From: Laetmonice hystrix
Lineage: Eukaryota
Direction: 5' to 3'
DNA length: 64,000 nucleotides
Assembly (NCBI GenBank): GCA_965235115.1
Contig: OZ249441.1
Location: forward strand, 13,578,001-13,642,000
The position numbers and the translations under genes are program-made. The stretch's first letter is position 1. Each line of letters starts with the position of its first letter. The notes under the pieces are model-generated. The model saw only the letters and a program-made list of their open reading frames with translations. It ran no database searches and had not been told where the DNA came from. This document shows positions 1 to 64,000 of the stretch, piece after piece.

Positions 1-224
1 CTCGACCCACCTACTGTATGCTTTAATTCATGGCGAAATCTTACTGTATCCACGGCGGCCTCGACCCACCTACTGTATGCTTTAATTCATGGCGAAATCT
101 TACTGTATCCACGGCGGCCTCGACCCACCTACTGTATGCTTCCATTCATGGCGAAATCTTACAGTTACTGTATCCACGGCGGCCTCGACCCACCTACTGT
201 ATGCTTCAATTCATGGCGAAATCT
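1..224. repeat. 59-bp tandem repeat, ~3.7 copies, truncated by the window start
   Basis: Unit CTCGACCCACCTACTGTATGCTTTAATTCATGGCGAAATCTTACTGTATCCACGGCGGC starts at 1, 60, 119 and 184. The third copy has a 6-bp insertion. Confidence 0.95.
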
Positions 225-1501
225 TGCCCTTCCTTTTCTTTCTGTTTGCCTTCTTTAAGATCTTTTGGCTAAGAAACTGAAACAGTCCTTCCCAGCTCAT
301 TCTCCCGTATCCCCTCCACTCCAGTGTCATTCAGTGAGTGGAAAGGTTTGTTACACTTTTCCCCTTCCCACCTCACCAGACTGCACCAACCCGAGCTAAG
401 TTTCAGTGAAATGGCGTGCTGTTATATGGACGACGTACACTTCAGATAACCTTGAGCCACACCTTTACTTAGGTGATTATCTCGACACGACATAATTTAG
501 ATTAAACCACATCAAACGCTCATCTCAGCAAGGAACCAAGGCAAGAATACTAACGATTAATGGTGATGCCTTTCTCACACCATACAAAAAGTTAATCTCT
601 TTTTTGGTCACGAGGAACCATCTGCGAACAGAAAGTTCGGCGCTCATAATATATCTGCCAGAAAAGGTATCACTTCTTCGCTACATTCTCATAGAAAAAA
701 CGGAACGGAATTGTCTTTCTGCTGCCATGACTGACGAGACGGGCCAGTGTTTGGGGCAGGCCTGACGGGACCGACTCAGGCAGATGTTCTGTCCCGTTTT
801 TCTAGCACGGCTCCCTGAGTAGCAGCACACATGACTAGGCCCGTTTGTTGGCTGATACAATCGTTTAGCAGGGCGGGGAGCGGCGCCCGCCGGGGCTCGG
901 GCGGCACCTCACTGGGGGCCGGCGGCACCTCGCCGCTCGTCGCGTGCCAAGAAAGGCGCTCTGTCAACCAGCGCCGTGACTGCGACACTCGGCTCAAATC
1001 TAATCGCCAACACCTTCAACGACAGAGTTCCCGCAAAGGGCTCACCCGAAATGTGGTCCCCACATGGCCGGAGACTTCACCGCTGACAAAGGCGTTCCCA
1101 TACACCTTGAATTTCAGCAACTTGTTTTTCGACTTTCAAAACACCCAAAAACTACATTTGTTTCTTTCCGATTCAGTAGTGACACCGATTACTGACAGAT
1201 ACATCATGTGACTGAAAACCTAACTGTCAACTAGTCCAGTCACGTGGTAAACTTTCCACACACACACATCAACAAGACATCTCATAAAACAGTCCTCCAT
1301 GATTTCATTAGGACAGCCCCCTTAATTAATTGACCCAACCAGGCTAGACTTTGCTCTCTCTCTCTGACTGGGTAAACACTAGAAGTAATACTTGATATGA
1401 ACGTTAAATATTACAGCGCCTTGGTACCCGATTTACTTCCTGACTGAGTGAAATTCGGTCTCCAAGAGAATGAGCTGCAGAAATCAACGTCCTCTCACAA
1501 G

Positions 1502-1561
1502 CCAGGAGGTCGTTTCAATAACAGCGAAGGGTCTGTCGATGTTATTGAAATGGTCCCCAGG
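1502..1561. other. 60-nt imperfect hairpin (pre-miRNA-like or MITE relic)
   Basis: TTTCAATAACA (1513-1523) pairs perfectly with TGTTATTGAAA (1540-1550). The stem extends to 26 positions with 3 mismatches and 3 G-U pairs, closing an 8-nt loop. Function unknown. Confidence 0.5.
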
Positions 1562-1722
1562 AGCCTTGGATTTAAAACCCAAGTGCTAAAATTCGCAAGT
1601 GATGAGTGAATTTGACTACATGGAGGCTGGTATCATTTCTGGCAGCCATTTCCCACTGCACCCGTCAGTCGGAGTTGAGCGACCATGGATCCTCACCATG
1701 TGTGGGCCTGTATGCCGTTCAT

Positions 1723-1808
1723 CAGACAAGACACCAAGGTGCACAGACAAGACACCAAGGTGCACAGACAAGACACCAAGGTGCACAGACAAGACACCAA
1801 GGTGCACA
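1723..1808. repeat. 21-bp tandem repeat, 4 copies
   Basis: Unit CAGACAAGACACCAAGGTGCA repeated 4 times exactly. Confidence 0.95.
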
Positions 1809-2191
1809 TGACAGACTGAAAGCCTTCTCCACGGATTCCTTCAACACTCCCAACACGTGATGTCTTGTGGCATTATCAGCTGGCGTGCGGTCGTCGCTAT
1901 CATCATTTAGATCAGAGAAATGGTGATAGCGCCACGCTGCACCGAGTCATCGAAGCCGATTAGGGACATTACAAATGACAGTGTGAGATCAAAACGAGAA
2001 TTTCTTCTTGTATTGTATAAGAAGTTGCATCCATCTTGAGGAAATGTTTTCGCTCAACCAGCCCTCTCCAACTTTTATCACTGTGATATTCATGACGCAC
2101 ACACCAGAACCACACGTTCTGAGATGGCAGAATTTTACACTATACGTTTGCTCGGCTACCCAACAGCTACGAGGACAATGCTCTAACTTAC

Positions 2192-2221
2192 CACGGTCAG
2201 CTCATCTACGTCTATGGTCAG
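2192..2221 (-). other. candidate 30-nt micro-exon of an unidentified minus-strand gene (LTIDVDELTV if phase 0-0)
   Basis: Minus strand reads ...ctaccttcctatag|CTGACCATAGACGTAGATGAGCTGACCGTG|gtaagt: pyrimidine-rich acceptor, consensus donor, open frame. No homology recognised. Confidence 0.25.
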
Positions 2222-5200
2222 CTATAGGAAGGTAGTTTGAAACTGACCATGCCTGTATAACAGATACTTATACAATTACTGCAGCTGGCTGAAATCTGTA
2301 CCTGGTCTGACGTACTCTACAGGTAACTCTGATAGTAGCCTGACGTCGTGTTGGGATAGAAGCCATCTACCTGACCAGCAGCCGGGATCAGGTGTTGATC
2401 CTAGGGTCCGCTCATCCCTAATCCCTACCTGTCAGGTCGGACACATGGATAATCCACGCTAAGCCCAGCGCACAGTCGGTAACAGGACGGCTTACCGCCT
2501 GACAACCACTTTTATGTGAAAGGAAAATCTCCGACATTTTCGGATAAAAAGATAATGAACCACCGCTTCCTCGGGTCTCTCTGACTTGGAAATTAATGAC
2601 CAGTAATTGTTGTAAAAATTAGATCCCACTATCTTATGTATACAAACTGCTACTGGACCAAGTATCGGCAATGTGTTTTTATCTTGTGTTTTCTGTGTGT
2701 GTTATGATCTGTGTGTGACGCTCATCAGCAACCTTTCTCTGCTGTTTATTTTGGTCTGAGTGGCAGAGGCCACACACGCGCCTCCCGAGGACATCCATGG
2801 TTAACACACAACCTAAGTCTAAACCACCTAAGTCTGGGGGTTATACTACAACTGTCCATCGAGACAGTGGAGCATATACTTGCGGTTACCGCAACCTACG
2901 ACAACCGTACTTCTCGACTACTGCACCTTTCTTTGTCAATATTCACACACAATGTATGAAATCCGTGAAATAGGTTGTCAGTTAAGTGTTCCTTTACATG
3001 TCTCTGACGTGGTGCACCCCTGCTTCTTTAAGTCAGTTAAAAAAGGATCAGGTTTCCTGGTACCCACATCATTATATACAACTGGAGTGAACACAAAACA
3101 CGTCTCTTTCCTGTTCTCCCGTATCAACTGACAACATTCTGTACGAGCGGGCGGATGTGTGTTGGAACGATTCGGACAAATGGACGGTCAACCTTTACAC
3201 ACTGAACAAAGTACCGTTAGAATGGGCTGGTTTCTTCTTACGACACCTTGAGACTGTGTAAGTGCACCGAGGTTTACGGTTACACTTTTATTGTAACTTA
3301 ACCTTTGTCAGTGAAGGTAAATAGATAATATTACGATAGCTACAATACCCTCCCCCCCCCCCCCGCCCCCTTGTGTTCACACCGTGAGCTGCTCTCAACA
3401 TGTCCAACTAGAAATATTTATTCAATCTCACAACGTCTCAAAATGAAGGAGGTATCAGAGAGAAGATCACTGTCTACGATATCATCACTGGTCAGACGAT
3501 GTGTGTTACAATGAGGAGACGATAGTGTTACAGTAACCATTATTATACCGTGCCACAAACAGCAGCAATCATCCTACAATACATTGGTGGACAATATTAC
3601 AATGATCTGTACTGACCTACTAAAATTTGGGGTCAATATTACAGGCCAATTAGAAAAACGCAAACAACACACAGTCACACTCCTATCAATACATTTCAAC
3701 TATGACAAAATTGAAAGTAATTACGGGCCTGGGCGGGCCTGGGAGCGCTGCTGCTGCTGCTGCCACCTGATGGAGCTGAAGCTTGCGGGGCTGACCCCAA
3801 GTTGATGGATGTTTATGGCCCGTGTTGTGACCCAAACTGGCCCTCGCTGACCCCGATAACCAAGCTGTTGGTTGACACAGAATGAGGTCTTTATTGGACT
3901 CTGAACTCCCGTAACGCAGGCTTATAATAGTCCATATGTGTACATGTAGCCATAGGATATAGAATTCGGTCAGGACCGTCACCAACATGTGTGGGTGTAT
4001 GTTTGTAGTTGCTGTGCAGGTCTAGGTCTGAACCTGGTGGATATTATCATACGTTCAGATACAAGCAAGTAATTAACTTGTAAACTAGAGATAGGAAGGT
4101 CCACTGGCCCGCTGCTTACCGGCATGATTCACCCATGGTGGATGGCCATCGTAATTACTGTCTAGACAACCACCAATGAATCTGATATTGTTGTTCAAGG
4201 CATCCGGCATACAAATGTTATATCATACTTCACTGAGGAGACTAACAATATGTAGGTATATAACTTCATGCAGTCCAGACTTTCTTAGCCCGTCTGCTAC
4301 CTCCGGGCAAGAGACTATTTTTCGTTTTATTACGAACAGTTTGCTGCTCGGTACAAAACCTGAAAGAGATGTAAAAAGTCCCTTTGTGATCATGAATGTC
4401 GAGTACAAAGTTCTGCGTTTAATAATTCGTATAAACTTTCGTTTCACTTTAGTTTCATTACTGGGAGAACAGTCTGGCTAATGGTTATTCTCGTTCCATC
4501 GGTTAGAACCTCTCCAACTGCCAGTCGGCCCTCTAACAGCCGAGCGCTAACACCAACCCATGTCCTGACCTGGACGTCAGCAAGGTTATTATGAGACATG
4601 TAGGTGGCACGGTTAGTGTCATACGTATTGCATTGTAACACGTTAAGGTGTGGACAGGTACGACAGGCCGACACATTAAATGGGACCAGTAGGCGTGTCA
4701 CGGCAGTGCCGTCACGCTGACCCACAATCTTCACCGTCTCCAAGGCCAAACGTTGGTTCCCCCTGGGGCCTGATGACACTCAGTCACAATGTTCGCACAA
4801 TTAATCTATCCAGGGCGGGAGGACGGTGGAGGCTGGACATTCCACCGGGGTCGACTGTGGCCAGTCACCTGGCCTCAGGGCCTGCCTGCTTGCCTGCCCG
4901 TTTACATTGGTCATCACCAAGGTCATACACCATTGGGATGTTTGACAATGTGTCCAGATCAGCGCGCGCCAGCCACGATCCTCACCGACCTCCGGCCCGT
5001 CTTACCTTGTGGTGGCGGCACCTCACACTCACACTATCAACACGACACTCGCCGCGCTAAAACATTATCTCTGCACGCCATCAAGTCTAGTGGAGTGTGA
5101 ATTTCTTCTACACATTAATTCTGAACAAATTCAGAAAACATTAACACGACAGTGACAACACAATACCTAATTATTGCAACTTGTAAAATTTGGCTCGTTA

Positions 5201-5451
5201 GACCTGTCTGCCCATCCCAGTGGCTCGGAGCTGCTTCCACCTGGCCTTGCCAGACCGTTTGTCATCTCAGCATCCTCTCTCTCTCCGCACAGGTCAGGAC
5301 GGATGAGTACAAACATTAGACCAGTAATTAGTGAGTACAAACATTAGTCCAGATGTCAATACGTCATGAGGGACGTATAGTCGTAGTCCACTCAAATTCT
5401 GATGACTCCTGTCATCATAATATGATTATGATACCACTACATCATATGACG

Positions 5452-6175
5452 CCCATCAGTTCCAACTGCTGGACCAAGGAAATAGGGACGCTCTCGAGGA
5501 GGTACTAATAACTCAACATCTGGAGCTATATCCTAACTATATCCCATCAGTTCATACTGCTGGACCAAGGAAATAGGGACGCTCTCGAGGAGGTACTAAT
5601 AACTCAACATCTGGAGCTATATCCTAACTATATCCCATCAGTTCCAACTGCTGGACCAAGGAAATGGGGACGCTCTCGAGGAGGTACTAATAACTCAACA
5701 TCTGGAGCTATATCCTAACTATATCCCATCAGTTCCAACTGCTGGACCAAGGAAATGGGGACGCTCTCGAGGAGGTACTAATAACTCAACATCTGGAGCT
5801 ATATCCTAACTATATCCCATCAGTTCCAACTGCTGGACCAAGGACATGGGGACGCTCTCGAGGAGGTACTAATAACTCAACATCTGGAGCTATATCCTAA
5901 CTATATCCCATCAGTTCCAACTGCTGGACCAAGGACATGGGGACGCTCTCGAGGAGGTACTAATAACTCAACATCTGGAGCTATATCCTAACTATATCCC
6001 ATCAGTTCCAACTGCTGGACCAAGGACATGGGGACGCTCTCGAGGAGGTACTAATAACTCAACATCTGGAGCTATATCCTAACTATATCCCATCAGTTCC
6101 AACTGCTGGACCAAGGACATGGGGACGCTCTCGAGGAGGTACTAATAACTCAACATCTGGAGCTATATCCTAACT
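5452..6175. repeat. 91-bp tandem repeat, 8 copies
   Basis: Unit CCCATCAGTTCCAACTGCTGGACCAAGGA(A/C)AT(A/G)GGGACGCTCTCGAGGAGGTACTAATAACTCAACATCTGGAGCTATATCCTAACTATAT with period 91; near-identical copies. Confidence 0.97.
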
Positions 6176-8721
6176 TCTGTTTCTGCCACGTGACGCTTAT
6201 TGAATGCAAATTTTGCACACGCCTTTGAAAACTTCATAAACTAGCACCTGCTCGCCAATGGATTAGGTATCAATTAGGCCAGCCTGTGTTCGTGAAGAAT
6301 AATTCATTACAAACGACCGTCTTTTCGTTGTAAGGAATAATGCAAAACAGGAACAAAAAGTCCAATATTTCATCACTGAATTTCCCCTACAGTACTATTT
6401 TTTTTAAAATCATACCATCTGCCAAGCTCAGTTCCTCGGAAAGAATTACTCTTTAAAAGTTTCTGACTTTATTTTTACATCTAAGCCCCTCTCCCTCCAT
6501 AAGGCCTTCAAATCCCCCTTAGAGCTAAACTCCTCCAAATAACCCTGCACGTATACGTGGTTGTCCTCTAAAGCCGACATACCATGACCTAGCGACTGGC
6601 GACCTCCCTTTCATATATTACCATTGATTAGGCGGCAGTTTTCGCAATTAGTAATCTGTACACCACTCTAACAGTACAAGGAAGGTGATAATTATCATGT
6701 TTGACAACCACTGACCCTCCTGTCAGGCCATGTCCACGGTCCAGCATACCATTGTAACCGGTCTGACCTGGAGACCTACCTGGAGACCTGGCTGGAGCTA
6801 GGGTCATCCCATCCCCTCACCAAGATCACACTCCCTGCCTACATACCTAACCTCCTGGGCCAACCGGCCTTTTCACATCATCAACGAATTGGGTCTGACT
6901 GATTCCATTGTATTTTAGACAAGACCACCTCTGGGAATCTACGACAATCTAAAGGACTGGTATATGTCACTGACACCAAATATCTCAGCCTCGACTCCAT
7001 GTCCTGGGGCCCCTTTATGATCGAGTAGTCACATTCAGTCCCTTCACCCCCTAACTACTGCTGGCATTCTAAAGTCGTGCAAATTTCAACGGCTTTTTTT
7101 CTTCTCGTACTTTGCCCACTCCTGTAAACACAAAGAAATGTGTATATGCTGTAATTTTAGCTGTAAACATTCGCCACTTTGATACACATGAGCACTTGTC
7201 AAGGACAGGTGCCAAATTTCAGGCTGCTCGCCACCTAATCAACTGTGTGCGACTGGCTCTGGTTGTGATGTAAACAAATCTGACCGTCTGAGTGGAGTGT
7301 TTGACCTTGTTTACATGAGCTGTCAGTTTAACGTCCAGCCTTTATTATCATCCTCATCTCGATGAGTTCAATCAAACAGTAGCCGTTTGGCAAACATGTG
7401 ACAGCTGGGACTCACATTAACGTCAGATGTGCCGCTATTTCACCCAAAGGAACATTCCCCACCTTCTTTCTACCCTCATCTTTGACCCCATTATCTAGCT
7501 ATTTGTTCACTTTTCCATTAGTACTGTGGCGATTCTAGGTTTATGTGTGTGTGTATTAATGTAAGTTAGTGTATTTTATTCCAAACTTTGTATGTCAGTA
7601 TTTTGGCCTTGGTGACAGGGTCGCCACAGTACTATAAGCACCGAAGGCGCATGTGTTTTGCGACACCTTTCGAAATCAATATCGCTATCGCGAATTTTGT
7701 CAGCTTACAAAATTACGACAATTTTATCAGCTTACAAAGTTAAGACAATTTCCACAATATATAATTTTCGATGAAATTCCACCCTTTCTCCCTGCTTCAA
7801 TCAGCACGTGTCAATTTTCGAGGGATTTACAGGTTGTGTATGTGTCATAACTAACGAGAGGTCGCTGTCCCACCCGTCGGTCACCACGACCGGCGGTCAC
7901 AGTGACCAACCACCACACCCGTCACCACCCTGGCGAGATTCACTCAAGATTGACCCTGTCCCTCCTGATTTGTGATAAACACGACGTCATTGTCACCTGG
8001 ATCGAGTTTCCCACACATGCCATTTCACAAGGACACGTGAAACGGTCAATGGGTTTCTTCACTCAGTGAAACGGGACCCCTTCCCCCGGGCTTCGCTTCC
8101 ATTCCAGGATTCCAGGGTCCAGAAACCACGTCAACATCATGACGTCACCACGGACATGCGCATCGGCATCGTCCGCACCAGCAGGTCGTTTCTCATCCCC
8201 AACCTGCCCTTGCCATGGTAATGTGGAATAATTACAATGATACGTACGACATTACACATTCATTTCCACTGGGCCTTTACAAGCAAACCCAACAATGAAG
8301 ATGTTTTTTTGCACACGCCTTTGAAGACTTTTACTAACAAAACCAACAATGAAGGAGCTGTTTTTCCAAAACCCACAACGACTTCCCATGATCTGGTACA
8401 AATCGCTTTCATAAGATTTACATTTACGCTTCACGTTCTTTAAATCATCTGAAATTACTGTCAGCCCTGTTAACTGTAAACTGAAACTAAAATCACAATC
8501 AATTTCTGCGAAACAAAAGTTTGGTGATGTGAAAGGTAAGAATTTGATTGACAAACAGCAAGTTTCATAGGGCATTTGGACCTTTCCTCAAAATAACGTT
8601 TTCCCTATCCGACCCTTAGGTTTTCCATGTTCAGCCATGCACACGTCCCCCCTTCTGTCATGATTAATATCACCGCAATCGAGAAATGAATGCCAGTTAA
8701 TCTTTTAAACGAAATACTTAC

Positions 8722-8765
8722 CTTTCTACACAGAACGGGCTGGACAACAAGCTCAAACGACTTAC
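8722..8765 (-). other. 44-nt exon or recursive-splicing (RS) exon of a minus-strand transcript
   Basis: Minus strand reads atcttcctttttcttttgttgcag|GTAAGTCGTTTGAGCTTGTTGTCCAGCCCGTTCTGTGTAGAAAG|gtaagt: very strong acceptor, exon that itself begins GTAAGT, and a second consensus donor 44 nt later. Open as (G)KSFELVVQPVLCRK in phase 1 to 0. Confidence 0.6.
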
Positions 8766-11700
8766 CTGCAACAAAAGAAAAAGGAAGATATTATTATGAT
8801 TATTGACAAATACTATGGCGACTGTATCGCAGCTTGGGCAAGGTGACCCATCTGACTCTGTAAGCTGGCGTTCTATGTTCTATTAATTGTGCACAAATCC
8901 TATTGTAACAAATCTATTAACCGTATTAAATCCTTAAATATCCTGACGTAAAAGGAAACTAGTCAAAGATAAAACACAAAGTGTAATTGTAACCCAATCA
9001 TTCTGTTTCATAGACAAAAGGAGCGACCGCTGCACTGAATGAAGATTTACTTCACCAGGAAACTCGAAGGTTACCTCCTCAAATGTTACAGTGGAGTGGA
9101 TTGGAGTGGAATACCAACGCTAGAATCGAAATTTGATTCGACCTAACCAATGGTTGCCCGCTGACTGTATAATACAGAGGTCTACAATAATGATGCCACT
9201 GTTACTGGTTGTATTTATGACCATCCTCCCACTGCTTCAAAACCTTATAAATGGGTCAATCAAGATGTCCTTGCTGACTATAGTTCCGGTAGATAAATCT
9301 ATTTTTTCTTCAAGTAAAACCAATGCTGCAATGGGAAAGGCATGTTTTTCACGCGTGCTTTTTGACCTAACTGTTTTATCCCTGTGATCTTCCCAAAGGA
9401 CATAACCTTGCTGGCTGCATTTCATTAGATTACCATAGTCAGAACTGGAAAACTGTAATATAACCTTGCAGAGGTCTGCGGTAGACTTTGATGAGGTAAG
9501 GCAGACCTCCGTGATGAAGTCCCAGTACTGCAGGAAACATGTGTCACAATTTCATTGTCTTGCCGTCGTGTAGGTTATCCAATAATCTACCAGTCACTGG
9601 TGTGTGTCTGTCCTACTGCCCCCAGATAACCCGGCCAGCCGGTTTTCATTTTTGATCTTGTTTCTGATCACCGTACGGATGCTCGAACAGTGCCATAGCT
9701 TCACAACAAGCTCAGTCATGGTACATTTTTGTAAAATAGAAAAGTGGGGCGGCGCTTGAAGACAAATTAAGCAATGTGATATACGAATCAAAGCAATAAA
9801 GATTCCAGACAGCGTGGAGCAAGAAGGCCAATAAAGTTTTTTTTAAAGAAAAGGTCCAATGTTCCCTTAGCGCATGTGTCGAGGTCATGGGTGGTGGGGT
9901 GGTGGGGTGATGGGGGAGTTTGTTGGTTGATGGGGTGATGGGCCAGTTTGGTGGGGAGTGGGGGTGGACAACCTATCACGTACTAGAGATGAGGAAAAGG
10001 TCATCACTGCCAACCCTGCCACATTTAAATGGATCTAATTATCTCTCAACGGTTCACGGCAGTGGAAAAAATGCGATTTTGGGTCATAAAATGGATATAC
10101 ATTGTGTAAATGCTTTCAGCACTATCCTTGAATCTAACTTTCACCCCCCCCCCCCCCCAAGTCCGCCCCTCCAAAAAAGGTACTGCTGGTCCACGATGAA
10201 AAACTGGTAGATGACATTGTCCACCAAGAATGAGATATTTCACGGACATGGTAAGCATACCTGATAGAAGTATCATGCAATGCCTTTCCTTCTTCATCTT
10301 AACATAACTGACACTAGCTATGACTCAATTAATCAAATATTCAGAAAACCTACTCAAAGGCGCCCATAATAGATAAATCCTGATTGTTTTCTAGAACTGA
10401 TCATCATCACCACTTATTTCTATACAAAGTGCTAATAAAGTGGTTATATCCATCAAATGCCACCCAACCCAATGCTATAGCCAAGGTTACAATGACCGAC
10501 AAGGGCGACACGACGACCCATCTCTCAGATCACTGCTGCAGCAGGTACTGGCACACGTCACTGCAGCATGTCACTGCAGCGTACCAGCGCCATGGTGCTT
10601 GGCCCGCTGCGAGCAGATCCAGTCCTCAGGAGAGTGGTCACATTATGCAGGACTCAGCAGTTTTGACGAGTCGCCTTGCCTCCAAACCATGACTGATTAT
10701 CAGAGTAAAACGGGCCCAGTTTTTGTCTCGGTTCTCTGTCCCTCGAGAACCATTTCTTACCCGTTCCATGGGCCCAGTCATGCACGGCTCGCCCCCACTG
10801 CGTCCTTACATCTACAATCCCAATGTTATTTCATACAAAACAAGTAGCCCTGTGAATAATACTGGAAAGTTTACTGATTCCCACAAGATGTTATGTTGAT
10901 TCAAGGAGATAGTACTGCTAGGCGAAATACGACAAACAGCCAATAGAAAACCTGTCAGCCCACCCCCTCCCTTCCCCTCCCCCCCCCCCCCTCCCTCCCT
11001 ACCAAGCTCAGCTCGTAGACCTTCCGCGTTCATTTTTAATGGTCTAACAATTCATGCGACAAACACATTTGCCACCATCTTACACAAAGACGAGACGCCT
11101 CCGCCGCTGCTGTGGTCCACATATCATCTCCACATGATAGCTCAGTGTTGTACCGCCACCATTGTCGTATACAATCTCCACCTTTAGATATGTGACGCTC
11201 TGACTCAATTTCAAAGCCTCCGAGTTTCAATTCAACAGCAGTTCTTCTGCAAAGTTGCTGTCTCTAAACCGGAACGCTGTGCTGATACTATCAACCCACT
11301 GATGTACAGTGGCTGTCAATGTAGTAAATCTACGCACGTCCACAACCTCGCTGACACAATGGCAATAGCCTGCCTTAGAAAACCATCCTTTATTGTAAAC
11401 CTGTTAGTATCGTAATGCAATGTTGCTGGTCAGAGAAGACCCCTGTTGTAGCGTGAGAAAGGCAAATATCATACCGCCTTTCGTCTCTCTGGCCTGGGGT
11501 ATTCCTTCCAGAAGTCATCATTTCAGCAGCGTATAAAGGCGATAAAGGTTTCCCAAAAAGGTGGCGTCAGCTTACTAGACAGAGACGGGCACTCCTACCA
11601 CCTGCTAGTATAGATCTATGACATTTAGAGGTCATTTCTACAGTTTCCTTTTGTGGTGTATTCGTGCAATAATCGCTATCAGTTCACAGGGGCAGACTGC

Positions 11701-14700
11701 TGTTGTTGGAGTCGGAATACACTTTCCATGGCCTTTTAACAGAACTCCGGACGTCGAGACTTTCCATATACACCTATAGTATAGGCGCTGGGGGGGGGGG
11801 GGTCGTGTACATGACTCTTTTATATCATGAAACTCAAATATCATCATTCCAGCTCATTAGTACTAAACCCAAAACATTATAGCTGGGCTCTGCAGAGAGA
11901 AAAAAACTTGATCTGGAAGTGTTAGCCTAACTTAGACCAAAGTTATGACGAGGGCCTTTTCTCTCTCGATCAACTAAGTACTCAATTGTTTGCAACCTTA
12001 CTGTTGTGAAGTTTAGGTAAAACTTTCCATGTAACTGGCCAGATGGAACTGTTTACCCTGCAGCCCGAGGTAGTTGGTTACACAGCCTCTACTGAAGGCA
12101 GTGGACAACTGATTGTCAATATCTCCCCAGTCCAACCCGCCAGGCTCGGAACCAACCTGATCGTCATCTGCTGGCCCTGCAGCGCCCATCATAATCATTT
12201 ATCTCTCTGGGCAAAAGAATCTTTTTCCCAAAGTCCTTCTGTCGAAGACATCAGTGGTAAACGTCGCTGACTGACCAAACCATCCTCCCGATGGTCTATC
12301 ACTGCTTCTTGATTGCTCTTCCGGTATTGACTGAAACCTCTAAATGTACTGCCCTTCGCTCCACCTCAGCTGTTTCCACAGTCCAATTTTCCCTTTTTAT
12401 AACACTTTTTGTGTAAATACCCTAACGGGAAGTATCCCACTATTCTTACAGTACCATAGTGTTACTTCCTATCGTGAGGAATGTTTCGGATTTGCCTACG
12501 ACTCAATCTACTTCAGGCAAGCACGCTTCGATTTTTCCGGTCCAACCCTTGAGTGCTGCAGGATCTGGGGCACCAACTGCACCGTGATGCGAGCACCAAC
12601 TGCACCTTTCGCTGAGAGATGGGTATTATTGGAGCAGGACCACATGTGCCCATTGAGATCCTGAAGCGATCCCCTCAGCACTGCCGTACAGGCCAGCCAA
12701 ACTCTTTATGCACCCAGCTGCCTCATAGTGTGCCGATCGATTGTGAAAACATTCCTCCTCCGACACAATTAGCCATGTTCTTCCATGAAATTAAAAAGGG
12801 CAGAGTGGATCTATAAAAAGTAATTGCCCCAACAAACGACATTATTCAAAGGGAACAGCCGTGAAAGGATTGATTTGGATCTGTCAGAAGTGCACAGATT
12901 GTGGTGAAACGCTTGTCCCCCAGAGTTGGGCGCCCGTCGGGGCCATACAGAACTGTCAGTTGAGCTGAAAACGATCGACAGCAAACACTTGATGACCACC
13001 GATTGTGGCGCTGTACTCGCAGTGTGACAAATGAATGATGATGTTCGTCCGCCGCAGTCAACCCGCCGCGTTTGGTGCTTGGCTGGCCGGTTTGTGTTCA
13101 CATCAAAGTGGCTGCAAGTCTGTGGCCGCTTGGCCGCCGCTGATGTCCTACTCATTATTCGGCCTTTGACAGCCACCGCCTGCCCACCATCAGGTGGGCT
13201 TTCATCCCACTCAGCCTCCCCAGAATGGTGGCGCAGCCCAGCCTCACAGTTTGTTATTATAGGCCAGCAATTAGAGAGAGAGGCTATATGAATCAGGCTG
13301 AAAACTCCATATGCCTGGTGTGTGTGACGCTCCCCCCCCCCCACGGCTGAGGCCTTCCTGTTCGCCTCATCAATGTGAACACGAGCTGCTTTACCTCATA
13401 AAGAGACCATGGGGGGGGGGGGGTTCATCCCCCCGTGAATACATGTTTTTTACAGGTTCCCTGTGTAGACCTACACACCAATAAACGTGCAGCTTCACTT
13501 CTGTTTCAGATGAACGATGACTTAATTAAACCAGTTTTATTCGAAACATGTTCTCGAGCCCTGTCCCAACCGCACCCCTACCCATCCGGATAACAGGCGA
13601 TGTAAACAGAATAAATCTGTCGCCATTTCAATTCAACCTATATAGCATTTCGTTTTGCCTTCTCACTTAGCCTCACTGCCATGCACCTGTTAACAAATGC
13701 CTGTGTATTTCCAAGGAAAAAACCATGAGCTTGAAACAAACGTTTCTTCTCCTGTCCTGACATGACAGAGGACTGCAAGTCTTCAGAGTTCTGCCTTATA
13801 CGGTTCACATCAACTCCGTTCATCAACAAAAAGGAAAATAAAATAAACTAAGAAGTGAGAAACATCGTGGGTGGGACAAGCAGATCAAAGACCGTCTAGA
13901 TAACAGCACTGACTTGTGGACGATGTGCACGAGGACTGAGAGTTGATGTATGCCAAACTTCTATAATACTGTCTGTCGAAGGAAGATGTCTTCTGTCTTT
14001 GAGTTAATTGGCATGGCATCCTAAGTACAGCAGATTTACACCGCTCTAGGTCTTAGCCATCCGTTAACGTGGCCCAGATAAACATCTTAAACATCTTGAG
14101 AGTTCCCAAACACTTGCCCATTAAACAGCTGAATCCCACACACATTAGGAGAACCGTTTCAGTCTTGAGTGGGTCCAACATGTCTCCCACACTGACTAAT
14201 ACCATCCTACGTCTGGGAATTAAAGCTTTTCACGCTCTCGCATAATCTTCTGACGGCACCGCCGACTCTTTTCATTCAATTAATAGTACTTAATGAATCC
14301 AGATTTAAACGAGGCACTACATTTGGGTTCGGATAAACCATGTATGAAATACTAGTTCACTAAGTGCGCCAAAATCTAATTTACAGAAGTCTGTCTACAC
14401 TTTAAGACCTAATTACATAACATGTCCCACCAAACTTACTTCTATAATCTCCTTTTCAGTTTTGTACATATCAATGTCTCCGTGAACTTATCGCAAGAAT
14501 TCCCGGAATTCACTTCCATGAATCATGAATCTCTTAACGAAAGGAAGGATGTTAATATCGATCCTGCCTTAATGACAGTCCTGTTTCATGACATTTCCGA
14601 TGTAGATACACCCTATATAAGGACTTCAGATGTTGTTATACATATTCCACAGCTTCCTGCAAACCTATACACATGGATCTCGGTTGTAGCCTGCTGGAAG

Positions 14701-16498
14701 GTCCAGTGACTAACGGACGCAAAATATGTGACAAATGTTTGCTTCAGGGTCAAATGGTATAAAGGACAATTAATAGTCCTTGATCACAGCCCCATGTGAT
14801 AGCGCTCTGCCGTGTTAGACTAATTTACTTAGTCTAATTGACATAATACATGTCTACCTGCAGGCACAGTGGGTCAGGCAGCACAAAACTGAGGCATACA
14901 TCCACAGCGCTTCCCTTGCCGGGCATAATTAACCACTCACATTTGTCTCACTTGGCTGTTCAAAAACGCAATTAGACCTACGTGAATTCCCACCAGCAAA
15001 TACCACAACTGCGTTATATACACTTGAGGGTAAGGATTTCTAACAAGTTTACATTTCACTTTCATGAAGTTGCAGAACTAAAGGTATCTGATTAACTCGG
15101 CGGTGGCAAGCGGCCAATAAGACTGTGTCGGAGCCGCTGACCCGTCTGCCGAGGTCAATAAGCAGGAAGTACTGGTACTTGTTGATCGTCTTACCAAGTG
15201 TCGTCACCATACAAAGAGGAAACAATCTTCGAATCTAACACATTTTTCTCATCTTTTTACTTTTGTCCATAAGGATGGCAGTGAGCAGTATAGTGCTGCT
15301 AGCAGTAGAGTTTTCGGGATTTGGTTTCAAGAAGCTTTATAGTCGCCCCAGGTTAAACTTTACAACCCCCACCATACGGTATGATCTGTGGCAGACGGTC
15401 TGTCTCACCAGGTTCCAACTGGCCTGGCTATATAATGACTAGCTAACAAGTGTAGTCAACATACCATAACAACTGATTTTAGTGTAAGCTTTCAAATCAT
15501 TGCTAAATTAATACAACATAAGGATGTTGGAAGAACACAAGTACACGTTGGTAGAGAAATTAGATTTCAATCTAATTTCATTATGAAGCATCATGGTGCC
15601 AGCCCATCAGTGTAATTTAATAGAACTAGTTCAATACAAAGATTTGCCCACGACCGTACTTGGATTTCACTGTAAATGAACTGATTGTAATGAGTCTTAG
15701 TGACACGCAATCCAATGCTGACTTTTCTCCTCCAATCACTGCAGTGATAATCTCAATCTGTGTATCATTCGGCCAACAGCAGTCTGTATAATATTGGTTG
15801 ATTGGTAATCGACCGTTCACTAATACAGTCAGTAATACATGGTGACCACAAAAAAGTTAATTTCATCCAATTTTTATTAATTACACTGCTGATAAGAAAC
15901 AGAAAGTCATTGTACACTTTAGTTTTTACTGATTTCTCTCCCTCTGATTACTGTTAAAGGCAGTATATCGTTCTTTCTGTGTTTGATAATCTTAAGAAAA
16001 TAACATCTGATACTCCTGTATACGTCTGTCTCTACAAAATACAAGATTCTAATTAAATTAGACACATTTCTTCGCGACATGCTAGAACGTATATTTTCTA
16101 CATTACCGATACTGCCCATGTTCTTTAATCATATATGCTTCGACTGTCTCGACGTTGTATCTTTATTAGAAAGCTGCCTCGGTAACGTCCTTTAACATTC
16201 TTCCCATCATATTCTCCAAATGATGTTTCCATGCACAGATTTCGATGGAGGTAATTAAAGCGTTTTTCTGATGTCGTCCGTCTGCTTGTTTTAGACTCGT
16301 GGCAATGTTTGGAATACGGTAGTCGGCCAGAGAGTAAGTGACCCTAGAGGAGTGGCCGTCGGGCTCTCACTCACAGAGTAATCTGTCAATATCGAAACTA
16401 ATTACCACCCCCTCCAGCATCGTCCATCAAACGGGCCCGCTCCGGCCCAAACCGAAAAAAAAATCTTCCGACCATTTCTAATAAAGTGAGCGTGAACA

Positions 16499-17250
16499 CT
16501 GTCAGCAGATAGGAATACTCTGGTCGGAATGTATCATCATACAGCTGGCCCCAGACACCACCTCATTCAGTATCAACTTTAATAGTGTCTGTCAGCAGAT
16601 AGGAATACTCTGGTCGGAATGTATCATCATACAGCTGGCCCCAGACACCATCTCATTCAGTATCAACTTTAATAGTGTCTGTCAACAGAATACTCTGGTC
16701 GGAATTTATCACCATACAGCTGGCCCCAGACACCACCTCATTCAGTATCAACTTTAATAGTGTCTGTCAGCAGATAGGAATACTCTGGTCGGAATGTATC
16801 ATCATACAGCTGGCCCCAGACACCATCTCATTCAGTATCAACTTTAATAGTGTCTGTCAGCAGATAGGAATACTCTGGTCGGAATGTATCATCATACAGC
16901 TGGCCCCAGACACCACCTCATTCAGTATCAACTTTAATAGTGTCTGTCAGCAGATAGGAATACTCTGGTCGGAATGTATCATCATACAGCTGGCCTCAGA
17001 CACCGCCTCATTCAGTATCAACTTTAATAGTGTCTGTCAGCAGATAGGAATATTCTGGTTGGAATGTATCATCATACAGCTGGCCCCAGACACCACCTCA
17101 TTCAGTATCAACTTTAATAGTGTCTGTCAACAGATAGGAATACTGTGGTCAGAATGTATCATCATACAGCTGGCCCCAGACACCGCCTCATTCAGTATCA
17201 ACTTTAATAGTGTCTGCCAGCAGAATACTCTGGTCGGAATGTATCATCAT
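16499..17250. repeat. 90-bp tandem repeat, ~8 copies
   Basis: Unit GTCAGCAGATAGGAATACTCTGGTCGGAATGTATCATCATACAGCTGGCCCCAGACACCACCTCATTCAGTATCAACTTTAATAGTGTCT; copies start at 16501, 16591, etc. with few substitutions. Confidence 0.97.
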
Positions 17251-18296
17251 GCCGTCACTGGTAACAATAGTTTTAACACCTGTGTCCAGACTTGACCGAG
17301 CACCGTCTACTACCAGTCTCCGTCCTCACAGTGGTCCTTACATTTGTCATTACCATGAACAATCGGCTGGCTGGAGACTGGTACAGAACGATTAAACATA
17401 CATTCTGGATAACGACTGTATAACCGGGGATTCGGTGACATGAACTAACAACACATTTCCTGACAACCTTTTCTTTTAAAACAAATTTCTTGACACCTCA
17501 CCTATACATTACAAGCGTGCGTATCCCAAGTGCACACGTGCACCGTTAGATTTGTATTGATGTCATGCATGATTCGCTCAAAGTTGTGCCACAAGTTCCA
17601 AGTTATCTCCCTCTCGGCGAACAATCTGACTGAGGAGCCTTCGCCCCTTCCCCTCGTCCTATCCCAAGCCGTATCTCATTATGATGTCGGCTTGTATAAG
17701 TCGCTCCATCCCACCATCTTCACCAGCCTCATCATACTACAACCTTGATTACCTACATCTCTAAACAGACTCCTTCTGAAATTAATTCAATTTCTGCATC
17801 CATTAAAACGACAAAAAGTACGACGTAATCCAATCTAGACTATCCTTAAAGATATTATTTCTCCTCTTCTTAGCCGTAGTTATAAGGCCTAATTGGAACC
17901 AGGTATTTGATATTGAGTCCCGGTTCTATATTAAGAAAAGTAGACAGCATATCCCTTCAGAATCACAACTTTTATGACTCATGTCTGCAAGTTAATCCTA
18001 TCCCATGGAAAACGACAGAAGACTCGTGCAGAATCGTTTCTGTCTGTTCCGTATGTCGTTCAAACGTCTATCTAACCTACATCGTCTCCAAAGAATAACC
18101 TGGGCAATAACCATAATATTGATGCCTGGATACCCTTTCCCAGATCCGTCAGTTGCCTTCTCAACAACCACTGGGTCAAAGGTGGTGGCTGGGCGAGCCA
18201 TTGCAGGACTGGTGCAGGTCGTGTGACAGAGACCGAGACTGGGCCTCTGTCACTGTCCACAACACCTGTGTCAACCTCCACGTGTCACCAGAGCTT

Positions 18297-18771
18297 TCCT
18301 TATCTATCCTCTCTCCTTACCCATCCTCTCTCCTGACCCATCCTCTCTCCTTACCCATCCTCTCTCCTTACCCATCCTCTCTCCTTACCCATCCTCTCTC
18401 CTTACCCATCCTCTCTCCTTACCCATCCTCTCTCCTGACCCATCCTCTCTCCTTACCCATCCTCTCTCCTTACCCATCCTCTCTCCTTACCCATCCTCTC
18501 TCATTACCCATCCTATCTCCTTACCCATCTTCTCCTTACCCATCCTCTCTCATTACCCATCCTCTCTCCTTATCCATCCTTACCCATCCTCTCTCCTTAC
18601 CCATCCTCTCTCATTACCCATCCTCTCTCCTTACCCATCCTATCTCCTTACCCATCTTCTCCTTACCCATCCTCTCTCCTTATCCATCCTGCTTACCCAT
18701 CCTCTCTCCTTACCCATCCTCTCTCCTTACCCATCCTTTCTCCTTACCCATCCTCTCTCCTTACCCATCCT
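18297..18771. repeat. pyrimidine-rich degenerate minisatellite (~17-bp unit CCTTACCCATCCTCTCT)
   Basis: About 475 bp made almost entirely of C/T-rich variants of the unit on the plus strand. Confidence 0.95.
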
Positions 18772-19120
18772 CAGCATTGCCCTGCGCCTCATCACAGACA
18801 CCTCATGGCTTCACTTCCCACACTCGCCTTGCCTACTCTGATGAAGTGAAAATAAAGACTAAGATTTATTGGCTGCTGATCGCCAACCCTTGGGCTGCCG
18901 CCAGTTCAATAAAGCTCATCCACTGGAACTCAATAGTGTCTGTCTGAGATGAATTCAAATTCGAATTGCATCAATGCCAAGCCCTAGAGGTGAGATCAGG
19001 TTGTTGGAGTAATCAACTGGAATCTGAAAGTATCGTCAGTGGTGGTGAGAGAGGGTTGGTGTCTGACAGAGATACAGAGGTATTACCAAAGTCAACACCT
19101 GTCAGGTAAAACATTCTCTC

Positions 19121-19427
19121 CTCCTGCACTGACAGACACATGGACTGTCCTCATGCACTGACAGACACATGGACTGTCCTCCTGCACTGACAGACACATG
19201 GACTGTCCTCCTGCACTGACAGGCACATGGACTGTCCTGCACTGACAGACACATGGACTGTCCTCCTGCACAGACAGACACATGGGCTGTCCTCCTGCAC
19301 TGACAGACACATGGGCTGTCCTCATGCACTGACAGACACATGGACTGTTCTCCTGCACTGACAGACACATGGACCGTCCTGCACTGACAGACACATGGAC
19401 CGTCCTGCACTGACAGACACATGGACT
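19121..19427. repeat. 26-29-bp tandem repeat, ~11 copies
   Basis: Unit (TCC)TCCTGCACTGACAGACACATGGACTG with short and long variants. Confidence 0.95.
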
Positions 19428-19794
19428 TTCTGATTCTCACCACCTACCTTCCTTGTTACCAGATGACGTCTGCACTCTCTATTATTACTGCCCAGGACCT
19501 GGAGCTAAGTTATTTATACACGGATAAATAACACAGCTTGGCTCTCGAGGGGACCATCCACGATATAAAACCATAATAAATCTAAATGAGACGTTCCTTA
19601 TGACTGGCCTTTGACCATGACGAGTACCTGAGTATGCCCCAGAGTCCAGCTCCCCCACCGTCCTGCCAGCTACCACTTCTGCTGTTTCACTGAGCCCGAA
19701 AGACGTCTGCGAAATGGCCGCTAAGCCAAAAACCACCTATTCTTTAACATTGGCCCCGCAACGACGTCTTTCGTATGGTGGGTGGTGGGAGGGT

Positions 19795-19978
19795 AGGGTG
19801 GCCGAGTGGTCTATGTTTGCCCATGACACCTAGGCCCACTGTGGGCCGGGTTCGATCCCCGGCCAGGGCTGCATGTGTGAAAGGTTTTTCAGTCAGTTCC
19901 TTCCCTAAGGCAAGGCGTAAAACCCCAAATCTGGCCTTAAAGGGAAATAGCAAGCAACGAACATTTTTGAAAAAAATG
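19795..19978 (+). mobile_element. tRNA-derived SINE
   Basis: Pol III A box TGGCCGAGTGG (19799-19809) and B box GGGTTCGATCCC (19848-19859) at tRNA-like spacing. No intact cloverleaf; followed by a non-tRNA body and an A-rich end. The 3' boundary is approximate. Confidence 0.75.
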
Positions 19979-20618
19979 AGTTTGATGTTTCTCGCTCTCT
20001 GACCTCTCGATACCGTTCTCCACCCTCCCATCACCCCGTTCACTGGAGACGGTTCCCCCGGCACAACTCCCCACATCACCACCAATACAAAATCACTCCA
20101 CCTAGTTTAACATAAATTTACATGTAACCGATCTTACTGACAACATTCATGTCAAATGATCGATCACATTTGCATCACGCAATGATTGATGTAAACCACG
20201 ACATGATGAATATCCTACCCGTCCATGTGGGACACCTTAAAAACATGTCTGAAAATTTCATGAAAGATTTTCTAAAGTAGCTAACATTAGTATTTGTTTT
20301 AATCCTGCACACAGACACTTGGGTGCGAGCTGTGCACAGATCTATAGGTAATGAGTCTATCCGGGACACACATCACCCCGGGACAGTGTACTGTGTGATG
20401 GGCTGAAGGTCTCACCGGCACAGAATGGGTCGGACGCAAAAGGGGTGAAGAGATTTTAAGTGCTGCGCTATTAATATTAACGCCTTCCTTGACAGCGTTT
20501 CTATGCATGTATGGGACGCATTCAGCTATAAACTTTCCGCAGCCAAATTTCTGTAGAAGCTGCCACCCGAACCTTCCCATTCTCTATACATTTTGTCTCC
20601 GTTTAGCAGAGTTACTCC

Positions 20619-20720
20619 ATAGAAAGCACTAGTTTCCTTCCGATATATTATTAATTTGAAGCTGGGCTAATAGAAAGCACTAGTTTCCTTCCGATATATT
20701 ATTAATTTGAAGCTGGGCTA
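20619..20720. repeat. 51-bp tandem duplication (2 copies)
   Basis: ATAGAAAGCACTAGTTTCCTTCCGATATATTATTAATTTGAAGCTGGGCTA at 20619 and 20670. Confidence 0.95.
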
Positions 20721-21942
20721 GTAAGATGAAACCTTTCCAGAACTCTATCCTAGATGCTTACAAACGTGTTTCCAAGCAGGTCACTAAATGAGCCCAGAGA
20801 TGTGCGGAAAGTTCGGGATAAAAACGCGTATATCCCGGACCCCCTAACTAGTCACGTACAAGTACATTGTAATAAACCTTGCCCCCACCACCCGCTACAG
20901 CCTGCCCCGCCCTGACGTATGGCCACAACTCCCGGCTCTGTTTTGACTGGCCACTATTTTTGTCTGCCTTCAAGGTTTTAATGTGTAACCTTTCAGTGAC
21001 CACCAGCGCAGCAGGGAACCGGAGACCTCAATACATGTAGTGGGCGTGGTGAGCGAAACCTTAGCCATGAACCCCGTCTCTGACCTGGTCACCAAGCCAG
21101 GGGTCAGTCAGAACGGGGTCAAGGCACCAGCTCCCATTCCAATGGATTCCGTCTGATGACCGTGGTCCCTCAAAATTCATCAACCCTCAAATCTCACCCT
21201 CAAATCTCACAAGGCCTGGAACTCATAAATCCTGGAACTGTGCAGACCCCGACAATAAAAGAGCCCGGGCCCGTCCCTGGGACCCGGCGCCAGGAGCCGA
21301 GTGGGTTTCCCCGCGGCCTTTCCTTGGCTCTGACCTCAGGGTGAGCACCTTCCCATGATGTGTACCCCTAGGACACGACATCCCACCACGCCCACTTCAA
21401 TCAGGGTCTCCGTGCTCTATGTCTGGTATGGATCTCTTCTGATCCACACCTATCTCAAGGTCATCTAACCACAATGTCGTCATTTATTAGGCCAGCCCAG
21501 CGACGCCAGGCTTGTTTGACGGCAGGCCTGGCACTGTTCAGTCGGACCAATGTCCTTGCCAGCCTTCCCACTTCAGACGCACTGCCTGAGCCCTTCACAG
21601 ATTCATAGCACCCTTGACTGTTGCTGGCACTAGGGCAGCAATATCTGTGCCTTTTGTTTGAAGAACATTTACCACCCAGGCAATCTCTGTCTGGGTGGTA
21701 ATTACAGCGTCTCCAGCCAGACAGACAATCTCGGATACGTTCGTAGATGTTACCTAACAAAGACAACCCTGGCCAGTATAAGTCAATAAGTGCTGACCAT
21801 TTCATGGCCTTCACAAACCCTCTATCATGGGATGAGTTCCCTCAGATTACATGACCAGTCCGTCACACGGAGCCCAGGAACTCTAACGATAAAAATTACA
21901 CCTACAGCCCAAACCAAATATGATTCTCTGTAAGAATCTATA

Positions 21943-22095
21943 AAGCAGCCCACCCACGTACAATATTATTGAGTCAATAATATTAAAACAATACTTGAAA
22001 CAATTGTGCAGTGCTTCAATATGACAAATAGACAGTCAATAATATTGCGCAAACCTGAATATTGTACAATAATATTGTACGTGGATGGGCCGCTT
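21943..22095. mobile_element. 153-bp MITE (non-autonomous DNA transposon)
   Basis: 29-bp terminal inverted repeats, AAGCAGCCCACCCACGTACAATATTATTG versus AAGCGGCCCATCCACGTACAATATTATTG (27/29), flanked by TA on both sides. AT-rich interior with CAATAATATT subrepeats. Superfamily (Tc1/mariner or PIF/Harbinger) not resolved. Confidence 0.85.
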
Positions 22096-22791
22096 TAGTC
22101 ATCCATTTTCATCTTTACAAAAACTTGATTCCAACAGCTCCTATTCCTCAACCTGTTATTTCTGGCCATGCCCGACCGGAGAATAGAACTGAGCCTGTTC
22201 TAATCCTGTTTCTGGAGGTGGTCTAGTGGACGTCAAGAGAGCTGGGACGAGCACGATTCGCAGCGGTCTAACAACAGAAATGGATGGAGAACCGCAGAGA
22301 GAAAGACGGTCCACCCAAGGGTCTGTCTGTCTACTAACAGAGTTTGTCACCGACCATACTGATGGTCGGTGGATTCACACACTCGACAAAGTATGCTCCA
22401 TGTATTGTGATTATCAGAGCAAATTTACCAGCCACTTGGAGAATGAGAAGTCAGGCCGTATGCTGCACGATAAATACATGGTGGACTGCAGGAGGAGCAG
22501 GAGGACCATCTAGAGCAGCAGGCAACCCACTGATCAGTCAACATGGCTCTTGTTTGGTAAAAGGGGCACAGGGAAATGAGAACATGCAATCTCCATGAGC
22601 TCTTTACTCCAATATGTAGAATATATTCCCCGGTAAAGCCCCACTGTATACAGTTTACAATAAACTCGTGACCTGTTTCAGTTTATAGGAACGGACGGTT
22701 CTTACACAAAGGATCAATAGTATGTTGATAAATATAATTCCAATTCCGTAATCGTTGAATTACGACTGCCAGCCCCATTTCATCATGGATC

Positions 22792-23525
22792 TATCGTACG
22801 GAAGGTTCCTACGACATTCCAGAAGACTGCGTGTACCGCAGAAGGACGAGGTTGAGCTGGTTAACTATATGAAGTTTATTCCAGTTCACTTTCCCAGTCT
22901 TTGTACAAAGTTATAACATGAGTATATATAGAGAAAACCATTGTCAAACTGACCAATGATATACAACATAAAAATGCTGGCTCCCGATTGGCTAAACCAT
23001 CACAGGGCAGGCCACTTTGGGGATTGTATATTGTTGTTAAAGACAAGTAAGTTGGCACTGGCAGACAGTCTAATGAGCAGTGATTACTGAGGCCGACATC
23101 CTGGCACTAGTGAGCTGCTTCACAGAGGTGGGAAACAATAGGTGAGAAAACACCTGTATTACGGGTTCCCTGTGATGAGCGACTCTGCCCCTATGACTGT
23201 ACTGCCTTCATTAATAAAACAACCTCCCAAACTAAAGCTGGGGAAAACCATCAATGGAGAACATATGTCACCCAAGAGATTACATTGTTTGTAAACCTAA
23301 GATGCCGATAGCAGACAATGAATACAAACTGAACATCTGAGAACGGTGGTTAAATCCTTAATACACCATAACATGGTTGGTAAATGTCTATAATGAACAT
23401 ATAATCCTTCTGGGTGTAAATCAAAGGTACACAATTTAAACTAGAGATAAGGATTGTCTCTGACATAGGTTGTCTGTCCATTGTTTTGAGCAAGAGTAGC
23501 CCATAGTGAAACTTGGGGTACGATA
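22792..23525 (-). repeat. 3' LTR (734 bp)
   Basis: Matches 24894-25627 with no difference found by eye; the ORF track gives identical peptides for both copies. Confidence 0.95.
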
Positions 23526-23539
23526 TATCCCCCTCGCTC
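23526..23539 (-). other. polypurine tract
   Basis: Minus strand GAGCGAGGGGGATA directly abuts the 3' LTR. Confidence 0.85.
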
Positions 23540-23674
23540 AACTGAGATTGGAGCATCCAATCTCGAAGAAACTAAAAATGATTGTTCATGACTGGATATC
23601 ATGTAGAAGATATCTGCTATGAAAAATACCAGATGTCAGGATACAGATGTGATTGTCCTCTCCTGACAGTCATG

Positions 23675-24799
23675 TTAAACTTGAACAAGGTTATTATATC
23701 GAGGTTCTGGTTGGATATACCTCCGTCTTCTATAATCATAAATTAAAAGTGTCACACAGAGTGATCCAGCATGGTCCAACTGTTCAAAGTCTGAGTAACG
23801 TCCTTGATCTGGTATAAGGTAATGCAGCCCTCTATACTTTGTGAGAAGATAAAATGCCTCGTCACGTTCAAGAAATCCAAAACAGTCTCTGATATGTGTG
23901 ATATCGTAATCAATGGGTTCAGAGAGTAACACATGGCTCTCATAGATCTCTTGTCTATAAGACAATTTCCTTGTGAGGCTCTTATCACACACGGGTATAC
24001 TTCTCTGTCCAGCTTGATGCAGTATGGGAAGTGACCGTGGATCACTTCTATTTCTGACCAGGGAATCAAGGAAGTGTTGATCTGGGAACTCCAGCTCACT
24101 AGATTCTAGACACATGGGATCCAACAATTGCTTTGTCTTCTGGGGGCCATTTCCCACAGTCTGGGTACTTTGGTCACCCCTGATTGTCCAAGTCTGAGTA
24201 GCAGAGTCAGATCTGCTCACTGCCTCACTCTGACAACTCTTGGTCTCGGATGGCACAGGGCAAAGTGCTTGCACACCTTTAGACTGGGTAGTGGGAGGAG
24301 CAGTTTGCAGCTCACGAGAGATGGTCACTGGCCTGTTTGTTTGGGTTGATGCGGTTGACATGGATGGTCCATGGTCGAGCGAAACGGCACTCACTGGAGG
24401 AGGATGTTGATTCTGTTGTGGGGTAGAGAGTCTGGCAGTTGACTTGCATTTCTTGTGACGTTTCTGCTGCAAAGCCGCTGACCTCTGCCCCTCAGGATGG
24501 TGGACTGGCTTGCCTGGTCCCTTGCTCTCCTCCTCTCTACTCCTGGATGCTGGCTGGACAGACTTCTGCTTGTTTCTCCATGCCTGGTATCTCTGAGCAT
24601 CACGGCGACGTCTGCTTGGAGATTTGTGACCAGAGGTCGATGACACACAAATGGACTTATCTGTGTCTGGATGGGTGTTCCACTCCAGAACTATGGACTT
24701 CTTATCCTGTGAGCTGGAGATGGACCAGCTTAGCGACACTCCAAGATTCTTGGCATCATGTAAAAATGCCAGAACAGGTTGTGGGAGAAATCCGTCCAT
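23675..24799 (-). CDS. 374-aa protein of unknown function encoded by the LTR element (Gag-position ORF)
   Basis: Uninterrupted ORF filling 1125 of the 1368 internal bp, starting about 90 nt after the PBS, in the same orientation as PBS, PPT and LTR promoter. Layout: compact N-terminal domain, basic motifs KSPSRRRRD and KRHKKCK, S/T/Q/P-rich linker with TQT-like motifs, aromatic-rich C-terminal domain. No CCHC knuckle. Confidence 0.85.
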   Translation of the reverse strand: MDGFLPQPVLAFLHDAKNLGVSLSWSISSSQDKKSIVLEWNTHPDTDKSICVSSTSGHKSPSRRRRDAQRYQAWRNKQKSVQPASRSREEESKGPGKPVHHPEGQRSAALQQKRHKKCKSTARLSTPQQNQHPPPVSAVSLDHGPSMSTASTQTNRPVTISRELQTAPPTTQSKGVQALCPVPSETKSCQSEAVSRSDSATQTWTIRGDQSTQTVGNGPQKTKQLLDPMCLESSELEFPDQHFLDSLVRNRSDPRSLPILHQAGQRSIPVCDKSLTRKLSYRQEIYESHVLLSEPIDYDITHIRDCFGFLERDEAFYLLTKYRGLHYLIPDQGRYSDFEQLDHAGSLCVTLLIYDYRRRRYIQPEPRYNNLVQV

Positions 24800-24875
24800 G
24801 GTTGTCTTCAGGCAGGCTGTGTCTTCTGGGAGCTAATACATATAGGGACTGTTAGCAGCTAAAAAGAGCTAGCTA

Positions 24876-24891
24876 CCCGGGTTCTCCACCA
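24876..24891 (-). other. primer-binding site, tRNA-Ala type
   Basis: Minus strand TGGTGGAGAACCCGGG begins 2 nt after the 5' LTR. TGGTGGAG is complementary to the ...CUCCACCA end expected from the tRNA-Ala G3:U70 pair and A73 discriminator. Confidence 0.8.
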
Positions 24892-24893
24892 AT

Positions 24894-25627
24894 TATCGTA
24901 CGGAAGGTTCCTACGACATTCCAGAAGACTGCGTGTACCGCAGAAGGACGAGGTTGAGCTGGTTAACTATATGAAGTTTATTCCAGTTCACTTTCCCAGT
25001 CTTTGTACAAAGTTATAACATGAGTATATATAGAGAAAACCATTGTCAAACTGACCAATGATATACAACATAAAAATGCTGGCTCCCGATTGGCTAAACC
25101 ATCACAGGGCAGGCCACTTTGGGGATTGTATATTGTTGTTAAAGACAAGTAAGTTGGCACTGGCAGACAGTCTAATGAGCAGTGATTACTGAGGCCGACA
25201 TCCTGGCACTAGTGAGCTGCTTCACAGAGGTGGGAAACAATAGGTGAGAAAACACCTGTATTACGGGTTCCCTGTGATGAGCGACTCTGCCCCTATGACT
25301 GTACTGCCTTCATTAATAAAACAACCTCCCAAACTAAAGCTGGGGAAAACCATCAATGGAGAACATATGTCACCCAAGAGATTACATTGTTTGTAAACCT
25401 AAGATGCCGATAGCAGACAATGAATACAAACTGAACATCTGAGAACGGTGGTTAAATCCTTAATACACCATAACATGGTTGGTAAATGTCTATAATGAAC
25501 ATATAATCCTTCTGGGTGTAAATCAAAGGTACACAATTTAAACTAGAGATAAGGATTGTCTCTGACATAGGTTGTCTGTCCATTGTTTTGAGCAAGAGTA
25601 GCCCATAGTGAAACTTGGGGTACGATA
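24894..25627 (-). repeat. 5' LTR (734 bp)
   Basis: Direct repeat of 22792-23525 with the same inverted termini. Confidence 0.95.
24977..25093 (-). promoter_or_regulatory. LTR core signals: CCAAT box, TATA box, AATAAA
   Basis: On the minus strand, in order: CCAAT (25093-25089), TATATATA (25032-25025), AATAAA (24982-24977). This fits a long U3, short R, short U5 layout; the same signals occur 2102 bp lower in the 3' LTR. Confidence 0.6.
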
Positions 25628-27589
25628 GATCCAATTGTGTGTGATAACGTTTACCAGACGTTGTCAGAGTAATCACTATGATAATGCCTGCAGGCAGCCC
25701 TCGCCCAATTACCCACACCTACCAACAGTTCAACTAACACTCTTCATCAAGGTTATCAGATTGAACACAAGGACAGGGAACTTGGTCTAGAACTGAGGTC
25801 TAGGGGTCCAATACCAGAGAAATCGGCCATAAATGATTCTTTCTACCATAGAGGGGCGATGGTGTGAAGTCAGCCTTCCTAGACGAATGACTCCATTCTA
25901 ATGGAATCTATATCAGAACTGCCTGAGGTATATTGTAGATCTCTAAGGATCCATAATCTCACGTGGCCTGATGAATGACATCATTCCACAGGCACTCAGA
26001 CAGCATAGAAGACGATAAGATACACACTGGGTTGTTCAGTCAGGGAATCTAAATAAACATACTGATTCCGTGCTGGTATCTATGGACCTCTAAATGGGAT
26101 TCCAGACTTTCGTTTGTGCAATAGGATATGTACATCATTTTATTACCTACCCTGACAACAAATGTCAAAGTGTTACTGCCACGCCGGAGTATTTGTCCCG
26201 TGTTAGTGGAATTACCAGCAGGTAATTTCGATCCATGCCGGCAGGTCTAATCTTGGTAAAATGTACACCATGGATGCACGACCTAATATCCATCAGTGCC
26301 CACTTGTAGGCCTCCATCAATCAGGGATGAGAGTTACCATGGTGTCCAGGTACCCCCTGCCTCCCCACCCCCGGGTCCGACCCAGGCTGGCTCCATCACT
26401 GGCTGGGCACCGACCAGGCATTGTTTCAGAGTTGGCACAGAATGAGGGTGTTCCTTCAGGACAAACAGCGCTGCACGCAAACTGTTGGCTTCCGGGGCCA
26501 GCACCAGGTGGGGCAGCGGACACCAAGATTTGTCCGGTACCCCAACCAACACCAACACCACCACACGAGGCCGGGGTTAATTCTGCTGAGTGCCAGTTAG
26601 GCTGCCAGCCGACCGCTGGGGACTGCAGCCCCCAGGGGGAGCCAGTAGTACTACTGTCTGGGGATTACATTAATGGTTTGTTCCCTGGTATACCATGTCG
26701 AAAAAGGTCCCGTGTTCAATAGACGCCTGGGGTACAAAACGGACATTTCTTACTAAAATACATCTATCCAATGTCAAGGTGTTTTGTCATTGTGACGTGC
26801 GAATTCTGGCCCTTCATATCTGTGAGTAGATGTTCCACTGACGATTGTCCATACTTATGACCATGGTGACATTTTCAAACTTTTATCGTCCGCAGTGTGA
26901 TACAGTTTATTGCCAGTGATTGCCAGTTTATCCAATTATTTGGTGAATTTCGGATTAATTTGATCCGTTGTGTCAGCCATGTTATTCCCGTGTCGGTCGA
27001 GAAGTGTTGCTGGGATCCCCTTGACGGTAAGCTGAGTCGGACCTTCCTGTCAGTCCTCATTTGTCAGGCTGTCTCACGTGAGACTAATTTATCTCTACGT
27101 CCACGCTTATCGGCCATAACAGCCATTTTCTGAACGACCTGCAAGTCGAGCACAACATGCAAAGTTTGTTTTCAGACATTTCGATGTTCATTAACTCGAG
27201 TGTAATGCTTTCACAGGCCGACGTCTATAAAATCTATCTACAGGCTTTCCCCTTTGTTCTATATGATCCATTCAAAAAGTACACGTGGAATGCAAAACAG
27301 GTGTTACCTTTCGAACGGTACATGGATACGGTACATGTGGATATATAGGTTCTCATCTGATGAACAGGAATTAACCTTTTAAAACCTCGTGATTCTGCGT
27401 CTTGTATTATAACAATACTAAAGAAAGTTCTCACTTTTTTATCCGAGTATAAGGATAACGGTTTTCAGTATCAGGAGGGACACTGTTTTTTTTTACCTCG
27501 ATGGGCGGGGGGGGGGGGGGGGGGGGCTGGGGCTGGCGCAGTGGACTTTCCTGCATTGCAGTGCTGCCGACTGCTTTATCCAAGGCCCG

Positions 27590-27775
27590 CCGTGTCGATA
27601 CGTCTATAAGGAGGGGCACGTTAAAAATCCCTTGGAATCTAAATAGTAGGGGTTCGCCCCGGTGCGCGGGTTTCTTCTATCATCTCATTATTATCACCCA
27701 ATGGATTTCACGGACTGAGCTAGTTACCTTGATATAGCTGAAATACTGCTGACTGGGCATTAAGTTAAACAACCA
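27590..27775 (+). mobile_element. SINE 3' fragment (no tRNA head recognised)
   Basis: Contains GGCACGTTAAAAATCCC and the tail GATATAGCTGAAATACTGCTGA...CATTAAGTTAAACAACC, which resemble from memory the central and 3' parts of molluscan SINEs. Not verified against a library. Confidence 0.55.
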
Positions 27776-30700
27776 CTGACTCAGGTCGAGTCGGGCAGAC
27801 ACCCAGACCAGCGCGAGTTCTCACCTGGATGGCAGTGCTCCCTACCCCATGGCGCAGTGTGGCCATACAACCCCTCACAATGGCCACCACATTCTCACAA
27901 TACGGTCTCTCGTTGTCTTTCACCAGGCTTACATAAAACATCTTGATGGCCTTTTAATGTTGCCAAGCCTGTGAGTGTCCAGAGAGCGGCTGCTCGGACT
28001 TACTGTGGATTAGGACGAAACGTTTTGCGGCCATCAATGGCCCATGTATATATCTCGGCTGGCCACCAGCTGTAGGTGACACACCAATGAAAGCCGATAT
28101 TCACTTGACCGATGGGCCAGGGCGGGGGTCTTTACACGTCCCCCGCCAGTCCCGGCTGCCTGCCTCACGTCGGGATAATCTGCCTGCTGGATTGAAGGGC
28201 AAGGTCGATCCAGGGACTCCTGATCCGCCTTCCTTCAACCACCGCCAAGACGCCGCTATTCTCAGTCCTAGAAATCATCCCCACTGATGGCACAGCTCGA
28301 ATAACGTGCTGCAATGAAATCCTCCAAGTCCTCCGCTCATCACCCTCAGATCTTCTGACCCTGACCTTCAGGTCAACTCCTCAAATTCTTGCCGTTAGTT
28401 TCCACAACGAGTTGGTTTCCATAAGGTCTGAATTGCCTCAACATCCACTCGGAACAGTGACGCATCAGTAAACTCTTCCATTCCAGAATACCTCAAAATT
28501 TCCTGCCTTTATAAATCTAATGAATACAACATTATTATTTCATCCTTTCGAATTATGTACAAACAGGAACGTCTGCATAAAATTGCAACACACATCAAAG
28601 TATCTCGACAACGCCCCCCCCCCCCTCCCCAACAAAAAAACGCTCACAAATTCCTTCTCGATAAGAAAGACATTTATTGTATTTTGATAGCGAACAGCTT
28701 TCTCTGTAGGTTGTCCTACATCCCCCTCGGGGCACGCCTATGTGTCTGAACCGTCCGGGACACTGTCACCTCGAATCAAATGAATATTAATGTGTTCATA
28801 GCGGATAAAGTCAACATATTGTGCCTGTGTTTTGCTATGCCAATGATAACATTACAAGCTGTGAAAATGGCCATCCTTGTTGTGATACGCCACAAGCGAC
28901 CACCGGCTGGTCCCCACCGACCCCGGGGGTATGGTGGGGAGTCAGCCGGGTCGCGTGACACCATACGACACCGGGCCATGGGTGCTTGCCGTCCAGCAAC
29001 ACTACCGCCTGCCCGTGTCAGGTACAGCCCTCGGCCCCTCGGCCCTACCTGGCCCTACCAGATCGACCACCCTGACTCTGTGGACAGTGTTCGCCATGCA
29101 GCCTCTCTGACAGCCGCCATCTACATAGAAAAGCCATCAATCGGTTCAGCTGGACCACATCAAAAGACCATCAGAACCGCTGGCCGTTCCTTTCAGCTGA
29201 AGCCAGGCGATGACACCCGGCTAATTTGGCTGGCTAATTTGGCTGGCCACCTCTCATTTATGGGGGACAATGCTGTGATCCGTTCGTTCAGCATCTCATT
29301 GTGTCTGCGTGCCTTTCCTCGACGCTAGCCGCGGTGCCGTCGGTCGCGGAGAGTGGCCGCTGAACAACATGTATCGCTCATTACCCCCCCCCCCCCTCCC
29401 CGCACCGTCTCCTGCCTGCCAGGTCGCCACCACCGGCCACCATGTGGGCTGGTCTTACATGCTTGCTGGAAACAAGCAGTCTTGCTCAGCCAGATGGCCA
29501 GATTAATCTCAGTCATTACCTGGCTAAAATTACGGACTGCAAGCAAACGCTGCAACCTTTATGTAGTATTCCGTATGTAGTATGCCGAGCGGCCGCCCAT
29601 GAACTCAGTAGTTCTATTCTATACAAATGTCGTTCACAAACAACGTAGATCTATACGAAATCAACAGGTCAAGGAGATATTCTGAACCACCGACATTTTG
29701 TACATCTTGAGGTATAGGCTCTGTCTTCATTCATTCATATACATGACAATAGATTGCTGCCCGGCTAGTAAAATGTTAAAAACACTTTCTGTCTCGCTAA
29801 GCTTAGTCCAAGGTCTAATGACCATAACCATCTGTAACCCTGGTAACAAGGGAATATGAAGTACTAATTCTCTATGTCTTATCGGTCTCTGACAGCCCAG
29901 ACCTGTTCACGTTATCTACATCACTACATCAGAGCGACATGTAGCGATAACAAGCTCCTCGTACTCGTCACACACCAGTGGTCTCGTCACAGCCACTCCA
30001 TCTGAAGACATCACGCCACCCGTCCCGAGTTAGAAGATCATGTTGTCACCACCCCAACTCCCACCCAGGAAATAATGTTTAAGTGGAGATTTTAATGGGG
30101 AACGGGGTTATAATGAGTTAATCGATAATGGGCCCCGTTGAAATTTCGTAAAATATCCCCTATAACCAAGACACAACAAATTAAATCTTCAGTATTTTCT
30201 GCCATGTCTGTCTATAGAGGCAATCGAAGAACCAATTGTGTGAGAGGCAATCGAAGAACCAATTGTGTGAAAATGAATGAAATGGTCCTCTTGTATATAG
30301 TGACAACTTCTGTGGTCAGTTTCTTTAACGAGATTTGAATGTTGTAACCCCATTGATCTGCTGGTCCGGCTCGCCCCCCCCCCCTCCTCCCCAATTAACC
30401 CGGGATGGTTGCGTTTTGATCACATGACCGAGTAGAACACCAATAAAACCAGACTTGTTCAGGGCTAAAGAACATGGTTTTTATGACAATTCCCGCTGCG
30501 ACACAAGTCCAGATACGGCCCCCTCGACCGTCCGTTGTACACTTGGTTTTCTACTCGCCCAACCTTAAACAAGCACACTTCAAGATGGAACCGAGGAAAA
30601 AAATAACAGAGCTTCCTTTGGTAAGTGTCACATGTTTGGCCTTTGTGTGTAAAGATTACACAAGGTGAGACGGGTATTTTCCAGTAATGTTTGCGTTGAG

Positions 30701-33700
30701 TTCACCCTGTACGCCCCCAGACCCAGGGTCTGGTGAACACGTGTCGGCCGACGATCCAGGACCTAGACCGTGTGTGGCCCTCGTCTTAACGACAAAACAC
30801 GCAGCTTTCCGATCGGCCCTAAGTCACTCGGCAAATACAACGTTCTGTTTGTCTTTCAGTGTGGCTCGCTTTGTATCAGATACAACCTTGTAATCCTCCT
30901 TATCACATAATGTATGCAGCACTTTCAAAGCTGTTTTCTTCAACGCATTTAACCAAAAGCGATCGGAAGACTTTAATTACTCTCTCGGGTTTTCTTACCT
31001 TAATCTTTCTTGTCTCACAACAGGTCGTTCCATAGGACTCCTGATTCAGGAAAGGTATAACCACCACGAAACAAATGAATCTCTTATTATGTTAACACCA
31101 AACCAAGTTAAGTCAAGCCATCCGCTCCTCTATAGATAATCAATTTTCTTTTCCGGATTACCTTACTGAGAACAAACAAGAAAGCAATCGTTGATGGTTT
31201 CCGCATGACTCATCAAAACTGTTCCAAATAACGCTCCGAAAATTCCCGACACTGACGCAGCTCGAAAAGAAAAAGACGCCATTGTGATTTTCTAAGGCTA
31301 CCGAGCCGAGCCGATGTCAAAGCAAGTTGTGGTTTGAGTGATCTAGCATACATGAATACATCCGGTCTGCTACCACCACGAGGTGGCTAGGGGACGGTGG
31401 AGTCGGTCACCTCACCCGGCCGGCTGAGGTCGTCATGGCCGGCAGAGGGACACTCGCTCACCGCCTGCCTCCCAAAACATTATTAATTCATCAACGGACA
31501 GCCGGCCATCTCAGCATCGTACGAACTGGGCCGGGTTACACTGATCCCTGGCAAGGCATCCCGTCTCATTAAACCGTCTGGCCGTGACGATGGCCTCAGT
31601 TTCCAACACGGTGTCAAATCCATCAATCCCTCAAAAAGCTGGCATTTGGCGGTTGGTATGTGTCCTTCCACCCCCTACACGCCATCTAATTACAGCCACT
31701 CAAGTCAGCCAAAACATCGAGTGGGCCCACACTTCACCTGGGAAAACTGATTATGCCTAATTAGTATCAGATGAAACATGCAAGGCTGTCTAGTCCGATG
31801 GGAGTGCAACTAGGGCTAACGAACTGAAGTGTGTGTTCCTGTGGGAATGTCGGGTTTCCTTGTTAACTAACTCATGCAAGACTGACGAATGGTTCCTGGA
31901 GATTTATCAAGGGGAGCTAGTTCAACTTGGTCCAACAGGAAATAAAAATCCCTGATTTACCTTGGACTAACTACAGATATGTATCTATATGTACTTCGTG
32001 CCGGAGTTCACTAACCAGTGTGCCCAGGGAACTGATAAAGGGGTCGAGACGGCAGAGACCTCTTTCAGCATCCTAAACGAGGTAGTTCACAACGCTGCAT
32101 GCTACCGACTCTGGTCTGGAACCCGCCTCCCTGCCCACATATACCCTGGAGAACAGGGCCTTGATGGGCGGGCCGCCGGCCGTCTGGGGCAGTCGCATGC
32201 TCCAGTGTTTGCCCCACTCGTGAAGGAGGGAGCGGGCTTCCAGGTCGGCGAGATCCCCAAGGATACGACGTCCTCGAGAAACTTCCTTGGTAAGAGTTCA
32301 GTTGTTGGGACCAGTTCCAGGGGTCAAGGGGGCTATACCTCAGACTGGTGAAACGTATATCTTTTACCCTAGAAACTGGCTGGTGAAGCGCATCCTTTAC
32401 CCAAGCTCCAGAATCAAAGTTCCTCAGGAGTATACAGAGATGATTGAAGGTCACCTGGGTCACCTTGAGCCCACCACAGTCTCCCGTGTCAGGTACACCC
32501 CCTGTGGCAGTACCAATACAAGCTTCCCTCCACGTGTCAGCCCAACCATTAAACACTTGACCCTGGAGCAATGGAACTAGCTTTTGTCCCTTGCGTCCCA
32601 TCAGCCCCTACTTCCGATAGCTCTAATCAAACTGGAATCCCTCCTGCATGGGATGCAAACCAAAACATTACCTCACTGCAGTCTGCACCAAATGACCCTT
32701 CATCAACACTATCACAGACATGTCGCAAAAATTGTTCTCAATGACGAGTGCGGAATTGAAACATACCTCTTCGACAACAACCTATCAACTGAGAAACATT
32801 TCGTGGGCAAGCTGGAATATTTCAAATAAAAGTGTGCTTTTAATGTCAGCGCCCCGTATGACCTTTGGTGGCGCTTGTCACCGCCGGCCAGCTCCCTCCC
32901 GGGCCGTGTGAGATAGCTGCCACCTAACTCACTTTACTGGGATTTACTGCTCACATAACGGTCCGTCCAGCGAATAGAAATCTATATTCTATTTGCGTCA
33001 GCACTAGCGGGCGGGATGGGTGGGGAGCTGAGGACTGGGAGGAGATGGTCATCTTCCTCCAGAGCGACCACTGTGAAGGCAGCCTTCCGTGTAGTGTGCA
33101 GTCGTCACACCTGAGATCACTACAGTGGGGACGTTGTGCCTGGCCGCTTGTAAAAGCTAGCTCGGCTTTCAGTCACCAAGCGAATTACTGCAGCGTTGGC
33201 GTTAAACACAGTCATAACCTTCAACAGGCCTGCAGTCGACGCTCTCGCCCGCTCCAGTCTGTGGCCAAATCAATAACGGGGCCGCTGCCGTTTCCTAAAT
33301 TCCCACTTAACCTGCACAAATTTGATGACCAATTTAACCTCTTGAGGTGGACGAGGCAGCGCGCCGCTCACACTGCACAGAGCCGAACGTGGAGAAGATT
33401 AGGCCTCATGCGTGGATCCTTCCCATAATGTGGCGGTATTTGCCGTGACCTCTGCTGCTGGCCACTTAGGGCCGCCACGTATCGGGCCATGAGGTGACAG
33501 CTACGTGTATCATTGTGTTATCTGGTGTCTACCATTGTGGCTCTGCAATACGGCAAGGTAAGCTGCTGCCCAGCCTGGACGACCTCCAAAAAAAAACGAT
33601 TCCAGTCGCCGTGCTGTGTGATACTCAACCCATCACTTCATTACCGAGAACATGTACTATGACAGAACATATACAGTCAAGTAGAGATGTAACATGACTG

Positions 33701-36700
33701 TTCTCTTTCAAACTCCCTTATAATCATCCTAACTCCCATATAATCATCCTAACACAGCAACTCCCATTTGATCCCCTTTTCACACAGGCTTACGGCTATC
33801 CCTGGTCATAATTAATTGACGGGAAATTTTCAGTCTGGTATTAAGTTTACTTACTCTACTCAAGTGCAACTATATGCATCACATAAATCTCCCAATTATT
33901 TCCACTAGGTCATGGCAAAATAAAAATAACATCGGAAAATTGAAATAAACAACACTTTTCGAAAACAGCTAATCCCTAAATAATGGAACGTAACGTGACG
34001 TGACGTGCATATTAACCAATAATGTAGAAAGGAGAACTATCGAAATCGAGCCACTATGGATCCCATAATAGTCTCTTGTCCGCTATGATAATGTGCCCAT
34101 TCTAAATCTGACATTTCCTCACAGTCCGAGCACATTCTTTCGATGCCCGTGGTAAAAACACCAACTCTAGACGGGTATAAGACACACCCCTGACAGATCG
34201 ACACGAACCCACTCTCCTATAATGTCTCTTGGTGGAAATAATTAATTATCCATCCCCCCAGGGTATGGCTGCGTTCAGCAGGCTGGCACCACTTCTTTGA
34301 TCAAGGGTGGGTGGGTATCATTCTCAGCCAACCCTGCTGGGCATGGACTGCCAATCCCGGCCATATCAAATAACCCCAGATTCACTGAGCAGGCCTATAT
34401 ACATGATATAGCCTGTTTTAAAACTCCACCAAAGAGAGAAAGCCCAGGGCAGGGAGGGGTCTGTTTCCCTTTCTTGACAACGTTGTGGGAGATCGGTGTC
34501 AGGACCTGGTACTTAACTCGGCTTTCAGGACAGAATTAGAAATGTTTATAATGGCAGGGACTAACCAACCACGTAAAAAATAAAACCTTTCATTGCTTTC
34601 AACGACAGAGGTTTTTGTGCGTCTCAAGTACTCACCAGTCACAGAGGCCAGGCACTTGGAGACCAGAGACATGGAATTTATGTGCGATTTATAGAGTTTT
34701 TATCTCAAGAAATAGCAGGCAGTCTTTGTCCGAATACGCGGGAGACCTTTCAGTGCAATATCTAATGTCACGTTAATAATCTATACCTTTCATCTAGAAC
34801 TAATATTACATGGTAATTCTGTGACAACTTGAGCCAATAAGAATTCTATTCACGCTAGCGAGCGCCCTAGACGCTAACACACCCCCCCCCCCTTCCCACG
34901 GTTCATGTTACAAGTGATACAAACACAAATCTACCCACCCAGCATGTGACAAGGCTGTTTTAAGAACCCCTTTCACATGTAACCCTCTCTAACCCCGAGT
35001 CCCTAGGATGCTAACACTGAACACTGGTCTGAGACAGCAACAGGGTCATTTTACAAGCTTAGCTCTCTATACTATCACCCCCCCCCCCTCCACCCATGAG
35101 CCGTCCTTGTACTTCATGCCAATATTGCTTCAATACTAACAACAAATCTTCAATCCTGCCTTTCCGACAATACACACTCAAGAGTAACCCACGGTTTTGG
35201 GCACTAAAATTAGATATCGCTCCTAACTTGCATCTCAGAAAATCATGAGACTGGCCCTGCTGATGTCAGACCAAAGACGAAAGAAGACTCGAGACTTCTA
35301 AAAATATCCCAAATAAAAAAGTAGGAGATTATGAAGTTGCGCGGAACCCTGAGCACAATTCATGGTGGAGGGTCTGGGTCGACCTGGAGGTGAGGTGGAG
35401 GTGAGGTGGAGGTGAGGGGTTACATATCAGCCCCCCTGCGGCAAGCTACCCCTCCCGGCCGTTACCCCTCCCCCTGGCTGTATGACAGATCTCTGCTTGC
35501 CGTCACTCGGAGCGCCCCTCACTGATTCCTGCCTGGTGCTTGCCGTCACTGCATGACGGTGGTGGCCAGTCAGCGGTGCTGGCCAGTTGGTGGTGGTGCC
35601 ATCTATAACGTCCCAGACACTCCAGGCTGACAAGTCAATATGACAGACAGCTCAGTGCCGGGTCCTCCCCTGACAATGGCCCCCTTACCCCCTTTCTATG
35701 GTACAGTGAGGCGACCAACCATTCAGTGTTGTTCTACCGGTACTGGCGGATAACACAGCTCTGGGTTAAATCAACAGGGGAGAGGTTCTGAGATAATATT
35801 GTTCTTTACCTGAGTATTCTCCGTTTTCTGTGCCGCTTCCGTTTCTTGTCGGTCTTCTTCATTATCTGCTTGGAGTGCTGGGCCAGAATCTCAGCCACCG
35901 TGCCCACCCCCATCAGACTGAGGCCCCCAGTCGCCCGCATCCAAGCCTCCTTTGCCTTATCCACTATATCCACTATAGTATCCGGAACCTCTCAATGGGA
36001 GTCCCTGGCTCCCCCCTCCTCCTGGCAGGTACTTTTCTCCGGTAAGTTCTCCTCCTGTGTTACGGCGAGCTTCCTCCTCTCCCTGTAGATGGGGGTAACT
36101 CCGTGGGGGTTGGGGTGAGGAGGGGGTGGGTTGAACCCGAACTATGCACCCTCCTCCTCCTCCTGTCGCGGTACCCGTAGTATCCTGGGTGGTTCTGACC
36201 CACACTCCTGTATGCTACTTACTCCAGTATTCACTGCCGACAGCTGCCAACTCTACACTTCACCAGATGATCCACGCTGCTCGATATGAAAATGGTAACG
36301 TCCAACACTCAACACATGTAAACATATCCACCGTGTAGAGTGTGGGTGGGTGGGTTGCCAAACATCTGGCCACTCTGGAGGTGGTGCCTGGAGTTGTGGC
36401 CCGTAGCCCGCCTTGTTCCGCTGGACAGTAAGGCACTCGGACACATACACCACTGACCACACCCTGACACTGACCGACTGACTGACCAGGCGGCTGGGAT
36501 GTGGGCGATGAGGAGTGACCGATACCCTGGTCACCTCCAGACTACCACCCCTCAGTCTATCCCCGAACACTGACCGTGGCACCCACGGCGGGGGGGCAGC
36601 CTTCCGTACCGGGTAACAACTACCGACAGGCCTACTAACCGGATAATCTCCTTCGATTACCGTTATCCATACTAATCCAAAGTGGTAAATATGAAACAGG

Positions 36701-37180
36701 TGCAGTGCCGACACCAGCCAGTGTTGTGATACGGCGAGCAGACACTGATACCAAGCTGGTACTATCACTCCGTATCACAATGACTGCACAAGGTGACAGT
36801 CAGTGGTCCACTATACGGCAGTCTCCCCAGTTCACCAGGCTGTGGTGTGAGGCGTGCACACTCCCTCAGCACCTACTGATCCCCACAGGCAGGATGATCC
36901 TGACAGCTTGTCACTGTATACACACAGTTATCCTATTAATCACATCCAATTGTTGGCTGACGACTCCCTGCTTCTCACTTGTCTCGGCTACTAGGATATA
37001 CTACTACGAGAAGACCGCCACCACCAGGCCCCCGCGCCCGCCACGCTACGACCGCAGCCAAGTTGGCCTATCAGCGGCGAGGAGCGGAGCCGATGGTAGG
37101 GGGTTGGGCCAGCCAACCAACCAACCAGCCAGCCAACGGTCGGTGGTGGTGACTACACGCTCTGCTCCAATGGCCCACAC

Positions 37181-37224
37181 GACAGACAGACAGACAGACG
37201 GACTGAGGCCCGGACGGACGGACG
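37181..37224. repeat. compound (GACA)n/(GACG)n microsatellite
   Basis: GACAGACAGACAGACAGACGGAC...GGACGGACGGACG, i.e. (GTCY)n on the minus strand. Confidence 0.85.
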
Positions 37225-37606
37225 CACAGTCAACTATCAAACAAACCCTGGGCACTGATCAGCAGGCCACTGCCAGTTCTATGACGACTCCCAACCACCA
37301 ATCGATCAGCTTAGTTCTACTGTAAATACCATGCCCTCATACTCGCATCATCTTTAGAACACATCACGTTCTGAAAGGCTACACACGATCCAAATGAAAC
37401 AGCTAAAGCAAAACATAGCCACGTGACAGACACAGCCATAGATTTTCCTTAGAATGTCAGAATTGCGAGGGGGTGAAGTGGGATAAACGACTAGGTACAG
37501 GATAGGGGTGCTTGTAGAGAAGACGAACGCTGACACGTGGACATTGCTGGTGCGTTGGTCTTTCAGTTTACCAATACTTCATCAGTCACGTTCATCTCTA
37601 AATGAT

Positions 37607-37610
<4 letters not shown>

Positions 37611-37655
<45 letters not shown>
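37611..37655. repeat. (CAG)15 trinucleotide repeat
   Basis: Uninterrupted CAG run; reads as poly-Leu in the minus-strand ORF 37563-37793. Confidence 0.95.
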
Positions 37656-37657
<2 letters not shown>

Positions 37658-40049
37658 ACATAAGCACAAGCAGTGCTCTGCTGCATTCTGCCCAAACGTT
37701 CAGTGACAGCTTCATACGATAATTGGTGCCCCATATTGACAACCTATGATTCTCGATGTCCAGTGTGGGGTACCTGTCGCCTACATGACCCATGACCTAT
37801 ACGGTTGGCCAACCTTTGCCCTCTCTGTCTGATATTATTCTATAGAATCTGTAGGATCTGTAGTGAGTGACCATGACACTCCCAAGTTTTACTCGGTGAT
37901 GATTACAACCACAGACACTGTCAATGTTATAAATGACCGTTACCCACAGAATGCCAGCCTGGCCTACAATCGACGCCAACACTGCAGAGCCTGGGCCCTC
38001 TGCCAGCAAACAGCACCCAAATTAATCTAGCCGTAAACCATCACAAAAAGGGAAACTGTCATGTGCACTGTTCTCATGTGTGTCTGTGCGTTTTGCAGCA
38101 GTAGCATCATTCAGGGAAATCGTCCTGCACGCAGGCCCGCTCCCCATCGTTCTCTTCTACATCTCACTCGTACCTTGTGGGGGGAGGGCTACCCGCCGCC
38201 TGGTGGGCGGCGCGCACACTACCACCCACCGACGTGACACGGCTCACTGAGAACAGCGCGCCCTAGCGGCCTATCTGGGCACCAGTGGCAGTTGACTGCA
38301 AGACTGTGCCAAGAGTTGGAAGCCGCCAGTCACATTTTGTTTGTTAACCACAAATTTAGACATCCAAATTGGACCGGAACTCTCAACATGCATGCTCCAT
38401 GTACCTCACCCACATCTGTACTCCGACTTCCTGCAATGGCTCCCGACTAATCAATTACAGTTGTGCCTTCGTTAGACACAGCACGAACTCCAATATCACA
38501 TCATGTACCGAGGGTTAATTGTTCCTGACGCTAAATGCACTCTTCCAACTATTGGCAATGCCAGAGTGGCATTGCTGTGACAGGGGGTCCAAAGCTGAAT
38601 CTGTTCATATCATACTCGGACTCCTTCCTCAAACTATCGTCCCTCCATCAATAATCTCTCCAAGCAATACAAGACACTACAGCTATCCTGGGTCAGGGAT
38701 TTCATCAACACCAGAAACATGTAGAAAGAAAAAGGCAGTTTAAACATATCGGATTTTGTCGGTTACCTGATCTTGTGGAGATTCATGGTTTCTTTGACCA
38801 ATCTCTGGCCATCTTACAGGACTTGGGTTCTATATTATTTCGGTTTAGCCCGGTAACTTCCAAACAGACCACACAATCGGTTTATAACCTGGCGGTATCA
38901 AGCAAACGTATCTCCTTGTTAGCCGACACATCAGCTTGTCCGCTAACATGACCTCGAACGACACTTTAGTACATATCTGTGAGGACAGACACGTATACCA
39001 GTATCTGCTGCACAGAAAATAATTAATGCAACTCACATTTTACTTTGATATATGAAATGATCCTCCCTTTCATGATCAAACAGTCACGTTTAATCACTAC
39101 AAATGACAGCTTTCACTTTAGCCTGTCATAGGTCATTGGTGGCAGCATTGTTCATTGCAGGATGGGATGTCCTCTCTGTTCAAACTTGCATTAGCTAATA
39201 AGGATAAATAACGTATCCCTAGGTCGTCCGAAATTAAAATGGATCCACTCGGTTCGGAGAGGCTGGGCTGCAGAATAACATATTGCCTTCAATAAATGAG
39301 AATAAAAAAGGCACTTGGTACATGCCACAGCTTGTGACCGTAAGTGTATGATTGCGCAAAGTCTCCCTCCTTCCATCAACAACTCGACCCTTCCCTTACC
39401 ACATCCATCCTCACCGCACTACATCCAGGTACGCATGTACTACTGCACTTATAATATAGACACCGTCCCATCCTGCCGCACCCAATCCTTACTTTTACCG
39501 AGTCTTTTTTTTTTAATCTCCAAAAAGGGAAGCGGCAGAAAATGGACAATAGCACTAGCGGCTATTTTGACAACAGGTAACAAAACATGAGAGTTGCCGG
39601 TGGCCCCCTGGCTCGTTCCATCCCGCACGCGATCTCTGGATGACAAGCTTGCATGCAGCCCTGGATCCGGCCCCCCACCATGCCACTCTCCATTCACCGG
39701 GGGAATAAAAAAAAATCATCTCCTGCAGATAATCGCCTACATCACACGCAGAGCAATTCACAAAGTAACTTTTAATTACGTAATACCACATAGCACCCAT
39801 GCTTACTCTCCTCGCCTTTTGGAAAGTTTCTTGTATATCCCCCGAAAACAACTGAGCAATTATATAATTATTTCTGATTTAATCATTGAGGGATATGTCC
39901 AACCATTAGTGTGCTTTAATGTTACATTAAGGAAGAAACCAAGGGTGCAAAGGAAGAAAGTGGAGAAATGGCATTAACATAATCCAGATCAGAGAGATAC
40001 TCGTCACTATTGTGTGGATAGAACCAACCACAAACCAAGGCTGTCTTAA

Positions 40050-40293
40050 GGCCTGTACCCACTAGCGCGTTTTACCGCTGCGGTCCACGCTGAGCGACAA
40101 AACGCGCTAGTGGGTTCGGGCCTTTAGCTGTTATTGTTGTATTCATCGTGATAAAATTCGGACTCCCACGTAATTCGGAAATGTCCACATATCTCCTGAA
40201 GGCGGTGGTGCTTGCCGTAAGGCCTGAAACCACTAGCGCGTTTTGTCGCTCTGCGTGGACCGCAGCGGTAAAACGCGCTAGTGGGTACAGGCC
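40050..40293. mobile_element. 244-bp MITE with ~74-bp self-palindromic TIRs
   Basis: The left arm 40050-40123 is the reverse complement of the right arm 40220-40293 (few mismatches). TTAA flanks both ends. Each arm contains CCACTAGCGCGTTTT...AAAACGCGCTAGTGG. Confidence 0.9.
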
Positions 40294-43200
40294 TTAACAG
40301 AGATCCATGCCACTGTAAATGTCAATAGTCACACATTGTTGGTCGACATCCCTCAGTGTTGGCTGACACGTTCTACTGTTCCTCTCATTTCATTCAGCTG
40401 CCCTTTATCTGTGCAATAAGATCAAGACAGCTCAAGTGAAGTTAAGGGCTGGTTGGGTTAAAGCCAGCTATAGGATGGGCACTCAACTGGAGAGAAGATC
40501 TGAGAACTTACAAAGTAATTACACTGTAATCCAGACCTCCTGGGCGACAGTACACTGTTTTGTCAGGTGATTCTCCTTGTGTTTCAGACCTATTTTTTCC
40601 GTGAGAACGGGGTTACACTGAACATCCTTAGAACAGATGAAGCTACAAATTAGCTCCAAATGCCCACATGTTTCTCTTCGACAGCGTGTTCAGGCCCACT
40701 TGTCTCCATCTGCACTTGTTGATGCCTGGGGACCGAATACTGGACCGAAATAACGCGAGTGAAGGGAAAAAGTCAGAGATTTTCAGGAGATGCACCAGGG
40801 GACCGTAAAAACGTGGTGCTCAAAGCTAACCCGGCAACTATCTAAGGTATTATGACTTAGTGACTCTACGACTTTCTAGATTTTTTCCCCCTGTCTTAGA
40901 CGGGAAACAACTGAGTACAATGTACATGTACATGTATTTTTATCAGTCGGATCGACGCGACGGGTTCGAACACCTTATATGGGCCAGGGTGGACCAAAGG
41001 GAGTCCTTGTACGATAAGGCGCCCAGGGTATGTTTTGTGGAACATGTGCATACAACCCTCAGCAGCATGACCAAGATAAACTCACATAATGTGGGCCAGG
41101 ATCTCTGCCATATCGTCACCGACCAACCCACCCGAAATATTACCATCCTGACGTCGTCTCCATTTCTCGTGCTTAACGCAAACAGCTGCAAAATCAAAGT
41201 GAAACCGACATCTGAACCTCACGTTAAAAATCATGAATGAGTGTAACTTTAAACCTAGATCCCGTCACTATTCCCTTGGGCAACTCGGTCAGCGTCAGCA
41301 TTTCTATCATCACTATTTCAAAAACCAAAACCAAAAATAAAACATAAACCCCTCTTATGCGAGTATAATTCAATCCCTGGCTCCCTGTTTCAATAAGTTA
41401 CAAGTGAACCGTATAATAGAAAGAAGTGAGCTCGTCATCCCAAGGCCCCCGCCACCCGCGCTGTTGGCGGCCTGGCGCAAACGGCTGTGAACGAATTTCT
41501 TCATGTTATTTTTCGTGCACAGCGGCAGGGAGCCGTGCCAGCAGCCACGCCAATGTGTGAGAACGGCTTGGATAGCTTCCTCCTATCTATCACGTTTTTC
41601 TCATCAGGGGTTCTTAGTGCCGAGACTATCACTTAATTCTGCTTGATGGACGATGTTGGGACTGACATCTCATGATAAAGTCAATAAAGTCGCTCTCCTG
41701 TAGCGTTTCATGCTTTAAAATGCTTTCACTCTAAAACTTACTGGAAATTCTCATTGAAAGATTTCCAATGGGATTACAATTTCGCAAATGCAGCCGCCAG
41801 ATCATAGATGTGTTGTGTCACCGAGGGAGTATAAATAGCCCTGATACTGTCCTGCAGAATGTCGTCTGCTGGTGTCGCTGCGTCACGTCAACAATGAACA
41901 ACAGTGTGGCTGTCATGTAATGCTCATCCTACCGTCTCCTGGATTACGTAATGAGGGACCACATTAAAATCTTGTCCCCAGTCATTACAGTGCCTGTCAG
42001 CCCAACTCACGCTAGTCATCGTATTAAAAAATATCACAACTCCTTCACGTCTTACGGGGTTGGATATCTGACACACACAAGTAGGCCTACACGAACTGGC
42101 ACAGAACAACATCAAAAACCCGGTCTTCATTCCTGGCTCGACACAAATACACCCACGACGTGAACGGGGGAAAAATAACTAAACTGAGGCCCTGTATCAT
42201 GTATGATCATAGAACACAGGTAGATATGTATGCTGTATACATGTATTGTATACCATCAGTGCGGGGCGCAAACTGCAGTGCCCCCTGCAGGACAATTTAC
42301 GTACTAAAGGTAAGATGACACCTCAACCTAATGGTTATCGTTGAAGATGATCCATAGACCTATCAATACTTGTCTGCAGAATGGGAAACTATTCTGAAAT
42401 GTCTTTTTATCAAATCATTTCTCATATAATTCCACAGAAACGTGCTGTAAGTAGAACGAAGAAGAATAATCTATAAGAATCTATAAGCGACATAAAAGCC
42501 GGGCAAGACTGCAAATATCTAAGAAATTTGGATCTACATTCCAGAAAACTGACCTGTGCCCATATAAAAAGAGTCTGCGAAAGTATATCAAAGACTTCAT
42601 TACAGATTGAGTCAAACAGTATCTGGATTTGCTCTCCTCCGATGTGTTGTTGCTGATTTCATCTACTCCCACAATATTTGCCTGATTATAATCTTTAGAA
42701 TTATAAAGAGCATTCTGATGCTTTGTCTAGGCTCTTCAGACATTGATATAGCCTAAACTTTCTCACTGAGGAAAATGTATACTTGCTTCACCAGCAATAT
42801 GTATCGGACTCCATATTAACAAACTGACTTGAAACTGGCATAAAGTACTGCCATCAATGTGCCTTCTGATCACCAGTCCGACAAGAACAAGCCATCTCCT
42901 GAATCACTGACTGTAGGCCCTTGATCTCCGGGAACCAGTTCATGCGGCACGAGGCGTGTGCAAACCTTCCGACCACACTTGCATGACTTCAACCCCTATT
43001 GACATTAAGATACCGTCGCCTTCATTTATTTCCTTACAGTTACTATCAGCCGGCAGTTATGATAGAAAGGAAGCATGCTAGAACTTGAAGTAAACATGAG
43101 TCGTCGTGACTGCCTGAATTGACTGTTTTCATGAGGAAAGAATTGTGTAACCAGTTGTTGGCGTGCCGTCTGTCTATGGGTCACCGTCACTGAGGAGCTT

Positions 43201-46200
43201 GGCCTTTTTACCGGTAATTGGCCAATAACAGGCCTTCCCCACCCTATACAGGCAACCGTCGACTGACATCTACTGTACGCCGGTTAGCTCATTCAAGTAA
43301 TGACAATCTTATAGTTATAGGGTTCTGTGTCCTCGTTAGGTATATATGGAATATAATTGGTACAAATTTAAAGGTATGTCTATCAAGTTGTTTCCCACCA
43401 CAGACATTGCTGTCATGTTCTGTAGGCACTAAAACTCCGGTTTCCACCTCTGAGTGGTGAACCAGGATGCTTGTAACTGCAACATAATGTGCCATTAAAC
43501 ATTTTGTATGACAACTGAATCCTCCGGGGCATCTTTGCCGGCCCATTAACACATATATATACGTAAGGTGATATATGGTTATCACCATAGCAACAGGCCC
43601 CGATCTGTCTCCTGGGGCTTTAATTACCAGTTGGGCTTAATGGCATTTTTATATACGTTCACCCGTATCACTATTTTCAGCCTTTAATTTGATGGAAGTA
43701 AACTGATGGAGACTGTTGTCCCCGCTATCAGCATGGTCAGGATGGAGTTACCAATGATCATAGTCTTCCTATGAATCCATTCAAGTGACAGGCACACTGA
43801 CAGTCCAACACCCTGTGAACGACACTGCACCCTATGGCAAAACAATCAGCAACAACGGGAAAACAAGGCGTCAAGCTAACAAGAGGATCCTACTCGACAC
43901 CCCCTTAATGTGCCCTCCACTAACCACCCCCCGCGGAGACGGGTAATAAAGTGTGAAGCTAATTTACCTTGTGGGACGTGGTTCTGGCGGCTGCCCAACT
44001 GTCAGCCGGTAGGGGACGCTATGGCCTTGAGAAACGCAAACCGGCCGCCCGTCATCCCCATCAGTACACTTTTACTACACTATCAGAACACAACTGTAGG
44101 TATACGCCACACCATTATGTACCTAAGCCACTGGCAACCCTGTCAGTGCCCACGAGTCCGGCTTATATATTACCTCCCAGTATACATGTATACTTATATG
44201 TAATGGTTCAGTCCGGTATCTACAGCTCACTATACATGTAGACATACACCAGTCTAAATTTGGACTGATCCTTATAGTTCTACCATTATATATAGGTCGT
44301 ATTTATGAGGGTTGATGGTAATTAAGGGATCATATACTTTGCCCAGACGACCCGAGTGTCCGGTTGGGAAGCCCTGACAGCCACACCTCTTTACCCTGTC
44401 AAGTAGCACCTTCAACTGTGTACCAGTACGTAAAACTAACGGTTCTGTTTTTCTATACCCCACCTTCTCAACAACCCGGATTCTATTCTCTCCCTACTGA
44501 AAATTGGCCAAACACTTTTATAAACTCCCCGACTTCAATCCACCTGTTTGGTGTTTAACCACCTGACATCCAATACTGACCCACTTTGATCGCATCCAAT
44601 AAATCGCCCACCTGAGTGTACAACCCTCTGGATACCCTCTGTCAGCTTAATCTAAACCTTTCAATATACTGTCAACGATAAATGCCAACAATCAAATGAC
44701 ACTTTCTGGTCAAATATTATCGCTATCGAAATATTTCATTGCGCTTTTGTCGTATTTCACCTGTATTTTGGATGATCAAAATGATCAGACCCTGCATATG
44801 TCCGACGTGCCCACATGCACTCCTACAAACTCTATACATTGTACGTTATGCTGGTGCAATCACAAAATAAACCTCTCCCTTGGTACCATTATCTGGGACG
44901 AGAAAAAATTGTAGCTAATGTTATTCAACATAATTCAAACGAAGCGTGTCTGAGAACATGCCAACCCACTGACGGAGAATCATTGACAATCATTTCGTAA
45001 TGAAGTGTTTGGAGAGCTGCTGTGACTTGGTTACACGGTTCTCAACTACCGTCTCCATGCTGTAATACTGTATACAGTCTCCTCCGGTATCAGACGTCAT
45101 CCAGGCGAACCCTCCTCGCTCCATGACTCCATTTAACTCCTGTCACCTTCTCACCGCCCAAACAATCAGTCGGACACCTGACACAACTTTCCCACACTCT
45201 CTAGTTTACATACTGCTGGCAGCATTCCTGTCAACGTTTTTCACGACCCTTTATTCAGAATACATTTCCAGATATATTTCTATTTTATTTGACAGGAGTA
45301 TTTTGTACATGGGTTTATCTCCCTTCTATACGATAAAGGAGCTCCATTCCCTCCAAACAAACTGAATAGGCGCGCAATCATTTTAGTGTAAACTCGTTCT
45401 CGGTCCTCAAATACTTTAAATCCACTTTTCAAGTCCCTCTCAATCATTTCCAAGGTGATGCACCTCAAAGGAATTGAATACAATATTTTGACCCCTTCAT
45501 ATTGAGATGTCGACAACAACCGGAAATTGTACCGAACCTGGTATGACTTCATTTAGAATTTTAGTTTGATACTAATTTGGCGAGGAAGAACAACGTTACG
45601 TTGATCCCTCATTCAAAGGAATAAATCCAATGATAAAAGGCATTTCCTTCAATGGGATCAACTCAATCTGAATACATGTACCCAATTATGTCTAGACCTG
45701 TACATGGATCTGCATTAAGTTACAACAGTGAAAACGACCTTTTAGAAAACTGGACAGCCGATCCAATACTATAGGATACACACAAATATCCATGAGCGTC
45801 GAAACCCAATATGAGCGCTTGTCGGCGGTCATAAATAAACAGATGGGGGTCAAAACATGGCAATAACATACGCTCTCTTACCACTTCCCACACTTAAATA
45901 TTTGATCCTCCCTCCTTACATAGACTCCAGTGTAAGCTATGGATACAGATAGGTCATCACTTCTTAACCTAGATCATCTCCTCCATTATATACTTCTCCG
46001 GGTCAGAGCTAAGTAATCACGCTCGGTGACATGACTGGAGAACAATGAGAACAATGAGCGATAACTCAGTATACCCACAGTGTGGTCACATAGCGATCAG
46101 TCCCAAATAAACGTGTTCACGGGAGGCGGACGGTGTGCGACATGCATGTTTTATATAGGAGCCACTTCACTTTCTGTATGACCTCCACATTTCATACAGT

Positions 46201-48522
46201 ATGGGGGAATAGCTAACAGTTTAATGGTCACTGAATCCCCTGCCAGTTTCCATCGTATCCATTAAAACAGACCTAGCTGTGATTAACCTGGTGTGGGTTA
46301 CACACGTACATACAGAGGCCAACACGGATGTGGTCAGATACTGACCGTTATATTACAACACAGCGGAGCTGTGGTCAGACACGTCCCGCAGGACATCACC
46401 CTGTGTGATGGATACATGTCATGGAGTAATTCAACGAGTACTGACCTCCCCAGCTCATCCTATCACCCTTCCCGCCAGCCCTTGTAATATTAACACATTA
46501 TTCCAGAGCCTCGGACAAAAGAAGGTATATTAGTCACAAACTTGCAGGGATTCAGAGCGTCTGAGGACTACTCATAAAAGTGAGGGAATGTTGTTTAAAA
46601 TTCGAGGCATTTTACAGCCATGTAAAGGAAGAAACCACCTAGGAAACGACTACATTGTAATCGGCAATATACGAACACTCCTACAAGGAAAGAATACCTC
46701 CAAGACATTGTGATACTGTGTACACGTCAGGTCTTTAAAATAATGAAGTTAAAACATTAAAAAAACAAAAGGCATTGGAGAAACTGGAAAAAATAGAGTT
46801 CATCATGACGTTCGCATAATCTAAACACGGATTAGTCACGTGGTATTTAGTCTAAAGCGTGAACCAAATACAGGCATATTGTAAATACATGAACAATCGA
46901 AGATATCTAGATTATATTGTACTCAAACATAACAATCATTTCCTACTTGAAAACGACATCTGAGAATTAGAACAGCCGGCATCATCAGTGAAGAAATATA
47001 GCACAGCTACCTTTTGGACCTGAAACGGTTTCTTTTATATAATAAACTCTCTCTCCCTCTCTTTCTTGCATAAAAAGGAAAATCATGCAAAAAGCAGAAA
47101 CGTCTTATTTGCAAAGAACATGGCTATAAACAAGGTACAATTCACATAGACAGCCTTAATTCATAGAAAGACAAGAGACAAGAGCATGGACTAATTCCAG
47201 CGTCCAACGGGACATCCACATCACCTCTTACGTAGCTCCACATCAGTTCACACTTCTCTCCGACATCAGGTGGTAATTCTCTCCAACATCAATTACACAG
47301 GTGGTAATTCTCTCCACAAGAGAGCCAACATTTCACGGCATCAACATTCCCCACCAACAGGTTGATATCTTTTGTCATCTGCCTGCTTCACTATCAGTTT
47401 CAGCAAAAAGCAATAAGGCATACTCTGGCTAAACAGTGAATCCTATAATGTTACTATTACCCGTGTATCACCATTGAGGACAGCGCATCCGATCTTGTTA
47501 ACAGCGTTCGAATGGGTGGCTGTATGGCCACAAAATGTCTCAATATGGAAAGCTGTGCAAACTTCAGGAAATGGGTCCTTCAGCCAACTCAGCTTCTCAA
47601 GCGGGTTAGGTACGGTAGAGAAACATTCCCGAAGGAGAATGAGGGTCCAATTACAGACGTTTAATTAAAAGCTTCTATTCCTTACTCTAAATGCTACGCT
47701 GCAACAGTTTATGTTTTACCGATTACATTTGAGCAGTTGGCTGACTTTGAACAGACAAGCCGTGCCGTGTGCAGACAACCAAGCTGGCAGAGAATACGGT
47801 TATCCACCAGTCGACCCAACATAACTGTCCTTATAACTAAACACTGCTTACCATAGGAGACCGACCGCAAGGGACGGGGGCAGGGCTAGCAGTGCAGGCT
47901 TGTTTTGTACAAGGACAAGGTATATGGCTACATACACAGCACATGGACCAGCAGTGAATGGAGGAACAAGAAGCCGCTGAAACTGGACAGTGCTGGCAAA
48001 GTCTGTGTGTGAGAAAGTGGACATCTGAGGCTGGACAGACTGAGAGACACTGACTGAGGAGGACATGGCAGACACATTGGGACCACAGACAACGGCTGGC
48101 CACTGGTGAAGACACAGAATGAAACAAGACAAGGAAGAGTCAAGAATGTCTTGGATCTAAACGTACCAGATTGGCTCCATGCTCTTTTAGTAGGTTCAAC
48201 TTCTGCAACGAGAAAAAGACAGAAAATGTGGATGTACCAAACGATTCGAATGGAGCCGTGGGTTCGTCGACCGACGACGCCTTGTTGGCCATGCTCAACA
48301 AAACATTTTTTAACTTTTAACGTTTCAAATTTAGAACAGCTCAACTCCTTTGTGTTTTAAGCAATGACACCAGTTATTGCTTATACCTCACTTTCTCTTT
48401 GTATGATAGAAAAATTAACTTTTGCCAATTTAACAGGTTACACAATTTTGTAATTCTGTTTGACAACGAATTTTCTAACACAAATAAGATGTCAAGTTTC
48501 CTAACAGTCTTAGGCTCGTCCC

Positions 48523-48643
48523 AATCCAGGCTCTGTAAACTGTGTCCCAGCACTACGAATTTTAATCCAGGCTGTGTAAACTGTGTCCCAGCACTACGAA
48601 TTTTAATCCAGGCTGTGTAAACTGTGTCCCAGCACTACGAATT
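48523..48643. repeat. 41-bp tandem repeat, 3 copies
   Basis: AATCCAGGCT(C/G)TGTAAACTGTGTCCCAGCACTACGAATTTT at 48523, 48564 and 48605. Confidence 0.95.
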
Positions 48644-51039
48644 TCTTTATCATGCGGTTATTTTGTGGCATATTATAGATCTCAGATCTCTGACTGTGAA
48701 AGTCTGCTTGGTCCCATTACGAAATCATATGGAACCGGTCCCAGCCTCATTACTCGCCGCCCTTAGTCATGTCTCCATACGCAATGGTATGCATGTCTTG
48801 CCAGGTTAATTATCCAACCACTAAACGACGGGTAACTGATCTAATGTCTCTGGACACTGCCAGGCGTTGGCTGTCGTATCTAACTGTATCTTGGATAGAC
48901 GTTGGCCGCCTTCAACCTCGCCAGCCAAGTATAATTTCCCAAGGCCCTGGCTGGTAGTCCTTGGTTGCCAGCATGTCTGTTCTACCAATGATCAACAACA
49001 GTCCCAAGAAGCAGATCTTTCGACTCATCGATCCGCCCATTGTCTGTAGACTGTCATGTACAAAGACTGTAGAGGTCGTTTATTCATGCTCATCAAAAAG
49101 AACATATCAACCGTCTTCTATCTCCAATATATCAACGTTTAAACGTGACAGTAGCCTTTATTATAGATCACTGGTCTAGATTCTACAAAAGGGATTTACT
49201 GTCTGGTGCTGGTCTGTCATTAAATGGTTCAATATGAAATCATACTTCAGTCTCTTCCGAGAACGGTAAAACGTGTTCGTGAAGACAGCCCAGGAATACG
49301 TCATAGAAAGTTCAAACATCAACACGATACGAGAAACCTGTCGACATTAAGCAGTTTTAAAGTAAAGCCACGCTTGTCATCCGTGGCTGGCGAGCCCAGC
49401 TGGAACCGTTCCGTATCCCAGGTTAACACAATAAACATTCAGACTTCCGTCTAACCCTCCCGGGTATATGTAAAACACTGTCCAAGAACAAACACAAAAA
49501 ATACCCGACGACCTAACACCTGATCGGAACAATATGTTTCAATCAAAGAGAACTTCAAACTTCAAGCGGACACCAAATCACAGCTACGGCCCCTTCTCCC
49601 CAATGCCTTGGCTCCTCTTCCCTCCAGCGATAACCCTACCCCTTCATGATGCCAAGGCTGCGGAGTTTCTGTATAAATACAACAGTGCCCGCTCACTGCC
49701 TTGGTGTGTGTAAGGTCGGGCTGTATGTACTTCAGGAGAAACTTGTAACGTACAATAACAAGCAACGCTGAACCTGGCTTAGCTTTGCGACCCGGCCCGA
49801 ATAAATATCTATTTGAATCACCGGCCGGTAGAACGAAACGTATCCAACACGCTGCAATCATCTTACCGGCAAACTGGATTTGGAATCACACGCTGGGAGT
49901 GCTTGTCAAGAATTCTCATATTGATGACTTACACGATGGTTATATTTTTGTGTGGTACATTAAACTATTCATCATCACTGCACTTCTCGAAAATCAGCTC
50001 GAGCCTCAGTAAAACCAAGCTGGTTGGTGCCATATTTCTGGAGGATGATAGGGGTGGGTGTGAAGATGGGAGCCTGCCCTTTCAGCCTCCTGCTCCTCCT
50101 CCCAGCCCCCCCCCCCCCAACCCCAGCCTCCTGCAGCGCAAGCTCTATTGTTTTTACCCATCTTCCGGGACAAAAAACAGACTTCTCAAAACACAAGTCA
50201 AGGCCGACTCCTCAAGTCCACAGTGACAGAGCCCAGACATTGGAGCATGTTGTCTATACCAAACAGCCTCAGCTGATCTTCAACTGGAGCTCGTACTGTC
50301 GATACTTGATACATTTGCTGAGAAGCTGCACCGATTCAGACCTATACACAGAGCGTTATGTTCCATGGCTGTTCAGTCCGACAACATGACAGCACAAGTG
50401 ATGAGTCAAAGATATACGGCCGGGGGCCGGGCGGGCGGGTGGGAGGAGCACCCCTATTTTGGCTGCAGTGCAGTACCTGCCCTTGGGTCAGGGATCCATG
50501 CGAAGCGTGTCTCGATGCTGGTGGTCGCACCCTGGTGGCCACACATGGAACTCATCTCTACCGACTTGGGGCCACAGATTGTACTAGGCGTGGGAAGCGG
50601 GGTCAGATTAATATATTTTGATCAAATAATCAGAATACTAATTGTTCATATGTTAAGTGTAACGCGAACTAAGGAATATTAAATCCACATGGCTCTGCTG
50701 GGGATGATAAATAACAAATCTCTTAAGAATGATTCCCACTTTCGATAACTGTCAGAACTCTACCGTTTTCAATATTCTTATTTCGAACAACCGAAGGAGA
50801 GAGGGCTAAAGGAAAACAACAACGTAAACAATTCTGGAGGCAAATTTAATCAAGTTATACTACCCGGTAGTTGTTGAAGTAACAAAAATCCTATTCTAAT
50901 AAAGACTCAGGTGTTAATTATCACTGGCAATCAAAACTAATCTATCGCCAAGACAAGTATATTAAATCTAAATATCAGAGATGGGAAGTTCTACAATACT
51001 GAAGACGAATAGAGATTCTCTCCAATTAAAGATTGTCGC

Positions 51040-52137
51040 CACAGACAACACGTAACATTGAACACAGTACCAGGGGCGGGGAGCGGGTGTGCTCACAGAC
51101 AACACATAACCTTGAACACAGCGTCAGGGGCGGGGAGCCGGGGAGATCACAGACAACACATAACCTTGAACACAGCGACAGGGGCGGGGAGCGGGGGGCG
51201 GGGGGCGGGGGTGATCACAGACAACACATAACCTTGAACACAGCGCCAGGGGCGGGGAGCCAGGGAGCGGGTGTGATCACAGACAACACATAACCTTGAA
51301 CACAGCGCCAGGGGCGGGGAGCGGGTGTGATCACAGACAACACATAACCTTGAACACAGCGCCAGGGGAGGGGAGCCGGGGGGCGGGTGTGATCACAGAC
51401 AACACATAACCTTGAACACAGCACCAGGGGCGGGGAGCCAGGGAGCGGGTGTGATCACAGACAACACATAACCTTGAACACAGCGACAGGGGCGGGGAGC
51501 GGGTGTGATCACAGACAACACATAACCTTAAACACAGCACCAGGGGCGGGGAGCCAGGGAGATCACAGACAACACATAACCTTGAACACAGCACCAGGGG
51601 CGGGGAGCCAGGGAGCGGGTGTGATCACAGACAACACATAACCTTGAACACAGCACCAGGGGCGGGGAGCCAGGGAGCGGGTGTGATCACAGACAACACA
51701 TAACCTTGAACACAGCGCCAGGGGCGGGGAGCGGGTGTGATCACAGACAACACATAACCTTGTACACAGTACCAGGGGCAGGGAGCGGGTGTGATCACAG
51801 ACAACACATAACCTTGAACACAGCGACAGGGGCGGGGAGCCGGGGGGCGGGGGTGATCACAGACAACACATAACCTTGAACACAGCGCCAGGGGCGGGGG
51901 GCGGGGGGCGGGGGTGATCACAGACAACACATAACCTTGAACACAGCGCCAGGGGCGGGGAGCGGGTGTGATCACAGACAACACATAACCTTGAACACAG
52001 CGCCAGGGGCGGGGAGCCGGGGGCGGGGGTGATCACAGACAACACATAACCTTGAACACAGCGCGAGGGGCGGGAGTGATCACAGACAACACATAACCTC
52101 AAACACAGCGCCAGGGGCGGGAGTGATCACAGACAAC
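51040..52137. repeat. G-rich minisatellite, ~21 units of ~45-60 bp
   Basis: Near-constant core GATCACAGACAACACATAACCTTGAACACAGC plus a variable GGGGCGGGG(AGC..GGG)n linker. Confidence 0.97.
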
Positions 52138-54975
52138 CAGAAGAGACAAAAGGATCAGAAACAATCATGTTCTTGTCTTGGTGCTTTTATATTGGTGTAA
52201 AAGAGAATGCTGTCTGCTGTCAGCTGAAGCAGAAGTGAACCGCTTCATCATGACCATGTGCACAGTTCACAAGTAATATCTACTAGCAGCTTCCAACTGT
52301 GCGAGAGCGACACTAACCGGCAAACTGTTGGGTATAAAGTAAAGCATCATATTCTGGGGTTAATATTGTCATTAATGACTCACTCATGCCTGATTATGTT
52401 GGGCACACTAGTAGAGCTAACTTTACCTGGGGTGTATACAGAGCCTACGGGTTAGACCTGTCACACACGACCTCTGGGACCGGCCTCAGGAACCGATACT
52501 GACTCCCTTTCTGTCGTCCTCGGTCGCGCCAATCTGACGGCTGCCACACTTTGGGCCAAGCTCTCGTGGACCACTGCCTGCCCGGGCCCGATCAAAATAA
52601 CTACTCGTCTGCCTTTTTTCACCTCTCTCTGTCAGTACACTCAGCCTAGCTCCGACATATACGGGCCAGATCTTGACACCAAATAACCTCTGTATTCAGT
52701 CAGAGAGGACACGTCCTTTATTGTCAACCAACAGACTTTTTCCCCTTAATATCACAAAAACATGAAATAAATATTGTTATTCTAACACGAGAAGATGGGG
52801 TGAGGTTGAGGTCCTTTTGTCTGCTAACCTCGTACTGCCTCATATGTTTTTATAATGTCTGATAATACTTCTGTGTCAGGCATTGTCTTCTCTGTCTATA
52901 GAAACACCTGGCCCTGAAGGAGGAGTTCTGGGGACTTTCTCCAGTGAATACCTTCCTCCAGGGCAGGGTACGTACTGTCCAGAAGTTTCCTAACCCCAAC
53001 CCCTCTCCAGGTGTACTCAACATTTCCACACGATCGGAGCACGATATATATCATGACGCCCAAACGACCAAAGTGGTTTAGAAAACCAAACCTTTTATGC
53101 GGTTTGGATAACTAGTGCATATAATCTTCAATAACAACTTGACCTCTTTCTTGTTAAAAACTGTGCGAGATTCAGAACAGTGCCAGCCTGCTGACCTCTG
53201 AAGCCGAACATCTGGACGAAGTTTCCAATAAAATTCGACCTCATTTCAATTTGAGCTCCAACTGTCGACCCCAGATATGTTTGCGTCTGTGGGAGTGATG
53301 GACACCACGTGGTAAGCCGACCTAACACAACCGATAGAAGCTCTATCAATCAATAATCCCACTTTGAAAACGTACACACGGCAGTCAAATAGACTTTTAC
53401 CAGCCACAATTGTATATTTCTAACTATACGTGCCACCACCACTAAGCCCGTATCACAAGTGAGACTTAGACAGAGCGATGAGAGACATTGAATATAGACA
53501 TACAGAGAAGGTACGTTGAGCACAGGTGGGCAAGGGAAAACACTTAACATGGCCTTGTTTCACAATGTACCTCACCTTTGGCACTCGCTGATGTCGACCT
53601 GTCACAAGAGTAATAACATCAATTTCATTGTCTCATTAAAAAAAACAAAAATCTATTGAAGTCACTCGGACAGACCACAAAAACACGAACAGAAGACTGC
53701 CATACTGCATGATGTTAGCCAATCATCATAATATTGGTTTAATTCTGAGTCTGATGTCGTTTACTCTACCCGCACTGACTGGGCTCCATTACGTGAGGAT
53801 TGGGGCCCAGTGTTCTCTAACTTCTGACAATCAAGTCTACTGGTGTGAGACACCGAACACCAACCAGTAAAACCGTCAGGAATTGCCATGGAAACAGTGA
53901 ACCGTAATAACAAAAGTTACAAGAGAACATTTTTCCTGAACTATTTTACGATCAGTAGCCATCTGAATTACTGCCAACCCGCTGTCAAACGCCGCACTTT
54001 TGCGCTACGTATCTGGCATCACTGGCAGTCGGCCCACAGCTCCCTCTATCGGTAATGCACCAAACTACTCTGCAGTATGTCGTCTGCTCCAGCTCGGCGT
54101 TCGTTTTAACATGAATCTCCCTTTACTGTTTGTTGATTGCAGATCATGCCATGGCGAATATTAACAAAAGTCAAATAGCTTTCGGGGGTTCTTGAATGAC
54201 ACTGCACATTTACAAAGAAATCCGATCAAGAAACACCATGCCATGTAAGCTAGTGGATCAAATGGGTGACAATTTTACAAAAAAGTCAAGTCAATACATC
54301 TCAAAACCTAACTTAGGCCTGCGGGAATTATCAATCAAACCAATCGAACACAATCAAAACTTCACGAGCAGCAACTTCAGATGTCAACGTAGAGTTGGAA
54401 AAGACATCTAGTAGATAAAAAGCGTTTGTAAAACGGAAATTCTAGTTTTTAATCATTCCTTTGATGGAAAGAAGAAAGTCTGCCAAAAGCTTGCTCTCCA
54501 ATGAATTTTGAGTTTCTCTAAATACAACTGACAGTCATTCTCGATCAACATCACGTCATCCTAACCAGAAAACCGATCCTACAACAGTCTCTGAGATAAG
54601 ACATCAAATGAGGATAGTGTACACAGATAAATACATGGTCAATTTACTCCCCAGCTCTGTGCTCTCACCCCCCCCCCCCCCCCACACACACATGTTCCGT
54701 GTCAAAACGAAGCCACGTGTCACATGTCAGACAACATCACGTCTGTCAAAAGTCCATTAGGTGAAATGTAGACCTACCACCGAGTTGTTTCGTAAGTCAG
54801 CTGTGGTAGAAGCTTCGACTCTTGACAGACAAAAAGGTGCCGAGGCCCCTAACAAATTCTTGGCCAACCCTACCCCCATTACACCCTGTCCCCTAACGTG
54901 TCTACAACGGCACCACCCTGTCCTTACTGACCCATCCTTGATCATCGCGAGGCTTATTATAACCGGACTATCTAA

Positions 54976-55818
54976 TCTGTCAACTGTCAGTCTGTCAGAC
55001 TACCACCTCCTGACTGTCAGTCAGACTGCCTGCAGCATTTGTCAACTGTCAGTCTGTCAGACTACCACCTCCTGACTGTCTGTCAGACTGCCTGCTGACT
55101 GCAGCATCTGTCAACTGTCAGTCTGTCAGACTACCACCTCCTGACTGTCAGTCAGACTACCACCTCCTGACTGCAGCATCTGTCAACTGTCAGTCTGTCA
55201 GACTACCACCTCCTGACTGTCAGTCAGACTGCCTGCTGACTGCAGCATCTGTCAACTGTCAGTCTGTCAGACTATCACCTCCTGACTGTCTGTCAGACTA
55301 CCACCTCCTGACTGTCAGTCAGACTGCCTGCTGACTGCAGCATCTGTCAACTGTCAGTCTGTCAGACTATCACCTCCTGACTGTCAGTCAGACTGCCTGC
55401 TGACTGCAGCATCTGTCAACTGTCAGTCTGTCAGACTACCACCTCCTGACTGTCAGTCAGACTGCCTGCTGACTGCAGCATTTGTCAACTACAGTCTGTC
55501 AGACTATCACCTCCTGACTGTCTGTCAGACTACCACCTCCTGACTGTCTGTCAGACTACCACCTCCTGACTGTCAGTCAGACTGCCTGCTGACTGCAGCA
55601 TTTGTCAACTGTCAGTCTGTCAGGCTACCACCTCCTGACTGTCAGTCAGACTACCACCTCCTGACTGCAGCATCTGTCAACTGTCAGTCTGTCAGACTAC
55701 CACCTCCTGACTGTCAGTCAGACTACCACCTCCTGACTGTCAGTCATATTGCCACCTCCTGACTATCAGTCAGACTACCTGCTGACTGCAGCATCTGTCA
55801 GATGACCTGCTGACTGTC
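54976..55818. repeat. modular minisatellite built from CTGACTGTCAGTCAG, ACTACCACCTC and CTGCAGCATCTGTCAA blocks
   Basis: About 840 bp of reshuffled short modules. Confidence 0.95.
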
Positions 55819-57198
55819 GTGGCTGTACGGAACCCTTCACTCCTACTATTAGGCATACTGACTGCCGTGCCCAAAGATTTGTACTCCCCCGTAATCAAAT
55901 TATCTTAAATATCTTAAACAATAAAGCCAATTGTCGCCCAATATGAGCTAATTAATTTGAATTTCACTGTAATAATGTCTTTAGAAATAGTCACGAAGTC
56001 TAAATCATTTCATTGACTTATTGAGAACAGGTTCATATTATCACTGTGACGTAAGTTAACATCCTTAAATTCAAAGCCGGTTTGGGCAAGAAGTTTCCTC
56101 ATCATAAACCAACAGAGATCTCTAGACGAAGAGACGGCCCGATCTATATTAGTTTTTCACGAAGAATTACTGCCTGATGCAGAACAGTGCCACCTCTTCC
56201 ATCATAGTGCTAACAACAGGGCTTGCATGAAGCGTCACTGGTCCACATTATGTCACAATTACTGTGGGAGCCTATTGTCAGAGGGCCGATAGCGCGCTGG
56301 CCGGGGAACCTGTCTATGGGGCGGCCCGTGCAGGCGGCACACATTAAGATAATGAGTGGCCGTATTCCTCGTCTTAATGACTGCCTTGCTGAGCTACGGC
56401 TCGTTCATATCAATCCATATCGATAACATATATCAGCCCTGTTTGGGATCCCCAAATGTCTCATCTGATCACTTACATGCGGGTAAAAAAAGGCGAGGAT
56501 ACTTCTGTTTTATTCAGTGGTCACCAGCCATATTGATTGCTCCTCCGGGTTGGTAGGAGCCGTTCGGAATGTCGTTCTTGTAGTATGAGATTAATGGTTA
56601 CTATTTTATAAATGGAACTCCCAATCGTACTTCAAATTGAAGATTTTGCATCGACTGTGATTTCATCTTGTTTGTGTCGCCTCTCTGAGACTCATACATA
56701 AAGCTAGACAGCCTGATTAGCTAGACTGATTATTGATTCCGTACTAGATTTATACACACTCACAGATGGTCACAGGTACGAGACTCCCATTAACTGATGT
56801 GATATTCTGGTTGATACTGTCCACAACACCTGCTGTAACATCACGGTGTAGATACAGAGTGTCCGTGACCACTATAATACATTACTATAGTCACGCCAGG
56901 CCCCCAATGAGGTCGCTGCGGACGCTCCACGCTGGCCGCTGGCCGTTGCGCGCCCCCTAGTAGGAATTCTAACACTAACCCATCCACTTGCCTCCGCCAA
57001 TCCTGTTGTAAAGACTGCACGATTAATTTTGAAAAAAAAAACTAGAAGTAGATGGAAGGGTTCCTGATTACTACTCGAATAACCTTGATAAATGCATCAC
57101 ATCTGCAGAGACAACAAAAAGATCGGGTTCTTTTATTTCCTTCATGATCAAAAAGTACCAATCTGTAGATGGTAAAAACAAGAGATGTTCTCGACTGT

Positions 57199-58447
57199 GA
57201 GATATTTTACCAGTGTACAGACTGGCTGCTGAGAGATATTTTACCAGTGTACAGACTGGCTGCTGAGAGATGTTTTACCAGTGTACAGACTGGCTGCTGA
57301 GAAATGTTTTACCAGTGTACAGACTGGCTGCTGAGAGATATTTTACCAGTGTACAGACTGTCTGCTGAGAGATATTTTACCAGCGTACAGACTGGTTGCT
57401 GAGAGATATTTTACCAGACAGGTTGCTGAGAGATGTTTTAACAGCGTACAGACTGGTTGCTAAGAGATATTTTACCAGCGTACAGACTGGTTGCTGAGAG
57501 ATATTTTACCAGTGTACAGACTGGCTGCTGAGAGATATTTTACCAGCGTACAGACTGGTTGCTGAGAGATATTTTACCAGACAGGTTGCCGAGAGATGTT
57601 TTAACAGCGTACAGACTGGTTGCTAAGAGATATTTTACCAGCGTACAGACTGGTTGCTGAGAGATATTTTACCAGTGTACAGACTGGCTGCTGAGAGATA
57701 TTTTACCAGCGTACAGACTGGTTGCTAAGAGATATTTTACCAGCGTACAGACTGGTTGCTGAGAGATATTTTACCAGTGTACAGACTGGCTGCTGAGAGA
57801 TATTTTACCAGCGTACAGACTGGCTGGTGAGAGATATTTTACCAGTGTACAGACTGGCTGGTGAGAGATATTTTACCAGTGTACAGACTGGCTGGTGAGA
57901 GATATTTTACCAGCGTACAGACTGGCTGGTGAGAGATGTTTTACCAGCGTACAGACTGGCTGGTGAGAGATGTTTTACCAGCGTACAGACTGGCTGGTGA
58001 GAGATATTTTACCAGCGTACAGACTGGTTGCTAAGAGATATTTTACCAGCGTACAGACTGGTTGCTGAGAGATATTTTACCAGTGTACAGACTGGCTGCT
58101 GAGAGATATTTTACCAGCGTACAGACTGGCTGGTGAGAGATATTTTACCAGTGTACAGACTGGCTGGTGAGAGATATTTTACCAGTGTACAGACTGGCTG
58201 GTGAGAGATATTTTACCAGCGTACAGACTGGCTGGTGAGAGATGTTTTACCAGCGTACAGACTGGCTGGTGAGAGATGTTTTACCAGCGTACAGACTGGC
58301 TGGTGAGAGATGTTTTACCAGCGTACAGACTGGTTGCTGAGAGATATTTTACCAGCGTACAGACTGGCTGCTGAGAGATATTTTACCAGCGTACAGACTG
58401 GTTGCTGAGAGATATTTTACCAGACAGGTTGCTGAGAGATATTTTAC
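57199..58447. repeat. 34-bp minisatellite, ~37 units, with higher-order structure
   Basis: Unit GAGAGAT(A/G)TTTTACCAG(C/T)GTACAGACTGG(C/T)TG(C/G)T, with three 27-bp deletion variants. Confidence 0.97.
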
Positions 58448-60842
58448 GACGATTAGAAAATAAGTACAATATAACGACCGTATCATACATCAACATCATG
58501 CCTGGGGACGACGCTACATTTCAAAACGATATAAACTTCTACCCTATGTCTGTGGCATTTCCCCTCGTAGATACGTTAAAACCTCCAAAATGTCTGGAAA
58601 ATAATGGACAAAGGAAGCATAAATATTAGCTGGATATTATCTAAAAATTCATTTAGACTCCCATATAAGTCGTCCTCTCACTAATCGGGAATCACGGGAC
58701 TGACAAGACGAGACCTGACATCTAGTGGAAGATACCAGAACCATGTCAAGATGACAACATCCCAAACATTGTTTATATTACTATCCCAATGTTTTGTTTA
58801 TTAATTTTTCAAAACAATAACCTCCTGTAGATCGTAAGGTTATTGTCTGTGTATACTTACACAGAAGGAGGAATACGTGAGAGCCATTGAGATTGCTGAC
58901 TGTTTCCGTAATCAGGTTGGCAGTGTTCCTACTGCTCATTCCGCCAGGTGTCACTGTGGTATGCAGCGTTCGCCTGTCAGTGGCCTGAATGATTCTGACC
59001 GACATGGATCGGGAGGGGGGGGGGGCGCCGACACGCGCCCACCTCAGTAACTGTGATACTGTCATTGGAGAGACCGACATTCAACACTATCTACAGAACC
59101 TGGGCACACACTCAAACTTGGCTTCTACGTACATTTTTATGATTCGGCTGCCCGTTGATGCACTTCAGTATAGCTTCAGTATTATATTTCACTTCAGTAA
59201 ACCCGATCTCAAAGATCACCATAAGTCACATTTCTACATGGTAATCATTACAATCATTTTTTTTCCACTGTTGTAATATCAATTTCCTATACACAATTAC
59301 TTATATGAAAGAGTAAAAAGGCGAAGGTTATTAGCCCGTTGCACAAAGGCCTAGACGACACTTAGACAGAGAACTCAAGCTGCTACAACTGACGGTATCT
59401 CTCTGCTATCTGCCACAACTGTGCTATGTGGATTGTATATACGACACCGTGCACCCTCATCCACAAAGAAAAACTGTCTATCGGCAGATCATAACGTTCC
59501 TTGGCAGGCTGCCAACTATTTATCTGGTTAATTAAAGCTCACTTGGGATCCCCTGTGCTTTGTTAACGCCATACGTCAGCTGTGACAGATAAGTGGTTTG
59601 GTTATCTTGACAACAACTGGCGACTGTTGGCTATGTCGTAGGGCATGGCTGTGTATGTATCAGAGTGGCACCATAGGGCCTGTATCGCACGGTATAAGTA
59701 CACTCTCGGCGACCCAGCCCTTCAGGCTCCCTATTACTGCCAGATTACATCCTTCTATGGATGCCAGATTTTCCTGTTCACAAATTAATAATAAAACCAA
59801 CGGAGGAAAATTACAAACAGAAATACAAGGAGGGTTAAGGCGCGGCAATACACCATGATTCTCACCTCGACGATTTCCTTCTGATCCCAGTAGATGTGAA
59901 TAAATGGACTGTGCACACTTTAGTAAACATGTGGTGTTGAAGTGCCAATATTTAGCCTTTAAAAATAAAACTTTCCAGGACTTTGGTTGTGTATATCTCT
60001 AAATGTTCGTGCCACTCTCAAAGTAGCACTCAAGGGGAAAAAGACTGGTGGATTGCTACCAATAACAACGGGGAAAAACTGACAGTATAATGTGCCAGTG
60101 TTCTTATCTCCTTCCAACGTCCAATGATAAACTTCGAGGTTATGCTGAGACGTACGAAAAAAGGCGTTTTGTGAACAACATTTTAAAAGCCTGTTCCGAT
60201 ATACATGTATATTTGAACACTCGAGACCGTGTCACCTCGTTCCATAAACAATGTACCATATATTATCAAGCAGGGATAGTGAATGCCAATTCGGACCTAC
60301 CATGACCCTTCTCTCCTGGAAAAAGACTGAACTGTCAAGGGGGGGGGGGAGTTGAATGGGTTGTGTCTGGGTCGGCGCCCCCCCCCCTCCCCGACCAGCC
60401 CGGGACAGTGCCACATGGCTCCGGCATGGCTCCACATCAAACTTATTATCTGACAATGCCTCCAAGAAACCAGTCCAAGACGGCTGAAATTCTCAAGTGT
60501 TCCGATTAAAGCTAACTCTCAGGGTACCGACGGTTCTGAATTCCTGACCCGTACCCACAGGGAGTCTTGTCACTAAAATAAACCTGTCATATCATTTATC
60601 AGAAGTGCCGTTCAAATAAGACGATTCCCAGTTGGGCGTTTCACCTGCGTTCTTTACCAGTCAGCAGAAACATGTTCCTGACCACAGGGCCCACTCTCCC
60701 ACATGAAAGATGGAGGAAACTCCTTGGTAAAATGGTCTCACGATGCACGGTACAAATAACATCTTGCCCTCACCCAGTTCTCTAGAACTTCGCACTGCAG
60801 ACAAAGCTCCAAAATTACCACCAATTACAATATAACAAGTCT

Positions 60843-61064
60843 ACATAGTGAGATATTAGAACACTCCATGAACTTAATCAAACAAAGAAAAGCGTTTGGT
60901 AGACATGTACTACCACATAGTGAGACATTAGTACACTCCATGAACTCAATCAAAGAAAATCGTTTGTTAGACATGTACATGTACTACCACATAGTGAGAT
61001 CTTCGTACACTCCATGAACTCAAACAAATAAAAGCGTTTGGTAGACATGTATGTACTACCACAT
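60843..61064. repeat. ~73-bp degenerate tandem repeat, 3 copies
   Basis: ACATAGTGAGA...ACACTCCATGAACT...AAAGCGTTTGGTAGACATGTACTACC repeated 3 times with indels. Confidence 0.9.
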
Positions 61065-64000
61065 GGCTATCCATTTTTTCGCGATAAGACAAAAACTATA
61101 AGTAACTTTCCATTTCTTTCATCAGATTCTCATCTCAAACACCCTTCAAAGAGACCACGTCAAACAAAACTGTCCAATAAATATTTATGATCTCTTTATG
61201 GACGCTTGGGGTTATAGAAAAGTGCCTAAAGGCAGCACAACGAGGAAAAGTGGTGGGTAAATTATACCACAGGGCAATGACTTACCACAAATATAGCATG
61301 AACTCAGAAAACTCTTGAAGGAGAGCTCCCAGCGCTTGGTGAGCTCCGGTGATTTCAAGATTATCCCACCATCCTTTCTCAGGACAAACTATAGACCGTC
61401 GCCACCTCTCAACCCCTTCATGTAGTATACCCCTGATAATATAAACCAGCTCTACCGGCACTCGGTACACTCCACCCACACTTTCTGTAGACCATTATTT
61501 CTGTCATGTCGTACCATATACAATCCGATCCCATATATTCTCATGAGTTACACAAATATAATTCTGGCTGGTTAAAAAAAGTGGAAAATACAGGCATATC
61601 TAATGTATTCATTTCCTGTTTGTATTTGCACTTGCCTGTGAAACAGAAAACGATAAATCTTATCTTGTAATGTAATATCTTACGATACATAATTCAGGAA
61701 AAAGGGGCATTTCAAACTTTAGTGCATCATGTCCTGGTAACTTTCTTGTACTAGAGTATACAGGAGAAAATCCTTTTGTAGCTTCAGAAAACTATACGCT
61801 CCTTAGCCTGAGTAATTTAGATGCCAAGAAAGTTGTCCAACGAAACTATTAGACAAATTGAATGGTTTTTTTTTTGCGGGGGAGCGGGGGAGAGCAATCC
61901 CCCCCCGAAAGTCAGGCCACGCCACAAGTCGTTACTGGTTGCTCACTCGTTAATCATCCTAATTATTTACATGGCCGATTGGGTATCGTTGGTTGGACAT
62001 CACTATCTATTTGACGAGTCCTTCCGACGTGGTTGTAAGGACCATTTACTGCCTGCCACTGACGGACAGAAGGTTGTCCGCGTGTTGTACGAGTTGTAGC
62101 AGTCGTAGTAAAGTTGTAAAAGTCGCTGTGTCAACTGCCTCAAGGCACACCAGTTTTTGTTACGGTTGACTTCTCCTACAACTCTATATATATGCGCACA
62201 TAATTTGCACTATATTGCCCTTTCGACCCCTATCCCCTACACAACTGGGCACTGCGATCAGAACGGACGTTCTGGGTACCGGGACAATCGTCCTCCGAGA
62301 ATAGATCCGCCTCTGTTGATCCTTTAATGGGTACATTGTGTCCGAGCGTCTGGGCCAATCTTAGCCATCGTTACAAAACTTGACGGCATACATGGCAGAC
62401 TGTGACAGTAACTGGAGAGTCGTTATACTGCATGCTTTCCTGAGGCAGAACTTCAGTTGCTAATAACACTGAATAACACAACAGAAATCACGACATCGGC
62501 ATGCACAAATCAAAATAATGCTGGCTCTTGCAATTCGTAATATTGTACGAGCGTGCACGCCAACATCAAGTAAATGTAAAGACAGGGATGAACGTGGCCT
62601 GGCATACCTTTGAGTTATATGGTAACTAATTCCAACAATAAAAACATTTAGCTTTCATGTTCACGAATATGTCGGTTATTTTTTTACAGTCGGGTTTTTT
62701 CTGCCCAGTAAAAAAATGAAAGCTTACCAGTTCTGTTTTAGAGTTGTTCAAGTGAACAGAAACGAACGAAGGCGAAATAAAGCATAATATTTACTTTTTA
62801 TATGTTTTGACTTTTAAACTCTAGATCTATTAGCTGGAATAGAATCTCCTCATCCCAAACTAACAGCTATATACATGTAATACACGGTTGTGTGAGTCTC
62901 CATGTGAGTCGGAATGGGATCCTTGTAGCTGTCCCTGCATACGTTAGGATACGAGTCTCTCCCATATCCCAGGGAAGAATCGCCACGACCCCTTGCATAA
63001 TTCATCAGGCTTCCAATAAAATAAGCCAATGTTCCTGGCACTGACTGGGCACGTATCCCCGCTTTCCATAGAAACCAAATGTAAATGGGAGCTATTGGGC
63101 AGTTAATCAGCCGGTTACTTCTGAGGAAAAACTGTTATTGCCCACTGAATTTGTTTGAACCCACAATTTGAATAAATCTTGACACCTTCTTTAGCCAGGT
63201 AGGGGCGAGTGTGGCCTCAGAGATTCAAGGGTGGGATGGAGACAAACAGAGGAGCGCTATCTCGCTCACCAGTAATCAGCTGTTCTGAACATTCATCATT
63301 GTACTGACCAATAAAAAAATCTTTAACTGAACGGTTAAGAATTTAATTAAAGCAAAATCAGTTATCTCTCAAATTCCGTACTTCAATACTCGTACTTGGA
63401 ATAAAGATGATTTAAAGATATCATGGGATATGTCAAGGCAAAGTGAACTCGGTTCATTTTACCAATTGCAACTGTTGAGAAGATAAGTAATGCGAGCCAG
63501 GCTGACAGCAAGGATAAATCACCGAGTTAAAACAACACACTGGATATGCAGACCTGACCTTCACGTCTTTTTTCATCTTCCCGCCTCAAGACTTCCAGAT
63601 CAGGCGAGCCGAGTAAAATAAGAAGACCGGTGGCTGGAAGTTAAACTGAGCCATGTGTCGGGTAACAATGAGCTCTGTAATCACACAATGAAACACTGCC
63701 GTTACCATGGAACCACTACCATTGCCACATGCTCACCCTGTCAGACTACTCTCCGAGTCGTACTGTCGGAACCGGACGGCCTGTGTCTGAGCCTCCCTCT
63801 CTCCGAGTAGAATAAATCACACTCTATCCGCTCAGACATCAAACCTCTCTAATTGACCCACTCCTGCTATCTGAGGTACTACTCGTTGCTGAGCTATTTC
63901 TTTTTCGTTATTATCCATGATCGTTTTTTCTTGTACTTTCTGTTTGCTGTATGATGTCATATTTGGTGCCTCAGTGAGAGTGGTTATTTCATCAGTGTTT

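Follow-up and report, generated by a model that had tools for sequence, protein, structure and literature searches.

A non-autonomous LTR retrotransposon of Laetmonice hystrix whose only protein carries a conserved array of six putative LC8-binding motifs

A stretch of 64,000 nucleotides of the Laetmonice hystrix genome (assembly GCA_965235115.1, contig OZ249441.1, positions 13,578,001 to 13,642,000), in the following called the window, contains a non-autonomous LTR retrotransposon. Its sole protein carries six regularly spaced, glutamine-anchored motifs of the type bound by the dynein light chain LC8, and the anchor codons are under purifying selection. Our preferred explanation, to which we assign a probability of a little under 0.6, is that LC8 dimers zip two chains of this protein into a rod between their heads and tails. 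Such use of LC8 is already known from host proteins and viruses. The literature searched, with Repbase, Dfam and subscription journals outside its scope, held no transposon protein with a multivalent LC8 array, and there LC8 met transposons only on the side of host silencing, and otherwise appeared in viruses.

The element, its protein and its copies

The element occupies 22792-25627 on the minus strand (2,836 bp). It is a non-autonomous LTR retrotransposon, as evident from its LTR pair, primer-binding site, purine tract, target-site duplication and dispersed copies. Window coordinates of its parts are as follows.

24894..25627, minus strand: 5' LTR, 734 bp, with ends TATCGTAC...GTACGATA, not TG..CA, 100% identical to the 3' LTR
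24874..24891, minus strand: primer-binding site of 18 nt that can pair with the 3' end of the host's tRNA-Ala
23675..24799, minus strand: sole ORF, 374 aa, with no Pfam family, neither Gag nor Pol
24563..24799, minus strand: N-terminal module, aa 1-79, a helix and a beta-hairpin followed by a KSPSxRRRD helix, with the strongest constraint of any domain
24374..24562, minus strand: basic disordered linker, aa 80-142, 63-121 aa long among relatives
24155..24358, minus strand: six-motif LC8-type array, aa 148-215, with anchors Q153, Q165, Q177, Q190, Q202 and Q213
23714..24103, minus strand: C-terminal domain, aa 233-362, whose core at aa ~272-357 is predicted to be ubiquitin-like (beta-grasp)
23529..23539, minus strand: polypurine tract, immediately before the 3' LTR
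22792..23525, minus strand: 3' LTR, 734 bp
22788..22791, no strand: target-site duplication GATC, other copy at 25628-25631

The ORF is the only coding content of the 1,368-bp internal region, in which no gag, pol, env, reverse transcriptase or integrase was found. The initial annotation had spoken of a retroelement protein, which holds for the retroelement, but the protein is neither Gag nor Pol and is encoded by the one ORF that this non-autonomous LTR element has. The complement of the primer-binding site has 61 pattern matches in the genome and sits in tRNA-Ala(AGC/TGC) genes; all three tRNA genes called at such loci, across two of them, are tRNA-Ala. Hammerhead and other ribozymes gave no match at E<=0.5 in six loci. 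Apart from the element, the window contains minisatellites at 5361-6297 (period 91), 16423-17314 (90), 18243-18822 (17), 51025-52135 (54-62) and 57082-58400 (34), and an inverted repeat of 84 nt at 40041-40302.

A Gag or TR-GAG-like identity of the protein was rejected, as the ORF has no capsid domain and no zinc knuckle: the AF2 model contains no helical capsid domain, and a search for Gag families in 23 members found none. The linker region is basic, with 19 K/R vs 5 D/E at aa 56-122. Over residues 81-232 the model stays at pLDDT <50 and shows no secondary structure, such that the array is predicted to lie in a disordered region between the N-terminal module and the ubiquitin-like domain, as an LC8 target should. 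For the C-terminal domain a beta-grasp fold is predicted, with SUMO1/2 among the best structural matches and RBD, UBX and FERM-type folds tied with them (Z within 1). Because none of 23 aligned rows has a diglycine C-terminal to the last strand, we regard it as an integral domain and not as a conjugated modifier.

A search of the genome (627 Mb, 35 contigs) with the protein returned 64 matches of 36-100% identity on many contigs. We examined 50 loci, namely 30 listed ones and 20 full-length ones picked from the other 34. The ORF is intact (363-380 aa) in 49 of the 50 and split in one; further broken or partial copies are present among the 64 matches. A 4-bp target duplication was scored by script in 24 of 32 rows, a 5-bp duplication in none of the 32, and the LTR pairs within the examined copies are mostly 99-100% identical. 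Intact ORFs, near-identical LTRs and the wide range of identities together indicate a family that was mobile recently and comprises several old subfamilies, with modules exchanged between them. One such subfamily (L030-L036, seven rows) has lost motifs 5-6 and retains four motifs, one of them strict; yet it was mobile recently, with intact ORFs and LTR identities of 99.9-100% in six of the seven, which counts against a need for all six motifs. It is recombinant, sharing the N-terminal half and differing in the C-terminal half, where its version of the C-terminal domain is 24% identical. The C-terminal domain is weakly constrained and swapped between subfamilies, and the swapping suggests that this tail may be an exchangeable specificity module. 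At another locus (L009-L011, G000:C21, 17.97 Mb), three tandem element copies share LTRs and a single ATAC duplication flanks the array of copies.

Conservation of the array and its fit to LC8 binding rules

The initial annotation had described six glutamine-anchored motifs that are kept at the level of the protein and do not form an obvious repeat in the DNA. The quoted contexts are indeed present, with 12, 12, 13, 12 and 11 aa between successive anchors, and the six units of 33 nt have a mean identity of 34%, or 26% once the three anchor codons are removed. In composition shuffles (20,000) of residues 80-232 of the studied copy, p=0.0002 was obtained for its three TQT, p=0.012 for its six relaxed motifs, a pattern picked after inspection of the data, and p=0.09 for the bare QT count. 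The TQT count is significant in all seven family members tested (p<=0.004), the relaxed-motif count in three of them.

Homologues were compared in an alignment of 53 full-length rows (47 genomic ones, two tandem duplicates having been dropped, and 6 database proteins), which diverge down to ~35% identity. The anchor Q is retained in 303 of 318 row-positions, that is, for motifs 1 to 6 in 53, 53, 52, 53, 46 and 46 of the 53 rows. Losses occur in L030-L036, which are without motifs 5-6, and in P0006, where exactly one unit is cleanly deleted. The spacing of the glutamines, whose conservation had been proposed as a check, stays within 11-14 aa in 53/53 rows; the upstream linker meanwhile varies between 63 and 121 aa. 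Mean column identity among nine representatives is 0.79 at the anchors vs 0.41 in the rest of the array. Among eight representatives the T at +1 is invariant at motifs 1, 2 and 5; the non-motif residues Q131 and Q220 are likewise invariant, which counts against a reading in terms of LC8.

Between subfamilies (6 pairs), pN/pS amounts to 0.10-0.35 at the anchors vs 0.60-0.85 in the remaining array, and to 0.23-0.37 in the N-terminal module and 0.68-0.96 in the C-terminal domain, values that come from few sites and from pairs sharing ancestry. The Q codons show only synonymous changes and no non-synonymous one in 8/8 pairs. Hence, the anchor codons are under purifying selection, and with the glutamines conserved, the anchors selected and the DNA units diverged, the pattern is maintained at the protein level.

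An LC8 motif comprises 8 aa in a disordered region, with Q at position 0, small residues at -1 and +1, and prolines disfavoured ahead of the anchor (PMC6607443). According to the same source, TQT alone predicts poorly, as 7 of 19 PSSM-predicted peptides bound LC8. From its Table S4 we took a strict rule, i.e., a Q anchor with T/V/I/S at -1 and T/V/C/I at +1 and no pre-anchor proline. Three of the six motifs of the studied copy comply, as do 3-4 motifs in 46 of the 53 rows and one in the seven L030-L036 rows; for motifs 1 to 6 the rule is passed by 50, 27, 13, 7, 27 and 45 of the 53 rows. In the studied copy, the anchors of motifs 1, 5 and 6 occur among the published LC8 binders, and those of motifs 2-4 are degenerate (LQT, VQA, CQS). 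The latter are canonical in other subfamilies, which have TQT, VQT or IQT at motif 2, VQT at motif 3 and TQT at motif 4. In a comparison by eye, the array motifs resemble the binders CAPRIN2, ATMIN, ZFPM1, 53BP1 and MAP4 listed in Table S4 (PMC6607443). A proline stands at -2 of motif 5 in 18 of 46 rows, and these prolines, together with the small number of strict anchors, make six strong sites unlikely. By this rule, the array holds the minimum of canonical anchors for multivalent binding, though not at all six positions.

Weak sites need not prevent binding. Poor LC8 sites are overcome by a multivalent context (PMC12057147), and in KANK1 an LC8 rod is formed from individually weak sites joined by 3-4 aa linkers (PMC12803091, where 4-5 aa are cited for Nup159). 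The linkers between the 8-aa motifs of the studied array measure 4, 4, 5, 4 and 3 aa and match both. As described in PMC12803091, the L2 region of KANK1 and Nup159 also resemble our protein in that a disordered stretch with several weak or strong motifs lies between folded domains; they differ in being host structural proteins, whereas the present array is encoded by a transposon and has six predicted sites. In ASCIZ/ATMIN, too, a disordered region harbours many TQT-type motifs, but this protein is described as an LC8 sensor with variable linkers and heterogeneous low occupancy (PMC5963919), in contrast to the fixed spacing found here. LC8 genes are present in the host genome. Taking all this together, we consider it likely that LC8 binds the six-motif array.

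Related families and a candidate helper

When a diverged C-terminal domain served as query, a sister family of non-autonomous LTR elements came to light (54 matches), and a third non-autonomous family has a related layout.

L112, 3778-5334, minus strand (also L113, L116-L138): sister family, single ORF of 421-518 aa, element ends TGTTA...ACA, 4-bp duplications
L095, 7123-7962, minus strand (also L097, L100): third family, 2.3-kb repeat unit, with knuckles, one TQT and a coiled coil

The sister ORF consists, in this order, of Gag-type zinc knuckles, a KSPSxRRRD-like helix, two motifs 11 aa apart and a coiled coil; longer members have the C-terminal ubiquitin-like domain in common with the studied protein, and one match at a probability of 95% supports the likeness in architecture. 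A knuckle ORF of at least 250 aa is found in 23 of 30 sister loci, two of them duplicates, and despite the zinc knuckles the ORF gave no capsid match. The second motif reads S/C/T-Q-T in all 25 rows, two database proteins included. The ORF of L095 shares its last residues with that of L112. Six motifs without a coiled coil vs one to three motifs with one suggest that both serve dimerisation, an observation on three families of one genome and not a statistical correlation.

Among 69 remote relatives of the N-terminal module, which are heavily non-independent with many rows forming one large group, at least one relaxed motif occurs in 56 and at least two in 51. By eye, 5 of about 7 lineages reach at least three motifs; no protein among the 19 Mytilus-named relatives does so, which speaks against the LC8 reading. 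VQC and IQC motifs are in use as well, and P0016 has its motifs at 188/200/213/225. P0016 and P0091 combine the N-terminal module and motifs 11-14 aa apart with a weak C-terminal chromodomain match (E 0.001 and 0.04, respectively). A broken remote relative (L091, 5848-7218) lies on an AT-rich contig and is flanked by inverted repeats of 230 bp or more, not by LTRs.

Intact Gypsy-type elements with the order gag-pol-ORF3 (L080-L082) have unusual TATCAT...ACGACA ends, identical LTR pairs and a tRNA-Ala-type primer site, with a 4-bp duplication at L080 and L081. ORF3 has 878 aa in L082, without Pfam or PDB match, and its frame is broken in L080/L081. These elements are no more than candidates for a helper of the studied element, and no internal sequence shared between the two was found. 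Two other loci carry an internally deleted pol element with a satellite of primer-site copies (L078, G000:C5, 27.97 Mb), and, with the same primer site, a tandem array of another element with a period of 13 kb (L110, C12, 27.5-27.7 Mb), respectively.

A possible LC8 rod and its alternatives

We propose that host LC8 dimers stack on the six motifs and would thereby join two chains into a short, stiff rod, ~20 nm long for six LC8 dimers when scaled from KANK1, which would hold the paired N-terminal modules apart from the paired ubiquitin-like domains predicted. By analogy with KANK1 and Nup159, linkers of 3-5 aa may lead to cooperative stacked rods in which weak sites can be occupied, too. More loosely, the LC8 ladder could take the role that a coiled coil plays in the sister family, and the N-terminal end could bind nucleic acid, given the basic linker and the zinc knuckles at this place in the sister family. 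The dimer might then help the RNA or DNA of the element to reach a helper's machinery or a host factor via the ubiquitin-like end. A nucleic-acid-binding head and a docking tail are suggested by the charge, the knuckle swap and the fact that selection maintains an ORF which should be dispensable for a non-autonomous element. We somewhat favour the view that the LC8-bound array acts as a dimerising rod; an action of the dimer on the element's own RNP is rather doubtful. The initial annotation had assumed that LC8 is co-opted for dimerising or rigidifying the protein or for particle trafficking. Conservation, selection at the anchors, spacing and predicted disorder support the array and the former reading well, and trafficking finds weak support.

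The array could instead bind LC8 as a sink or decoy: by titrating LC8, and with the SUMO-like domain luring SUMO-dependent factors, the protein would draw both away from the silencing of transposons by the host. Co-transcriptional silencing by piRNAs in Drosophila requires LC8/Cut-up, which docks on a pair of TQT motifs in Panoramix (PMC7861614). As presented there, Panoramix in SFiNX/PICTS parallels our case as an LC8-driven dimerisation via adjacent TQT motifs in transposon biology, but has two motifs and acts on the side of host defence. A SUMO ligase belongs to the Panoramix pathway, SUMO1/2 rank among the top fold matches predicted for the C-terminal domain, and the chromodomain matches of P0016/P0091 would fit as well. 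Panoramix, however, is not known outside flies, and LC8 is abundant; a sink needs neither a fixed spacing of 11-14 aa nor a trade-off with coiled coils, and SUMO ties with other folds. We therefore consider a decoy unlikely.

A cluster of SQ/TQ sites for ATM/ATR kinases, or some other Q-recognising partner in place of LC8, would account for the S/T that always precedes the anchor in motifs 1, 5 and 6 and for the S/T-rich linker (26/80). Yet S/T at -1 occurs in 0/52 rows for motif 3, 20/53 for motif 2 and 25/53 for motif 4, where Q is nonetheless invariant; the invariant T at +1 and the VQC/IQC motifs of remote relatives, which are LC8-type and not phosphorylatable, also speak against kinase sites, which we hold to be distinctly improbable. 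Even less credible is that LC8 connects the element particle with dynein so that it is carried towards the nucleus; within the earlier idea, transport as dynein cargo has the least in its favour. For foamy virus Gag, binding to LC8 has been reported to serve the traffic of capsids (PMC3705263), but this contact is a coiled coil and not a TQT array, and the ORF protein has no capsid domain. Moreover, LC8 is generally accepted as a dimerisation hub and not as a dynein cargo adaptor, because clients and dynein occupy identical grooves (PMC6607443). That the array is a functionless by-product of an S/T/Q-rich linker or of an old internal duplication is already largely refuted. In its favour, the relaxed-motif counts are non-significant in four of seven sequences (p 0.06-0.21); against it, the TQT counts are significant in all seven, the spacing is fixed and the anchors are under purifying selection where synonymous sites are near-saturated.

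Among non-autonomous LTR elements, TRIM/LARD and TR-GAG either code for nothing or have kept gag. With these and with LTR retrozymes the studied element shares LTRs, primer site, purine tract, target duplication and the lack of pol, but unlike them it keeps a selected ORF that is neither Gag nor Pol. Some Gypsy elements carry an extra ORF (Retand, bdelloid ORF3), likewise an accessory ORF of uncertain function in an LTR element; it lies beside gag-pol, whereas here the accessory ORF is the entire coding content. Rabies P, Ebola VP35, HHV-7 U19 and foamy virus Gag are parasite proteins that use host LC8, but with one or two motifs in Table S4 (PMC6607443) or a coiled-coil contact (PMC3705263), and none of these is a six-site ladder or stems from a transposon. 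Tentatively, the elements may form an undescribed animal class of protein-coding satellite retrotransposons with a single modular protein, comprising a nucleic-acid-binding head, an RD helix, an LC8 ladder or coiled coil, and an exchangeable ubiquitin-like or chromo tail. LC8 would then be a free structural part of a rod that hijacks a helper or disarms silencing, and the head-plus-ladder cassette would be common to unrelated mobile elements.

From a biological point of view, transposons would join the users of the LC8 hub if the LC8 reading is true, and since LC8 is essential for silencing in flies, a conflict over one hub is conceivable. The families offer a natural series, from one to six motifs, with or without a coiled coil and with strong or weak anchors, for probing how LC8 cooperativity depends on motif number and linker length. 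The non-autonomous LTR elements found here are not deletion derivatives but maintain a protein of their own under selection, which raises the testable question of what a parasite of a retrotransposon gains from coding.
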